Assembly (NCBI GenBank): GCA_963806535.1
Contig: CAWDYC010000008.1
Span: 139,614 to 203,613 of the forward strand
Direction of reading: 5' to 3'
Length of the DNA stretch: 64,000 nucleotides
From: Candidatus Bathyarchaeota archaeon
Lineage (GTDB): Archaea; Thermoproteota; Bathyarchaeia; Bathyarchaeales; Bathycorpusculaceae
A program made the position numbers and the translations under genes. Each line of letters begins with the position of its first letter. Position 1 is the first letter of the stretch. The notes beneath the pieces were generated by a model, which was not told where the DNA came from, made no database searches, and worked only from the letters and a program-made list of their open reading frames with translations. Below are positions 1 through 64,000 of this stretch, piece by piece.

Positions 1-497
1 AAGTAATTGCAACACCTATGGTTCCCCCGCTTATCCAAGAGGAAATGGGTGCAAGCAAAACATACTACAGAAAGTACAGGAAATGTGTTTTCTGCGAAAT
101 AATTGAGCGGGAAGCAAAGGGTCCAAGGCTTGTTTATGACAGCACTGACTTCTTGGTTTTTGCTCCTTACGCAAGCATTAATCCGATGGAGTTTTGGATT
201 GTTCCTAAAAAACACGCCGCCAACATCCTTGATATGACTGGTGCTGAAGTGGAGGGTCTGGCTAAAACACTCAAATTAAGCCTCAAAGCCCTAAAAGACC
301 TGGTCAACGACCCGCCGTACAATTACGGTATACACTTAGCCATAAATGAAGAAGCAAAAGACTCCTATCACTGGCACTTGGAAGTTTATCCTAAACTGTC
401 AATTTGGGCAGGCTTCGAACTAAACACGGGAACATACATCAACACGGTTACGCCTGAAACAGCCGCTGAAAGCCTACGAAAAGCAATAGCAACCTAA
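1..497 (+). CDS. galT: Galactose-1-phosphate uridylyltransferase (GalT/HIT superfamily), 3' part; 5' end outside window
   Basis: CVFCEII, FAPYAS..PME.WIVPKKH, PPYNY and YHWHLE.YP..WAGFE..TG.YIN...PE motifs of the GalT C-terminal half. Confidence 0.85.
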   Translation, partial: VIATPMVPPLIQEEMGASKTYYRKYRKCVFCEIIEREAKGPRLVYDSTDFLVFAPYASINPMEFWIVPKKHAANILDMTGAEVEGLAKTLKLSLKALKDLVNDPPYNYGIHLAINEEAKDSYHWHLEVYPKLSIWAGFELNTGTYINTVTPETAAESLRKAIAT

Positions 498-818
498 TTT
501 TCTGTTTTGTCAAGGTTTCTGGACATCTAAATTAGCCTATCACAGTACCCGATTTACGCCTTTACTCAAAGCAGAAGAAGTGTGTTTTTTCTTGTTTCTT
601 CTTCTTTTAAATCTGGAAGAAGGAGACGCGGACTCTTAAAGGAACTTAACAAAGAGGTAGAAGTAGGATGCGGTGTTTTTTCTTCCGTTCCTACTTCTTC
701 TACCAGAAAAACAACAACACAGTACCACCACCAACTGTTGTTACTCTACATGCTGTTGTTCTTCTTTGAATAATATTTCTCAAAAAGATTATGGAGCGGA
801 GGTGCATGGGAAGTTTGC

Positions 819-2879
819 CTAAGTAGCCACAAATTGAGGTTTTATCATCAGAACGTCTTCAATATAGGCTCTTAGGGGCTCGGCTACGCTCCATGCTTGT
901 GAGATACATCCTCTTGGAGCGTTTGGCGAGTCACAGTCGTAAATTTCATTTATGGTTCCTAACCCTCCTTGATGAATTCCGAGGGTAAACAGGGGCAAAA
1001 TAAGATTGTTCAAAGCATAGTCACGCGATTTAGCAGAGTAACCATTAACTCTCAAGTATGCTGTGACATATGGTCCTAGTAACCAAGGCCAAATTGTGCC
1101 GTTGTGGTAAGCTGTATCTCGGCTTCGTCGGTTACCGAAGCATTTGCCTGCAAATTTGGGGTCATCTAATGAGAGAGTTCTTAAGCCGTATGGTGTCACA
1201 AGTTCACGGTTTACTACTTCAACAACTTTTGAGCTTTTTTCTGAGTCAAGCATTGTGTAATCCAGTGAAACGGCAAATATCTGGTTCGGACGATCCGACG
1301 CATCTTTAGATTTGATATCAAGAACGTCAAACAGGCAGCCTTCTGCGGGATTCCAGAATTTTTCGTTAAAACTTTCGCGGGTTTTGTTTGCCATAGCTGC
1401 GTATTTTTCAGCGAATGAGATCTCACCGAACTTGTTTGCTAATAGCTCCATGATTCTAAGAGCATTATACCATAATGCTTGAATTTCCACTGCTTTTCCA
1501 GCTCGGGGAGTAAATTCGTCGCCGTCCACCGCAGCATCCATCCATGTAAGCTGTGGACCATGAACAATTAAGCCGTCATCACCCAAACGAATACCAAAAA
1601 ACGTGCCTTTCTGGTGGTAGTCTATTATTGATTGTAGGCTTTCCCAGAGCTCTTCTTTAACAAAGACAAAATCTCTAGTGTACTTCAGATATTGGAGAAC
1701 TGCATTAATGTACCAGAATGTTCCATCAACCGTGTTGTAAGCTGGCTCAGCGGTCTTGTCCGTGACAAAATTGGGAATCAAGCCACCTCTGCAATACTGG
1801 ATGAAGTTTTTTAGTATGTTTTTTGCTTCGTTGAATCTTCCAGTTACCAGCAACAGACCAGGAAAGGAAACAAAAGTATCTCTGCCCCATGATTCAAACC
1901 AGTGGTATCCTGCGATGATTGATTTTTGGCCGGCTGTGTTTTGTACAATAAAGGAGTCTGCGGCTAAAAGAATCCAGTTTAGCCAATCACTCATGGGTAC
2001 CTTGGTGTATTGGCGATAAAAGTCATTCAAGAGTTCGCTCTTTTGGTTCAACTCTTGTGTAAAAACATCAGTGCTAACAAATGTGTTTCCGAGCGAATCT
2101 AAGAATTCTCTCGCTTTCTGATACTTCTCATCAACGGAGGCAGTTATCGCAAATTGTTTCTCAGTTAGAGATGGAACTTGCAGTTCAAAATATCCCGGCT
2201 GGAAACAATCATCAGTGCTGCTTTCTTCCCGTTCCGCTTCATCACGGTAGAATAAACGGTCTACCCAGTTAAAATTCTCCTTAAATTCTCCGTCAGATGA
2301 TTGGCAAACAAAAGTGGCTTGAGGACGCTCAAAGTTTACCTCAAAATCTTTTTTGCCGCTTTTTTGCGTAAAATCCAGTGGGTTTTTACGTCGGTCAACC
2401 ACAGTGTGGAAATATCTGCACGTTAAAAGGGGATAAATCCTTACTTTAACGTTAGAATTGTTCTGGTTATTAACATTATAAATTGATGATACTGCGTTCT
2501 TGTTTTTAGGCATAAAAATTGTTTTATCAACTTTGATGTTGCCTAAATCGTACGAGTATTTTGGGTAAGGTACAATTGAAAATTGGCTTATTAGCTTGTG
2601 ACCTTGCGGGTAGATTAAATTGTGAAAGTCGTTCGAGCCTAACCTGATAACATCGTTGTCAATAATCACGTCTTCATCGAGTTTTGACAAACAAACAGTG
2701 CGATCGCCAGGTGGATGCAACGCAGCAACTAACAAACCATGATATTTCCTCGTGTTTATCCCGAAAACCGTTGATGATGCGTAACCGCCCAAACCGTTTG
2801 TAACCAGCCACTCCCGCTCTATAACCTCGTCGAAACGTGAAAGCGCTTCTTGAGTAAAGGTTATGGCGGGTAGCTTCAT
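819..2879 (-). CDS. Glycogen debranching enzyme (amylo-alpha-1,6-glucosidase), archaeal type
   Basis: EWLVTNGLGGYASST N-domain; IIAGYHWF..WGRDTF, QLTWMDA, TPR.GKAVEIQALWYNAL, AYHNGTIWPWL, GCISQAWSVAE. Confidence 0.93.
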   Translation of the reverse strand: MKLPAITFTQEALSRFDEVIEREWLVTNGLGGYASSTVFGINTRKYHGLLVAALHPPGDRTVCLSKLDEDVIIDNDVIRLGSNDFHNLIYPQGHKLISQFSIVPYPKYSYDLGNIKVDKTIFMPKNKNAVSSIYNVNNQNNSNVKVRIYPLLTCRYFHTVVDRRKNPLDFTQKSGKKDFEVNFERPQATFVCQSSDGEFKENFNWVDRLFYRDEAEREESSTDDCFQPGYFELQVPSLTEKQFAITASVDEKYQKAREFLDSLGNTFVSTDVFTQELNQKSELLNDFYRQYTKVPMSDWLNWILLAADSFIVQNTAGQKSIIAGYHWFESWGRDTFVSFPGLLLVTGRFNEAKNILKNFIQYCRGGLIPNFVTDKTAEPAYNTVDGTFWYINAVLQYLKYTRDFVFVKEELWESLQSIIDYHQKGTFFGIRLGDDGLIVHGPQLTWMDAAVDGDEFTPRAGKAVEIQALWYNALRIMELLANKFGEISFAEKYAAMANKTRESFNEKFWNPAEGCLFDVLDIKSKDASDRPNQIFAVSLDYTMLDSEKSSKVVEVVNRELVTPYGLRTLSLDDPKFAGKCFGNRRSRDTAYHNGTIWPWLLGPYVTAYLRVNGYSAKSRDYALNNLILPLFTLGIHQGGLGTINEIYDCDSPNAPRGCISQAWSVAEPLRAYIEDVLMIKPQFVAT

Positions 2880-3769
2880 TAGGGCATCAGCTTAGCTACG
2901 TTTTTGTCCCGTGGAACACAAAAATAATTGGCGACTGGAACACATTTTGTCCTGAACAATAGCAAATGTGGTTTTGTTAGTTTGTATTCGGTGAGGGTTT
3001 CAGCGTAGCCCATGCCTTTAGCAAAAACCAGTTCAGCCGAATCATATACTTTCAGGAATTCAGGTGAAACTTCTTTTTTTTGCAAGCCAACTGCGTCGGT
3101 TCCTGTTGTTATTACATCATCAGCCAATTTGTCCATGTTTGATAGAGGGACATCCTCCATTGTGGCGTCGTTAATTACAGGTCCGCCTTTAACAACATAA
3201 ATGACTTTTAAACCCATATTTTTTAATTGTTCAACTAGCAAAGTGTCAAAAACGATTTCGCCGGCATTATCCGCTAAATAAAGAACAGTGTTTGCTTTCT
3301 TTGCTAATTCGTAAGCTTTGTCAATATCATCAATGACTAAATCTTTTGACGCTGCTCTAAAACAAGCAGCTAAATCATTTAGTGTGAATTTGTGCCCTGG
3401 AATATCAAATTCCATAATATTGCCTACGATTGCGCATAGACATGCTTTTTTGAATCGTTCTTGTTGATTGTTACTTGCTTCTACCAGTTTTTTTGCATGT
3501 GGCAGTATTTTGAGGGCTTTCTCGTTAGCTAACCGTTTGCTACGCAGGTAAGGGTCTTCGTTGCAGCTCAGCTGTTTTATTATGCGATCCCTTTTTGTTC
3601 CTAATTCTGCGGCGACTGACGTGGATTTGAATTCCCGATTCAATAATTTAACAATTTCAGCCAGACATCTAAATCGAAGAGCAGGGTTTGTTGTGGCTTG
3701 ATACGTTGCCACTTGCCCCCGAGAAAGCAAACACGACTCACATTCAGCTTCAACTTTCAAGACATTCAC
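2879..3769 (-). CDS. Damage-control phosphatase, DUF89/ARMT1-like
   Basis: N-terminal CxxC, GN..EF, LADNAGEIVFD, PVINDAT, KGMGYAETL. Confidence 0.9.
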   Translation of the reverse strand: MNVLKVEAECESCLLSRGQVATYQATTNPALRFRCLAEIVKLLNREFKSTSVAAELGTKRDRIIKQLSCNEDPYLRSKRLANEKALKILPHAKKLVEASNNQQERFKKACLCAIVGNIMEFDIPGHKFTLNDLAACFRAASKDLVIDDIDKAYELAKKANTVLYLADNAGEIVFDTLLVEQLKNMGLKVIYVVKGGPVINDATMEDVPLSNMDKLADDVITTGTDAVGLQKKEVSPEFLKVYDSAELVFAKGMGYAETLTEYKLTKPHLLLFRTKCVPVANYFCVPRDKNVAKLMP

Positions 3770-3774
3770 ACAAT

Positions 3775-4488
<714 letters not shown>

Positions 4489-4561
4489 TTACTAATATGA
4501 TTTGCCTTAGAAAATACTATGAAGATAGGTTCTAACAAAAAATTAAGAAAGTTTATTTTAG

Positions 4562-6235
4562 TTATGATTTAACTTGTAGAGCGGCCTTCTTGGCAATATC
4601 TTCCGTTAACATTCCGATGAGATGGCCGTTTTTAACTATGGCTGCGCGTTTCATACCTTTCTCGATCATCAGTTTCATGGCTGAAATCATGGATTGGTCT
4701 CCTTGCAGGATTATGAGCGGTGTGTAAGTGAGGTCTTTGGCAAGAGTTTTTTTAGGGTCTTTGTGTTCTTCAACTATATCTCTTAAGATGTCCTTTTCGT
4801 TTATTATTCCTAGTGGCCGGTGATTCTCAGTTATTAAGATTGAGACAACTCCGTTTTGCAGCATTTTATTGACCAGTTGGGTTGCTGTTTCGGATGTTGA
4901 AACTTCAATTGAGGGTAGTTTAGTGCCGGCTTGTTCGCTGATTTCTGAAATATCTATGCCTCTCTTCCAAATATCGTCCAGCATTTCGCTTACTCTTTCA
5001 ATTTGACTAGGGTCAGTGGAGTACATTGTGTCAACCAAGGAAAGGGCGGATTCGGTTTCAAAATCACTCAGAGGAGGCATTTTGAACATGAAGAGGTACT
5101 TGTCATCAACAAGCATCATTGTTAAGTAGCTAATCGGTACATGTTTGATTTCGTAACTTTTTGAAAGCTTTTGTGCTGGCTCAAGATTGTCAAGGTCAAT
5201 TGACGCCATTATTCTGACATCTAAGTCCTTATTTAGATATTTTACTATGGGGTCATTTTCAGCGAGACGGTTGATGCTTTGGGATGTAGTAATTAGAACA
5301 ACTTCTTTTTTTGCGGATTCCAGAATCTTTGTGACTTTGTTCCATGCTTCGTCTGCGTCTTTAATGACAAGCGTTTCGCCAATTGGTATTCCGGTCTTTA
5401 TCTCGTCAATTCGTCTTGATGCGTCAACTCCGCTTTGCCACATTTGGCCGAAGAAAGCTTTCAGAACTGAAATGAACATTTTATCGTTAATCCATAGGCC
5501 TTCATCTTCTAAATTCAAAACGGAAGCTTCATTGCCAAAAGGTGCGTACAGCATGGCTTCTTCTTCATCTTTTATTAAAAATCTTGGGAAAAATTTGGAG
5601 TTCATTCCGACATGTCGGACCTTCATATTTAGTTTTTCCGCAGCAATATTTTTGTCGAGTCTTTCAGCAACTTTGAGGTTTTCATGGGAAATGTCAGTTA
5701 TAATTTGAAATTGAACTTTTCGTTCTTGGGCAGAAACTTCAGCTGTATCAAATATTCCGGCTATGTCTTCTTGAATTAAACCTAAAGCGGTTGTTAAGAC
5801 TGTCACTTGAGTTTTTGACTCTTCAATCATGGATAGCATTTTGGAGTGAATTTTCTTTTTTCCTGTAATAATGGAGAATTTGGCTACTGGATATTCAGAT
5901 TCAGGAGCACTTATTGATTGCCAAGCTGTTAAAAGGCTTGACTTTTGATCGTTTAGATTGGTAACTTCAGTCTTTTTAGCGTTGATGAATTGATCAACCA
6001 GTGCTTCAAAAGGAACAATCGTAAACCGGGTAGGCCGCTCCAAAGTTGCTTCTATGAAGCCTTTTTCCTGCAGTTTTTTGAAGGTTCGGTAAGCTTGGAC
6101 TCGTTCCATTTTAAGTCTTTTAGCCACAAAGCTTGTTGATTGTACACCACTTTTGGCAAGAAACATGTAAACTTGGATTTCTCGTTTTGATAACCCGAGA
6201 ATCTGGAGGAATTTGGTTACATCCTTTTCACTCAA
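4562..6235 (-). CDS. TrmB-family transcriptional regulator with two effector-binding domains and a C-terminal CBS pair
   Basis: N-terminal TrmB HTH (LGLSKREIQVY...VQAYRTFKKLQEKGFIE..LERPTRF), two PLD-like repeats, CBS motifs (LGIINEKDI, IGMLTEDI). Confidence 0.85.
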   Translation of the reverse strand: MSEKDVTKFLQILGLSKREIQVYMFLAKSGVQSTSFVAKRLKMERVQAYRTFKKLQEKGFIEATLERPTRFTIVPFEALVDQFINAKKTEVTNLNDQKSSLLTAWQSISAPESEYPVAKFSIITGKKKIHSKMLSMIEESKTQVTVLTTALGLIQEDIAGIFDTAEVSAQERKVQFQIITDISHENLKVAERLDKNIAAEKLNMKVRHVGMNSKFFPRFLIKDEEEAMLYAPFGNEASVLNLEDEGLWINDKMFISVLKAFFGQMWQSGVDASRRIDEIKTGIPIGETLVIKDADEAWNKVTKILESAKKEVVLITTSQSINRLAENDPIVKYLNKDLDVRIMASIDLDNLEPAQKLSKSYEIKHVPISYLTMMLVDDKYLFMFKMPPLSDFETESALSLVDTMYSTDPSQIERVSEMLDDIWKRGIDISEISEQAGTKLPSIEVSTSETATQLVNKMLQNGVVSILITENHRPLGIINEKDILRDIVEEHKDPKKTLAKDLTYTPLIILQGDQSMISAMKLMIEKGMKRAAIVKNGHLIGMLTEDIAKKAALQVKS

Positions 6236-6274
6236 TCGAGCAACCGCCGTTTAAAACTTAATTAGTATTACTCG

Positions 6275-6296
6275 ATGTCGTTCGACATTTATATAA
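6275..6296 (-). promoter_or_regulatory. TATA box with an abutting palindromic operator upstream of trmB
   Basis: TTATATAAA on the minus strand (6288-6296) and the perfect inverted repeat ATGTCG-TT-CGACAT (6275-6288). Confidence 0.5.
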
Positions 6297-6367
6297 CTAA
6301 TGTTTTTTTGTAGACGTTTTGTCAAACGATTTGACTACAACTAGACGTTTTTGCGCTAACAAGGTGG

Positions 6368-7030
6368 CTAAACAAGCTTCTGCTGCAAAAAGGCCTTTTC
6401 GCTCTTAGCCCTCTTCGCAGGCTTCCATGACTTCCTAACAAAATCAGGATAATCATCATTTTTATCCAGCAGACCCTTAAGAAAAATCATTGTTTTTTCA
6501 TCCGTTAAGTATCCGCTGCCAAAGTCACCGTGTTCAAGCCTCAAGCTTGCGACTTCTCTATCGCGCTCAACCTTAGCAATAATCGAGGCTGCTGAAACGA
6601 TCGGATAAATCCTGTCAGCCTTATGTTTAGAAATGATTCGAGTCTTAATTTTTAAGCATTCTTTAACATGGTTTCCAAAGCGATGTTCAACAGTGTCTGC
6701 CGCATCAACGTATGCTTCATCAGGTTCTAAAACTTCAATAATTTGAGCCATCGTCTGTGCCTCAAGCCTGTTTAATTTATGCAGTTTTCTGAGGTTTTCA
6801 ACTGCTTTATCAATTTGGAAAGGCATGACTTTTATTGTGTGATACTTTTCAACTAATTGCAATATTACTGGATACAAAAGACTCCGCTTTTCTGGTGTTA
6901 GAAGTTTTGAGTCTCTGACGCCTAGGTCGGTCAGGATTGAAAGGTTTTCAGTTTTCATCATAACACCAGCGACAACTAAAGGACCGATAACACATCCCCG
7001 TCCAGCTTCGTCAACACCAGCAACCAACAT
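6368..7030 (-). CDS. rnhB: Ribonuclease HII
   Basis: AGVDEAGRG, RDSKLL, YVDAAD, VSAASIIAKVERD, DFGSGY. Confidence 0.97.
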   Translation of the reverse strand: MLVAGVDEAGRGCVIGPLVVAGVMMKTENLSILTDLGVRDSKLLTPEKRSLLYPVILQLVEKYHTIKVMPFQIDKAVENLRKLHKLNRLEAQTMAQIIEVLEPDEAYVDAADTVEHRFGNHVKECLKIKTRIISKHKADRIYPIVSAASIIAKVERDREVASLRLEHGDFGSGYLTDEKTMIFLKGLLDKNDDYPDFVRKSWKPAKRAKSEKAFLQQKLV

Positions 7031-7185
7031 TACAGCTTTTCAACCTTAAACTATCAATGCCTTCTGATCTAAGCTATATTGCTTTTCCAAAAAATATTGT
7101 TAATTAGAAAAATCGTTGCAAAGCAGAACATATTGAAATTTTGGTTCGAGAGGGAAGGAGCAAGTTTTGTAGGCACTCTTGCGTC

Positions 7186-7884
7186 TTAACTACGTTGGGC
7201 GATTATCATGGCGTGTGCCTTGTCAAAAGGTTCCAGATTCACAACTTCTTTGACTTCAAAACCTCTTTTGCGCAAAACATTAGCTTCCTGGCGATAAACA
7301 TCGTCTGGATTCATGGTTACATCGATACTTTGTGATTTAACAGCGAGCATAACCCAGCCGCCCGGCTTTAGGAAAACATCTGCGTTGTCAGCCAAAAGTC
7401 TTGCTTGTTCAGGCTGCGCCACATCGCAGTAAATTGTATCTACTTTGCCTGAGATGAACATCGCATATCTTTCGGGCATCCGAGCATCTTCCAACAAAGG
7501 GGAAATGTTTGGTCTAAAGGTTGCAACATTATTAACTAAATCTCGAATCGATCGCTGGGCAAATTCGACGCAGTAAACATATCCGTTTTCGCCCACGATA
7601 TCCGAAACGTGGCTGGGGGTTGTTCCTGAAGCAGCACCTAAATAAAGAACTTTAAAGCCAGGCTCTATAGGCACATTTTGTAAACCTTTAAGGATTGCAG
7701 CGGCTAATTTGCTTCTGAAAGCATCCCAAACACGGTACTCAACGCCTTTAAATCTAATCAGTCGTTCGCTATAAACAATTAAGCCGGGAGTTAAATTGCG
7801 TGTACCTAATCGTTGTGCGCCGTCTTCAAGGGTAACTTGGTATATTTCTTTGAATTTTGGGTGCGGTCTAACCTTGACGGTCAA
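7186..7884 (-). CDS. flpA: Fibrillarin-like 2'-O-methyltransferase
   Basis: RSKLAAAI, VLYLGAASGTTPSHVSD, DVAQPEQA. Confidence 0.97.
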   Translation of the reverse strand: MTVKVRPHPKFKEIYQVTLEDGAQRLGTRNLTPGLIVYSERLIRFKGVEYRVWDAFRSKLAAAILKGLQNVPIEPGFKVLYLGAASGTTPSHVSDIVGENGYVYCVEFAQRSIRDLVNNVATFRPNISPLLEDARMPERYAMFISGKVDTIYCDVAQPEQARLLADNADVFLKPGGWVMLAVKSQSIDVTMNPDDVYRQEANVLRKRGFEVKEVVNLEPFDKAHAMIIAQRS

Positions 7885-9197
7885 CGCCGTTCTCTTCTCC
7901 GATTCCTATCTCTACGCGGTCCACCGCCACCTCTAAAAGGTGGTCGCCCTCCGCCTTCCCGAGGCCTGAATGGCCGATCTCCACCTTCCCTGCGTTCCCC
8001 AAATTGCCCTCGTCCTTCCGGTCGTGGTTTAGCTTCTTTTGGTGGCGGCGGCTCCTTGTATTTTTCGCGAATTTCTTCTAACCGCTTGTTAATGTCTGCT
8101 TTCAATCGGTCTCCGATGTAGTGGCCTCCGAAAGCATCGGCTCTAGCTGCAATGGCAAGTTTTCCAGCGATTACTCTTGCAATTTTTCCTCTTTGCCATC
8201 TTTTTGCATCATGCAGAAGTGTGTGCTGGAAGATTAAGCCATGTTTTGGTGGTCTCGCACCTGTTTTTAATGAGCGGAAAAGAGCTTTTTCTGCACCCAA
8301 GACTTGTATTGTGCTTGCGGGTCTCATTGCTAACGTTTGTAAGCTGCCCGCGATGGCGATTAATCTTGCACCTAGAAGCGCACCCGCAACTGCTCGTACG
8401 TTGGGCGCCATCTCCTCCATAGTTCGGTCAACATAGTTATCCATGTTCTTGCGAAGTTCATAGAACGATAGCACGTTTCTGGCTAATTCTTGTATCTGCA
8501 GTAAATCTCGTTCTGCTATGTCTGCGCCCATGGATGATTCAGCTGCTTTCGCAACCAATTGGGCTCGCTCTTTGGGAATGTTTTCCTTCTCTAAGCCCTC
8601 AATAGTGTAGTTTTCCCTATCTCCTAAACTCATGGCGAGTCTTGAGTAAGTTTCATGTTTCTCGATTAAACGGTCAAGCTCGGGGAAATATACGCCATAC
8701 CATTCTCTAAGTCTGCCCATGAATAAGTTGACTGTTCTGTCCAAATCATCTAGGGTTTGTATGCCTTGAGCTATGATTAGGTCTCTTTTTTCTGAAGCAC
8801 CTTTAATTCGCAGTTTGGCAAGCTCCATGCTTACGTTGCGGTTCCACAGGCTAAGCTCCTTGTCATCGTTAACAAAGCCTGATTCAACAGCGGCTTCATT
8901 CATGCGGGAACGGAGAACTTCTGCTTCAGCGGGTTTTGCAACTTCCACCGTAACATTCATTTTTCGCTGAATTGCTTCTGCTAAATTTGCTTTTTCAAAA
9001 ACAAATGTGTCATATCCTGAGTTTTTAAGGATTGAAATTAATGAGAAAACTTCATCAGACATTTGTCCAGCTTCAGCTTTAAGTAAGCTTCTCGCTGCAG
9101 CCTGAGGTTTTTTTGGAAACAAAACCTTCTCTACTAAACTATTTTTGTCGTCGAAAGCTGCAATACCAAAGGGAAATTGAATTAGGAATGCTTTCAT
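7881..9197 (-). CDS. nop5: C/D box sRNP protein Nop5 (Nop56/58)
   Basis: LREWYG.YFPEL, PASTIQVLGAEKALF, PPKHGLIFQH; overlaps the flpA start; ATG at 9197 preferred. Confidence 0.96.
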   Translation of the reverse strand: MKAFLIQFPFGIAAFDDKNSLVEKVLFPKKPQAAARSLLKAEAGQMSDEVFSLISILKNSGYDTFVFEKANLAEAIQRKMNVTVEVAKPAEAEVLRSRMNEAAVESGFVNDDKELSLWNRNVSMELAKLRIKGASEKRDLIIAQGIQTLDDLDRTVNLFMGRLREWYGVYFPELDRLIEKHETYSRLAMSLGDRENYTIEGLEKENIPKERAQLVAKAAESSMGADIAERDLLQIQELARNVLSFYELRKNMDNYVDRTMEEMAPNVRAVAGALLGARLIAIAGSLQTLAMRPASTIQVLGAEKALFRSLKTGARPPKHGLIFQHTLLHDAKRWQRGKIARVIAGKLAIAARADAFGGHYIGDRLKADINKRLEEIREKYKEPPPPKEAKPRPEGRGQFGERREGGDRPFRPREGGGRPPFRGGGGPRRDRNRRRERR

Positions 9198-9440
9198 ATT
9201 TTTGAGCCCCAATAAACTATGTATTGTCACTACTCTAACTTAATAAACCGTTATGTTGCCTTAAATTGAAAGAAACGTATTTTTCTTTGTTATTGAGGGC
9301 TCTTACTTTGTTTGTTTAAAAAAACCCATAGTGTTCAAACAACCAACTGAACAAAAAATTGTTTATGGTCTAAAAAAGAATCTAACGAGCGCAATAGGCT
9401 TAAGACCCGCTCCCTATAGCGGTTATTGATGGGTGTTTGT

Positions 9441-9590
9441 GCAAATTTTTTCTTTGTGTTTTAGATTGCTTTTTTGATTTAGGGCTTGCGATGTTTGCAG
9501 GTCACGTACAGAAAAGTGTGGAAACATACAGAAACGTATGGGAAAGTATGGAAAAGGTTAAAAACGTACAAAAAAGTATTAAAAAGTCCG
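9441..9590 (+). repeat. Leader + decamer-array element, copy A
   Basis: 61-bp G/T-rich leader ending TGTTTGCAGG (9441-9501), then 8 decamers of ~GTAYRGAAAA from 9506. Confidence 0.8.
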
Positions 9591-9675
9591 CAGGAAAAAA
9601 ATCGAATCTTCAGTCGTGATGGGAAAATGCTTTTATTAATGAAAACACAAAAACTATCGAGTTAAAGAAATAGAT

Positions 9676-9740
9676 TAACTTAGACGCAGACAAAAAAATT
9701 CGGAAGAGAGAGGGGGAATCATTCACCTGCGTCTAAGTTA
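9676..9740. repeat. Perfect 14-bp inverted repeat (hairpin or mini-MITE)
   Basis: TAACTTAGACGCAG (9676-9689) and CTGCGTCTAAGTTA (9727-9740), 37-nt spacer. Confidence 0.7.
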
Positions 9741-9931
9741 TCCATTTTATTGCGCTTTTGGGCTCGTCCTTCTGCGCGTTATTATAACAATGCTTCTTGG
9801 ATGATAAATAATGATGTGATTGTACAATTACAGTAACAAGTTTAACAAGTTTAAAACAGCATTTGCGCTTGATTGCCCGCGTAAGATATTTAACTTCGGA
9901 TTCTTTATGGGAAATATGAGGAATTAGAGTA

Positions 9932-11389
9932 CTATTTTTTTCCAAGAGGAAATTCAAGGGTGAACCTTGTTCCTTTTCCAACTTGGCTTTCAACACTTAC
10001 CTTACCATTTAAGGCCTCAGTCAACTTTTTGACAACTGCCAAACCGAAACCTTGTCCTTTAGCTTTAGTTGTAAATAGAGGCTTGAAGAGTTTATCTTTT
10101 GATTCCTCTGGTATACCTACACCGGTATCTTGGACAGTTATCACCAACGTATGGTCGTTGTTTTCAGCTTCAAGGGTTAGTTTTCCACCTTCTGGCATGG
10201 CTTGAACTGCATTTGAAGATAGATTTATTAGAATTCTCTTCATAGCGGCAGGATCGGTCAATAATTTATTAAGGCAAGGCTCTACAGAATAAAAGACATT
10301 TATGTTTTCAGGAATTTTCAAGTTTGAAAAAACATCATCAACAATTTTTGTAAAATCAGTTTCTTCAATTGAAGCAGCTATGGGTTTAGCATAGTCTTGA
10401 AGATCGGTGACAATCTTGTTTATATAAAATGTATTATCTTCAATTGATTGTACGCTTTCCTGCAGGTACTTTTTAGATTGGCTATCAGGCAAATCCTCTA
10501 TTTCTTTTTTTGATAAGAACAGCTCGCCGATGATAGCTTGCAAGGGATTGCGGATGTCATGACCAACCATCCCCGCTGTAGCGCCAATTGCAGCTAGACG
10601 TTCATTATCTTGAAGCTGTTTTTCTAAACTCATACGCTTACTAATATCATTAAATAATATGCCCACTTTCCAGGGTTTTCCTTCACCGACTGGGAATGCA
10701 AAAACATCGTAATAACGGTTCAATGCTCTTGCTTCATTAGTGAAACGAACGGGCTCTCCTGTCATGGCGACCTTACCGTAGATCTGAAACCAATGCTCTT
10801 CATGATTTGGAACAAGACTGCGCATTAATTTTCCCGCTGCGTCATGTAATCCCGTCTGTTTCTCAAATGAAGCGTTAATTTCCAGAAACCGATAGTCCAG
10901 AGGCTTTGCATCTGCATCAAAAATCAACTCGACAATGCAGAAGCCCTCGTCAATCGAATCAAACAATGTTCGGTATCTTGCCTCACTTACCTTCAGCGAA
11001 AGCGTACGTTTTTCAACGGTTTCCTCTAATTTCTTACGTTCAATGGCATAACGTATCGCTCGAAATAGTAAAGTAGCGTCAAACTTTCCTTTGATAAGAT
11101 AGTCTTGCGCACCTCTTCGGACTGCTTCTAAAGCTACTGAGTCATCGTTGAAACCAGTTAAGACAAGAATAGGTAATTGTTTCGCGGATGCATGTATCTT
11201 TTCAAAAGTATTTAGACCCTGACTATCAGGCAGTCCAAGATCAAGCAAAATGGCATCTATGCCATTTGCTGCCAAACGATCTAATCCTTTTGAAAGCCGG
11301 TCGACGCGCTCTATTTTGCGTATACCCGTTTGTTCAGTTAGCATCTCTTCAATAAGCCGAGCGTCACCAGCGTTGTCTTCAATCAGCAA
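9932..11389 (-). CDS. Hybrid sensor histidine kinase (REC-PAS-HisKA-HATPase)
   Basis: LIEDN..D / LLDLGLPD receiver, PAS, HDIRNPL H-box, DTGVGI and GQGFGL; true start probably a few codons upstream. Confidence 0.93.
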   Translation of the reverse strand: MLIEDNAGDARLIEEMLTEQTGIRKIERVDRLSKGLDRLAANGIDAILLDLGLPDSQGLNTFEKIHASAKQLPILVLTGFNDDSVALEAVRRGAQDYLIKGKFDATLLFRAIRYAIERKKLEETVEKRTLSLKVSEARYRTLFDSIDEGFCIVELIFDADAKPLDYRFLEINASFEKQTGLHDAAGKLMRSLVPNHEEHWFQIYGKVAMTGEPVRFTNEARALNRYYDVFAFPVGEGKPWKVGILFNDISKRMSLEKQLQDNERLAAIGATAGMVGHDIRNPLQAIIGELFLSKKEIEDLPDSQSKKYLQESVQSIEDNTFYINKIVTDLQDYAKPIAASIEETDFTKIVDDVFSNLKIPENINVFYSVEPCLNKLLTDPAAMKRILINLSSNAVQAMPEGGKLTLEAENNDHTLVITVQDTGVGIPEESKDKLFKPLFTTKAKGQGFGLAVVKKLTEALNGKVSVESQVGKGTRFTLEFPLGKK

Positions 11390-11401
11390 GATTCTAATTT
11401 T

Positions 11402-11851
11402 CTATTGCTCCTTTGGAGGCAGTTTTACTATAGTGAACCAGAATTCTTCAAGTGCATGAATTATTTCAACGAATCGGTTTAAGTCAACAGGTTTGGTGAT
11501 GTAGGCGTTTGCATGCAGATTGTATGTTTTGATTATGTCTTCATCTGCTTTTGATGTTGTTAGGATAATCACGGGAATATGCTTAAGCTTGGGGTCTTTC
11601 TTGACTTCAGCTAATACTTCTCGACCATCTTTTCTAGGCAAATTCAAATCCAATAGTATCATATCGGGAATCGGGGCATCTACAAATTGTCCTTGCCTAT
11701 GCAAGAAGTCCATTGCTTCGACGCCATCTTTAGCGACGTAAATTTCGTTTAGTACTTTTGCATCTTTTAGGGCTTCTTTGGTTAACCGAACGTCTCCAGG
11801 ATTGTCTTCCACTAGTAAAATATCCACCGCTTCTGCATTAACTTTCTTCAT
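11402..11851 (-). CDS. Single-domain response regulator (Rcp1-like)
   Basis: ILLVEDNPGD, ILLDLNLPRKDG, LTTS, YITKPVD, FW.TIVKLP. Confidence 0.95.
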   Translation of the reverse strand: MKKVNAEAVDILLVEDNPGDVRLTKEALKDAKVLNEIYVAKDGVEAMDFLHRQGQFVDAPIPDMILLDLNLPRKDGREVLAEVKKDPKLKHIPVIILTTSKADEDIIKTYNLHANAYITKPVDLNRFVEIIHALEEFWFTIVKLPPKEQ

Positions 11852-11856
11852 TTCTT

Positions 11857-13734
11857 TTAATCACTCCTTTTTTGTTTGTTTAATGTGAAATAGATAGTTG
11901 AACCTTTTCCCACTTGTGACTTGATCCAGATTCGTCCGCCATGGCGTTCTACGATCCTTTTACAAACGGCAAGACCTATTCCGGAACCAGGATATTCTTC
12001 TCTGGTATGAAGACGCTGGAAAATCTTGAAAAGCCTATCGAAATATTCTGGGGCAATACCTATGCCGTTATCACGCACTGAAAAAACGTATTCATTTCCT
12101 CTATCTTGAGCTGACACGTGAACTCGTGAGGGCTCTTTTCCATGGAACTTTATTGCGTTGCCGATCAAATTTTGAAGCAGTTGAACAAGTTGCCCTCCAT
12201 CAGCGTTAACTACTGGAAGCTTATCATGCGTCACCACTGCGTTGTTTTCCGTAATTGACGCCTTCAGATTCAGAAGCACTACTTCAAGGGTTGACTCAAG
12301 GTTCGTTGGTTCAAATGGCTTGCCAAGTCTGCTAACTCGAGAATAAGTCAAAAGGTCATCGATTAAGCCTCGCATACGGTTGGCTCCATCAACAGCGTAG
12401 CCAATGAACTCGTCAGCGTCCTTGTCTAATTTTCCTTTGTATCTCCGCTCCAATAGCTGGACGTAACTTGCTACCATGCGCAGTGGCTCTTGAAGGTCAT
12501 GCGATGCTACATAGGCAAATTGTTCCAATTCAGAATTTGACTGTTTGAGTTTTTCCATGGTTAGTTTTATTTCATTCTCCATTGCGTTGCGTTCGGTAAC
12601 ATCTCTTGCAGCTGCAAAAACACCTTGTATGTCGCCTTGTGGGTTTCTATAAATTGATGCGTTGTACAATACGTCGGTAATTTTGCCCGACTTATGACGA
12701 ATTGCCAAGGGATAATCTTTGACAAAGCCTTCGGTGAAAACTTTCTGGTATCCTGCTCTTGCATCTCTGGGTTCAGTGAAATAATCGGAAAAATCGCTAT
12801 CGACAAGTTCTTCTCGAGTGCATCCGGTAACGTCTTCAGTTGCCTTGTTAACATCGGTAATCTTTCCTTCCTTGCTAATAGTAACCAGCGGGTCTAAGCT
12901 TGCCTCGATTAAGCTTCTTGAATAAAGTGAGGCAGCAAACAATTTTTGTTCAGCTATTTTCCGTTCGGTTACATCACGCGCAGCTGCGAAAACTCCCTGA
13001 ATTGTACCATCTTCATTTCTGTAAACTGTGGCATTGTATAATACATCAGTGATTTTGCCAGATTGGTGACGTATAGCAAGCGGGTAATCTGTAACGTATC
13101 CCTCTGTAAACACTTTTTTGTAACCGATCCGAGCTTTTTCTGGTTCCGTAAAGTAATCTGAAAAATCGCTTCCGATCAATTGATCGCGTGTGTAGCCAGT
13201 GACTTCCTCAGTTGATTTGTTGACGTCCGTGATTTTACCTTCTGCGCTAATAGTAACTAAAGGATCAAGGCTTGCTTCGATTAAGCTACGAGAATATAAA
13301 GAGACGCTTTTCAGCTTCTCTTCTGCTTGCCTACGCTCAGTGATGTCCCGAGCTGCAGCAAAGACACCTTGAATTTCTCCAGCCGCGTTCTTGTAAACGC
13401 TTGCATTGTACAATACATAGGTTACTTTGCCTGATTTATGACGAATAGCCAGAGGATAATCTCTTACATAGCCTTCCGTGAACACTTTTCTGTATCCAGC
13501 TCGAGCCTCCTGAGGTTTGGTGAAGTAGTCGGAAAAATCGCTTCCAATCAATAAGTCCCTTGAACATCCAGTGACTAGTTCTGTGGCTTTGTTGACGTCG
13601 GTTATTTTTCCTTCGGCACTGATTGTCACAAGAGGATCAAGGCTTGCTTCAATAAGACTTCGTGCATATAACGATGCAGAACGAGTCTCATCAGCCGTTT
13701 TTCCCTTAACCGGTAGCTTTTCGTTTTTCACCAA
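11857..13734 (-). CDS. Triple-PAS sensor histidine kinase (Cph1-like kinase core)
   Basis: Three PAS-PAC repeats; FAYVASHDLQEPLR, NLIGNAIKF, DNGIGI, GSGIGL. Confidence 0.95.
   Translation of the reverse strand: MVKNEKLPVKGKTADETRSASLYARSLIEASLDPLVTISAEGKITDVNKATELVTGCSRDLLIGSDFSDYFTKPQEARAGYRKVFTEGYVRDYPLAIRHKSGKVTYVLYNASVYKNAAGEIQGVFAAARDITERRQAEEKLKSVSLYSRSLIEASLDPLVTISAEGKITDVNKSTEEVTGYTRDQLIGSDFSDYFTEPEKARIGYKKVFTEGYVTDYPLAIRHQSGKITDVLYNATVYRNEDGTIQGVFAAARDVTERKIAEQKLFAASLYSRSLIEASLDPLVTISKEGKITDVNKATEDVTGCTREELVDSDFSDYFTEPRDARAGYQKVFTEGFVKDYPLAIRHKSGKITDVLYNASIYRNPQGDIQGVFAAARDVTERNAMENEIKLTMEKLKQSNSELEQFAYVASHDLQEPLRMVASYVQLLERRYKGKLDKDADEFIGYAVDGANRMRGLIDDLLTYSRVSRLGKPFEPTNLESTLEVVLLNLKASITENNAVVTHDKLPVVNADGGQLVQLLQNLIGNAIKFHGKEPSRVHVSAQDRGNEYVFSVRDNGIGIAPEYFDRLFKIFQRLHTREEYPGSGIGLAVCKRIVERHGGRIWIKSQVGKGSTIYFTLNKQKRSD
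12560..13674 (-). repeat. Three tandem ~372-bp intragenic PAS-PAC repeats
   Basis: SLY(A/S)RSLIEASLDPLVTIS...GVFAAARD(I/V)TER repeated three times at 124-aa spacing. Confidence 0.9.
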
Positions 13735-13984
13735 ATATAGGTTGCCTTCGTAATAATTTTCAATTAATTAGAGACTATTACAAAATATTTGATGATAAAA
13801 GCTTTTTCATTTGGTGTAACAAAATTGGACGTACATTATAAAATCATAAGTTATCGCTCAAGTACAATACCTGTCGTGGGGGGTTCGACATTTTTGGGGG
13901 CATAGTGAAGCATTAGTTAAGTTTAAAATCTTCTCTAAAGATATAGGTAGAGCACCAATCTGAGATCGTAGGGGAAAAGGGTTT

Positions 13985-16201
13985 ATGGTAAATCAGCCAC
14001 CGCAACGCGCACGCGGCGTAAAAGTACTCAAAGCCGTCTCGTCACCTCTCAGACTGCAAATCTTAAACTTACTTTTCGACAAAAGCGCTCTCTCGTACAC
14101 TGAATTAATGAACCAGTTGAAAATGAATCCCAGCCGAGATGCAGGTAGATTCGCTTATCACCTAAAATTTATGTTAAAAGCTGATTTGGTTGAGGCAGAT
14201 GTTGAAGCAAAAAAATATTATCTGACTGACCTTGGCAAAATGGTTCTTGATGTTGCTGATCGTGTGGAAAAGAAAGCGTTTAAGCCGAAAGGAATGATTG
14301 TCCGCACATCCCATTTAACACTTGAAGAGTTTGACGCAAACAAAATAGCTAATTCTCTAATAAAAGAAGCAAAAGTGCCGGCTGAACTTGCTCAAAAAGC
14401 AGCTAAAGAAACTGAAAAACGTTTAATCAAATCAAAAACAAAGTATTTGACTGCCGCTTTAATCAGGGAAGTCGTGAATGGTATTTTAATTGAGAAGGGC
14501 TATGAAGAATACCGCCATAAACTCACTAGAGTCGGCATGCCCGTGCATGAGGTAACAGTTTCAATTGAATCAAAAGACCAAACCACTGATTCAACTGCTT
14601 TACTTATTAGGGCAGGTCAAGCAGTTCTTAGCGAGTACACTTTACTCAACATTTTTCCAAGAGATATTGCTGACGCTCACCTTTCAGGTGCCATCCACAT
14701 TGACAATTTAGGCACATGGATACTGAAACCAAACGAAGTCAGCCATGACATGCGTTTCTTCTTCCAAAACGGGGTCAAACTCGACAATCCACTTCAAACA
14801 TCAATGGAGCCACCGAGAGATTTTGAATCTGCTTTGTCAATTGCATTCAATATGCTTTTGCATGCAAGCAAAGAAACAAATCGGGTCCAGATATGTAATT
14901 ACTTCAACATTTTTCTTGCACCCTTTGCTAAAGGTGCTGAAACGACAAGAATAAAGGAAAATTTACGTTTGTTTATTTTAAACGTAAACCAACAAACCGA
15001 ATCTACATTAGTTCTTGAACTTTCAATTCCAAAATCAACCGCTGAAAAAGAAGCAATGGGCCCACTTGGAAAAATCGCAGGAAAATATGGCGATTATGCT
15101 CAAGAAAGCCAATTGCTGGCCTCAATTATTATTGATATATTCTTGGAAGAAAACGCCAAAAAACCCCTACTTAATCCTAAACTCATAATTAGGATTAACC
15201 AGGACAGTTTAGCCGATGAAAACGCCAAGGAAATTCTATTTAAGGCACACCGATTATCTGCAGAGAGAGGAACACCCTATTTTGCCAACATAACAAAAAA
15301 AGAAACCGAAAACACTGTTTTCTCACCTTCAGGAGCTAAACTTTCAGCGGACCTGACAGGAGATTGGGAAACCGACACACTTCGGACAGGCTGTCTTGGT
15401 TGCGTAACAATAAATTTGCCCAGAATTGTTCAAGAAAGTGAGAAGGACAAAAACAAATTTTTCGAGCTTGTAAGGGAACGTTTTGAAGTTGCCGCTCGAA
15501 CCATAGGAATCAAGAACAATGCATTAAAGCAATTTGGAAAAAACTCCTTGCCGTTCCTGCTAAAAAGCTCCAGTGGAGACACTTATTTCAGGCTTGAAAA
15601 CTGCTCCAGAATTATCAACTTGGCTGGATTTAGAGAGGCAGTAGAAGCTTTTACCGAAAAAAACATTAACTCTGATGAGAGCCGCAAGTTTGCCGAAGAA
15701 ATCATTCAGAATCTTCTGGCCTTCAAACAGAAAATCGGCAGAAAACATGGAAAGAGACTGTACCCCGTCATTCTTAGCAATCCTGAAGCGTCTGAGAGGC
15801 TCGCCCAATTAGACATTGAGAAGTATGGAGTCGCCAAGACAAAGTTTTCGGGAACCAGAGAAAAACCATATTACTCAACCGCTAGACGATTCCAAGTGAA
15901 GGCTGCTGAAATTCTAACCATAGCACCCGAAATACTAGAAATGGCGCAAAAAATGAAGGGGCTAAGTGTCGGTGGAACCCTGGATATTATAGAGTTAGAT
16001 GGTGCTGAAGTAAAACCTGAAGCATTAATGGATTTAACAAAACGCATTATTGAAAACCAATCTTTGGAGTTTTTCACTTACAACCGCATCATCAGTTACT
16101 GTGATAACTGCAAGAAAAGCTGGTTTGGAACAGTTCACAAATGTCCATCCTGCGGCTCAATGAGCGCATTGACGACGTTCGATCGCTTCACTTCTATATG
16201 A
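13985..16201 (+). CDS. ArsR-like winged HTH + ATP-cone + class III ribonucleotide reductase (NrdD)-like domain, catalytically degenerate
   Basis: wHTH aa ~10-90; ATP-cone ~104-172; NrdD motifs ADAHLSGAIHI, GKYGDY, GTPYF, TGDWETDTLRTG..VTINLPR and C-terminal CxxC..CPxC; catalytic Cys and Gly positions absent. Confidence 0.85.
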   Translation: MVNQPPQRARGVKVLKAVSSPLRLQILNLLFDKSALSYTELMNQLKMNPSRDAGRFAYHLKFMLKADLVEADVEAKKYYLTDLGKMVLDVADRVEKKAFKPKGMIVRTSHLTLEEFDANKIANSLIKEAKVPAELAQKAAKETEKRLIKSKTKYLTAALIREVVNGILIEKGYEEYRHKLTRVGMPVHEVTVSIESKDQTTDSTALLIRAGQAVLSEYTLLNIFPRDIADAHLSGAIHIDNLGTWILKPNEVSHDMRFFFQNGVKLDNPLQTSMEPPRDFESALSIAFNMLLHASKETNRVQICNYFNIFLAPFAKGAETTRIKENLRLFILNVNQQTESTLVLELSIPKSTAEKEAMGPLGKIAGKYGDYAQESQLLASIIIDIFLEENAKKPLLNPKLIIRINQDSLADENAKEILFKAHRLSAERGTPYFANITKKETENTVFSPSGAKLSADLTGDWETDTLRTGCLGCVTINLPRIVQESEKDKNKFFELVRERFEVAARTIGIKNNALKQFGKNSLPFLLKSSSGDTYFRLENCSRIINLAGFREAVEAFTEKNINSDESRKFAEEIIQNLLAFKQKIGRKHGKRLYPVILSNPEASERLAQLDIEKYGVAKTKFSGTREKPYYSTARRFQVKAAEILTIAPEILEMAQKMKGLSVGGTLDIIELDGAEVKPEALMDLTKRIIENQSLEFFTYNRIISYCDNCKKSWFGTVHKCPSCGSMSALTTFDRFTSI

Positions 16202-16204
16202 AAG

Positions 16205-17158
<954 letters not shown>

Positions 17159-17309
17159 CTAAATAACACTTTGTATAGAACCAATAGTTTTTTTTCCGCC
17201 AAGTTAGTGCTTATATGCTTTTGTGGTTGTTCGGCGACTGCTACACAGTTTTAATAGCAACCGTTCGCCCATAGTATTTCCAATTAGAAATTTTAAAAGG
17301 TGTTTTAAA

Positions 17310-17507
17310 ATGGAAGCAATAATGGAAAAAATTTCTAAACGACAAAAAACAAAAGAATCTTTCAATTATAACGGATATATGCCCAGAATATACGAAGTCA
17401 GATCTCCATGCCAATGGCTTGAAAATTGCCACGACGGCAAATGCCCAGCTTTCACCAAACTTAATGGTAACTTTTATTGCGCACGCGCAAACCAAATCCA
17501 CCTCTAA
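17310..17507 (+). CDS. Small Cys-rich hypothetical protein
   Basis: Four Cys in PCQWLENCHDGKCPAF...FYC; ATG at 17310. Confidence 0.45.
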   Translation: MEAIMEKISKRQKTKESFNYNGYMPRIYEVRSPCQWLENCHDGKCPAFTKLNGNFYCARANQIHL

Positions 17508-17571
17508 ATTTTTCTATTTTTAATTGAAAAAGTTTATCATTAACTTTCTAAGAGTATTCATTAAAATCGCA

Positions 17572-18483
17572 TTAACTTTTCAAAGCAGCTATCGCTTCTT
17601 TAATGATAGCAACTGATTTTCCAAAACGCTCCTTCGTTTCATTTGACAGATCTAACTCAATTATTTTTTCAACTCCCTGTTTTCCAACAACTACAGGTAC
17701 ACCGATAGAAACGTCTGAAAAACCGTATTCACCACTAAGACAAGTTGATACGCTCATAACCCGGTTTCTTCCCGTCAGAATAGCGTCCGCCATAATCGCA
17801 ATAACGGTTCCGGGAGCGTACTCTGTTGAACCTTTAAGTTTTATCACGTCTGCCCCCGAAGATACCGTTAAATGTATTATTTTTTCAATCTGCTCTTTAT
17901 TTAGCAATTTTGTTACTGGAATACCCGAGACAGAAGCGTATTCAACAAGTGGAACCATGGAGTCGCCATGTTCACCAATCACTAAAGCACGTGTGTCCTC
18001 TCTCGAAACATTAAGTTCATTTGCAATGTACGTTCTAAAACGCATTGTATCCAAAATATTTCCCATGCCAAACAAGCAACATCTAGGAAAACCTGATTCT
18101 TGCGAAGCAACATAAGTCATGATATCAACCGGGTTGGTAACAATCATAAGCTTGCACTTAGGTGCATATTTAACAACTTCCTTAACGATTGACCGCATGA
18201 TTTGGGCATTGGTATTCAATAAATCGAAGCGTGTCATATCAGGTCTTCTGCCAAGCCCAGCCGTTACAATAACAAGTTCTGAGCCTTCCATTTGGCTGAA
18301 ATCACTAGTCCCTTGGATTGTTCCATCAAACTCGATGGCGGGCGCTGCCTGCATCATATCAAGGGCTTCCCCTTTTGCCTGGTTTTCGTTGGCGTCAATT
18401 AGAACTACATCGCTTATTTTATAACGAAGAATATCGAAGGCAGCGGCACTTCCGACTTTGCCCGCTCCAATTACTGTTATCAT
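17572..18483 (-). CDS. mdh: Malate dehydrogenase (LDH-like)
   Basis: VIGAGKVG, TAGLGRRP.MTR.DL, VTNPVD, LDTMR, GEHGDSM. Confidence 0.92.
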   Translation of the reverse strand: MITVIGAGKVGSAAAFDILRYKISDVVLIDANENQAKGEALDMMQAAPAIEFDGTIQGTSDFSQMEGSELVIVTAGLGRRPDMTRFDLLNTNAQIMRSIVKEVVKYAPKCKLMIVTNPVDIMTYVASQESGFPRCCLFGMGNILDTMRFRTYIANELNVSREDTRALVIGEHGDSMVPLVEYASVSGIPVTKLLNKEQIEKIIHLTVSSGADVIKLKGSTEYAPGTVIAIMADAILTGRNRVMSVSTCLSGEYGFSDVSIGVPVVVGKQGVEKIIELDLSNETKERFGKSVAIIKEAIAALKS

Positions 18484-18584
18484 ACAATAAAATTAAGATT
18501 ATATCCTTAGATATAATCTGCTCGCTAGGGACTACTAAACTAAAAAAAGATTTGTTAGAGTTCTGATTGCAAGAAAAATCTTAT

Positions 18585-19037
18585 TTATCTCACTATAACC
18601 ACTGGGCACGGCGCCAAATGAGCAACCTTCTCACTGATGCTCCCCAAAAAACGTTCCCTTACCATGCCCAAACCTTTATGTCCAATAACAATCGCATCAA
18701 AACCGCTATCTTTAGCCACATTCACAATTTCAACAGCGGGATCTCCATCTCTCAGCATCGATGAAACTACCAAATCAGGCTTAACTGCCTTCGCATGGGA
18801 AACAGCTTTACTTAAGATCTCTTCATGAATCTTTCGTAAATCTTTACCAAGAATAGTCATATTATCGAAAGAATAAGTTGTCGATTCTTGAGGAACCACA
18901 CCCATAGCCAGCACTTCAGAAACGTTCAACACCGTTACAGCTGAAGCGAATTTTTCTGCTAAATCTAGAGCAAAATCTAAGACCCGATCTGAGTTTTCAG
19001 AGCCATCCACAGCTACCAAAATATTTTGAATCAACAT
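18585..19037 (-). CDS. Universal stress protein (UspA family)
   Basis: ILVAVDGS, GDPA.EI, IG..G...FLGSISEKV...APCPVVIVR. Confidence 0.95.
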   Translation of the reverse strand: MLIQNILVAVDGSENSDRVLDFALDLAEKFASAVTVLNVSEVLAMGVVPQESTTYSFDNMTILGKDLRKIHEEILSKAVSHAKAVKPDLVVSSMLRDGDPAVEIVNVAKDSGFDAIVIGHKGLGMVRERFLGSISEKVAHLAPCPVVIVR

Positions 19038-19255
19038 AAGAGTGAAGCGCCTATGAAGTAATTAGTAAACGGAGATTAAGGTTTTTCTCAAAACCAACAG
19101 TTTGAACTATTCTTTCAGGCTATTTCCTTTTAGCTGTGTTCGATTGTTTTTTTAACGATTTTCTTTAAACAATATAAAGGTAAAGTGTTACTTAGTAACT
19201 AAAAGAGGCATGTGGGGGTTCATCAATCAATAAGCATATTCAGATCCTAACAGTC

Positions 19256-20872
19256 ATGCTTATTATTGCAACGATAATTTTGTCAGCACCCAATTTCCCT
19301 GACATCAAAGCTCAAGATAATCAATCCCCATGGAATCTGCTGACACCTATGCCAACAGCTCGAAGCGCACTCGGAGTTGCAGTTGTCGATGGAAAAATCT
19401 ATGCTATCGGAGGTTTGAGCGGTGATGTACAGCTTCGAAATAATGAACAGTACGACCCCGTTTTAAACACTTGGACTGTTGAAATGCCGATGCCTACCGC
19501 CAGAAGCGGTTTCGCAATTGCTGCTTACAATGGCAAAATATATGTTATAGGCGGAACAGTGGGCAATGGCTTTGTAGGAAACAACGAAGTATATGATCCG
19601 GCAACGAATACGTGGGAGACAAAAGCTTCAATGCCCACGCCCCGCTCAGACTTAAGTGCAAGTGTAGTAAATGATAAAATCTACTTAATTGGCGGAAAAA
19701 AATATTCGAATACGAATCCCTATTTCACTGAAACAAACACAAATGAAGTTTATGATCCAGCTAATGATTCATGGACGACTAAAGCTGCTATCCCAACTGC
19801 TACCTACGGATATGGATCAGCAATCATAAACCAAAAAATCTACATTGCCGGTGGTTCACAAACCCCAATATCGCAACAGCAAAGTGGCGATTTCGTCCAC
19901 GCAAATCAAGTTTATGACCCACAAACAGATAATTGGACTTCAGCGGCAAATTTGCCTTCCTCGGTTTCTTATGCCGCTACGGCTGCAACTCAAGACTATT
20001 TAGCGCCTGCTCGAATATATCTTGCAGGTGGATATTTTCAAAATACCATAACAAGCATAACTCAAATCTATAATCCCTCTAATAACTCATGGACTATAGG
20101 CACACCATTATCTTCGCCGCGAGCAGACTTGGCTTTTGCAGTCGTAAACGATGTTTTATATGCAATCGGCGGATTTGACGGACAAAATCCAGTTAATACG
20201 AATGAGCAGTTTAAACCTGCTGATTATGGAACAGTTCCGCCGATTCTTCGGATTACTTCTCCTGAAAACAAAACTTATTCTAAAGCAAGTTTGGCTTTTA
20301 CCATTAACAGGGGCACGTCATGGATAGGATACAGTTTAGATAATCAAGTAAATGAAACAGTAAAGGAAGGAACTAACACTAGTCTAATTGGTTTATTTCA
20401 AGGACCACACAGCATCATACTATACGCCAATGATAGCCAAGGACACATGGGTTATTCTAACACAGTTTACTTTTCCATTGATTCGATTCCTCCAGTAATC
20501 AAGATAATAGTTCCACTAAACCAAACGTATGGCTCAACTGATACAGAATTGACCTTCACCCTTAATGAGAAAGCAAAAGAGTTATCTTACAGTTTAGATG
20601 GCCAAGTCAACATAACTATAATTGGAAATGTCACTTTACCAGCGTTAACCGATGGACCCCACCGTTTAACCATTTACGCAACAGATGAAGTTGGTAATGC
20701 CGGTTCAACCACTGTTTATTTTAGCATTTCTTCATTTCCATTCTTGACAGTTGTTGCAGTTGCAGTCATCATAATTATCGTAGCAGCCTCAGGATATCTG
20801 TTTTATAAACATAGAAAACCTGTCAAAAGCGAACAAAAAGAAACAAGAATTTTAGACAATATTGATGAATAA
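19256..20872 (+). CDS. Membrane-anchored Kelch beta-propeller surface protein with two Ig-like domains
   Basis: Six Kelch repeats (KIY.IGG...E.YDP...W), two YSLD Ig-like repeats, signal peptide, C-terminal TM with basic tail. Confidence 0.9.
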   Translation: MLIIATIILSAPNFPDIKAQDNQSPWNLLTPMPTARSALGVAVVDGKIYAIGGLSGDVQLRNNEQYDPVLNTWTVEMPMPTARSGFAIAAYNGKIYVIGGTVGNGFVGNNEVYDPATNTWETKASMPTPRSDLSASVVNDKIYLIGGKKYSNTNPYFTETNTNEVYDPANDSWTTKAAIPTATYGYGSAIINQKIYIAGGSQTPISQQQSGDFVHANQVYDPQTDNWTSAANLPSSVSYAATAATQDYLAPARIYLAGGYFQNTITSITQIYNPSNNSWTIGTPLSSPRADLAFAVVNDVLYAIGGFDGQNPVNTNEQFKPADYGTVPPILRITSPENKTYSKASLAFTINRGTSWIGYSLDNQVNETVKEGTNTSLIGLFQGPHSIILYANDSQGHMGYSNTVYFSIDSIPPVIKIIVPLNQTYGSTDTELTFTLNEKAKELSYSLDGQVNITIIGNVTLPALTDGPHRLTIYATDEVGNAGSTTVYFSISSFPFLTVVAVAVIIIIVAASGYLFYKHRKPVKSEQKETRILDNIDE

Positions 20873-21100
20873 ATAAAAATCTTCAAAAGCCAAATCTATT
20901 CAACAGTGAATTTCGCAATTACGCCGATTCAAGCCCCTAAGAACTTCCTGTCCGCTCCTCAAAAAATCAAGAGATCCTAAAGCCCAAGAGATTACAATAA
21001 TTCTAACTATTTTGTCGCTAATCGGAGCAAGCAACAAACGTTTTTGTAAAGAGAAAATTTAAGTAAATAAGATAGCAACACTTAATGGAGGTCTTGGGCA

Positions 21101-21352
21101 ATGGGCTATGAAGTCGATTATACTGCGGGCGAGCGGGCAGGCTGTTCTTCAGAATTGGTCATTGCAGACAGAATCTTCTACGTAAAACACTTTTCCGGTA
21201 GCAGATCAAGATTTTTCTCAGGAGATCAAAAAGGAGTTATTCAAAAAGAAATTTCAAAAGCAGAATTTGACCTGTGGGTTAACATTTTAGCCGATAGTGA
21301 AGCCCAAGCGTTGGAAGTACAACAAAGACTTAGTCTAGGAAAAAAATACTAA
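21101..21352 (+). CDS. Small hypothetical protein
   Basis: GGAGGT RBS upstream of ATG, 83-aa ORF. Confidence 0.7.
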   Translation: MGYEVDYTAGERAGCSSELVIADRIFYVKHFSGSRSRFFSGDQKGVIQKEISKAEFDLWVNILADSEAQALEVQQRLSLGKKY

Positions 21353-21355
21353 GTT

Positions 21356-22099
21356 CTAAACGTCTTTCCATCGCGTCTTTTTTATGGCAATGAACAAAAT
21401 GATTGCGGTGACTATTATCAAAACTGCCCAATCAAGAATTAACAAGCTGCTTGATATTTTGAGGTAGCCGGTTGCTGAATGCATAATTTCTGCAGCATAT
21501 GTTGTGGGGGAAAAATAAGCAAGATAGTTGAATGGTGCAGGAATATAAGTTATAGGATAATAAACTGGTGGTAGAGTGGCAAACAATAGCGAAAGAAGTC
21601 GAGAAAAACCATAGCTTTGAACTACATCATTTGAAAAAGTGGATAACATGAACCCTAAAGCCACTGAGATAGCAAACATCAACAATAATACGATGGATAG
21701 GATTGCTATTTGAAGAAGCGAAGGGTGCAGGTAGATTCCAGTTAGCACAATAAGGATAAAGATACCTGGAATTGAGTACACTATTTCCGCTAATGCCATT
21801 CCACCCATATACAAGCGGGAGCTTGTTGGCGAACTCACAATCATGTCTTGAAGCTTGAAATCATTTTTTAGGTGAGAAAGGTCTGATTGCAGGGCAATGC
21901 CGCTTGAGAAAAAAATCATTATTAACCCACCTTCGATTGCTGTTCCAAAAAGGGCGCCGTTTGTTACGAAGGTAACGACTGCCAGAAGCGAAAGCGGCGA
22001 AATAACTGTACTGATCAGTACAATGGGGTAGTTTTTCATTTCATAGATGGCGTTTACAAGCACACCTGCTAGAATCTGACTGAGTCTGTTTCGCCTCAA
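21356..22099 (-). CDS. ABC-2 type transporter permease
   Basis: Six TM segments, PVYYP...PTTYAAE; adjacent to the ATPase gene. Confidence 0.88.
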   Translation of the reverse strand: MRRNRLSQILAGVLVNAIYEMKNYPIVLISTVISPLSLLAVVTFVTNGALFGTAIEGGLIMIFFSSGIALQSDLSHLKNDFKLQDMIVSSPTSSRLYMGGMALAEIVYSIPGIFILIVLTGIYLHPSLLQIAILSIVLLLMFAISVALGFMLSTFSNDVVQSYGFSRLLSLLFATLPPVYYPITYIPAPFNYLAYFSPTTYAAEIMHSATGYLKISSSLLILDWAVLIIVTAIILFIAIKKTRWKDV

Positions 22100-23002
22100 T
22101 TATGTATCTCCTGCTTTTCGCCCCACAAGGCTAAAGAAAATATCGTCTAAAGTAACTGGTGTAATAGAGAATTTTACTCCTTGTTCTGCGAACTGTTTAG
22201 CCAATCGGAAAGCCTCCTCTTCATGAGTCATTACTTGGGTAATTCCCGTTTTGCTTGCGGTTACTTCGGCGTCTTTCAAAGTTGGAAGAGGTGTGTTGGG
22301 AGGCAGCTTAATGCTGTATTGATATTTTGAGCTATGTCTCAGTTCTGAAAGGGTACCTTCTGAAACTAATCTTCCATCATTAAGAATACCTATTTTGTCT
22401 GCGAGTTGCTCTGCTTCTTCAAGGTAGTGAGTGGTAAGAAAAATAAATCGGTCTCTTCCTAGAGCTCGAAGAATTTCCCAAAGTTCTCGTCTTGAGATTG
22501 GATCAAGACCGGTTGTGGGTTCGTCAAGAAAGATAATGTCTGCTTCTGAAGCAGTTACCGTGGCGATAAGAACTTTCCTTTTTGTTCCACCCGAGAGACG
22601 ACTATTCAAAACGTTTGCGTACTGTTCTAAGCCTAGATTTGCAAGCGAAATGTCGGCAAGCTTTTTTGCATCATTGTAGTTGTATCCTCGCCAAAGAAGA
22701 TAGGAAAAAACGGTTTGCTTAGGAGTCATCCATCTTATTGTTCTAGCTTCCTGAGGGACAATCGCAATTTTTTCTCTCAATTGATTTTCTTGTGTAAGTA
22801 TGTTGAAACCGTTGATGCATGCGGTTCCAGCGGTGGGTTCAAGCTCGGTGGCGAGGATTCGGATAAGTGTGGTTTTTCCTGCGCCGTTTCTGCCGATTAA
22901 ACCAAAAATACCTTTACTTTCAACAGATAAATTTACATCTTCAAGTGCTTTTCTTTGGTCCTCGTAAATCTTCGTTAATCCGTAACACTCAAGCGTTCCC
23001 AT
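22100..23002 (-). CDS. ABC transporter ATP-binding protein
   Basis: GRNGAGKTT, LSGG, FLDEPTTGLD, TTHYLEEA. Confidence 0.95.
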   Translation of the reverse strand: MGTLECYGLTKIYEDQRKALEDVNLSVESKGIFGLIGRNGAGKTTLIRILATELEPTAGTACINGFNILTQENQLREKIAIVPQEARTIRWMTPKQTVFSYLLWRGYNYNDAKKLADISLANLGLEQYANVLNSRLSGGTKRKVLIATVTASEADIIFLDEPTTGLDPISRRELWEILRALGRDRFIFLTTHYLEEAEQLADKIGILNDGRLVSEGTLSELRHSSKYQYSIKLPPNTPLPTLKDAEVTASKTGITQVMTHEEEAFRLAKQFAEQGVKFSITPVTLDDIFFSLVGRKAGDT

Positions 23003-23122
23003 TCGGCATTACATCAGGAAAACATGAATTAAATCAGGTATATTTGGTTTGTAATTTTAGATTTTCAACGTTAGCTAGGTTTATATTAAAATTCTCAACT
23101 AGTCAACTAGGAAGAAATAATT

Positions 23123-24148
23123 ATGCTTGTACATTTACTCCCGTGGGACACAAAACTTAACCTCGTAGAGGAGGCAAATCGGCTTTATGATGCTGCTGGA
23201 ACTTTCGATAGCATACAAAAAGGTGATCTTGTAGCCGTTAAACTGCATGTAGGCGAATTAGGCAACCCATATTATGTACAACCAGTTTTCGTCCATGACA
23301 TTATCCGCAGGGTTAAGGAAGTTGGGGGCAAACCATTCCTCACAGATTCCAACACATACTATCACGCCCAACGCAATAATGCCTACGACCACATGAATAA
23401 CGCATTAATGAACGGTTTCAACATGGCTCCATTTATCGTAGCAGACGGGTTAAAAAGCGAAAATTACCAAGTTGTGCCGACAAAAGGGATTCTTAAAGAG
23501 ATTGAAGTCTCAGGCGCAATTGCAGAAGCCGACGCCATGATTGTTATATCGCATGACAAGGGTCATGAGCTCAGTGGGTTCGGCGGCGCCATAAAAAACC
23601 TTGGCATGGGTTGCACACCCAGAGCGGGCAAGCTTCGGCAACATAGAACTGTAGGTTTAGAAATAGACCAAACAAAATGCATAGGCTGCGGCAAATGTAA
23701 AGAGAACTGTGAAATGAATTTGCCGGAGATTATTGAGGGAAAAGCAAGAAATGCCTCAAATCTTTGCATGCGCTGTCCAATGTGCAAGCATGGTTGTCCA
23801 ATGGAAGCCATAAGTTTCGTCAATCAGGAAAATATTTGTAAGGCACTTGCTTCAGCCGCTTTTGGGGTCCTCTCAACTTTTAAGGCAAACAAAGTTTCAT
23901 TTGTCAGTTTCGCCAAAGACATTACTCCAAACTGCGATTGCTTGCCCAGTCCAGGTGAAGTCATGATGAAGGATGTGGGCATTTTTGCATCAGATTCGCC
24001 AGTCTCCATTGATGCTTCATTTCTATCTATGATTGATTACAAAATATTTAATGACATATCTCATGTGGATTGTATGTTGCAAGTTCATGAAGCAAGGGCA
24101 TTAGGCATTAAAGGTGAAGTGAAACCAAAAATAACTACGTTAAACTAG
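23123..24148 (+). CDS. DUF362-domain Fe-S protein with a 2x[4Fe-4S] ferredoxin insert
   Basis: AVKLHVGE.GN, KGHE.SGFGGAIKNLGMGC, two CxxCxxCxxxC motifs, CDC. Confidence 0.9.
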   Translation: MLVHLLPWDTKLNLVEEANRLYDAAGTFDSIQKGDLVAVKLHVGELGNPYYVQPVFVHDIIRRVKEVGGKPFLTDSNTYYHAQRNNAYDHMNNALMNGFNMAPFIVADGLKSENYQVVPTKGILKEIEVSGAIAEADAMIVISHDKGHELSGFGGAIKNLGMGCTPRAGKLRQHRTVGLEIDQTKCIGCGKCKENCEMNLPEIIEGKARNASNLCMRCPMCKHGCPMEAISFVNQENICKALASAAFGVLSTFKANKVSFVSFAKDITPNCDCLPSPGEVMMKDVGIFASDSPVSIDASFLSMIDYKIFNDISHVDCMLQVHEARALGIKGEVKPKITTLN

Positions 24149-24151
24149 CAA

Positions 24152-24943
24152 CTACTGCTTCATCCAACTACGTTTTATTGCTTCTGCCCTAATTCTTTTT
24201 CTTCTAATTAATAGAATAACCAGCAAAACCAAGATGCCTACAACACTTGCTAAAATTAAGTATCGAGAAATGCCAGCAACCTCAGCCCAGTTTTTCCCCA
24301 AATAATACCCGACATAAATCAAGATCACATTCCAAACGATACATCCCGCTGTCGTAAAAACTATAAATTTCGGTAATTTCATCCTAACTGCCCCAGCAGG
24401 AAACGAAACTATAGTTCTGAAGCCAGGTATGAGACGGCTGAAAAACACCATTGAGGCCCCATTCTTGTTAAACCATGATGCAGCAATTTTAAGTTGAGTC
24501 TGAGATAAGATCACTCTACCTAAAATCTTGTGTTTAGCAAGAGATTGAACACCTTTTAATCCTATATAGTAATCAATAAGCGATCCTGTTATTCCCGCAG
24601 CAGTTGCAATTGGTACAGTGATCCACACGTTTAGGATGCCCTTTGAAATCAAGTAACCTGCAAAAGGTAGAACTACCTCGCTTGGAATAGGCAGAGAACT
24701 CGATTCAAGCAACATCAAAACAAAGATACCGGTGTACCCCCAAGACTGAACTGTGTCTTTTACATTATGAGTAAAAGAAATTACGGCGCTAATCAATGGT
24801 CCACTTGTCATTGTAGCACCTTCGATAAAGACATCTTCCAAAATCTCAAACATCAAATAAACAAAGATGGCTATGGCTATACCTGCAACAATCAATTGCG
24901 GCGCTTTTTTGCGCAGTTTCCCAAGACGTTGTTTGGAGACCAA
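24152..24943 (-). CDS. DedA family membrane protein
   Basis: LESSSLPIPSEVVLPFAG, FSRLIPGFRT.VSFPAG. Confidence 0.93.
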   Translation of the reverse strand: MVSKQRLGKLRKKAPQLIVAGIAIAIFVYLMFEILEDVFIEGATMTSGPLISAVISFTHNVKDTVQSWGYTGIFVLMLLESSSLPIPSEVVLPFAGYLISKGILNVWITVPIATAAGITGSLIDYYIGLKGVQSLAKHKILGRVILSQTQLKIAASWFNKNGASMVFFSRLIPGFRTIVSFPAGAVRMKLPKFIVFTTAGCIVWNVILIYVGYYLGKNWAEVAGISRYLILASVVGILVLLVILLIRRKRIRAEAIKRSWMKQ

Positions 24944-25098
24944 TAGACATCGCTTTTAACCTAATTGCTGACTTTGAATTATTTTAGTCTATGGCAAAAT
25001 GTAGCTCTGCCCCAACACCGCGTGAGGTTCGTTTTTGTTATTGTTCCAAAATAGAGAGTTTTTGATAATTGCAACTTTGAAAGAAAAAATGGGTTTGT

Positions 25099-25981
25099 TT
25101 AGTTGAATTCTTTTCTTTCGAACAACAGTAACCCCAAAATTGCAGTAATGATGAAGTAGAGTCCTATGATTGCGAGTCCTTCTGGGATAGTTGCGTTAAA
25201 TTGCGTAACGGTCAAAACACGGCGACCTATGTCTTGGGAAATTACGACGCTGTGGGCGGGGTAAGTTGAACTTAATACGTTTCCTATTATTCCTGCGCCG
25301 TAAGTTAGAACAAACCATGGTTCAATTCCGACAAGGTCTGAGACGAGCGTTTGAATTAAGCGTGAATCCAAACAATAAGAGAATAACTGTTGTAAGAATT
25401 GATATGGAACTACTCTTAAACAGCGAACTGAAAAAGAACGTGAACCCCATAACTGCCGCAAGATAAATCCATGCGAAAAGCAAAGATTCAAGGAATTGGT
25501 ACGGCACACCTGCTGAGCCAAAATAGTAAACTCCATTAGCGATTGTAATCACGGTGAATACGACGAGTATTGCTGTAGCAGCTAAGAAAGCCGACAGCCA
25601 TTTTCCAATGTATATTGAAGATCTTCTAATTGGGTTAGGAATTCCGAAGTAACCTGTCTTATTTTGGAATTCCCCTGAAATAGCGTCTCCGCCGAAGAAA
25701 ATTCCAGAAAGTATAATTACAAAAGTAACGATACTGAAGCTACTTGCGCCTCCCCACCAACTGGAATAGAACCCTAAGTTTGTAGTTAGAAAGCTGTCAG
25801 GTCGTCGCCAAGCTACTACTATAGTTAGAGCTGCGGCTATCAACAGGGTAATAATCAGCAGTATAAGGAATCTGCGTGACCTGAAGTATTCGAGAAATGT
25901 GTACTTCATTGTGATACCAATTTGCGCCATACTGCTTGGCACTTTATTTGCATTTGTTTCTGTTTCGACCATGTTTATCAC
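25099..25981 (-). CDS. ABC-2 permease, split by a +1 frameshift near 25358
   Basis: GGDAISGEFQNKTG...IYIGK motif in the first ORF; continuation ends FERKEFN in another frame. Confidence 0.85.
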
Positions 25982-26919
25982 ACCGTTTCCTTGATAAGAT
26001 TAAGATAGACATCTTCAAGTTCTGAGGACGCTACTCTGTAACTAATAATGCCAATATTCAGTTTTACCAAATCTGAAAGAAGCCTTTCTTGCACATCTAA
26101 GCCTCCGCTGAATTTAATTCGCAAGTTTTTACCATCTGGTTGTTCCGCTGAGACTACATCCGGAAGTTTGGCGATCTTTTGTGTTATCAATTGGGCATCA
26201 ATGGGACGCTGAAGCCCAACTTCAACCATGTTTGAGCCTCCAGAAAATTTGGCAGTGACATTTGAAATTGTGTCATATACGAGCAGTTTTCCATGGTCAA
26301 TCATGGCTACTTCATCGCATACTTCTGAAACTTCATTAAGAATGTGAGAGCTCATGAAAATTAGTCTATTCTTGCTCTTCAAAGATTTGACAATATCTCT
26401 GACTTCACTCATCCCTCTTGGATCAAGTCCAGTGGTTGGTTCGTCTAGAAGAAGGATACATGGGTTACTGAGAAGTGTAGAAGCAATGCAAATTCTCTGT
26501 TTCATTCCCTTGGAAAATCTGCCGACTCTCTTATCGATCCACTCGCTCATGTGCACTTCAGAGACAGCGTCTTCTATTCTCTTCTTAATCTCTGTTGCCG
26601 GCACTCCCCGTATTTCAGCAATCATCGACAACGCTTCACGTGGGGTTAATGAAGAATAGATTTCCGGAGTCTCAATTAATGTAGCAACAGATGCCAACGC
26701 TTTTTTCTTCTCAGTGTGCACGTTAATACCGTTTATTAGTGCTTCACCAGAAGTAGGACGAATTAAATCTGTGAACATTTTGAGCGTGGTTGTTTTTCCT
26801 GCGCCGTTTGGACCCAGAAAACCTACGCATTTAGCCCCTTCAAGCTTCAGGTTTAAAGCTGAGAGAGCTGTGAATGAGCCGTATTGTTTAGTTAAATTAA
26901 CCGCTTCTATTGATGGCAT
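25978..26919 (-). CDS. ABC transporter ATP-binding protein
   Basis: GPNGAGKTT, FSKGMKQR, LLDEPTTGLD, SSHIL. Confidence 0.95.
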   Translation of the reverse strand: MPSIEAVNLTKQYGSFTALSALNLKLEGAKCVGFLGPNGAGKTTTLKMFTDLIRPTSGEALINGINVHTEKKKALASVATLIETPEIYSSLTPREALSMIAEIRGVPATEIKKRIEDAVSEVHMSEWIDKRVGRFSKGMKQRICIASTLLSNPCILLLDEPTTGLDPRGMSEVRDIVKSLKSKNRLIFMSSHILNEVSEVCDEVAMIDHGKLLVYDTISNVTAKFSGGSNMVEVGLQRPIDAQLITQKIAKLPDVVSAEQPDGKNLRIKFSGGLDVQERLLSDLVKLNIGIISYRVASSELEDVYLNLIKETV

Positions 26920-26989
26920 CGATATCCCAAAGCCGTAACGAGATTCATGCTTAAAAGGAGTACTCATTCGGAGGGAGTTTTCAATAAGA

Positions 26990-27286
26990 TTAAGTTCGCA
27001 AACGTAGCCTTGGAAACTTAAGTTGTCCTACATACTTCATTATCCACTGCACCAACTCGTCGTATGCCTCTGAGCCTGCCTTCGTCAAAACAACCGCCCC
27101 TTCATTATCAACCTCGACAAAGTCTTTCTCAGACATCCAAACCAAGTATTTTACCAACTTATCGTAGGCTAACCCTGTGGAAGTTGCTAGGGCGGTCTTG
27201 TTCATCTTGTTTTTCTCTTTCAACGCCTTGATTATTCGGGCGATGACGTAGAGGTCAGGTTTGGAACTCGGCTCTCCTGATTTCAA
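26990..27286 (-). CDS. Small winged-HTH transcriptional regulator
   Basis: MNKTALATSTGLAYDKLVKYL...LTKAG wHTH pattern. Confidence 0.8.
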   Translation of the reverse strand: MKSGEPSSKPDLYVIARIIKALKEKNKMNKTALATSTGLAYDKLVKYLVWMSEKDFVEVDNEGAVVLTKAGSEAYDELVQWIMKYVGQLKFPRLRLRT

Positions 27287-27965
27287 GGCTAAACCACCTG
27301 AGCTCCAAAAGAAGCATATCTAAAGCATGAATTTCTTTGTAACGCCTCAAAAGATCGCGACCCAGCAGCAAAAGAACAAGAATTAATGCAAACGTAACGG
27401 ATACGAATGTACTGAGAAAAATGGGTCTGTGCAGGAAGTAAAATGTCAAAGCACTACCAACTAGTTGCAGACCAAAAAACATAACCAGCCAATAAGCCGC
27501 TGCCTTCAGCCATCCGTATACAGTGTAGCTAAGTTTTCCCATTGAGATTTCGTCAAGAGTGGTATCCCAATCAAGCTCTATCAATATTTCCAATGCAAAC
27601 GGAAATCCGCCTGAAAGCTTCTCTTTCCATTCCCCAGTCTTGACTGAATTTATCCGTCTTTTAACGTAAAATACTCCTGCTGTTAAGCCTATTAACGGAA
27701 TAAGAAGCAGTATGAAACCAAAGATGAAACTTTGAGCGCTTCTTGATGCAGGATCAAACCCTAGAATTGTGAATAAAACGCCGGTCACAAGAGAAATGGC
27801 GATTGAACCGATAACTATGAGGGAGAATTTCTTGAGTGAACGAGATAGGGCGTTATAGCGTTTTATGTGATCGAGGGTTTCCATCAGCTCTGAAACTTTA
27901 GAAACGACCCTGTTTTCGCTTAGCACTGAATCTTTCATTTCGCCTTTGACTCTGTTTTGTGACAT
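27255..27965 (-). CDS. Hypothetical membrane protein (4 TM)
   Basis: Four hydrophobic helices; overlaps the downstream wHTH gene. Confidence 0.75.
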   Translation of the reverse strand: MSQNRVKGEMKDSVLSENRVVSKVSELMETLDHIKRYNALSRSLKKFSLIVIGSIAISLVTGVLFTILGFDPASRSAQSFIFGFILLLIPLIGLTAGVFYVKRRINSVKTGEWKEKLSGGFPFALEILIELDWDTTLDEISMGKLSYTVYGWLKAAAYWLVMFFGLQLVGSALTFYFLHRPIFLSTFVSVTFALILVLLLLGRDLLRRYKEIHALDMLLLELRWFSLEIRRAEFQT

Positions 27966-28094
27966 CGAAATCCTTGTTTCCGTTTCATTGAAGGGGCAAA
28001 GACTGAAGGGAAATATAAAGTGAACTCCCTCCCAATGAGCAAGAAATACCTTCAGGTTTCACTCATCTTGAATTGATATAGGAGAGTTGGTTTT

Positions 28095-28427
28095 TTGGAA
28101 TCAGGCTACGTTAGAATTGCTGACAAATCGGAAGTACTAATTGGGAAAATGAAAAAAGTATCAGTTCAAGGAAAAGAGATTTTGGTAGCAAACGTAAACG
28201 GGAGTTTCTATGCGATAGGCAATGTATGTACTCATGAACGTGGAGATCTTTCACAAGGAACACTTGAAGACAACTTTGTCACTTGTCCAAGGCATAAATC
28301 AAAATTCGACGTCACTACAGGCAAAGTGGTTTCGCCTCCGAAAATGGTTCTGTTTCACCCGAAAATAGCGGATGAACCATCCTTCAGTGTTAAAACAGAA
28401 AATAACGACATATTAATTAAAATATGA
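28095..28427 (+). CDS. Rieske-type [2Fe-2S] ferredoxin
   Basis: CTH...CPRH ligand pattern. Confidence 0.92.
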   Translation: MESGYVRIADKSEVLIGKMKKVSVQGKEILVANVNGSFYAIGNVCTHERGDLSQGTLEDNFVTCPRHKSKFDVTTGKVVSPPKMVLFHPKIADEPSFSVKTENNDILIKI

Positions 28428-28569
28428 TTTCTAATTTATGCCGTTTTGCCCCTTCGTTCTTCATTTGGGTAAAGTATTTTAGCTCATCACCTTTTGTATC
28501 TGGAAACATTGGATCGTATTTAGGGTTGAAGTGGCATGAAGATTAGGTACCGCTCAAAGTGCAGGTAGG

Positions 28570-29124
28570 TTGTTTGGTGTGACCATCCAGAATGCAATAG
28601 AGTATGTTGTGGGGCGGTTTATCCGCTTGTTTACTAAGTTGCCTTTGAGGGGAATTATTCATTTGGTTTCGCAGAAAGGTACATTTATGGATTATTTTAA
28701 GGGCTTCGAGAAAAATATTGCTGTTCGAAGAATATTTGGGGAAGAAACTGAAAAAATTCTCAAGAACCTTAAGGTAGAGTTCATCTGGTTCGGTTACATG
28801 GGAGTCGAAGATAACGATGGACACCTGATTGTGAACAAGCGTTACTTGACCACTGGAAGCCGAATAGACATTTATCTGGACGTCATTCACGAACTCTGCC
28901 ACGTTAAGCAGCATATGGAAAAAAGAGACCTTTTTGACCCACGCTACGATTACGTAGATAGACCAACCGAAATCGAAGCATACCGTTACGCTGTGCAGGA
29001 AGCAAAACGCATTGGGCTAAGTGCAACAAAAATTCGTCAGTACCTTAAAACTGAAATGATGAGCGTTGAAGTTTTAGACAGGCTAATTAGGAACATGAAA
29101 GTGAACCTTGAAGAAAAACCATGA
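28570..29124 (+). CDS. Hypothetical protein with an HExxH zinc-metalloprotease-like motif
   Basis: IHELCHV...EIEAY; start uncertain. Confidence 0.7.
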   Translation: MFGVTIQNAIEYVVGRFIRLFTKLPLRGIIHLVSQKGTFMDYFKGFEKNIAVRRIFGEETEKILKNLKVEFIWFGYMGVEDNDGHLIVNKRYLTTGSRIDIYLDVIHELCHVKQHMEKRDLFDPRYDYVDRPTEIEAYRYAVQEAKRIGLSATKIRQYLKTEMMSVEVLDRLIRNMKVNLEEKP

Positions 29125-29205
29125 GCTCTCTCAAATTAAAATCAGATTCAACATCTGTTTATCACTTTAAGTACGTTAAATAAGTCATATCTCAAAAAAG
29201 AGCTG

Positions 29206-29377
29206 TGGTGGGGCCGGCCGGATTTGAACCGACGACCTTTACCCAAGAACCGCGCAAGGCAGTTCTTTACGGGTTTCTCTAGACACGCTCCAGAACTTCG
29301 TCATTCCTCTGAGCGAGGTCAGCAAACCCGTTGCTTCTTCTGGAGCCCGTCGTCATACCTGTCTAGACTACGACCCC
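29206..29377 (-). tRNA. tRNA-Trp(CCA) with two introns (37/38, 65 nt; 43/44, 30 nt) and encoded CCA end
   Basis: Acceptor GGGGTCG/CGGCCCC-A-CCA, anticodon stem ACGGG/CCCGT with CT-CCA-G, T-arm GTCGG-TTCAAAT-CCGGC; introns 29275-29339 and 29239-29268. Confidence 0.92.
29275..29339 (-). ncRNA. Intron-encoded C/D-box guide RNA for tRNA-Trp 2'-O-methylation
   Basis: ACGGGTTTG-CTGA (fifth nt upstream of the box pairs with C39); ATGACGA C'-like box; TTCTGGAGC complementary to the anticodon region. Confidence 0.75.
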
Positions 29378-29422
29378 ACCTAGGCACGGCAATTAAGTGA
29401 ATTTAGAGTAATAAAAGTTTAT

Positions 29423-30060
29423 TCATTGATTAGATGGCTGAGGTTGCGTTTCGTGTAGAATTTTGTAGCCAACGGTAATTATCCAGACTGCTCCGGCGAG
29501 ACCCGAGATGATTTCTGGAATAGCTACGTTCGAGGCATAATGAATTATGAAAATAGAGAACCCATGGAGTGGCAGCGGCTATAGCAACAAGTATCGTGAA
29601 CATTGCCATCTTTGTTTGATGTTTAACTGCAAAAGCGCCTGTAAAAATCAGTAGAGAAATTGGCAGAAACACAAAGAAAGCAACAGAAACCAAGTAATGC
29701 GTCGGAGAAAAATTTTCATTAAATATTCCTATACAGATTAACGCTATTGTAGCTATTGCAAAGACGCCTGCGCCAATTTTACCAAGCAAATTTCCCTTAA
29801 AATATGAATACATGCCAAATATTGCAAAGTTAAAGGCAAGAAGCCCACAAGCGACCAATCCGAAATTGAAAATTATCCCTGTAACACCTGGTATGACTCC
29901 TAAGTCGCTTAGGGCATTATTTGTCCAGCTGAAACTGGGAATAGGTTGCGATGGCTATTATGATGCAGATGAATGCGAAGATGGGTGCTACTACTCCGCT
30001 TGCCGCTCCAATTCTTTGCAAACTGTTGGCTCCAGAGTCAGACAAACCTTGATTCCTCAA
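29423..30060 (-). CDS. DUF998 membrane protein with two +1 frameshifts (~29930, ~29545)
   Basis: FSWTNNALSDLG, FNFGL, IGIFNE...H..VSVAFF and VAIPE motifs spread across three frames. Confidence 0.8.
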
Positions 30061-30084
30061 CAATCTTTATGGGTTTAACTTGTT

Positions 30085-31222
30085 TTAAGAGTTTGCATCC
30101 TCTGGAACAAACCGTCTCAGATTCTGAAGCGAATGCAGTTTCTCTTTCTCGCCGATTTTCGCTTGCTGCACTGATTCTTTGAGGATTTGGATTGATTCAT
30201 CCATTGCTTTGCGGTCAACTGGATATGGAACCCCGTCTTTGCCGCCGAATGCAAAACTGAATTTCACTGGGTCTTCCCAACTTGGCTTTTCACCATAAAC
30301 CAACTCTGCTACAAGAGCTAAACCTCGAACTGTGGCTGGTCCAACTCCTTTCACGCTTAAGAGTTCCTCGTAGTTGCTGGGTTGAAACTCGTAGACTCGG
30401 CTCAGCGTATCCCAATTGATGTTTCTGGGCATGTTTAGCGTATTGAGGGTTTGCTGCCATGGGTCATCTGTTTTTGGTAGCCAATTTTGCAGCGAGGCTT
30501 GGTTGAGTGGTTTTGCTGTGGATTGAATGAGATTCATGAGTTTGCGTGTGGGTTCCTTGGCAAGGTCAACGGACGCTTTTCTTGCGGCTTCGCTGTCTTT
30601 TGCCACCATGTTTAGGGCTGTTTCACGTTTTGTGTCTCCGACTATAGCGTTGTGGGGTTCAACAACAAAATCAGCTACGTTATCTGATAGCCAATGGTAA
30701 CGTCTTGCCGAGCGGTCTTGCTCGCTCATGCCCTGCTGAATAACCGCCCACTCCTCATCTCTTAGTTACTAAGAAGGCGTGATGATACAGTTGGTATCCC
30801 GCTTGAATTGCAGCGTTGTCAACTTTTGCAGCCATCTTGCTGTTGTAAGTTAGGGTTTGGATTGTTTCTTCTGAGAAACCAAACTTTTCACCTGCCAATG
30901 CGATGTCGCTTGGTGTTTTCTTTGAGGTTTTGCCTTTTCCTCCGCAGACAGCGATGCCGTGCTCTTCCGGCGATATAGCGCCTTTGAGGATGCCTGTGAC
31001 TACGGTGGTTACTCCGCTGCTGTGCCAGTCGTAGGCTAAAACGCAGCCGAAAGCTTGAAACCAAAACGGATCCGACAAACGTTGAATAAAAGCGGCTGCA
31101 CCATACTCCTCAATCATAATGTCCGCTATTTCTTTGGCCAGTTTACGCATGCGCACAGTAAGCCATGAAGGTGCTTTTCCGCCGTGAAGAGGTAGGTTTG
31201 CAACGCCAGTTCTAAACATCAT
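30085..31222 (-). CDS. DUF763 domain protein, frameshift near 30757
   Basis: LPLHGGKAP.WL, GCVL.YDWHSSG.TT, WAVIQQGM, ARRYHW, FAFGGKDGVPYPVD. Confidence 0.88.
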
Positions 31223-31307
31223 ATATTCACTTGTGATGGACAGCTTCTGATATATTGATTTTTCTTATTGGCACAGTAGCTATTTAGGTATTTTTGCTTC
31301 GGACAGC

Positions 31308-31445
31308 GCAATTTTGTTGTTTGTGTTTTGGGTTGCTTTCTTGGTTTAGGGTTTGTTTTGTTTGCAGGTTGCGTCTTTAAATGTAGGAAAATGTAGAAAT
31401 CTGTGAGAATCTGAGAAATGTAGAAAAATGTAAGAAAAAGGAAGA
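31308..31445 (+). repeat. Leader + decamer-array element, copy B
   Basis: Leader 31308-31368 ending TGTTTGCAGG; units GTCTTTAAAT, GTAGGAAAAT, GTAGAAATCT, GTGAGAATCT, GAGAAAT, GTAGAAAAAT, GTAAGAAAAA from 31373. Confidence 0.8.
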
Positions 31446-31501
31446 AGTTGGCGTAAACTTTCAAGAAGTGAAGCTTAGGCATCTCTACTGCATTTTCTTA
31501 C

Positions 31502-31650
31502 GCAAATTTGTTCTTTGTGTTTTGGATTGTTTTCTTGGTTTGGGGTTTGTGGTGTTTGCAGGATGCGTCACTATAAGTCACTAGAAGTCATAGGAAGTCA
31601 CCAAAAGTCACTACGCGTCATAAAAAGTCACAGAAAGTCACAAAAAGACC
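31502..31650 (+). repeat. Leader + decamer-array element, copy C
   Basis: Leader 31502-31562; 8 decamers starting GTCA from 31567 to 31646. Confidence 0.85.
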
Positions 31651-31697
31651 CTGCCCAGCTCTTAAATCTTGAAAACCTCCACAGCACCTAACAAAAA

Positions 31698-31845
31698 TTA
31701 TTTTGAATCCCAATCAGATTCGCCCCAATACAAATCCTGCAGTTCAACAGCGCTAAGCTGCTTACCCGCGCCCACCTTAAGTTCCGTACCACAGTCAGGA
31801 CACTGAATAGTTTCGCCAGGCAACGGAAACGGAAACACAACGCTG
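31698..31845 (-). pseudogene. LysW/ArgW-like zinc-ribbon 3' fragment
   Basis: PGETIQCPDCGTELKV...DLYWGE resembles the LysW C-terminal half; first CxxC and start missing. Confidence 0.5.
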
Positions 31846-32193
31846 CTGAAGGAATTGGAAGAACTCAAAAAAGACCGATTTAAACAGCAAGAGTTGACCA
31901 AGATACTTGATAAGCTGCAGACTGAGGATGAAAAGAGAAAAATGATTCAAGAAGTCATGGAAAACTTAGGGTTAAAACAATCACAGCTATAAAACATGAA
32001 GATTCAAAAATTGATCTAAATGATGCTGTTGATAAGTTAGCTCAAGTTTATGAGAAGAAAGATTTAGAACGGGTTTTGAAGGAGAACAGAAACGGAGATT
32101 CTTAATTCTCCATTATTTTCCTTAATTATGACTAACAATAAGTTCAATTTTTAATAAACCTTAAATCCGCATTGCGAAGAAATAGCAATAAAC

Positions 32194-32610
32194 ATGGCGG
32201 AAAAAAAGGCTCCAGAATCATCAAATCCGAATTACGAAACGATTGGCTATGCAAAACCTATTTTGGTTGTTCTCGCAGTTTTTGTAACGCTATCTTTGTT
32301 GGCTCTCTATCTTGTGGAGACCGATAGTATTAGCCAAAATGCATTTTATATTTGCTTTGTTGCTTTGTTGATGGGTCTTTCCATAATGCATGAGATGATC
32401 AACATATTTGTTAGAGTAGCCCGCAAGATTGCAATTTTGTTTATTTCGACAATTCTTATGGTTGCTTTTCTATCTGTGATCTACCTCACGTTAGTTTCCT
32501 TTTTAGGATTTTGGCAGTACTTTGGATTCGCAGTGTGCTTTGGGATTGCTCCTTACTTTGCGAGGATTTCACTGGCATATTTTGAATGGAAAATTAAAAA
32601 GCAAAGATAG
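32194..32610 (+). CDS. Hypothetical membrane protein (4 TM)
   Basis: Hydrophobic ORF with ATG start. Confidence 0.7.
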   Translation: MAEKKAPESSNPNYETIGYAKPILVVLAVFVTLSLLALYLVETDSISQNAFYICFVALLMGLSIMHEMINIFVRVARKIAILFISTILMVAFLSVIYLTLVSFLGFWQYFGFAVCFGIAPYFARISLAYFEWKIKKQR

Positions 32611-32840
32611 TTTCATTATTTCGCTTTATCACTATTAGCACGTGCTGTCCTCCCCCCTTTTATCTATTATCAACTTCGAGTTCTTTCGAGGAATTGGCTT
32701 TTTAATATCTTGAATAAACAACCTGTTACCTGAGGGTTACTGGATATTTAACCCATTAAGACATTTCACCATACTAAACAACATAACAAAGAGATTGCTC
32801 ATGCATGATCAATACCCCTTTCAAGCATCAACCCGTTAAC

Positions 32841-32885
32841 CCCTGAACAACCCCAAACAACCAAACAAAACCCAAAACAAACCCC
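32841..32885 (+). repeat. C/A-rich decamer tandem repeat
   Basis: CCCTGAACAA CCCCAAACAA CCAAACAAAA CCCAAAACAA ACCCC. Confidence 0.55.
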
Positions 32886-33018
32886 TTCGCCCCGATAGGT
32901 CAAAATCCGCGCCAACAACACAAAAATCATACCCCATTTTAGATGGTCATAGTGTAAGTATGTTTTCTAAGGAGAACAAAAACTAAAAGCGATTTGAAAT
33001 AATACTGTTGACGAGAGC

Positions 33019-33426
33019 ATGAACTTAAAGAAAATCTTTGGGAATCATGACTGGAAACCGAGAGAAGGTTTAGTTTACAAAAGCTGGACTAAAGGCGATT
33101 CCCATTTCGGAAAAAGTGCAACGGTAAAAATATTTTATGAAGTTGATAACTTCTATAGAGGATACTTGAAACAAAACAACAATTGGTATCAAGGAACATT
33201 CAGAGTGAAAAATGGACAATGTGAAATAAGATTGAAAAATGACCAAAAGACCTTCAAATTGACCACTTCAATAGATAATGTATCCTTTAAGAAAAAAATT
33301 GAGCACATTAACACTATCGCAAAGTATGGTCAGAACGGTTACGCTGGCACCGAGATTCAATACACCGCCAAAATTATTAATCCACAGATTACACAAGTTG
33401 AGCAAGTGACCGATGGCAAAAATTAA
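33019..33426 (+). CDS. Hypothetical protein
   Basis: 135-aa ORF with ATG start. Confidence 0.6.
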   Translation: MNLKKIFGNHDWKPREGLVYKSWTKGDSHFGKSATVKIFYEVDNFYRGYLKQNNNWYQGTFRVKNGQCEIRLKNDQKTFKLTTSIDNVSFKKKIEHINTIAKYGQNGYAGTEIQYTAKIINPQITQVEQVTDGKN

Positions 33427-33460
33427 ATGCAAAATGCCTTAATCTAAATAAGGCGGTAAA

Positions 33461-34048
33461 GTGGAAAAGCAAGAGACTGGTATATGTTACGAATGCTCCA
33501 CCAAGAATATGGATTCATCCAAGAAGCCCGTTTTCCACTGTGTTATATGCCGAAAATGGTTCTGTGAACAGCATTTAAAGCCAAAGTTCCCATACTTTGT
33601 TGATTGGGAAACCCAATTTGATGTGCAAGGAAACCCAGCAGTTAAGGCAATGTTTTACTCGGAATATGGAAGACAAGATGGACACACAGACTTTGTTTAT
33701 TTACGGTGGAAAATTGAAAAGATGGAAGTTGAAAACAAGTTACAGGACAAAATAATTCAGGAAAAAATTGATAATATGGTTGAGTTTGGCTCAAATAGAA
33801 GTTCTTTAGAAATTCTAATTTCAAGCAAGAAAAAGAAGAACTACAAAAACGCGTGGGGAAATAAGTTCTCTGTGCCAAAAGAGGTTTATTCAAACAAAAT
33901 TTATCGGGAAAAATTAGATGGTGCCAATTCTTCAAGTCAAGTAAATGAGATTCTGTATGATTACTATTTTCAAGACAAATCGTTACTCTTAACCGAAAAG
34001 AAGCTGAAGCAAGCTGAAGAAAAACAAAAGAAACATTGGTGGCAATAG
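33461..34048 (+). CDS. Hypothetical protein with an N-terminal AN1/B-box-like zinc finger
   Basis: CYEC...FHCVICRKWFCEQHL. Confidence 0.7.
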   Translation: MEKQETGICYECSTKNMDSSKKPVFHCVICRKWFCEQHLKPKFPYFVDWETQFDVQGNPAVKAMFYSEYGRQDGHTDFVYLRWKIEKMEVENKLQDKIIQEKIDNMVEFGSNRSSLEILISSKKKKNYKNAWGNKFSVPKEVYSNKIYREKLDGANSSSQVNEILYDYYFQDKSLLLTEKKLKQAEEKQKKHWWQ

Positions 34049-34744
34049 TCAAGTATTATGGGTTCGTTAAGCAAAGAAGAAAAGTAATCAAAAGACACTT
34101 CTAACTTGACAATGCAAAAAAGACGTTATAAGTTTCTCAAAAGCCTTAAAAGTAAATGGCATAAAATAGCGTTAACATGGCACTTCTAACAATTGACTTG
34201 AATGCCTTTTTCTAGGAGCAGTTTTGAATTGTGTAGTCGATAGCTTTATTTTTGCAACATTGAAGATAAAAAAATTCACATTAATGCTTACGATAATCTT
34301 CACTTTCGCAATTCCTACATTTTCGATAATCTTTTATGTTCAATCAAATCCTGACTTTAATCAGACAATCCCAGCTTTCACTAACTACGTGTTTGCCTAT
34401 TTATACAATTTAGTAGCTTCGTTATTTCTTTTCCGTTTTCATATATAATTAGTGCGATCTTTTACTTGGCAAGTGGTGGACGCACCGAAACGCCAGAGTT
34501 TTGAACCAAAAGCGAATGATGCAAAAACTTAAAAATAAACATCCACTAAATAATGCTTGGTGTAGTTTGTGCCAGAAAGAAGAAAGAGAACATACACCTT
34601 TAGGAAAGACCAATTGGTTCCTTATGAATCTGGAAGCTTTATGCATGAAGAAGTAAAGTCTCAAAGGCAAGCTGTAAGAAATTTTGAAGAATTTAGTCAA
34701 CCGAGAAAGCGTAGAAGACAATCGCTTTTCTAAGTGATAAAAGT

Positions 34745-35086
34745 TTGGCAAGACGCAAAAGTTCAAGCAATAATGATCCGTTTGGTTTTGTTAGCTTTGA
34801 CTTTGGTTTAGATAGTTTCTCTAAGCGTCAAACTTTGGCAAATAACCGCATGAAAGGAAGAATGGCAGAAGACAGCTTCCATTTAGAACAGAATTTACGA
34901 GGAAATGATTGCCGAAAGATTCACAAAGGCGGAGATTTTGTGGTTCAAAAAAGAGATATCTTTGGCAACAATGTAGGTAAGCCCACCGTTCATGAAATAA
35001 AAACAGGAAACGCTAAGCTTTCAGAAGCCCAAAGAAGAAACAAAGCAAAATTAGGAAACAGAGGCTACAAAGTCGAAAGATACTGA
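34745..35086 (+). CDS. Small PD-(D/E)XK nuclease-fold protein
   Basis: GRMAE...GGDF...HEIKTG..KLS..Q pattern. Confidence 0.6.
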   Translation: MARRKSSSNNDPFGFVSFDFGLDSFSKRQTLANNRMKGRMAEDSFHLEQNLRGNDCRKIHKGGDFVVQKRDIFGNNVGKPTVHEIKTGNAKLSEAQRRNKAKLGNRGYKVERY

Positions 35087-35169
35087 GACATCAGTACACT
35101 CTTGTTTATTGACTTTGAATAATCGAGAGTTTGAAGTTTTGTTTCACTTTGAGAGAGCACAATGAGAGT

Positions 35170-35598
35170 CTAAAGGTCTTTCTTTTCATGCAAATCTAAT
35201 CCGCGTTCTAAAAGACTGAAGAAACCTGCGACTGCAAAGTTTGTTTGAATGGCTGAGAATGAGATGTCTCCAATGTAGATGTCAATATTTGAAACTTTGA
35301 TTGTATGAGAACCTAAACCATATTGTGCGAGGTCTGCGAAAGCTAAAATGAAAGAAATTAAGCTGATACCGAAGAAAAGAAGACGCGCCTTATGAGTTGT
35401 TTTCTTAATAGTTTCTTCACTAAACCACAAAAACAGTGGAATAATTATCAAGCAAGTAGTACAAAATCCCCCAGTAACCACTTTAAGAGAAGGGGTAATT
35501 GTTGAATAAAGGATAAAAAGATATGCGCTTGGAAATGATCCTGCTATCGCACCAGCTAATATCAATCTCGCACGACTACCTAACTTCAGCTTTTTCAT
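35170..35598 (-). CDS. Hypothetical membrane protein
   Basis: 3-4 hydrophobic helices. Confidence 0.65.
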   Translation of the reverse strand: MKKLKLGSRARLILAGAIAGSFPSAYLFILYSTITPSLKVVTGGFCTTCLIIIPLFLWFSEETIKKTTHKARLLFFGISLISFILAFADLAQYGLGSHTIKVSNIDIYIGDISFSAIQTNFAVAGFFSLLERGLDLHEKKDL

Positions 35599-35860
35599 CT
35601 CAGTACTATTGATTCTTCAGAGAATTTCAATTTTTCTTAACCAAATTTGCTTTCTTTTGTATCTGTGTTTCTTTGAACATTACTCGCTGCCCCAATTAGC
35701 AACCGATTTTACTGTCTGAATTGAGCATCCACCTGCAAACTGATTACGACTGCATTCATACGGACAATTTATATTACACCACTCTTCGAGGTTTCAAAAG
35801 TTGAGAAAATCCTATTTTGTTTTCCTTCAGATTCCATTTATAATCGACCATAACAATTGT

Positions 35861-35990
35861 GCCGAATTTTTTTTAAAATTGTTTTGGGCTTCTTTTTTAA
35901 TTTAGGGCGTGATTCGTTTGTAAGCTGCGTATACTGAAGTACACCAAAGTACAAGGAAGTACACCGAAGAACCAGCATCGTACAATGAAG
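35861..35990 (+). repeat. Leader + decamer-array element, copy D (most diverged)
   Basis: Leader ...TGTTTTGGGCTTCTTTTTTAATTTAGGGCGTGATTCGTTTGTAAG-CTGC; units GTATACTGAA, GTACACCAAA, GTACAAGGAA, GTACACCGAA, (11 nt), GTACAATGAA from 35929. Confidence 0.7.
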
Positions 35991-36148
35991 GAAAAAGGAT
36001 TGTATGATCTGACATCCTCGGGCCTCTCAATTGAAGACATCACCTATCAAATAATTCCTATCTCCGAAACTATTGCCATTAGCAGTTTTGCATTTTCAAG
36101 ATACATCAAAAATGCGTCATCGTTACCCAAAGTTTAAGCTGCTTTTTG

Positions 36149-36469
36149 TTACCAACCGTGATGGATTGTTGAAGCTGTAGTTGGATGCTTGTTTGTCTTA
36201 ACCTTCTTTTGGGGCTTGAACCTGTTGATTTTGACCACGTTATTCTTCACATTAACCCAATGCGTGCCGTTTAGATTCTTACGATAAACAAATTTGGTCA
36301 CCATTCGAGCCAATGCATAAGTCGAAACATCATCCATATTCAGTGCCAAGCCTCCATGGATCTTTGACGAGTTTAATTTGAATTGGCTATTCAAGAAACG
36401 TGCAAGATTTTCTATTTCATCGTCTAAATCGCCTATATCAACTTTTACATCGATCGGCAAGTCTTTCAC
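36149..36469 (-). CDS. Hypothetical protein, possibly a divergent eL22-like ribosomal protein
   Basis: VDIGDL...LARFL...STYALARMVTKFVYRKNL..THWV resembles eL22 SKRYLKYLTKKYLKKNNL..WLRV. Confidence 0.5.
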   Translation of the reverse strand: MKDLPIDVKVDIGDLDDEIENLARFLNSQFKLNSSKIHGGLALNMDDVSTYALARMVTKFVYRKNLNGTHWVNVKNNVVKINRFKPQKKVKTNKHPTTASTIHHGW

Positions 36470-36549
36470 TCTATATGCAGGATAGGTATTGTTCTTTCTT
36501 TTAAAACCTACTTAACTTAACGCCAAATGTCGGCCCACGCAATGCTAAG

Positions 36550-37521
36550 TTATGGTAACTCTACGGTTCCTGCAATCCTAAGTTTTGCGCCTTCTAAATA
36601 CATAAGCACCGCTTTATCGTTGGGTCGATAGATTAGCGGTTTATCCAACGTCAACGTTAGCGCCGGCTTTTTCAGATCGCCGCCTTCAACAACAGCCTCA
36701 ACTTTAGCTGTTACGAATTGTGTCCAATGGCCAACGTGCATTACCATACCCATTTTGATCGGCATCTGCCAATACTTTACAAGAGCAGCGTGCGTTTCCA
36801 ACTTAGATGAAGCCTTCATTGAGGAATCATTTGTTAAAACCGTGCCACGATCCAAATCTTCAACTTCAATGTTTTTTAGTGCAAGCCCAACGCGGTCGCC
36901 TTCACTTGCAACGTCAAATTCATCATCATGCTTTTGGATCGAACGAACTTGTGCTGTCTTTGATCCAGGAAGAACATTAAGTGTTGAATGTTTTTGAACA
37001 AATCCACTTGTTACCACGCCCAATACAACTACACCTACACCTTTTACATTAAAAGCATGGTCCACTGGAACTGTTCCAATTGCCTGTTGCCCAGGTGGTA
37101 TTTCGGCTGGTTTTTGTTTTGCTGCTTCCGCTAAAAGTTTTTCTCTTAAAACCGTTGCGTCATCTGATAGGAATTCGAAATTTTCTAGGCTTGTGCCTTT
37201 GAGTAGAGGCTGGATTTTTTCTTTAGGAATATAATTTCTTAAAACGAAGTAGCCTTTTTTTACGTCGGCGCATTGGAGCATTACGAGGCATTCGCCAAAA
37301 GTTGCATCGATTTGATCTACTATAACTATAGCCGTTTTTGATAGGGAAACAGCGTAGAAAAGCGGCGCTAATCGTTCGGGGTATCGTTCTGGTTCAATTA
37401 GAGTTACCGTATCTTCGCCTTTTTTGATGTTGTAGAATGTTATGTCGGTTGAGGTGCCTTTTTTTCCAAGACTTGCGCTGTAACCTAAAGCGCCTAAAAC
37501 AGCGACTGTGATGTTTCCCAT
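36550..37521 (-). CDS. EF-Tu/SelB-like protein with a degenerate G domain
   Basis: VDHAFNVKGVGVVVLG and VRSIQKHD...GDRVGLALK (EF-Tu domain II); no GxxxxGKT, DxxG or NKxD. Confidence 0.85.
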   Translation of the reverse strand: MGNITVAVLGALGYSASLGKKGTSTDITFYNIKKGEDTVTLIEPERYPERLAPLFYAVSLSKTAIVIVDQIDATFGECLVMLQCADVKKGYFVLRNYIPKEKIQPLLKGTSLENFEFLSDDATVLREKLLAEAAKQKPAEIPPGQQAIGTVPVDHAFNVKGVGVVVLGVVTSGFVQKHSTLNVLPGSKTAQVRSIQKHDDEFDVASEGDRVGLALKNIEVEDLDRGTVLTNDSSMKASSKLETHAALVKYWQMPIKMGMVMHVGHWTQFVTAKVEAVVEGGDLKKPALTLTLDKPLIYRPNDKAVLMYLEGAKLRIAGTVELP

Positions 37522-37773
37522 ATTATCAACCTTTGAATTACCGCATTTTCTTACCTCGCCTTAAAGATAAGCATTATGAAAACGTTGCCGAGTTTTCCGA
37601 TAGAAACATTGTGGTGATTAACTGCATGTACGAAAGGTTCTTAAGGTATTGGGTATTTCTCCTAACGGAAATAGCAGTTAAAATTCACAGTAAAACACAA
37701 GATAGCAACCACTTGTTGGAGCTATCTGTGTGAACTGAAAAGTTAAAATAGTCGGATGAAGAGGTGAAAAAGT

Positions 37774-38094
37774 ATGGAAAACATTTACGCAGCGATGCTC
37801 CTTCACAAGGCAGGTAAAGAAATAAACGAAGATTCAGTAACAAAAGTTCTCACAGCAGCAGGTCTCACCGTTGACCCTATACAAGTAAAAGCACTCGTAG
37901 CATCCCTCAGCGAAGTAAACATTGATGAAGCAATCAAAGCAGCACCAACAATGATGGCAGCCGCTCCAGTAGCAGCACCAGCAGGCGCAGCAGCACCAAC
38001 CGCAGCTCCTCCAGAAGACAAGAAGAAGAAAGCTGAAGAAGAAAAAGCCAAGGAAGAAGCAGCACTAGAAGGATTAGGCGCCCTATTCGGGTAA
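37774..38094 (+). CDS. rpl12: Ribosomal stalk protein P1/P2 (aL12)
   Basis: [11 protein letters not shown], Ala-rich hinge, [13 protein letters not shown]; GAGGTGA RBS. Confidence 0.97.
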
Positions 38095-38240
38095 ATAAGC
38101 CTCAATTTATTTTTAACCAATTTTTCCCAAAATATTTTATTTATTTAGTTTTATATTCGACGTTGCGATTTTATGAAAATAAGCCTAAAAATCATTCATT
38201 ATGAAGATTGAAACCCAAAGTCAAAAACAAATAAACTCGA

Positions 38241-40523
38241 TTATTCATACCTTAAATCAGAGTTAGCCTTTTTCCAAGCAAGCCCTAACGAAGGAAGCGT
38301 CCCAAATAAAGCGCAACCAATTTCCAATAGAACAGTAATTATCACTACTTGAATACCAGGAGCAAACCAAGCAGTAAAGGGAACAGACATAACCGATTGT
38401 TCAGCTTGAAGACTGATATTGGCCAAAAGAAAACCTAAAGGAATACCTAAAATTGCAAAAGGTACAGTTACAAGCAGGATTTCAAGAATAATGCTTCCAA
38501 TAACACCTCGAGGAGTTACACCTACAACCTTAAGAATCGAGTATTCTCTTCTTCTTTCCAGTAAACCAATTGCAATCATCGTAAATACGCTAAGCGATGA
38601 AAGAATAATCATAAGAAAAATAATCGAATAATTCAATATATCCAATGGCAAAACATACTGGCTCGTTTCACGACCAAGCTCAGAACTTGCGCTCACAACA
38701 AATCCGTTCAAATGTTCTTGGGTAAATGAGCCTATCACATTGTTAATTGCACTATTACCTTTTACTTTCACAGCATAATCTGTAGAATATTGAGAATTCA
38801 AGCCTAAAACAGAACCTTGAACGAAAGAAAAACTTGCATAAACTTCAGGCACAGGAAAATAAACAACACCAACAATCCTAAGAGAAGATGTTTTAACGTT
38901 TACCTCATCTACACTAAATGTTAAATTATCTCCAACACCCTTTTGAATTTTTGACGCTAAGAAACTTGAAATTACAACTTCATCATCCGATTGTATTACA
39001 CGCCCAGCTTTTAACAAACTGGACATATTTTGAACTTTAGACTCTAAAGTGATGCCTTGAATTCCAGCGACTAACCCTTCGTTAAGGAAGATCGTGCCAG
39101 TTGCCAAAGGTTCGGCTGCTTGGACGTTTTTATTATTTTCCAACGAACTAACTTCGGCGGTAACATTTGCTGGAGAATAATAATGTATATATAAATCAGG
39201 TAATCCGTTTCCGAATTTGTCTAAGGCGCTTTGAGTCCCAGACAAAGTGCTGACCATTGCAAACGCAGAGCTGGTGCTGAGGAGAATTATTAATCCTACT
39301 GCCAGATACCTTGATTTAGCTCTTTGCAGGTTTCTACGGATAAACCTTGCCATGAAACTATTATTTTTACTTAGGCGAGACGATATTTTGCTACCATATC
39401 TTTTCTGCAGAGTTGACTGTGGCGAAGATGTTATCGCAGAGTATGAAGATGAAAAGACTGCTAGCACTGTTAGGGCTATGGTTAAGCCGCTTAGTTCCAA
39501 TATTGTAAGTGGGTCTAAAGTTGTCGTCGCAAATGCACCTACATGCGCTGCATTTGAAACAAAGAAAATTAGCAAGCTTAAGAAAAAGTAGCCAATTACT
39601 AATCCTAAAATTACCGCACAAATAGACAGCAAAAAGCCATCTGAGATGAACATAATCAGCAGGTCTTTTTTTGTGGCTCCAATGGCTTTGAAAACGCCAA
39701 TCTCATAGGTTTCTCGTTCAACTTTCAGCTTAGAAGTAGCGTAGACTATTATTGCTCCTAACACAAGTCCAACAATGCCTATTATGAAAATGTATTGAGT
39801 AAAAAATGCTTGGAAGCTTTCCCAAAAATATGAACGCTGAGTAAAGCGGATGTTAACGTTGTTAATGTTGCTAGAATTGAATAATTGATTAATTGTATTG
39901 GCTGTTTGAACAGCTTGGGCAGGATTGTCTAGGCGTACGAGGAGTATGCTTGTTATGTTTTGGCTGGGGAATAAGCTTAGAATCGTTTGTGTTGGCATAA
40001 TGAGGGAGTTAGGTTGCTCTAAATCTGGAGATGACCCAGTTCCTATTACATGTACAAGGACTGAGGAATTGACGGTGAACAGAGTGAAACTATTCAGTTG
40101 ACCAGCCCAACTAGTCGATTGTATAGCATTAAGCTCGTCTTCAGATGAAAAGTAAGTGCCGCTCTGAAGGGAAACTGGGTCAACCAAAGGTTGTTGAGGA
40201 CTTGGCAAACCTAGAATAGTAACAAGTTGAGATTGCGAGCCAACTTTGATACTTGCGGTAACCATGGTTTGTAACTCGGCAATATCTACATTATTCACAG
40301 CAGAAATATTACTGACCAAGTTGCTTGGGATTGTTCCACTTGTTATTGCCTGAATATCAGAGTATGTTGTTAGGGCACGTTGATTGTTCAAGGTTGTCTG
40401 CATGCTTCTATCGAGCATTGTAGAGCTAAGAAGTAATGCGAACGCTATGCCTATTGTAATAATGGCAAGAAAATTTCGGGCGGGGCGTCGATGTAACTCA
40501 CGAAGAGAGCGTCTTAAAGGCAA
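38241..40523 (-). CDS. FtsX/MacB-type ABC permease (duplicated halves)
   Basis: ERETYEIGVFKAIGAT and ERRREYSILKVVGVT repeats with TM clusters. Confidence 0.9.
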   Translation of the reverse strand: MPLRRSLRELHRRPARNFLAIITIGIAFALLLSSTMLDRSMQTTLNNQRALTTYSDIQAITSGTIPSNLVSNISAVNNVDIAELQTMVTASIKVGSQSQLVTILGLPSPQQPLVDPVSLQSGTYFSSEDELNAIQSTSWAGQLNSFTLFTVNSSVLVHVIGTGSSPDLEQPNSLIMPTQTILSLFPSQNITSILLVRLDNPAQAVQTANTINQLFNSSNINNVNIRFTQRSYFWESFQAFFTQYIFIIGIVGLVLGAIIVYATSKLKVERETYEIGVFKAIGATKKDLLIMFISDGFLLSICAVILGLVIGYFFLSLLIFFVSNAAHVGAFATTTLDPLTILELSGLTIALTVLAVFSSSYSAITSSPQSTLQKRYGSKISSRLSKNNSFMARFIRRNLQRAKSRYLAVGLIILLSTSSAFAMVSTLSGTQSALDKFGNGLPDLYIHYYSPANVTAEVSSLENNKNVQAAEPLATGTIFLNEGLVAGIQGITLESKVQNMSSLLKAGRVIQSDDEVVISSFLASKIQKGVGDNLTFSVDEVNVKTSSLRIVGVVYFPVPEVYASFSFVQGSVLGLNSQYSTDYAVKVKGNSAINNVIGSFTQEHLNGFVVSASSELGRETSQYVLPLDILNYSIIFLMIILSSLSVFTMIAIGLLERRREYSILKVVGVTPRGVIGSIILEILLVTVPFAILGIPLGFLLANISLQAEQSVMSVPFTAWFAPGIQVVIITVLLEIGCALFGTLPSLGLAWKKANSDLRYE

Positions 40524-40556
40524 CAGATTTACCGTTTAGTATTTCTCTCCTTGCTA

Positions 40557-41258
40557 TTATGTTGCAATTCGACCATCGATGATTTGTATTATCCGATTGG
40601 CTCTTTTAGCTACTTCAAGGCTGTGTGTGACTATTATTAGCGTAGTTCCCTGGCTCTTGTTAATGTCAACTAGAATATCCATGACGTTTTTGCCTGTAAT
40701 TTGGTCGAGATTTCCAGTTGGCTCGTCAGCAAGAATTAATCGGGGGTTATTTGCTAATGCTCTTGCGATTGCAACTCTTTGTTGTTCTCCTACTGATAAT
40801 TGAGAGGGCAAATGGTTTTCTCTTCCTTTTAATCCGACTTGATCCAGCAATTTTTTGGCATGAGCTTGAGCACTAGATAAACTTAGTTTGTTTAATTCTA
40901 GTGGTAATGCAACATTCTCGGCGGCGGTGAATGTTGGAAGAAGGTTAAAGATTTGAAAGATGAAACCAATGGTTTTTCGCCTAAATAGTGCAAGTTCTCG
41001 TTCGTTTAATTGAGACAATTCTTGCCCTGCTACCACAACATCTCCTGAGCTTGCATAATCTATTCCTCCGATTATATTAAGCAGGGTGGATTTTCCTGAT
41101 CCACTAGGTCCAAGGATTGCTAGGTGTTCGCCCTGGGAAATGTCTAAGTCTATTCCTTTTAATGCGTCAACTTCAAGTTGCCCCGACTCGTATTTTTTTT
41201 CAACACTTCTCAGCGAAACTATATTTGAGTTGTAAGACGCGTTATCTGTGTCTGACAT
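40557..41258 (-). CDS. LolD/MacB-type ABC ATP-binding protein
   Basis: GPSGSGKST, LSVGEQQRVAIARAL, LADEPTGNLD. Confidence 0.95.
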   Translation of the reverse strand: MSDTDNASYNSNIVSLRSVEKKYESGQLEVDALKGIDLDISQGEHLAILGPSGSGKSTLLNIIGGIDYASSGDVVVAGQELSQLNERELALFRRKTIGFIFQIFNLLPTFTAAENVALPLELNKLSLSSAQAHAKKLLDQVGLKGRENHLPSQLSVGEQQRVAIARALANNPRLILADEPTGNLDQITGKNVMDILVDINKSQGTTLIIVTHSLEVAKRANRIIQIIDGRIAT

Positions 41259-41620
41259 ACTTCCTCATTCTGTATCGATTTATTCTCTTCTTAAGCTTTT
41301 ACCCAATTGTGTAAGAAGGCGATTTCGGAGCAAAAAAAGTGATAGCAATCATGACTCCTAACAAGATGTGAAGATAATTACCAACCTTTTAAAGTATGAT
41401 TCTTACCCTGTAAGAACCCAGTGATCTAAAAATGGGATCTGAAGAAGTAGAAAAATCGGAAAAAGATTCCGATGTTATATATAGGTACTTCTAAGAAGAA
41501 GCCCTATACAAAGAAGAACCACACGCCATTCCCCATTTCTTGATGTTCTACAAATGAAAAAAGTCTAATGGCTACGAAAAAATAACCAAGGATTTAAAGA
41601 AACTCAACATGACTCTTTTT

Positions 41621-42832
41621 TTATTTTATCAGGTCATTACTTGGAGCTACTTCTGTGCTTGATTGCTGAGCGACTGGAGGCACAACGATTTTATTTCTTT
41701 TATCTGACAGTAGTTTCCAAGCGATGATAGGTGCCCAACCGCTAATAATCATCACGGTTCCTGGGAAACCACCTATGTTTCGGCCAACGATGGGTATAAG
41801 ACCCTTTATAATATCGCCCAAAAAGAATTCCCAAATGCCGAAAGCAAGCGCCATAGCTACAGCGGCTGTAAAGGCTATTTTCTTACCGAACTTATTGAAA
41901 GTTTGAACAGCCAAGACACCTGCAAAGAAGAAGTCTCCTAAACCAAGACCTCTATACAGAATGCCTGCTGAAGAAGAAATAGTGGGAATGTTTGGTAAAT
42001 AAACCAGTACTGGCAAGCCAAGTCCAGTGAACGTGTGTGCGGCACCAAGCATTACCGGAGTAACAATCACCAAAATAATATCCATAATTGTCAACAGCGC
42101 CGCAAAGATTCCCACTGTTTTCCAGCTAAACAACGAGCTAAGATACAGAATTATTAGAATCGCAAACGTGAATCCAAAGACATCCATAAGATAAGGAGCC
42201 CACACCTGAAAGCTACCCATGTAAATGTTGAAGATTCCGCTAAAGAATATGAACAACATCACGAAGATTGCCGGAGGCTGAACTGCAACATACCAACGCG
42301 CTTTAGAAATAGTCTTTTTCTGCTCAAAGATTATCGCTGCGAAGCAAAAGATTGCGAAACCAAAAAATGCAGCTGCTCTAATCACGGTTATACTATCTTG
42401 AAGTGGACCTAAAAAGCTGGCACCTCCAGCAATCAAACCTGCAACACCAAAACCAAGAGAAAGCAATTGAGCTCTTATTCTTGCAAGATTAGAGAAAACG
42501 TATGAAAACGTAAACATCAGCATAGTATAAGATGAAAGGAAAATTACAAGCAGAATTGTCGGGAAAACATCTCCGGGGCTAACCAATGACGTATACCCTA
42601 TAGCAGAGATAATAATCGCCATAAACACTATAAGAAGAATTATGTCTCTTGGCTGGAATTCTTTTTCCTCAACCGTAGCCATCAATTTTCCTTGAACACG
42701 CTTATTCAAAAGCAATGCAACAGCAACGACAATGAATAATGCAATAGGCATGGCTACGTCAAGGGAAGGCATAGAAAGCAAAGTGATCACAGATGCATTT
42801 ATTTGTTTAGCTGAAAACCAAAGAAACGTCAT
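41621..42832 (-). CDS. GxGD intramembrane aspartyl protease (presenilin/signal-peptide-peptidase family)
   Basis: IMDIILV (YD-equivalent), GLGLGDFF, FPGT (PAL-equivalent), polytopic. Confidence 0.8.
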   Translation of the reverse strand: MTFLWFSAKQINASVITLLSMPSLDVAMPIALFIVVAVALLLNKRVQGKLMATVEEKEFQPRDIILLIVFMAIIISAIGYTSLVSPGDVFPTILLVIFLSSYTMLMFTFSYVFSNLARIRAQLLSLGFGVAGLIAGGASFLGPLQDSITVIRAAAFFGFAIFCFAAIIFEQKKTISKARWYVAVQPPAIFVMLFIFFSGIFNIYMGSFQVWAPYLMDVFGFTFAILIILYLSSLFSWKTVGIFAALLTIMDIILVIVTPVMLGAAHTFTGLGLPVLVYLPNIPTISSSAGILYRGLGLGDFFFAGVLAVQTFNKFGKKIAFTAAVAMALAFGIWEFFLGDIIKGLIPIVGRNIGGFPGTVMIISGWAPIIAWKLLSDKRNKIVVPPVAQQSSTEVAPSNDLIK

Positions 42833-42947
42833 GAAGCAGCTAAATGATCAGATTGGGCGGTTAGCCGCTTTTTAGAAGGGAAAATAGGTTAAAAAAAGGG
42901 CACTTGCAGAAAAGGACGCGATAACAAATCGAAAAATTATGAAAAGA

Positions 42948-43802
42948 TTAGTGATTAAACTGAACGTTCAAAATGGCTAATGTTGCCAAAAGCGCTTCTT
43001 CAGTTCTAACGGTTGCTGTTCCCTGCTCAGGAATTGTATTAACAACAAAATCAACTACGCGTTCAAGCTTTGCTCCTTCTTCTTTAGCAATTTCGTGCAA
43101 ACCTCTGGATGGAGCACCAAACGCGATTAAGATATGATTGCTGTGGGTCCATCTTTTGGCTATTTCACTACCGACAGCCATGAATTGAATGCCTAACTTG
43201 GCAGTAGCTATTGTTAAGTCAAATTCCGGGTCTTTTGCGAATTGAACAAAGGGCCTTTTTTCAATACGAATCTTAAAACCCCAATAGACAGGTATGTCAT
43301 CTCGATTTGCAGCTTGCACTTCAACTCGCGATCCAACATTGATAACTTGCAATGTTAAGCGTTCTCCAATAGCATACTGAGTTTCTCTTAAAACACCAGG
43401 CTGCTCTACTCCTATGTCCACAAGCAAGCCTTCTTTAGCTTGAGACAAAACCAAGCCTTCACGGTACTCGCCTACCTTCAAATCGCGAAGTTTACCGCTT
43501 ACGGGATGATGAGGCGTACGTAGGGGAGGCAAAATACCTGCAAACTGTAGGTCAGGTTCGATTTTGAAAAGTCTTTTACGTAGATACTGAGGGGTCTCTA
43601 AATAATTTAGTAAAAGTGCAATGAAATCAAGTTCTCTTGCTTGATTAGCTTTAGGATTGTCTTGGTAAACTATGATTTCGTCTACCTTGAAAATTGCTGC
43701 TGCCCTTCCAATCAATCCGATTTTCGCAGTTTTTTCTCGCAAGTGCGGGGTATCAGAAATTATGGAAGTTGGTATAGCAATGGCTAGTACTTTTTTAACC
43801 AT
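42948..43802 (-). CDS. SPOUT RNA methyltransferase (DUF171/SPOUT1 family)
   Basis: IAIPTS, IGRAAAIF, ETPQYLRK.LF, GILPPLRTPHH, NTIPEQGTATVRTEEA. Confidence 0.92.
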   Translation of the reverse strand: MVKKVLAIAIPTSIISDTPHLREKTAKIGLIGRAAAIFKVDEIIVYQDNPKANQARELDFIALLLNYLETPQYLRKRLFKIEPDLQFAGILPPLRTPHHPVSGKLRDLKVGEYREGLVLSQAKEGLLVDIGVEQPGVLRETQYAIGERLTLQVINVGSRVEVQAANRDDIPVYWGFKIRIEKRPFVQFAKDPEFDLTIATAKLGIQFMAVGSEIAKRWTHSNHILIAFGAPSRGLHEIAKEEGAKLERVVDFVVNTIPEQGTATVRTEEALLATLAILNVQFNH

Positions 43803-43979
43803 TTTTTACCTGACTATATATGCTTATTATTCGACGCTTGCTTAAAGTTGTGGCTAATATAAAAACAGAGACCATTCGGGTTGAATACATATCAGAGTCA
43901 CTGTTTACAGGATACGTACGAAAAAACATTTATGCTATTCAGCTCTATCTACAGTAAATCAGGCATCAGGAGTTACCCA

Positions 43980-44960
43980 ATGACAAATTCTTTGCAGCAA
44001 GAGACCGTTCAGAAGTTAAGAAAGAACAATTACAGATTAACGCTTTATCTCGCAATTGCAATCAGTTTATTGCTCATAGCAATCTCTTTAGCATTGCCGG
44101 ACCAAGGCTTATACTCCCTTCTCAATACCGGTTTGAAAGACATTGGAATGTCAATATTTATTGCAAGTACAGTAACCACGGGTTTTTCAGAATATTACCG
44201 CTCAAATCGAGAGGACCAATCCGCAAAGGAATTAAAAATTTATGCTAACCATGTGGAAGAACTTTTTAAAAAACAAAAGGAAGCGTTAGAATTACCTATT
44301 TACAAAAATCTTGCTGAAGCAGGAATTTTTGAATTTTATCCTAGTCGCAAGGGCAAGGCAACAGATGACCTAAGAATAAAACTTAGAAGTATAGATAATG
44401 GAACTATACGACTGATGGGCGCCACCCTTAGAGTTTTTTTTCATCCAGGATCTGATTTTACAAGTACAATAGACTACATAATACGAAACAAACCTCAAGT
44501 TAAGCTTGAAGTATTATTGCTAAATCCAAACTCACCCGAAGCACTCCGCCGTTCTGAAGCGGAAACGGGAATTGAATTTAATAGTGAAGCCATGTACCAC
44601 CAAAAAAGTATGCAATACAACGATCTTGTAACAACCACTAATCAAATAGCATTTTTTAATAGTCTCGTCACTGGTCACCAGCCTATAGAGGTTAGATTCT
44701 ATGATGCGCCTTATTGTTTTTTGGTCATTTTTGAAGACCAATGTTTCGTGTCCCAATACATTTACGGTGATGTTCCAACACAAATACACACTCTTGAACT
44801 ACCATTGATTGGATACAAAGAAGGATCAACATCGTTTAATAGATTAAAGTGGCATTTCAACCATGTTTTCATTAAGCAATCAATTTCAGAACAGGAAATG
44901 TTGAAAGTAAAAATCCGTTTCCCGACGACATCGACCAAGGCAAACGACAAAAATAATTAA
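43980..44960 (+). CDS. Two-TM protein with a C-terminal inactive PLD-fold (DUF5919-like) domain
   Basis: Two N-terminal hydrophobic helices; GI..FYPSR, IRLMGATL, VLLLNPNS....R, IEVRFYD, F...F pattern; no HKD. Confidence 0.65.
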   Translation: MTNSLQQETVQKLRKNNYRLTLYLAIAISLLLIAISLALPDQGLYSLLNTGLKDIGMSIFIASTVTTGFSEYYRSNREDQSAKELKIYANHVEELFKKQKEALELPIYKNLAEAGIFEFYPSRKGKATDDLRIKLRSIDNGTIRLMGATLRVFFHPGSDFTSTIDYIIRNKPQVKLEVLLLNPNSPEALRRSEAETGIEFNSEAMYHQKSMQYNDLVTTTNQIAFFNSLVTGHQPIEVRFYDAPYCFLVIFEDQCFVSQYIYGDVPTQIHTLELPLIGYKEGSTSFNRLKWHFNHVFIKQSISEQEMLKVKIRFPTTSTKANDKNN

Positions 44961-45019
44961 GGAAATGGCTCAACCAAAACAAATTTAAAATAAAGTTACT
45001 CCTAAATGTGTGATAGAAC

Positions 45020-46090
45020 ATGGAAAAAATAGATGACTTAGAGTATATTCAAAGCATCGACAAATCAAATATGATTAGTCTAATTCAAGATTATCCTAAA
45101 CAATTATTACAAGGCATAGCTATTGCAAAAAAACTAGAAATTCCCTCAACTTATAAGAAATTTAAGAATATTGTGGCTACAGGAATGGGTGGGTCGGGAA
45201 TTCCTGGAGATTATTTGAGGGTACTTCTAAAAGATGAGTTGGATATCCCGTTCGTGGGAAACAAGCAATATGACCTTCCACGCTTTGTTGATAAGGATAC
45301 TCTTGTGCTTGCGATAAGCTATTCGGGGACAACTGAAGAAACAATCGCAGCGTTTCATAATGCGAGAAGAGTTGGCGCAAAAATAATAGGCTTGACCAGC
45401 GGAGCAACATTAGGTGCATTATGCAAAGAGTATAATATACCCTGTATGCTGGTTCCTGCTGGAAGGCAAACGAGGACATCTTTTGGTTTTCTAATTTCCG
45501 CAGCATTGATGGTTCTTCAACAATTAAAAATAACTTCAAACAAGCAAGCACAATTAGAAAAATCCAGTGAAACATTAGAACAAATGAAAGAAGACCTGAA
45601 ACCTGAAGTTCCAGTCAATAAAAACACTGCAAAGTCAATCGCTCTTGAACTCCTCGAAAGAATCCCGATAGTTTATGGCGTACGTGATTTCACGGATGCA
45701 GTAGCTTTGCGTTGGAAACAAGAATTCAATGAGAACAGCAAGCTTTTCGCAGGATATGATTCTTTCCCAGAGTTGAATCATAATGAATTAGTCGCTTTTG
45801 ATTCAGCTCTCGTTAAACAAGGACTATATAAGACGATTTTGCTTCGACATGAAGGAGAGACACCCAAAATAGCTAAACGGATGGAACTAAGCAAAAAAAT
45901 CTTGACCCAAAGGAAACTGGATTTCATAGAAGTCTTTAGCAGAGGTCAGTCAACTACGGAAAAACTTCTCTCGTTAACCTATATCGGCGATATTATAAGC
46001 GTTTACTTGGCTGCAGCGAGAGGAGTGGATCCGACTCCTGTAGGAACAATAAGTTCGATGAGGGAAATAATGTCAAAAGAACCCGCATAA
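45020..46090 (+). CDS. Bifunctional phosphoglucose/phosphomannose isomerase (double SIS)
   Basis: GMGGSG, ISYSGTTEET, RWKQEFNENSK, FPELNHNE, RGVDPTPV. Confidence 0.92.
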   Translation: MEKIDDLEYIQSIDKSNMISLIQDYPKQLLQGIAIAKKLEIPSTYKKFKNIVATGMGGSGIPGDYLRVLLKDELDIPFVGNKQYDLPRFVDKDTLVLAISYSGTTEETIAAFHNARRVGAKIIGLTSGATLGALCKEYNIPCMLVPAGRQTRTSFGFLISAALMVLQQLKITSNKQAQLEKSSETLEQMKEDLKPEVPVNKNTAKSIALELLERIPIVYGVRDFTDAVALRWKQEFNENSKLFAGYDSFPELNHNELVAFDSALVKQGLYKTILLRHEGETPKIAKRMELSKKILTQRKLDFIEVFSRGQSTTEKLLSLTYIGDIISVYLAAARGVDPTPVGTISSMREIMSKEPA

Positions 46091-46179
46091 TCTCAACTCT
46101 TTTCTTTTATTCCGAGATTTTAGTTGCAAAACTAAAGACATTTAATCTTTAACAAAAATAGTACGTAAAGGGTTAGCGG

Positions 46180-47529
46180 TTGAGTAACTGTCAAAGTAAC
46201 AAAACATGTGTAAGATCATTTGATAGTTTCAGCGATTTTGAGAAACAAGAAAAACTCAATGAAATCTTGGGCACAGAAACGCCTAGGTATAAGGAACTAT
46301 TTGTTGAAGGATATGAACCTGGAACGTTTACATTATATGATCGAAAGGTTAACCCAACTTTTCTTGCTGACTATGAAAGGAATTTTGACTCATGGTTAAG
46401 AAACGTCATTGAAAATGAATTGAAAGCGTTGTATGTTGCAGGAATAATTAGTTACCCAGTCTCTGAATACGCAGTAAAGAACGTCTTTGTGCAAACAAGG
46501 AAAATTCTAGACTACAAACTAGAAAGCAACAGCAACAAAAGGGTTTCTGAATTAATATATAATCAAGAATACTGTGACATAATTCACAGAATGGTTTTAT
46601 GGCTTTTAACTGGTCAACCCGGTAAAGAAGTGCACTTATTCCAAGAATTTAATAAATTGGGTTTCAACATTGCTCAAGGCATACTGTGGGACATCCCTAA
46701 TTTGGAGTTAATCGACCTAATGAAATGGTCCATCGCTAGCGGTTCTATAGGCTTAGACATGAAAGGAGAAGATGCCGCAGCCTCTAGGCTTTCAAGTTCA
46801 GGAATTAAACTTGCCGAAAACAGCGATCAAGAATTGATTACCCGAATTAAGATTTCAGAGTGCAAGCTGAAAGATATTGCGTCAAGAAAGTTTGCAATTG
46901 ATTTTTGGCCCGAATTTGAAGATGAAGTGGTAAAGGCCAAAAAAAGCAAAAAGATTGTCTGGTTTACTGACGATTATATAGAAACAATGTTTGACTTGAA
47001 ATTTATTGAAAAAATGCTACTGCAAAATGATAATTTATCTGTTCGCATTGTTCCTCGTGCGGGCAGGTTTGTCAATGATGCTGCATTTGAAGACGTTGTA
47101 GCTTTCTTAGGTGATCCATTGTTTAGAGACCTTCAAAACTTCAAAGAAAAAGGCAGAATTCAAATAAGCAATGATGGACCTAAAGCCAGTTGTGTAAACG
47201 GAAAAAAGCTCTCAGTAGAAGTGTTGGAGTCCCTTAAAGTCAGCGATTTTAGTCTTTTCAAGGGCGCGAGAACTTATGAGATGATGCAGGGCTTTAAGAA
47301 AACAGCATATTTCTCATTTGTGGTTTGCAGGGAATTTAGTGAGGTAGTTACAGGTTTAGATGCTCGGCTGCTGCCTTTAGTGTTAATAAGGCAGTCAGCT
47401 GGGGAATATTCTTTTCAAAACTTCAAGTTCAGGTCAAACCGAACTTACATGTTTCCTGACGGAAGAACAATAGGGTTATCTTCCAAAACAGCTTTGGATT
47501 ATGCAAGTGAAAAGCACAAGGCAAGTTGA
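46180..47529 (+). CDS. Divergent DUF89/ARMT1-like phosphatase
   Basis: WFTDDYIETMFDL (vs DNAGE..FD), FVNDA, FKGARTYE. Confidence 0.7.
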   Translation: MSNCQSNKTCVRSFDSFSDFEKQEKLNEILGTETPRYKELFVEGYEPGTFTLYDRKVNPTFLADYERNFDSWLRNVIENELKALYVAGIISYPVSEYAVKNVFVQTRKILDYKLESNSNKRVSELIYNQEYCDIIHRMVLWLLTGQPGKEVHLFQEFNKLGFNIAQGILWDIPNLELIDLMKWSIASGSIGLDMKGEDAAASRLSSSGIKLAENSDQELITRIKISECKLKDIASRKFAIDFWPEFEDEVVKAKKSKKIVWFTDDYIETMFDLKFIEKMLLQNDNLSVRIVPRAGRFVNDAAFEDVVAFLGDPLFRDLQNFKEKGRIQISNDGPKASCVNGKKLSVEVLESLKVSDFSLFKGARTYEMMQGFKKTAYFSFVVCREFSEVVTGLDARLLPLVLIRQSAGEYSFQNFKFRSNRTYMFPDGRTIGLSSKTALDYASEKHKAS

Positions 47530-47593
47530 CGTACAACTAAGGTATGCTGATAGAAATAATGTAAAAAAGAGATTAGTTGAAAGCGGGAAAAAC

Positions 47594-48654
47594 TTAGTTG
47601 GCAATTACAAATTTTGCGAAGTCTTTTTCTGCAGTTTCTAGCGGCACCATCTGGGGAGGACGCTTAAATCCGTAAGCACAAACGGGTTGAACTGCACCAT
47701 TAAGCTTCCTGGTCAAAGCAACTTTCATAGCCCGAACAACATCAAAGAGTACAGAACCAGCATTTGGTGCGTCAACAGTTTGGAATTTTAGGTCAATTTT
47801 CATCGGTGCATTGCAGAAGTATACTCCGCTTATCCAGAAGTAGCTGTCACGTTTGTTCTGGAGAAAATCCACGTAATCGGTTGATCCAGCAACAACTTCG
47901 GCTTTGTAGGGTAAAGAAGCAGTTACAGACTCAGTTTTAATTGTTCGTTTTGCATCACGGCTTCGATCCATTGTGTCAACGGATTCTGTTCCTCCGCCAA
48001 CATCAAGCTGGTAAGTCTCATCTATCTTTACGCCATTATCCGAAAGCAGCTTAAGCAACGTCTTGTGCAAAGCTGTTGAGCCTACCTGATCGACCAAGTC
48101 ATCGCCGACAAGCGGAAGCTTGGCAGCCTCAAACTTTTTCGCCCATTCAGAGTCGCTAGCGATAAAGTTTGGCGTAGCATTCACGAAACCACATCCCGCA
48201 GCCAATGCTTGTTCAGCGTACCACTTGGAAGCTTTAGTGGCTCCACTTGGCAATAAATTAACCATAACTTCAGCGTCCGCATCTTTTAGAACCTCAACAA
48301 CGTTCGAATCAGGTGCATTGCTGACTTTTACAATAGCTTTACTTGATTCTCCCAAACCATCTAGCAAAGGTCCCTTGTTAACTTTAACGCCCAATGCAGG
48401 CACATCAGCAAACTTTTGGGGCATTATTAGGCAGAGCAAAAATGGCTTCGGAAAGGTCTTTTCCAACCTTACGCTCATCTACATCAAAAGCAGCAACCAC
48501 CTCAATGTCTTTTGGGCTTAAACCAGCCAAAACAGGGTTTCGGAGTCCAACAAAATCTTGAGATTTCTGGAATTTTGAGTAATACTTGAATGCCTTGGAT
48601 GAAGGCTGAAGCGCAGTTTCCAACGCCGATTAATGCAACTTTTACGTTAGGCAA
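47594..48654 (-). CDS. ino1: myo-Inositol-1-phosphate synthase with two +1 frameshifts (~48585, ~48415)
   Basis: [54 protein letters not shown]. Confidence 0.88.
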
Positions 48655-48819
48655 ATGTAGCACCTTGATTGGCTTCTTTATTTGTGAATGGATTATAAAA
48701 AGTTATTTTGTTATGTTCCTTCAACAAAAATCAATCAAGCACTTTCGTGCCTTTGTATACAAGTTCATAAGAAACGCTTATTAAATGACGCGGATTAAAC
48801 CTTAGAAGCCAGATAGTTT

Positions 48820-48897
48820 GGGCGAGTAGATCAGTCTGGCATGATCGCCACGTTGGCATCGTGGAGGTCCCGGGTTCAAATCCCGGCTCGTCCACCA
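48820..48897 (+). tRNA. tRNA-Ala(GGC)
   Basis: Full cloverleaf, G3-U70 pair, TT-GGC-AT loop, encoded CCA. Confidence 0.97.
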
Positions 48898-48902
48898 AAC
48901 AC

Positions 48903-49046
48903 TTATTCACGTTTACGCCTTGAAGGCGACTTAATTGCCAATTTAAGGGCGTTTTCACAGATTTTTGACGCGTTTAAACCCATTTCATAGGCTAAATTGG
49001 CTAATTCAGGATTTAACTCGATTGTTGAACTGACTTGCGTTATCAA
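48903..49046 (-). CDS. CcdA-like ribbon-helix-helix protein / probable intN remnant
   Basis: Hand translation MITQVSSTIELNPELANLAYEMGLNASKICENALKLAIK...; GGAGGT RBS; points into the tRNA antisense. Confidence 0.6.
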   Translation of the reverse strand: MITQVSSTIELNPELANLAYEMGLNASKICENALKLAIKSPSRRKRE

Positions 49047-49259
49047 TTTGCTGACCTCCACGTTTTGTACGTGTCCGTTGTCCGGATGCGCCTTTATAGG
49101 AATAACGGATTGAACTGATGAAACACTAAAATCTTCGAAAAGTTCTGCGCTTCATTGAAAGCATAGAAACGCAAAAAAAACACGCAACTTTCTACCAAAC
49201 TTCTTTTCCTTTTTTGTTGATTCTAAAATCTTTTAAGCAAAGTTAACTATACAACAATC

Positions 49260-49481
49260 ATGGACAAAGAAAAACATTTTATGTTTCACACCACAAAAAC
49301 AAGAGTAACTTTAGTTATCATGGGATTAATGTTTTTCTCATTCTTAACATATCTCTTTCTAATTAAAATTATAGATAATACCGCTTGGTCTGGGTTAATA
49401 GCTCTTGACCTCTTTCTTGTTATATTAACAACTGCAATAATAGATCGAAGGAAAAGCAGAACCTGTCTTGAAAAGTTCTAA
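49260..49481 (+). CDS. Small 2-TM hypothetical protein
   Basis: 73-aa ORF with two hydrophobic helices. Confidence 0.6.
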   Translation: MDKEKHFMFHTTKTRVTLVIMGLMFFSFLTYLFLIKIIDNTAWSGLIALDLFLVILTTAIIDRRKSRTCLEKF

Positions 49482-49487
49482 AATCTG

Positions 49488-50825
49488 TTAAATAAGGTTA
49501 AAACAGATAACAGACAAAGTGATAATATTCATCCAGCGTTTGTGTTTGTGTTTCTTGAAGTAAACTAACAAGCCAACAACCACAATCACCAATGCAACAG
49601 CGAGAAAAATCCAAACAGCTTCAACTTGAATTAATTGAGCAGTCGATAACTCGCCTATTGCGTAGAAAGTGCCGTTGTAACTGAAATATTCTATGCCGTT
49701 TGCGATTGCAGGTGAACAGCGCATGTCACTTCTGGTGGTAACGACACTCCACATGTTGCTTCCTGTTGAAGCATTAAGAGCGTCAGAGTTTATGTAAACA
49801 ATTCCGTTAGAGACTGCAGCCGAAGAATAAACAATGAAGAAGTCTTGAATATTCCAAATCTGGGTGCCGGTGGAAGCGTTAAGTGCGTATAACCCGCCAC
49901 CTTCTGAACCTATGTATACGACTCCGTCAGCTACTGCCGGAGAGGCTTCGATGCCTTCATTTTTGGTAATTTTGAAGGCGGTAAAGCTCCAGATTTTTTC
50001 TCCTGTAGTTGCGTTTAGGGCATAAACGTTGCCCTCTCCTGAACCAATATAGAGTATGCCCTCACTAATGGCGGGAGACGAAGTAAAGGGAAATGCATTT
50101 TTGAAGTTCCATATTTTGGAGCCTGATGATGCGTTCAAAGCATATACGTTTGGTTCTTCGGAGCCGTAGGTGCCAATGTAAACTATTCCATTGGTTACGG
50201 CTGGAGATGAGTCAATAGGTCCCCCAGTTGTGTAATTCCATATTTCGGTGCCAGTTTTTGCGTTGAGAGCATAAACATTGTCATCTTCTGAACCAACGTA
50301 AACTATGTCGTTGACAACAGCAGGCGAAGAAGCTATTCTGCCGCCAGTTGCAAAGCTCCATACCTTAGCACCTGATAAAGCATTTAAACAATAAATCTCA
50401 TTTTCTACTCCGATGAAAACCCTATTTCCAGAAACAGCAGGAGATGAGTATACAGGGCCTTGAGTTGGAAAGTTCCATATTTTTGCACCTGTATAAGCAT
50501 TGAAAGCGAATACGTTGGCTCCAATACTCCCTACTTTGTTATTCCAATTGGAACCAACATAAACTATGCCGTTAACTACAGTGGGTGAAGACTCAATGAA
50601 GAACTCCGTAGAACCGCCCTCCATATAGGTCCAAAGCTTATCTCCTTTCGTAGGTCCTGTTGTTGTTGCAACTCCCAAGTGTACAGAATCATGACGAAAC
50701 ATAGGCCAATCATCATTTGAAGTAGTGGCTTGAGCATTTGCAAGTTTAACCATAATTATGCTCGAGAAGACTAAAATGAGAATAAGAAACATCGAAAAGC
50801 TCTTGCTCTTACAAGTCATAGTCAA
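49488..50825 (-). CDS. Membrane-anchored PQQ-like (BamB-type) beta-propeller surface protein
   Basis: DWPMFRHD, repeated SSPAV..G.VY.GS...VYALNA.TG..IW, C-terminal TM-VYFKKHK. Confidence 0.92.
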   Translation of the reverse strand: MTMTCKSKSFSMFLILILVFSSIIMVKLANAQATTSNDDWPMFRHDSVHLGVATTTGPTKGDKLWTYMEGGSTEFFIESSPTVVNGIVYVGSNWNNKVGSIGANVFAFNAYTGAKIWNFPTQGPVYSSPAVSGNRVFIGVENEIYCLNALSGAKVWSFATGGRIASSPAVVNDIVYVGSEDDNVYALNAKTGTEIWNYTTGGPIDSSPAVTNGIVYIGTYGSEEPNVYALNASSGSKIWNFKNAFPFTSSPAISEGILYIGSGEGNVYALNATTGEKIWSFTAFKITKNEGIEASPAVADGVVYIGSEGGGLYALNASTGTQIWNIQDFFIVYSSAAVSNGIVYINSDALNASTGSNMWSVVTTRSDMRCSPAIANGIEYFSYNGTFYAIGELSTAQLIQVEAVWIFLAVALVIVVVGLLVYFKKHKHKRWMNIITLSVICFNLI

Positions 50826-50897
50826 GTTAAAGCAAAGTTTGCGTTAAAAGGTTTCTCGTAAAGCTCTCTTGACTGGAGTTAGTCAAGGTTTTCTTGA

Positions 50898-51110
50898 CTA
50901 TTGGCTCTTGTGTTTTTTGAAGTAAACCAACAAACCAGCCGCTACCAGCATGGTAAGCATTAAGGGAATTGTCAACACTTGAAACTCTGGAACGGTTAGA
51001 GTTGAAGTTGGGGACCCAGACACTGTTGTAAAAATGATAGTGTCAGACCAGCCAGATAGTACGGTTATCGGCTCTAATTGTGGATAGTTTATTGCACTTA
51101 CCTTGTACAC
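50898..51110 (-). pseudogene. 3' fragment of a surface protein with VPEF + TM + VYFKKHK tail
   Basis: FnIII-like SGWSDT end, VPEF, TM; no signal peptide or convincing start. Confidence 0.6.
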
Positions 51111-51362
51111 TGTAACATTTGCATAAGCTCGTATGCTGTGAATGGGCTCATTTTAGTCTTATTTTGATATTTGCTTTACGTTTTATCGTTGGATTAGTCC
51201 TGTTTACAACGCATGTTACATCGACCTCCACGATACCTACGCGGAGGTCCCGGGCTCAAATTCAGCTCTTCCACCAGTTTATCTCCAATTGAACCGCAAG
51301 CTTAAGTCATAACAAACCTTATGAATTAGCACAAGCAAAAAGAATCTGCGGGGACTCGATGT

Positions 51363-51893
51363 TTGTCAAGTTCTGAAAAGCAATTGGGAATCATTAGAGA
51401 CATTATTTTACCGCTTGATATTAACACAAGGTATGATGTTTATTTTACAGACGAGCGTGTTGCAATAGTTTGTATGGGCAAGGCAAACCGTTTCGAATCC
51501 GAGAAGTTAACGCAAGTTTCCTCAATTCCCTCGGCATTTGGAGTGCCTCCAGTCACATCATCGTACATAGAAAAAACAGAAAACATACAGGATTTTGACC
51601 AAGAAATAAGAAACTTGTCCATAGACGACCTTTTAAAGCTCAGCAAGAAAAGCTGTTTTTACAGTTACGATGAAATTGAAGAGGTTAAATTGATTTTAGG
51701 ACCAAAACCTAAGTTCATCATATTGAGCAAAGAATGTGAATCCAAGTTTTTTCCCGATGAGGAGCAGTTTAAGCAACTGAGCCAGATATTGCGTTCAATA
51801 GAAACACTAAGAAATAAATTCTCGATTGCTGGAAGCTGGAACATACTACAGGAAATATTCAAAGCTGCTTTCTCAGACAATATGGTACCTTGA
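51363..51893 (+). CDS. Hypothetical protein (possible PH-like fold)
   Basis: YDVYFTDERVAIV...YDEIEEVKL pattern. Confidence 0.7.
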   Translation: MSSSEKQLGIIRDIILPLDINTRYDVYFTDERVAIVCMGKANRFESEKLTQVSSIPSAFGVPPVTSSYIEKTENIQDFDQEIRNLSIDDLLKLSKKSCFYSYDEIEEVKLILGPKPKFIILSKECESKFFPDEEQFKQLSQILRSIETLRNKFSIAGSWNILQEIFKAAFSDNMVP

Positions 51894-52009
51894 CGCTTAA
51901 ACAATAAGGCTACAGAATAGCGCTTGAAATAGAAGCACGACCATGACTGATTACTAAAAAAAGTCACAGGTAAAGAATATTTTAGGCTATTCTTCCCAAT
52001 TTAGATGCT

Positions 52010-52144
52010 TTATGTTTTACTTACACAGTCTACTAGATGTGCTGTTCCATCTGGGCAATAGACTTTTTCACCCAAACTTACTTTGCGGTATCGTTGGATG
52101 CATGTCTTAATTTGTTCGCATCCATCGCAATCGCGTGAAATCAT
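52010..52144 (-). CDS. 44-aa Cys-rich microprotein (not in ORF track)
   Basis: MISRDCDGCEQIKTCIQRYRKVSLGEKVYCPDGTAHLVDCVSKT; GAGGGGTGA RBS upstream. Confidence 0.65.
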   Translation of the reverse strand: MISRDCDGCEQIKTCIQRYRKVSLGEKVYCPDGTAHLVDCVSKT

Positions 52145-52287
52145 TTTTCTAAAATTCACCCCTCTTCCTTCGCGATCCTTCTATACAACGTCATGACCGG
52201 ATTTAAGTTATTTTACATCTTAGGGCTTGGTTGTGGCGTAAGTTTTAAGTTGTGCAAAACAGTTCTGCCTTGAGGAAAAGCAAAGAA

Positions 52288-52593
52288 ATGGATTCAATCG
52301 CTGTAGCTAATATTGTTTTGAGCGTTGCTAGCGTAGTAAATTTTACCGCATTGCTCCTGATGCTAAGAGCTGTGATTAAGAACAGAAAAGTACTTCGTGG
52401 ATACAGCATTCTTGGATCATTTTTAACGTTTGTGTCCATCGTTGGATTTGAAATAGCTTATTATTTGATTGGGAACGTTGTTGGTTTTGCTTTGGGATGG
52501 GCAACAGTTGCTTTCTGGTTTATAGCATTCCTTTACAGTTTAAGGCAAAGATTGAAGGGTACTGAAGAGCAAAAAGTAATGGTTGAACCTTAA
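52288..52593 (+). CDS. Small 3-TM membrane protein
   Basis: Three hydrophobic helices. Confidence 0.65.
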   Translation: MDSIAVANIVLSVASVVNFTALLLMLRAVIKNRKVLRGYSILGSFLTFVSIVGFEIAYYLIGNVVGFALGWATVAFWFIAFLYSLRQRLKGTEEQKVMVEP

Positions 52594-54215
52594 CTAGCTG
52601 GAAACTGAATTGTGAATTTGGCGCCTTTGCCCTCTTGACTTTCAAAACATATGGTGCCGCCATGCGCTTCAATAACCCGTTTGCAGACCGCTAAGCCAAA
52701 TCCTTGTCCACGTGGTTTTGTGGTGAATAAGGGCGTGAATATTTGAGGCTTAATTTTTTCCGGTATTCCTACTCCCGTGTCCACTACCATTACGGATACA
52801 GGTCCCTCGGGTGTAACTTGGGATTTTACCTTTAGGTCTCCGCCGTTGGGCATAGCTTGCACTGCATTAGTTACTAAGTTAATTAGAACTCTTTTCACAA
52901 GTTGCGGGTCGGCCTTTATTTCAGGAAAATCATCGTCCATTTCTGTTTGAACTGAAATATTTACTGGAATACAAATCGATGATATTACGTGATCGACAAT
53001 TTCCTTGAGGTTGACAGGTTTTTTATCTATTTTGATGGGGCGAACGAAAGCTTGCAAGTCAGAGACAATTTTGTCCATGTAAATTGCTTGTTCTTCGATA
53101 GTTTGCATGCTTTCTTTCAAATTTCGCTTGAATTCACTTTCAGAAAGCGATTCAACCTCGATTTTAGCCAAGTACAATTCGCCCGCTATGGTTTGAAGTG
53201 GATTACGAAGGTCATGGCCCACCATACCTGCGGTTTGACCAATAGTTGCTAAACGTTCAGAATCTTTAAGCTGCTTCGTACGTTCTTCAATTAAGTCCTG
53301 CAACATTCCAGCATGCCGCTCAAGGTTTTTCTGACGCTCCTTCTGCTCAGAAATATCTCGAACGATCGACCATATCCCAATTACTTTTCCTTTACCATCT
53401 GTTAACCGCCAAGTTCTAACTGAAGCAGGAAAAATCGAGTTGTCCTTACGTCTGTATTCTCTCTCAAAAAGGATTGAGCGACCAGTTTGCAAGACTTTGT
53501 TAACGATTTTTTCCCGCTGATCTAACCATTTCTCAGGAACCAAAGACTGAACGGAGAGACGCCTTAACTCCTTTTTTGAGTAACCAAGCATTTTAGCGTA
53601 AGCTTTGTTGCAATCAATCATCCGTCCCTGGAGATCTCGTGCCATTATTCCATCTTGGGTTGTCTCGTAGAGTCTGCGATATTTTGTTTCTGAAATGAAA
53701 AGCGCTTGTGCCCATCTTTTCCGATCCTCAAAATCTTCGGCATTTTTCTTTTTTTGTTCAGTTACATCCATAAAAACTGAAATAATAAAGTCTTTTTTCG
53801 GTTGGTAAGCGTAAACTTGATACCGTTTGTTCTGAGATGTTCCGTACGTTTCAAAATATTGCGGCTTGCCAGTTCTATCTACTTTTCGGTAAATGTCAAT
53901 CAAGTTTGCAGATTTATTTTTTAATTTAGTGATAAACTGCTTTTCTTGTTTTCCTAAATGGCGTTTATTGAACGCGTGAATTTCATTATAGGCGTTGTTA
54001 CTCTCAAGAAGGATCAAGTCACTTGGATTACCGAAGTTATCATAAACCATTTTGAGCAAGGCAACGCCTTGAGGCAGATTATCAAACAAAATTCGGAATT
54101 GTTGACTACTTATTCCTAACTCTTCAAGCGACTTTCTTTGTATATCGCTCTCGGCTTTGTTAAAGGAAGTAGTTTTTGGAGAATTTATTAATGGAGAAAT
54201 CTGTTTTTTTGGCAT
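52590..54215 (-). CDS. PAS-PAS sensor histidine kinase
   Basis: Two PAS domains; AGMVGHDLRNPLQ, NLVTNAVQAM, DTGVGI, GQGFGL. Confidence 0.94.
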   Translation of the reverse strand: MPKKQISPLINSPKTTSFNKAESDIQRKSLEELGISSQQFRILFDNLPQGVALLKMVYDNFGNPSDLILLESNNAYNEIHAFNKRHLGKQEKQFITKLKNKSANLIDIYRKVDRTGKPQYFETYGTSQNKRYQVYAYQPKKDFIISVFMDVTEQKKKNAEDFEDRKRWAQALFISETKYRRLYETTQDGIMARDLQGRMIDCNKAYAKMLGYSKKELRRLSVQSLVPEKWLDQREKIVNKVLQTGRSILFEREYRRKDNSIFPASVRTWRLTDGKGKVIGIWSIVRDISEQKERQKNLERHAGMLQDLIEERTKQLKDSERLATIGQTAGMVGHDLRNPLQTIAGELYLAKIEVESLSESEFKRNLKESMQTIEEQAIYMDKIVSDLQAFVRPIKIDKKPVNLKEIVDHVISSICIPVNISVQTEMDDDFPEIKADPQLVKRVLINLVTNAVQAMPNGGDLKVKSQVTPEGPVSVMVVDTGVGIPEKIKPQIFTPLFTTKPRGQGFGLAVCKRVIEAHGGTICFESQEGKGAKFTIQFPAS

Positions 54216-54353
54216 TAACTGAGCAACATCGATAGATTTTGCTATCTTATTACTCCCCTAACAGCTGCCCCAACATTACTTATTATTGAGCAAAGAGCAT
54301 AAAAGACTTTCCAATATCTCATGTATTAATAAAAGTGTTCAACTTGTAATCAA

Positions 54354-55298
54354 CTATGAAAGTTTTAATTTTGAATCTTCAAAATCTAAGCCTATTGAAT
54401 AATTGAATATTCCGCTGTTAGGATTTAATGAATAATTTAATCCTGCCCATGAAAACCGGCGTCTTGTGTTTTCCCAGCCTCTGAAAAGTCTGGCTTTTTT
54501 AGTTTTTTGCAGGCAAAATGTTATTTGCTTTTTGCTACTTACCATGAATGCTTTGTTAGCAGTAACTGGATCCCATCCGCCGATTTTGGTCCCTAATAGT
54601 CTTAAGCCGCTCGAATCAACGTATTTGTCAAAAATATTTGAGCCTTGTTCATTAAGAACTAAAAGCTCTTCACAGTCGTCTAAAATTAAGCCTGAAAAGT
54701 CAACACTGACCTTTATACCTACATGTTGAATTTCATAATTTACCGATACTGTACCTTTAGGTTTAACTTTTTGGAATTCTGTTTTTATTTTTGCTGCGTT
54801 CCGCAAAATCATAACATTGTTGAAAAGTGGTGAAGCATTTTTGTGTTTTAAATATAGTTTTGCGAAAGTTTTTCGCGCCATTGAGTAGACGTCATCGTCT
54901 ATATAGGTCGAACGCCAAAATTTTTTCCGTGAAATAGCATCCATTACAAATGTTTTCTTCACAGAATAGATTGATTGATTTTTTTGAGTTTCAACATTGG
55001 CGGAGCTGGAAAAATAGGTTTTATCCTCATATTTAGCAACTGGAACTCCAAACCCCATTCCTTCTTCAATTACTTCTTGGTTATCGAGCATTAGTACCAG
55101 ACCTTTGTGAAGTGGCGCTGTTTCCATGCAATGTGGGCGAGAGTCAGCGTATAGTCTAGCTGATAACCTGTCGCTAAGGGAAACGGTAATAGGTTTCTGA
55201 AGATTATCCGAACCCAACTTTACGGTTGTGGTAAGAGAATTCACGTTTACACCTTTCACTTGTTCTTGAAAGAGAAATTTCGTTTTTTTATTTGGCAT
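54354..55298 (-). CDS. Hypothetical protein
   Basis: 314-aa ORF; no family recognised. Confidence 0.7.
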   Translation of the reverse strand: MPNKKTKFLFQEQVKGVNVNSLTTTVKLGSDNLQKPITVSLSDRLSARLYADSRPHCMETAPLHKGLVLMLDNQEVIEEGMGFGVPVAKYEDKTYFSSSANVETQKNQSIYSVKKTFVMDAISRKKFWRSTYIDDDVYSMARKTFAKLYLKHKNASPLFNNVMILRNAAKIKTEFQKVKPKGTVSVNYEIQHVGIKVSVDFSGLILDDCEELLVLNEQGSNIFDKYVDSSGLRLLGTKIGGWDPVTANKAFMVSSKKQITFCLQKTKKARLFRGWENTRRRFSWAGLNYSLNPNSGIFNYSIGLDFEDSKLKLS

Positions 55299-55524
55299 TT
55301 TTTCGTGATGGTCATAAACTCAATATTTAATAGATATGATTACTTGACATTGAGTGGTTATAAACTAGCTTGTTACTTGCAAACGCTTAAAATCATAGCA
55401 AAAAATCGAGCTAAAGCTTGTGAGTCGGTTTAGCTAATTCTCCCAAGGAACTAATTTTAGAAAAACTTTTCCAGACAAAGTTGATTAGAATGAAAACGAT
55501 AAATCAGGAAGGAGAAAATAGGGA

Positions 55525-56713
55525 TTGAATTTTTTCAGTTTTATATGGGTCATTTGGCTGTTTGGTATTCCAATTTATTACGCGTTGGCTTATGAGATTA
55601 TAAGATACAGAAAGGTATTTGTTAAGAAAAAATTTGTGCCTATTAATCCAAAAAGAATGATTTTTCAGATAACCACGATAGGCAACATGGAAATTGTGCA
55701 AGAGTCGATCGATAACATTAATCGAATTTGTAGAGAAGTGGGATATAGCAATTATCGTGTTGATGTAGTTTCGGAAGTGAATGAGAGTTTTGATGGTGCT
55801 GAAACAATAACTGTTCCTCTTAATTATTCAACGTTAAATCATGCCAAATACAAAGCTAGAGCACTACAATATGCAGTTGAGCAAAGAGAGAAAAAAGGAG
55901 AAAATACGAGTGACATATGGATATACCATCTTGACGATGAATCAATGATTACTAAGCAAGGTCTCTTGTCAATTCTAGATCATGCAGATAATAACCGTGA
56001 GCCAATAGCAGAAGGATTGATCACTTACCCAAATAAAATCAATGTCGGAAGCAAACTTGTCAAATATTTAGATGCAGTCAAGACCTACATTTTGTTATAC
56101 ATGCGTTGCAATGTTAAAATCAAAAGGAAAACCTGATTGGCTACACGGTTCAAATCTACTTCTAAGAGCAGATATTGAAAAAAATATTGGCTGGGATTTC
56201 CCAGACACTTGCGCAGAAGACAGTTTGTTTGGCTATGTAGCACATAAGAAATACGGAGGAATCTTTGGTTGGCACGGAGGGGTTCTTGAAGAACAATCAC
56301 CATTAACGTTTTCAGACTTCATTAAGCAAAGACAAAGATGGATAAAAGGAACTTTTGAAAATTTAGGTAGAATGGGAATGAAGGAAAAAGCAAAAACAAC
56401 ATACAGAATGGTAAGTTGGTTTTTGGGATCGGTGAGTTTTTTCACATTAATACCTTCTTTTCTGATAACTCAGTATTATCCTCTGAATCTGGGTTGGTTA
56501 CTGGCTCCATTCTTTGTTTTAGACACAATTATTCTGTTTGCCGTTTATCAAATAGGATTGGAGATGAACTTCGCCAAAGTTGGTAAGAAACAAAGGATTT
56601 TTGAACACATCAAAATTTTTGTGTTATCTCCTATTCTTTGGTTTCTAGAAGCAATTCCTATGGCTTTATATTTCTTCAAAAGAGCAACAAATTTCTATGT
56701 TATTAAAAAATAG
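55525..56713 (+). CDS. Family 2 glycosyltransferase (Egghead/BRE-3-like), frameshift near 56080
   Basis: YKARALQY, WIYHLDDES, GLITY, HGS, AED..FG, EQSP....DFIKQRQRW..G. Confidence 0.85.
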
Positions 56714-56871
56714 GCAGAAATTAAATGATGTGTAAAACAATATTGCATTTCGTCCTCATTTATTGTTTGACTTAGTTGTTTTTGATCAATATTGTTAGAT
56801 TTTACTATTTGATTTCTTTTGAAGCAAAAAAATTAAGAATAACAAAGCGCTTATTGTAAAAAGGAGAGAGT

Positions 56872-57604
56872 TTGCTAAATAGTCTGAAAAAGACAACCTT
56901 GAGTAATGTTATTGGAATTTTGCATTACATAGCGATTATTTCGATGATTTTTCTCTTTACTTATTCTCTTTTTGCATGGTTGCGCACTTCGGATGTGTGG
57001 GTTTGGAGACATTTTTTGGAGCTCTTGGATGACTTTCGCCTTAGTATACTTAGGAGTAGCTGCTTTTCTTCGGATAAAACGTGTACCTATCACAGAAAGT
57101 TTCGTAATCTCACTCACCAGCACAATCTCGATGATTTGGTTTTATGAAATTTTGTACCATTTCTCATTTTGGGATTCCTGGAATTATGGAAACCCTCCGT
57201 ATTTCTTTCTAAAAATGAATATTAATTTCATAGATTACGGATTAATCTCGCTAAGTGCTGTATCTGGATACAAATACATGAAAGCTAGCAAGTGGTTCTG
57301 GCTCGTTCTCCTCGCTATGGCAGCTTTGTGGATTTTCTGGATAATGATAGGTTTTCCACAACTTACATTTCCAAAAGAACTTTATAATTTCTTTCTGCCA
57401 AGAATAGTCATTGACAATCCACACGCCTTAGCTTATCCTCTAAACTCAATAACGAAGTTCCTACTAGGGCAGCATACGTTCTTCTTTACTTACCAAATAG
57501 GCAACAATTCTCCGAAACTAAAGAATATTTTAAACGTTTTCTTGCAAAGAGAAACTTTTCTAAATAATCCTGACTACTCAGAAACTCTCAAATTGAATAG
57601 CTGA
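56872..57604 (+). CDS. Hypothetical polytopic membrane protein, frameshifted
   Basis: Two overlapping hydrophobic ORFs (56872-57147, 56972-57604). Confidence 0.6.
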
Positions 57605-57765
57605 TCTTTCAAAAGAACAGCTTGAAGTCTCAAATAAAACGAGTACATTTTGCGCAATAGTAGTGTATTTTTAATACTTGTTTTTCCATAAAGATTTAAT
57701 GATGAATGTAAACGCAAGCAAAAACAAGAAATATTAATATCGCATTAACAATTGCTTTAATTTCG

Positions 57766-58698
57766 GTGATAACAACAGCTTTCTTTTTAACGAGTGGTTT
57801 CTCACAAGCAAATTTAAAAATGAACACTGAAGAAATTGTTAACCAAAATCTGAAACAATCATTATTCCCATCAAGCACAACAACCATCAATGAAACAAAC
57901 AGTTTGAATGCTACTAATTCTTTCAATAACTACTCTTCTGCGCCGCTCAAAACGGATTCTGTTTCGTTAAACACCTTAAACTCCACCACGTATGAACACT
58001 TGGACATGACCGGTTTCTTTTTCTTATCTCTAGATAGCGCAGGTCAGGGTCAAATAGTGGGAAAGGCCCCAAATAGCAACTCTTATGCACCACTTACTGC
58101 GGCTCTCATTTCTTTAGATGCCTCAAAATTTGTCACGTATACATATGGCGGTTATCCCGTTCAACAACCAGATTCGACCCAATTCAATTTTTCTTTTCCT
58201 GATAACACCAATCAAAGCCAATTAGCCGGATCAGACGCCTTAGCATGGAATTTTTACGTAATTCAAAAGATGGACTTTGACGCAGCGTTCATCTCACCCA
58301 AACTTAGCGCACTTGGATTCGATGAAATGGCAATTTTTGCAGCGTCAAATACAAGCACCTATAAGGGAACGGAATTTGGCATAAGAATGGACCTAAAGGA
58401 TGGTTGTATATACGGATATGTACAAGAACCAAATGGCAACATTGGAGAAGTTAATTTTAAGATGATAGAGCTTATGCCCAACGATGGAATAATGCATCAT
58501 TATACCATATTGATGCTAGGCTCAGGAGTGTCCTTTTTAATTGATGGAATAGATTATGGTTATTTGAATTTTACCAACAACACGGACTATTCTAATCTTG
58601 GCTTTTCAATATGTGCCGTTGTGCACAGATTTACTGATGGCTGGGATTCAAACGGAGACAATATGTTAGCAGGAAACTTCTCCCTGAATCAACAATAA
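57766..58698 (+). CDS. Secreted beta-rich hypothetical protein
   Basis: N-terminal hydrophobic segment, Asn/Ser/Thr-rich linker, LamG-like HHYTI...FLIDG; start uncertain. Confidence 0.65.
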   Translation: MITTAFFLTSGFSQANLKMNTEEIVNQNLKQSLFPSSTTTINETNSLNATNSFNNYSSAPLKTDSVSLNTLNSTTYEHLDMTGFFFLSLDSAGQGQIVGKAPNSNSYAPLTAALISLDASKFVTYTYGGYPVQQPDSTQFNFSFPDNTNQSQLAGSDALAWNFYVIQKMDFDAAFISPKLSALGFDEMAIFAASNTSTYKGTEFGIRMDLKDGCIYGYVQEPNGNIGEVNFKMIELMPNDGIMHHYTILMLGSGVSFLIDGIDYGYLNFTNNTDYSNLGFSICAVVHRFTDGWDSNGDNMLAGNFSLNQQ

Positions 58699-58717
58699 AG
58701 AAACCGAATAATTATTT

Positions 58718-59980
58718 TCACGATTTGCCTTTTGAATTTTTCTCGCGATTTAACATCTTAATTACTAGTCTCCAAGCAAAAACCTGCCATATAACAACGA
58801 TTATGAACCGGGCAATAAGTCTCCAGAATCGTATCTGCAGATCAACCTGAACCAGCGTTGGTATTATTGAGGGTTGAACAAGGAAAAACAGTTGCGCAAA
58901 AGATGTGTTAAGAAATAGAAATATAAGAGGAAATATCCATAGAAATGCAAAATTGCGGAAATTCCATTCTTTTACCGTTAAAGCTAACAATGCAAGAGAA
59001 ATTACCAAGTTAAGGTTTGGTTCAGATATCCATGTGCGGGTGAGGAAAAAAATCAAAAGCAAAGCTACTGATGCTTTTGCTAAGTCATTGAATGTTTTGG
59101 GGGGGTTACGGTAAACAAAGTAGTAGCCGATTAGCAATGCGGGTATCCAGAGGTAACCTAGAAAGTCAAAGCCTGCAGGCAAACTTGTTGTATTTGTAAA
59201 AATTTCGACCGCGTTGAAAAGTGTCATGCCACCAGCCATTCTGAAGTAGGCGGTTAACTGGAAATTTGACGAAGGCACCATCCAGTGGAGCAAGTAAAAA
59301 GGCACAAACCACAAAGAGAGCAACACGAGTATAGCGACCAGAAGGTATATGGCTATTTTTTTTATTTTTTCGGTTGGGTAGCAGAGAAATGGTAAGCCAA
59401 CAAGGGGAACGGCTATGGGTTTCAAAACTAAACTAAGCGAAAGCAGCAACGATGATTTTCCAACCATGCATTTGCTTAGAAAGTAAAGCGAGGCGACACA
59501 CAGAAGTGCGATTAGAGTATCAAATTCTCCCCATGCAGCCGTTGTCAGCAAGATAAATGGGTTGAAAAGCAAAAAGAGAAATGCCATGTTAATTTTCTTT
59601 TCAGGTTCGCCAAATCGCTGCATCACAGTTTTTACAACATATGCTAAGCCTATGTTGCTGGCGATTACTGGAATTTTTATGGCGAAGTTGTAGAGGAAAA
59701 TGTTTGGTAAAATATTGTAAGTTAGTCGATAAATTAATCCAAGAAGCAGAGGCCAAAGCGGTGGATAGCCTATAATGGGATTAATTCCGATTAGGTCTGG
59801 GTTAGAGAAAATCGTAATTGAATGTGGTTGGTATGGATTTAAGCCTGCACTTACCAAGTATCCTGTATCAATGAATGATCTTTCATCATAGTAATGTCCG
59901 AGAAAAATGGCTAAGGGCACCTGTATCAGGATGCTTAAAAGAACCATTAGAATTTCTCGGCTAACGTGAATTTTGCGCAT
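58718..59980 (-). CDS. GT-C fold (GT87/PIG-M-like) membrane glycosyltransferase
   Basis: GHYYD, YPPLW, IKIP, LFNPF....A.WGEFD, LK motif; polytopic. Confidence 0.8.
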   Translation of the reverse strand: MRKIHVSREILMVLLSILIQVPLAIFLGHYYDERSFIDTGYLVSAGLNPYQPHSITIFSNPDLIGINPIIGYPPLWPLLLGLIYRLTYNILPNIFLYNFAIKIPVIASNIGLAYVVKTVMQRFGEPEKKINMAFLFLLFNPFILLTTAAWGEFDTLIALLCVASLYFLSKCMVGKSSLLLSLSLVLKPIAVPLVGLPFLCYPTEKIKKIAIYLLVAILVLLSLWFVPFYLLHWMVPSSNFQLTAYFRMAGGMTLFNAVEIFTNTTSLPAGFDFLGYLWIPALLIGYYFVYRNPPKTFNDLAKASVALLLIFFLTRTWISEPNLNLVISLALLALTVKEWNFRNFAFLWIFPLIFLFLNTSFAQLFFLVQPSIIPTLVQVDLQIRFWRLIARFIIVVIWQVFAWRLVIKMLNREKNSKGKS

Positions 59981-60177
59981 AAATTTTCCCAAAAACTTAT
60001 TTCGTAAGTAGCAGGGGCTTGAATAAAAGTTAATCAAGCAAGTATATATAAAATATAGTGCTGCCGCAGATTTAGAGCTAAGCTGCCAAAGAAAAATTGT
60101 GTTTTTTAGGCAAACTTTGTCTTTTAATTCAGAAATAGTCTTAAAGTTGTCCTGTTGATAGTATTTGCGAAGTTTGT

Positions 60178-61363
60178 ATGCCTACTAATTTGCCGCCTGA
60201 AGCAATGGATAAATGGGAGCTAGTTGAAGCTGCCCACACGCCTAGAGAAAAAATGGATGCCATGATTGAGTTTCTAAAGTATGTTCCACACCATAAAGGC
60301 ACCATGAAACTACGTGGCGAAATGAACAGGAAAATTTCTCTTATCCGCGCAGATTTGGACAAGAAAAAACGCATGGGCACAGGCAAGAGCAGCGGTGGAC
60401 CCAAAATGTTTATTGAAAAGCAGGGTTCAGCACAAGTGGCTTTAATCGGCATGACTAACGTGGGCAAGAGCTGCTTAATGAAGGCAACAACCAATTCAAA
60501 AGTACTAGTTACCCCAACCCCTTACAGCACTCATGAGCCAGTGCCGGGTATAATGACTATACGGACATGTGCAGTTTCAGGTTGTTGAAGCGCCTGCGGT
60601 AATGGAAGGCAGTTCGGATGGACGGGCAGCTGGGCATGTTACACTTGGTTTAGCTCGGAATGCTGACGGCGTAATTTTGATGGTTGATTTGTCCCGTGAC
60701 CCAATTGAACAGCTGAAACTTCTATTGGATGAATTACAGAAAAGCCGTGTTTTGATCAATAAACCTAGTGGTCGCGTAGATATTGAACGTCGACCAGCTG
60801 GCGCCGCGTTACGTATTATTCTTATTGGGAAACTTTTAGATTGTTCAATGCAGGACGTTGAGGATATGCTGCGCAGCTACAAACTAAACGATGCAATAGT
60901 AAAAATCAGCGGCGACATCAGGCTTGACGACGTGGAAGACGCTATTTTTGAAACCACCACTTACAAACCCGCAGTGATTGTAGCGAATAAACTGGATTTG
61001 AAAGGTGCGGAAGTAAACCTGCGTATCTTAAAGAACTATGTAAATGGTAAATTACCTGTAATTGCCATGTCATGTGAGCAGAAAACGGGTCTTAAAGAGT
61101 TGGGACAAGCACTTTTAGAAAGTTTAAAAGTTATTCGGGTTTATACAAAAGATCCTGGATCCAAAGCGGATACAGGCCACCCGTTTGTTATGAAATATGG
61201 GGCGACAATTAACGATTTGGCGCGAAACATTCACAAAGAGATGTTGGAGAATTTTATGTTCGCGATGGTTTGGGCTAAACGTCTACCGTTCAGTCCCAAA
61301 AAAGTCGGGATGAGTTTTGTTTTAGGTGACGGCGATATAGTTGAGATTCACACAAGAGTTTAG
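60178..61363 (+). CDS. DRG/OBG-family GTPase with TGS domain, frameshift near 60565
   Basis: MPTNLPPEA, P.HKGT, GMTNVGKS, NKLD, IRVYTK, LGDGDIVEIH. Confidence 0.92.
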
Positions 61364-61552
61364 CCAAGTTGTAGACAGATTGGTTTAAAAACTAAAGTTG
61401 CAAATAGTTATTAGAGGATTACTACGTTTTCAATTAGTTTACTTGATGTTCTTACTAGAATAAAAGATAACATTGTTGCATTAGACAATAATTTTAACAT
61501 AACATACGTTAACAAAGCCTATGCAGACATTTTCGGATTCGAACAATCAAAT

Positions 61553-62872
61553 ATGATTGGAAAAAACATTTGGCAAATTAATCCAAAAGCTGTTGGATCC
61601 ATCGTATATGATGAAATTAATGAAGCAATGAAAGAGAAGAAAATCAGAGTTTTTGAGTGGGAAGGCGTCTACGCCCAGGGGTTTTGGGAAACCACCATCT
61701 TTCCTTCAGAAAATGGTTTAACAATTGTTAGCAGAGATATCACTAAGCGCAAAAAAGCTGAAGAAGAGCTTTACAAAAACCGTGAATTAATAGAAAGCAT
61801 AATCAACAATTCTGACGCAAGAATCCTAGCTAGAAATCTGGAAGGAAAACTAATACTCGTTAATGATACACTCGCAAAAAGCTACAATCTGACCAAGGAG
61901 AAAGCATTAGGCACGACACTTTATGACGTGTATTCTAAAGATATTGCTGACAAGATTGCTATTTGGGATAGGAAGATCATTACAGAAGGAAAGCCTCTGC
62001 ATTACATTGAAGAATTGCCCTTAAGCGGCAAGCCACGCATCTTAGCCACGAATAAATTTCCTTTACATGACTCTCAAGGACAAATCTACGGCTTAGGCGC
62101 CATCGTAACAGACATCACTGAAATTAAGAAAAATGAACGCAAACTAGAGCAATACAGCAAAAATCTGGAAAAAATCATTGAAGAACGAACCGAACAGCTC
62201 AAAGAAGCTGAACGTTTAGCTGGCATTGGCGAAACTGCACGCATGGTTGGACATGACATCCGCAATCCATTACAAGCAATTGCAGGCGACTTATATTTGA
62301 TTGATAGCGATGTTGCTTCTTTAGCTGAAGATGAAACAAAGAAGAGTTTGCAGGAAAGTGTGAAGAGCATTGAAGATAATTTGATGTATATTGCTAAAAT
62401 TGTTGAGGATTTACAGGACTATGCGAGAGTGATTAAACCAAATTTTGAGAAGGTCAATTTTGGAAAGGCGCTTTCTGAAGTCTTGCTTATTGTGCCAATT
62501 GCCGATAACCTTCAAGTTGAAATCGACATCGAGGAGAATCTTCCTGATTGCACCGCTGATTATTCAATGCTAATACGGGTATTATCCAATTTAGTACATA
62601 ACGCGGTGCAAGCTATGCCAAATGGCGGAACCTTAACCATCAGAGCCTATCGCAAAGACAACTGTGTGTCTTTTTCTGTTGAAGATACAGGAGTTGGAAT
62701 TCCCGAAGAAGTTAAGCCTAAACTGTTCCAGCCGATGTTTACTACAAAAGCAAAAGGGCAAGGCTTAGGTTTAGCCGTTGTTAAGCGGTTGGTTGAAGCG
62801 TTAAAAGGCGACATAACTTTTGAGAGTGAAATTGGCAAAGGAACCAAGTTCATAGTTCACCTTCCATGTTAA
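61553..62872 (+). CDS. PAS-PAS sensor histidine kinase
   Basis: MVGHDIRNPLQ, NAVQAM, DTGVGI, GQGLGL; frame open upstream to 61415, encoding the start of the first PAS. Confidence 0.92.
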   Translation: MIGKNIWQINPKAVGSIVYDEINEAMKEKKIRVFEWEGVYAQGFWETTIFPSENGLTIVSRDITKRKKAEEELYKNRELIESIINNSDARILARNLEGKLILVNDTLAKSYNLTKEKALGTTLYDVYSKDIADKIAIWDRKIITEGKPLHYIEELPLSGKPRILATNKFPLHDSQGQIYGLGAIVTDITEIKKNERKLEQYSKNLEKIIEERTEQLKEAERLAGIGETARMVGHDIRNPLQAIAGDLYLIDSDVASLAEDETKKSLQESVKSIEDNLMYIAKIVEDLQDYARVIKPNFEKVNFGKALSEVLLIVPIADNLQVEIDIEENLPDCTADYSMLIRVLSNLVHNAVQAMPNGGTLTIRAYRKDNCVSFSVEDTGVGIPEEVKPKLFQPMFTTKAKGQGLGLAVVKRLVEALKGDITFESEIGKGTKFIVHLPC

Positions 62873-63247
62873 AAATTTGGTTACCTTCGGAAATTAGGCC
62901 GAAAAGGTATTACACTTGTTTATTTCTTTCTTTGACTTCAAAATACTTTTTGTGTGCGAAAAATGGTATTAAAAGAAAGCAAACAGCTATTATTATTCCC
63001 GCTAAGTTTGTTAAGGAAATCGGACCATATGGCCAAGGGCTTTCTAAAAAGTATACTAAAAAATAAGAGGTAATTCAACGCCCGCGTTTGTTTTTAACAG
63101 TTTGGACAAACGTTCAATATTAGTAGTTTGAGACCAAATATTTTGGAAGTATGAGTTTTCAAGTACATTAACCAGTAAACAAACAGATAGTTTTTTATCT
63201 AACTGTGGCTAGTATCCATGTGAAGAAATATAACAGAGGAATCTTGG

Positions 63248-63523
63248 ATGAGAATTCAACAACCAATTCTCCACTGGAATAACTTTACTATTCCAGAATT
63301 AAAAGAGATTGTACAACATTGTAGGGCTCTAGAGAGACTCGGGATTGCCCAAGATGAAGAAATGATAATCTCAATTGAGAGGGACATCAGCCTGCGAGAG
63401 AAAATAAGCACGCAACGTTTTAAGCCGAAACTCACAAAAATAGAAAAGATTGAAAAACAAAACCTTGCCAAAATAAGCAAAAAAGAGAAGTCACAAGAAT
63501 TCTTTTTGGAACAAACGGCCTAA
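63248..63523 (+). CDS. Small hypothetical protein
   Basis: GAGGA RBS, ATG, 91 aa. Confidence 0.65.
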   Translation: MRIQQPILHWNNFTIPELKEIVQHCRALERLGIAQDEEMIISIERDISLREKISTQRFKPKLTKIEKIEKQNLAKISKKEKSQEFFLEQTA

Positions 63524-63689
63524 CAATTGAAAAAGCCGACTTCGAGTCACTCTTCTATTCTCTAAGCAAGAGGCAAGCATGAAAGCCCTTTTCTCAGATT
63601 TGAATTTGGTTTTCATGATTTCATCAAATAATTTGGAGTCTGGAATTTTTAACAAGTTTTAAATCTGAATCGCTTTAAAATAGGCTAAC

Positions 63690-64000
63690 ATGACAAAAAG
63701 ATTCACAGCCATCATAATCGTAGCCAACATGATAATGGCCTTGTTTCTATATCTGTCCAGTCAATTAGTGCTCTTTGACCTCAATTCGCCACCGCAAAAC
63801 CCAATAACATTAGCTGGATTTAACCTTCTCACAATTTACTTGCAGCCTCCGCAGGTTGGCTCTGGAGTTATTTTGCCTATTGTTTGGGGGATACCTAACT
63901 ACCCGATCTATCCTTTTGCAATCTTTTTGGTGGTGAACGCTTGTTTCATAATTTTGTTGCTAAGAAGCAAAGAAACAGATGTTAAATTAAAAGAAGAATA
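63690..64000 (+). CDS. Small membrane protein running to the window end
   Basis: MTKRFTAIIIVANMIMALF...IPNYPIYPFAIFLVVN open to position 64000. Confidence 0.6.
   Translation, partial: MTKRFTAIIIVANMIMALFLYLSSQLVLFDLNSPPQNPITLAGFNLLTIYLQPPQVGSGVILPIVWGIPNYPIYPFAIFLVVNACFIILLLRSKETDVKLKEE

What the first reader, a model, noticed from the sequence alone, without database searches (positions are those of the whole stretch)
13985..16201. Catalytically dead class III ribonucleotide reductase fused to a DNA-binding domain: candidate (d)NTP-sensing transcription factor
The sequence shows an ArsR-like winged HTH, an ATP-cone, a full NrdD-like body and the C-terminal Zn ribbon. Compared with archaeal NrdD motifs as I know them: PNC reads PNE (E251); the GGQ motifs are lost; the finger-loop MGCR with the thiyl Cys reads PSGAK (~448-452); GNL reads GCLGC (a new CxxC at 470/473); TPAE and YTNS are degenerate; and the glycyl-radical RxxGY reads RFTSI-stop, with the convergent pyrB stop 3 nt away. 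No NrdG activase is nearby. An intact 738-aa frame with targeted loss of radical chemistry points to a pseudoenzyme rather than decay. Inference: the RNR allosteric scaffold has been repurposed to couple nucleotide pools or redox state to DNA binding, conceptually like bacterial NrdR, or it acts as a regulatory partner of the true NrdD.
Basis: partly seen in the sequence, partly recalled or inferred. Interest (0 to 1): 0.85.

Follow-up and report, generated by a model that had tools for sequence, protein, structure and literature searches.

The report
Dead ribonucleotide reductase turned DNA-binding sensor
This archaeal gene encodes a copy of the anaerobic DNA-precursor enzyme that has lost all its catalytic parts, kept its nucleotide-sensing domain and gained a DNA-binding domain, so it probably acts as a gene switch for DNA-precursor supply in many archaea.

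Summary
Window 13985-16201(+) is an intact 738-aa gene made of an ArsR-type winged HTH, an ATP-cone, a class III RNR (NrdD) body and a 4-Cys Zn ribbon. Both catalytic Cys, the HxHD and NxN substrate motifs and the glycyl-radical motif are gone.

It is not decay. dN/dS against the closest relative is 0.053 overall and 0.017 in the HTH. It belongs to one old family in which 0 of 77 members have either Cys.

New here:
- The family reaches far beyond Bathyarchaeia. It was found in 43 of 43 sampled genomes of an AmoA-bearing family (ammonia oxidisers). Two of those genomes were checked and hold no true NrdD.
- There the gene sits beside the B12-dependent (class II) RNR gene in 22 of 22 loci.
- In other lineages it lies directly upstream of a catalytic nrdD, followed by pyrB/pyrI.
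- In this genome that nrdD is lost. The gene abuts pyrB, and a separate nrdR-nrdD-nrdG operon lies on another contig.

Best reading (0.55): a dimeric, adenine-nucleotide-sensing transcription regulator of RNR and nucleotide genes, an archaeal analogue of NrdR. DNA and nucleotide binding are untested. The window's CxxC is lineage-specific. Ten literature searches found no description.

The parts
13985..16201 (+). Whole gene: 738-aa wHTH / ATP-cone / dead NrdD / Zn-ribbon protein (P0001)
   Evidence: ORF and translation; domains; AF2 model with pLDDT 89.2 and pTM 0.80.
14024..14275 (+). ArsR-type winged helix-turn-helix, residues 14-97, with a recognition helix of the ...DAGRFAYHLK... type
   Evidence: HTH_5 and DUF7347 score over their Pfam cut-offs. 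H59, Y78 and G84 are invariant in 77 of 77. dN/dS is 0.017 against L055.
14294..14512 (+). ATP-cone, residues 104-176. It is the variant type 'VRTS...EEFD..KI', shared with the archaeal-type catalytic NrdDs
   Evidence: Pfam PF03477, 30.3 bits against a cut-off of 25.8. V106, R107, F116, I121, L125, E128, R161 and L168 are invariant. With the linker it is the most conserved segment, mean top-residue frequency 0.68.
14513..14569 (+). Conserved linker, residues 177-195 (RHKLTRVGMPVHEV). The NxN substrate flap that follows it in catalytic NrdDs is deleted
   Evidence: R182, G184 and P186 are invariant. Conservation is 0.70. The flap deletion is seen.
14570..16084 (+). NrdD-like alpha/beta-barrel body, residues 196-700, without catalytic residues (E251, A451, C470; HIDN in place of HxHD). 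The predicted homodimer interface lies on helices 202-215, 269-297 and 325-337
   Evidence: Alignment to T4 NrdD. Family columns. Foldseek hits to class III RNRs with E 2e-25 to 1e-18. Dimer model ipSAE 0.51 against a best control of 0.00.
16085..16174 (+). C-terminal Zn ribbon, residues 701-730 (C706, C709, C720, C723)
   Evidence: All four Cys are present in 77 of 77 family members.
16175..16201 (+). Truncated remnant of the glycyl-radical segment (...FDRFTSI-stop). The radical Gly position is not Gly
   Evidence: Alignment with catalytic NrdDs, which read ...SRITGYYQRV.... R..G[YF] occurs in 3 of 77 family members.
13913..13956 (+). Conserved promoter region: a BRE/TATA-like TTAGTTAAGTTTAAA (13913-13927) and a conserved block TATAGGTAGAGCACC (13942-13956) near the expected transcript start. 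The block is a candidate operator or 5' leader
   Evidence: Footprint across 78 distinct upstream regions of close relatives. No second copy of the block was found in the genome.
16205..17143 (-). Convergent pyrB (aspartate carbamoyltransferase catalytic chain), a conserved neighbour of the family
   Evidence: ORF. A convergent pyrB lies within 400 nt in 68 of 73 related loci that have at least 1 kb of downstream sequence.

Best explanation
The gene encodes a non-catalytic paralogue of the archaeal-type anaerobic ribonucleotide reductase NrdD. It most likely works as a nucleotide-responsive transcription regulator.

Shown:
- It arose within one ancient family (wHTH + ATP-cone + NrdD body + Zn ribbon) that has lost both active-site Cys, the HxHD and NxN substrate-binding motifs and the glycyl-radical segment.
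- Every domain is under purifying selection.
- The family is encoded next to RNR genes of two different classes, and next to pyrB/pyrI, across the phylum.

Inferred:
- The NrdD body serves as a dimerisation scaffold.
- The ATP-cone binds adenine nucleotides (ATP/dATP), as it does in RNRs and in NrdR.
- The resulting change in conformation or oligomer repositions the two flexibly tethered ArsR-type wHTH domains. That switches DNA binding at promoters of RNR genes, possibly of pyrBI and of the gene itself.

In this particular genome the ancestral neighbouring nrdD has been lost and replaced by an nrdR-nrdD-nrdG operon elsewhere. The local target set is therefore unknown.
For: Architecture and fold
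- Domains.
- AF2 model with pLDDT 89.2 and pTM 0.80; the 99-102 tether is below pLDDT 50.
- The best PDB matches are all class III RNRs (9d3x, 9dca, 8p2s, 4coj, 1hk8), with E 2e-25 to 5e-20 and target-normalised TM (TMt) 0.61-0.74.

Loss of chemistry across the family
- 0 of 77 have Cys at the thiyl column and 0 of 77 at the C79 column.
- HxHD, the NxN flap, AGGQ, TPAES and YYTNSS are degenerate.
- R..G[YF] occurs in 3 of 77.
- TIGR02487 scores 260 against a cut-off of 326.

Selection against L055 (dS 0.68)
- dN/dS is 0.053 overall, 0.017 in the wHTH, 0.028 in ATP-cone plus linker and 0.065 in the core.
- Conservation is highest in the ATP-cone (0.68) and linker (0.70), then the wHTH (0.54). 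The core scores 0.34-0.44.

One clade
- 88 rows form one clade with SH-aLRT 98. All 18 catalytic NrdDs lie outside it.
- The window's protein is nearer the archaeal-type NrdD (31% identity, E 1e-80) than this genome's own NrdD (24.5%, E 1e-33).

Context
- In 10 Bathyarchaeia loci the gene lies directly upstream of, and on the same strand as, a catalytic nrdD with QCCR and SRITGYY. These loci were picked because one search showed a second adjacent hit. One of these nrdDs scores 520 bits on TIGR02487.
- In 2 of 25 loci from other families the order is pseudo, then nrdD, then (in one of them) nrdG.
- In 22 of 22 loci of the AmoA-bearing family f33 the gene is adjacent to an RNR gene. In 21 the RNR gene is directly downstream on the same strand. 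The one tested scores 715.6 bits on NrdJ_Z TIGR02504.
- The two f33 genomes checked have no NRDD match outside this gene.

Dimer
- ipSAE is 0.51 (runs 0.51/0.51/0.54) against a best control of 0.00. Partner pLDDT is at least 79 and at least 94% of contacts are shared between runs.
- In the tool's calibration 20 of 30 solved homodimers and 1 of 23 monomers reached the mark.
- NrdD dimers are solved, so this pass may reflect likeness to them.

Literature
Against: - No DNA-binding or nucleotide-binding measurement exists.
- The ATP-cone lacks the canonical K-R pair at Pfam model positions 5-6; it reads T108-S109, with an invariant R107 one position earlier. This is my mapping from the coordinates, so its ligand is uncertain. 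The catalytic archaeal-type NrdDs share this variant.
- No shared DNA motif links its own promoter to RNR or pyrB promoters. The conserved TATAGGTAGAGCACC block has no second copy in the genome. The palindromes upstream of the nrdJ genes of family f33 and of bathyarchaeal nrdD could not be tied to this protein.
- In the window itself no RNR gene is adjacent, and a canonical NrdR already accompanies the only nrdD-nrdG.
- 12 of 25 loci from other families show none of the queried nucleotide genes nearby.
- NCBIfam's ArsR/SmtB subfamily model scores below its cut-off, 31.6 against 55.
Confidence: 0.55

Rival explanations
1. It is a non-catalytic regulatory subunit that pairs with a catalytic RNR (a heterodimer with NrdD, or a complex with NrdJ) and tunes enzyme activity or radical activation. 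On this view the HTH serves protein contacts or tethering rather than gene control.
For: - It is a paralogue of the archaeal-type NrdD (31% identity).
- It is encoded directly beside nrdD or nrdJ in many lineages.
- The NrdD-type dimer interface is still predicted to form, so a mixed dimer is sterically conceivable.
Against: - The family persists in three checked genomes with no NRDD match outside the gene itself (G365, G201, G216).
- It persists in this genome after loss of the neighbouring archaeal-type nrdD.
- The wHTH is the domain under the strongest purifying selection (0.017), and its ArsR-like recognition helix is invariant at H59.
- Class II RNR (NrdJ) has a different dimer architecture; this point is my recollection and was not tested.
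Confidence: 0.15
2. It is a DNA-associated dNTP/ATP sensor with a role other than promoter control. Examples would be a nucleoid or replication-origin factor that couples precursor supply to replication or repair.
For: - The same domain logic applies (wHTH + ATP-cone).
- No regulon motif was found.
- It was matched in every sampled genome of several families (f33 43/43, f46 18/18, f41 11/11, f40 8/8), as would suit a housekeeping factor.
Against: The adjacency to RNR genes is specific: on the same strand with a 194-438 nt promoter-bearing spacer in family f33. That is the classic signature of a local transcription regulator. There is no evidence tying the gene to replication genes in the loci read.
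Confidence: 0.15
3. It is an enzyme with new, non-radical chemistry on nucleotides carried out in the old RNR barrel.
For: The barrel is kept, is under purifying selection (0.065) and is modelled with high confidence.
Against: The former active-site positions are not replaced by a new conserved set. They vary freely across the family: column 251 is E/T/S/N/D/V, column 451 is L/S/V/I/T, and column 240 is S/D/E/N/C/P. The core is the least conserved part. The only invariant core residues are G235 and N477.
Confidence: 0.07
4. It is a decaying pseudogene or an annotation artefact.
For: Loss of every catalytic motif.
Against: - The frame is intact at 738-739 aa in all 15 close genes compared, with dN/dS 0.04-0.08 wherever dS was not saturated.
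- More than 100 homologues at 76-93% identity share the architecture.
- The family spans the phylum.
Confidence: 0.01

Closest known systems
NrdR (bacterial RNR-specific repressor: Zn ribbon + ATP-cone)
   Same: - It carries an ATP-cone next to a nucleic-acid-binding module.
- It is encoded beside RNR genes.
- The proposed logic is the same: adenine nucleotides read by the ATP-cone set DNA binding through a change in oligomer or conformation (NrdR mechanism: PMC9110341, abstract seen in the listing).
   Different: - The DNA-binding module is an N-terminal ArsR-type wHTH, not an N-terminal Zn ribbon.
- A whole dead RNR body of about 500 residues and a C-terminal RNR-type Zn ribbon are attached.
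- There is no TIGR00244 match.
- The ATP-cone lacks the K-R pair.
- This genome also encodes a true NrdR (153.9 bits against a cut-off of 124.65). The two are therefore not replacements for each other here.
Catalytic class III RNR NrdD with an ATP-cone (Prevotella copri 8p2s, S. thermophilus 9d3x; archaeal-type NrdD of Bathyarchaeia)
   Same: - Same fold.
- Same variant ATP-cone and linker as the archaeal-type enzyme.
- Same 4-Cys Zn ribbon.
- The same predicted dimer interface region.
   Different: - Both Cys, HxHD, the NxN flap and the glycyl-radical domain are lost.
- An extra N-terminal wHTH is present.
- No activase gene lies nearby.
- It scores below the NrdD equivalog cut-off.
ArsR/SmtB-family winged-helix regulators
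   Same: HTH_5 scores over its Pfam cut-off. The recognition helix is of the '...YHLK.L...GLV' type (the motif comparison is my recollection).
   Different: - The sensor is not a metal site within the HTH dimer but an appended ATP-cone and RNR body.
- NCBIfam HTH_metalloreg scores below its cut-off, 31.6 against 55.
- Dimerisation is predicted through the RNR body.
Enzyme-derived transcription factors in general (for example BirA, PutA, NadR, ROK repressors; recalled, not searched)
   Same: An enzyme fold is reused as the ligand-sensing or dimerising part of a DNA-binding protein.
   Different: Here the enzyme is a radical enzyme that is fully dead. What is presumably reused is its allosteric domain rather than its active site.

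Membership tests
Class III ribonucleotide reductase, catalytic NrdD | NrdD fold / Pfam PF13597 | tested here: met
   PF13597 scores 238.7 bits. The top Foldseek hits are all class III RNRs, E down to 2e-25.
Class III ribonucleotide reductase, catalytic NrdD | Score over the curated equivalog cut-off (TIGR02487) | tested here: not met
   260.1 bits against a cut-off of 326.35. The genome's true NrdD scores 569.5 and a neighbouring archaeal-type NrdD scores 520.5.
Class III ribonucleotide reductase, catalytic NrdD | Thiyl-radical Cys on the finger loop (T4 C290) and the second active-site Cys (T4 C79) | tested here: not met
   A451 and E251 by HMMER alignment to 1h78. 0 of 77 family members have Cys at either column.
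Class III ribonucleotide reductase, catalytic NrdD | C-terminal glycyl-radical motif RxxGY | tested here: not met
   The protein ends ...DRFTSI. R..G[YF] occurs in 3 of 77 members, none of which has the Cys.
Class III ribonucleotide reductase, catalytic NrdD | Substrate-binding HxHD motif and NxN flap (as described in PMC11226230) | tested here: not met
   HIDN in place of HIH[DE], and the ENANL flap segment is deleted.
Class III ribonucleotide reductase, catalytic NrdD | Four-Cys Zn ribbon before the radical domain | tested here: met
   C706, C709, C720 and C723 are present in 77 of 77.
Class III ribonucleotide reductase, catalytic NrdD | Partner activase NrdG encoded with it | tested here: not met
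   No NrdG-like match lies on contig C8. The NrdG (TIGR02495, 184.5 bits) sits with the true nrdD on C11.
NrdR | N-terminal Zn ribbon + ATP-cone architecture; TIGR00244 match | tested here: not met
   TIGR00244 is not among the NCBIfam hits. The N-terminus is a wHTH.
NrdR | ATP-cone domain | tested here: met
   PF03477 scores 30.3 bits against a cut-off of 25.8. The variant lacks the K-R pair; this mapping was done by hand.
NrdR | Encoded beside RNR genes | tested here: inconclusive
   Not so in the window, where pyrB is the neighbour. It holds in relatives: 22 of 22 f33 loci, 10 selected bathyarchaeal loci and 2 of 25 loci from other families.
NrdR | Binds paired operator boxes in RNR promoters in a nucleotide-dependent way | not testable with these tools
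   Candidate palindromes only. No link to this protein could be made.
ArsR/SmtB wHTH regulators | HTH_5-type winged helix | tested here: met
   HTH_5 scores 27.4 against 22 and DUF7347 scores 31.3 against 27.6. The model shows H-H-H-H-strand-strand over residues 6-80.
ArsR/SmtB wHTH regulators | Curated subfamily score (NF033788 HTH_metalloreg) | tested here: not met
   31.6 bits against a cut-off of 55.
ArsR/SmtB wHTH regulators | Sequence-specific DNA binding as a dimer | not testable with these tools
   Only a predicted homodimer of the RNR body is available.

The most novel reading that the evidence does not exclude
This is the founding example of a phylum-wide, possibly pan-archaeal, master regulator of dNTP supply built from a dead RNR. 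The fossil enzyme would keep not only the ATP-cone but also the dimer-interface specificity site. One protein could then read ATP/dATP and the balance of dNTPs, and set transcription of whichever RNR class the host uses: class III in Bathyarchaeia, B12 class II in ammonia oxidisers. It might also control pyrBI. That would fill the role NrdR plays in bacteria.
Probability: 0.3. Interest if true: 0.9.

Novelty: new variant of a known kind. Interest (0 to 1): 0.78.

Why it matters
RNR is the only de novo route to DNA precursors, and its control is well understood in bacteria through NrdR. The archaeal equivalent is essentially unknown: NrdR was counted in 6 archaea against 1268 bacteria in RNRdb 2009 (PMC2795772, Table 2, seen).

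This family is a candidate for that role.
- It was matched in 43 of 43 sampled genomes of an AmoA-bearing family (ammonia oxidisers). In the 22 loci read it sits beside the RNR gene.
- It is widespread in Bathyarchaeia and other Thermoproteota.
- Databases name it either 'anaerobic ribonucleotide reductase' or 'ArsR regulator'. Metabolic reconstructions may therefore wrongly credit aerobes with a class III RNR.

It would also be a third home for the ATP-cone besides RNRs and NrdR, and a clean case of an allosteric scaffold outliving its enzyme. Cultivated ammonia oxidisers make it directly testable.

Tried and rejected
Motif hunting for a regulon
- The promoter block TATAGGTAGAGCACC, conserved across 78 distinct upstream regions, has no second good copy in the genome. 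At up to 3 mismatches there are 66 hits. Only the gene's own site has 1 mismatch and two others have 2.
- K-mer enrichment in 21 f33 upstream regions gave only promoter and RBS words plus phylogenetic carry-over.
- The palindrome GTATGAAnTTCATAG upstream of nrdJ is unique at 0 mismatches in 3 of the 5 genomes scanned. At 2 mismatches it is hardly above the reversed-pattern control.
- TGTATATACA / TGTATACA upstream of bathyarchaeal nrdD or of the pseudo-nrdD pair may simply be TATA boxes. TGTATACA occurs 29 times in this genome.
- None of this is counted as evidence.

Other hypotheses and checks
- The two-component genes upstream (9932-13734) were rejected as partners. They recur in only 3 of 80 related loci.
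- Redox CxxC: rejected as a family feature.
- Expression: no RNA holder is listed.
- My first labelling of 'HTH-bearing' rows by alignment columns in the tree over-called 9 rows lying outside the main clade. Pfam shows two ATP-cone stretches and no HTH in the 5 I tested. The clade statement therefore rests on the 88-row clade only.
- The tree is a quick LG+G4 search with SH-aLRT only and an assumed outgroup.
- dS is saturated for several pairs, so only the closest pair is quoted.
- Specificity-site residues were not mapped. I could not recall them reliably and did not type reference sequences.

Selection bias and missing sources
- The 10 tandem bathyarchaeal loci were chosen because one search showed adjacent double hits, so they are not a random sample. 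Four more double hits in family code f4 (G062, G110, G118, G124) were seen only as coordinates.
- Supplementary files of papers were not consulted (closed). They might hold RNRdb lists that flag such sequences.
Full report
**What is in the window.** The frame 13985-16201 (+) is open for 738 codons from an ATG. It ends 3 nt from the stop of a convergent 312-aa pyrB frame at 16205-17143.

Pfam finds four domains:
- an ArsR-type winged HTH (HTH_5 at 27.4 bits and DUF7347 at 31.3 bits, both over their cut-offs);
- an ATP-cone (30.3 bits against 25.8);
- the NRDD family over residues 211-734 (238.7 bits).

NCBI's NrdD equivalog model scores 260.1 bits, below its cut-off of 326.35.

An AF2 model built on a 77-sequence family alignment is confident, with mean pLDDT 89.2 and pTM 0.80. 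Only the N-terminus and the tether at 99-102 fall below pLDDT 50. Every top Foldseek match in the PDB is a class III RNR: S. thermophilus 9d3x/9dca, P. copri 8p2s, T. maritima 4coj and T4 1hk8. E-values run from 2e-25 to 5e-20 and target-normalised TM from 0.61 to 0.74.

**Catalytic residues.**
- HMMER's alignment to T4 NrdD (1h78) puts T4 C79 on E251, the thiyl C290 on A451 and N311 on C470.
- I aligned the protein with 11 catalytic NrdDs taken from this genome and other Bathyarchaeia. The 'ENANL' NxN flap is deleted. AGGQ becomes NRVQ, TPAES becomes SNPEA and YYTNSS becomes YYSTAR.
- The HxHD motif binds the substrate triphosphate in P. copri NrdD (PMC11226230, passages). Here it reads HIDN.
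- The chain stops at ...DRFTSI, where catalytic enzymes read ...SRITGYYQRV....
- The four Zn-ribbon Cys are intact.

**Not decay, but a family.**
- 120 listed homologues at 76-100% identity have the same length and the same Pfam architecture.
- Across 15 close genes the frame is 738-739 codons. Against the closest (L055, dS 0.68), dN/dS is 0.053 overall, 0.017 in the wHTH, 0.028 in ATP-cone plus linker and 0.065 in the dead core.
- In a 77-member alignment reaching down to 25% identity, Cys occurs in 0 of 77 at the thiyl column and 0 of 77 at the C79 column. The Zn-ribbon Cys are present in 77 of 77.
- An R..G[YF] remnant survives in 3 of 77, all without the Cys.
- The invariant residues lie in the recognition helix and wing (H59, Y78, G84), the ATP-cone (V106, R107, F116, I121, L125, E128, R161, L168), the linker (R182, G184, P186) and the Zn ribbon. 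Only G235 and N477 are invariant in the barrel.
- The mean frequency of the commonest residue is 0.68 in the ATP-cone, 0.70 in the linker, 0.54 in the wHTH and 0.34-0.44 in the barrel.
- The window's C470/C473 pair is found in only 16 and 9 of 77.

**Origin.** The window's protein is closer to the archaeal-type catalytic NrdD of other Bathyarchaeia (31% identity, E 1e-80) than to the catalytic NrdD of its own genome (24.5%, E 1e-33). It shares that enzyme's unusual ATP-cone ('VRTS...E.FD..KI') and linker.

I built a quick ML tree of 118 rows from the ATP-cone onward. An 88-row clade with SH-aLRT 98 holds the HTH family, and all 18 catalytic NrdDs lie outside it. Nine rows that I had mislabelled as HTH-bearing lie outside this clade. 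Pfam shows two ATP-cone stretches and no HTH in the 5 of them tested.

**Distribution.**
- Source names and record titles place the window's closest relatives in Bathyarchaeia.
- In 201 genomes of the class, the listed rows show strong matches in about 131 genomes by my count. About 124 of these span query residues ≤30 to ≥690. One family code (f18, 43 genomes) gives only weak scores of the level that catalytic NrdDs give.
- In 301 genomes of the phylum, the family appears in many other family codes: f33 43/43, f39 24/25, f40 8/8, f41 11/11, f46 18/18 and f37 15/17. It was not found in others: f42 0/20, f43 0/6, f48 0/10 and f50 0/10.
- Family f33 carries archaeal AmoA in both genomes tested, so these are ammonia oxidisers.
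- In two f33 genomes and one f46 genome the only NRDD-family matches lie inside this gene itself. They therefore keep the dead paralogue without any catalytic class III enzyme.
- The ESM Atlas lists look-alike clusters auto-named 'ArsR family transcriptional regulator' in Nitrososphaerota and 'anaerobic ribonucleoside-triphosphate reductase family protein' in Bathyarchaeota. It also lists DUF7347+NRDD clusters in Promethearchaeota and wHTH+NRDD clusters in Nanobdellota. These are leads only.

**Genomic context.**
- In 10 bathyarchaeal loci the gene lies directly upstream of, and on the same strand as, a roughly 700-aa NrdD with QCCR and SRITGYY, followed by convergent pyrB and then pyrI. I chose these loci because one search showed two adjacent hits. 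One such neighbour scores 520.5 bits on TIGR02487.
- Among 25 loci from other families of the phylum, 2 have pseudo followed by nrdD (one also with nrdG), 13 have pyrB and/or pyrI next to the gene, and 12 have none of the queried genes.
- In 22 of 22 f33 loci the gene is adjacent to an RNR gene of about 883 aa. In 21 the RNR gene is directly downstream on the same strand, 194-438 nt away. In one it is divergent. The one tested has Ribonuc_red_lgC plus an ATP-cone and scores 715.6 bits on NrdJ_Z.
- In the window's own family the catalytic nrdD is missing from the cluster. pyrB follows directly in 68 of 73 related loci with enough sequence, and in all 12 loci L003-L014, which include the window's own copy L003.
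- This genome has no class I/II RNR. On contig C11 it has an nrdR-nrdD-nrdG operon whose three products all pass NCBI equivalog cut-offs.

**Mechanism.**

Shown:
- the protein is a dead NrdD with an intact ATP-cone, Zn ribbon and wHTH;
- it is under selection;
- it is linked by gene order to RNR genes of two classes and to pyrBI.

Predicted:
- the barrel still homodimerises through helices 202-215, 269-297 and 325-337;
- ipSAE is 0.51 against a best control of 0.00, partner pLDDT is at least 79 and at least 94% of contacts are shared between runs;
- in the tool's calibration 20 of 30 solved homodimers and 1 of 23 monomers reached the mark;
- solved NrdD dimers exist, so this pass may reflect likeness to them.

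Inferred:
- the ATP-cone reads ATP/dATP, as in RNRs and NrdR. In P. copri NrdD dATP in the cone disorders the flap and the radical domain and shifts the oligomer (PMC11226230);
- this repositions the two tethered wHTH domains on DNA.

That the ligand is ATP/dATP is uncertain, because the cone lacks the canonical K-R pair.

**Comparison and novelty.** The protein works like NrdR in outline but is not a member of that family. It has no TIGR00244 match and a different DNA-binding module, and a true NrdR coexists in the genome. It has the NrdD fold but fails every catalytic criterion.

Ten full-text searches found no description of an HTH-fused or catalytically dead NrdD. Passages of three RNR papers gave none either. 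One of those papers states that the ATP-cone is essentially restricted to RNRs and NrdR. Subscription literature and supplements were not searchable. I class the gene as a new variant of a known kind: an ATP-cone-based RNR regulator and an enzyme-derived transcription factor.

**Limits.**
- There is no expression data and no operator.
- There is no ligand evidence, and the specificity site was not assessed.

Noticed in passing
Own genome contig C11, locus L001:766-4028 (-); outside the window: There is an nrdR-nrdD-nrdG operon in an archaeon, and all three products pass NCBIfam equivalog cut-offs. NrdR is rare in archaea (6 against 1268 in RNRdb 2009), so this may be a bacterial-type import that replaced the archaeal-type nrdD. 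An inverted repeat TTGTATA-N8-TATACAA lies about 25-45 nt upstream of nrdR.
   Followed up: partly
Proteins P0199, P0208, P0225, P0251, P0196 (representatives): This is a second kind of NrdD-like protein, with two ATP-cone stretches and no HTH. In my alignment these lack the QCCR/GCR thiyl motif, and P0199 (the one whose end I examined) also lacks the glycyl-radical tail. They branch outside the HTH family's main clade; eight of the nine such rows sit in the neighbouring clade that holds the catalytic archaeal-type NrdDs. They may be an independent pseudo-RNR lineage.
   Followed up: partly
L027-L054 (AmoA-bearing family f33), about 85-125 nt upstream of nrdJ: Two conserved palindromes, GTATGAAnTTCATAG and GTGTCAA-N5-TTGACAC, lie upstream of the TATA-like box of the class II RNR gene. 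The first is unique at 0 mismatches in 3 of the 5 genomes scanned. They are candidate operators for the adjacent regulator.
   Followed up: partly
window 9932-13734 (-): A divergently oriented cluster encodes a three-PAS histidine kinase, a single-domain response regulator and a receiver-PAS kinase. It recurs upstream of the gene in only 3 of 80 related loci, so it is probably unrelated.
   Followed up: partly
Own genome C11:53916-54371 versus window 16205-17143: pyrI sits next to pyrB in most other lineages. In this genome it lies on another contig, away from pyrB.
   Followed up: no
G250:C1:214349-217258; L017:6059-11065: One catalytic NrdD lies in an 1105-aa frame with its two NRDD halves about 1 kb apart, which looks intein-like. 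In another genome the pseudo-NrdD lies in a 1668-aa open frame with a long N-terminal extension that is partly masked.
   Followed up: no
L027, L028, L035 and related f33 loci, 150-260 nt upstream of the regulator gene: A conserved coding-like block encodes a small CxxC peptide (...KCPSCGQKLS...). It is followed by arrays of AAAAnTGATC repeats in some genomes, for example L046.
   Followed up: no
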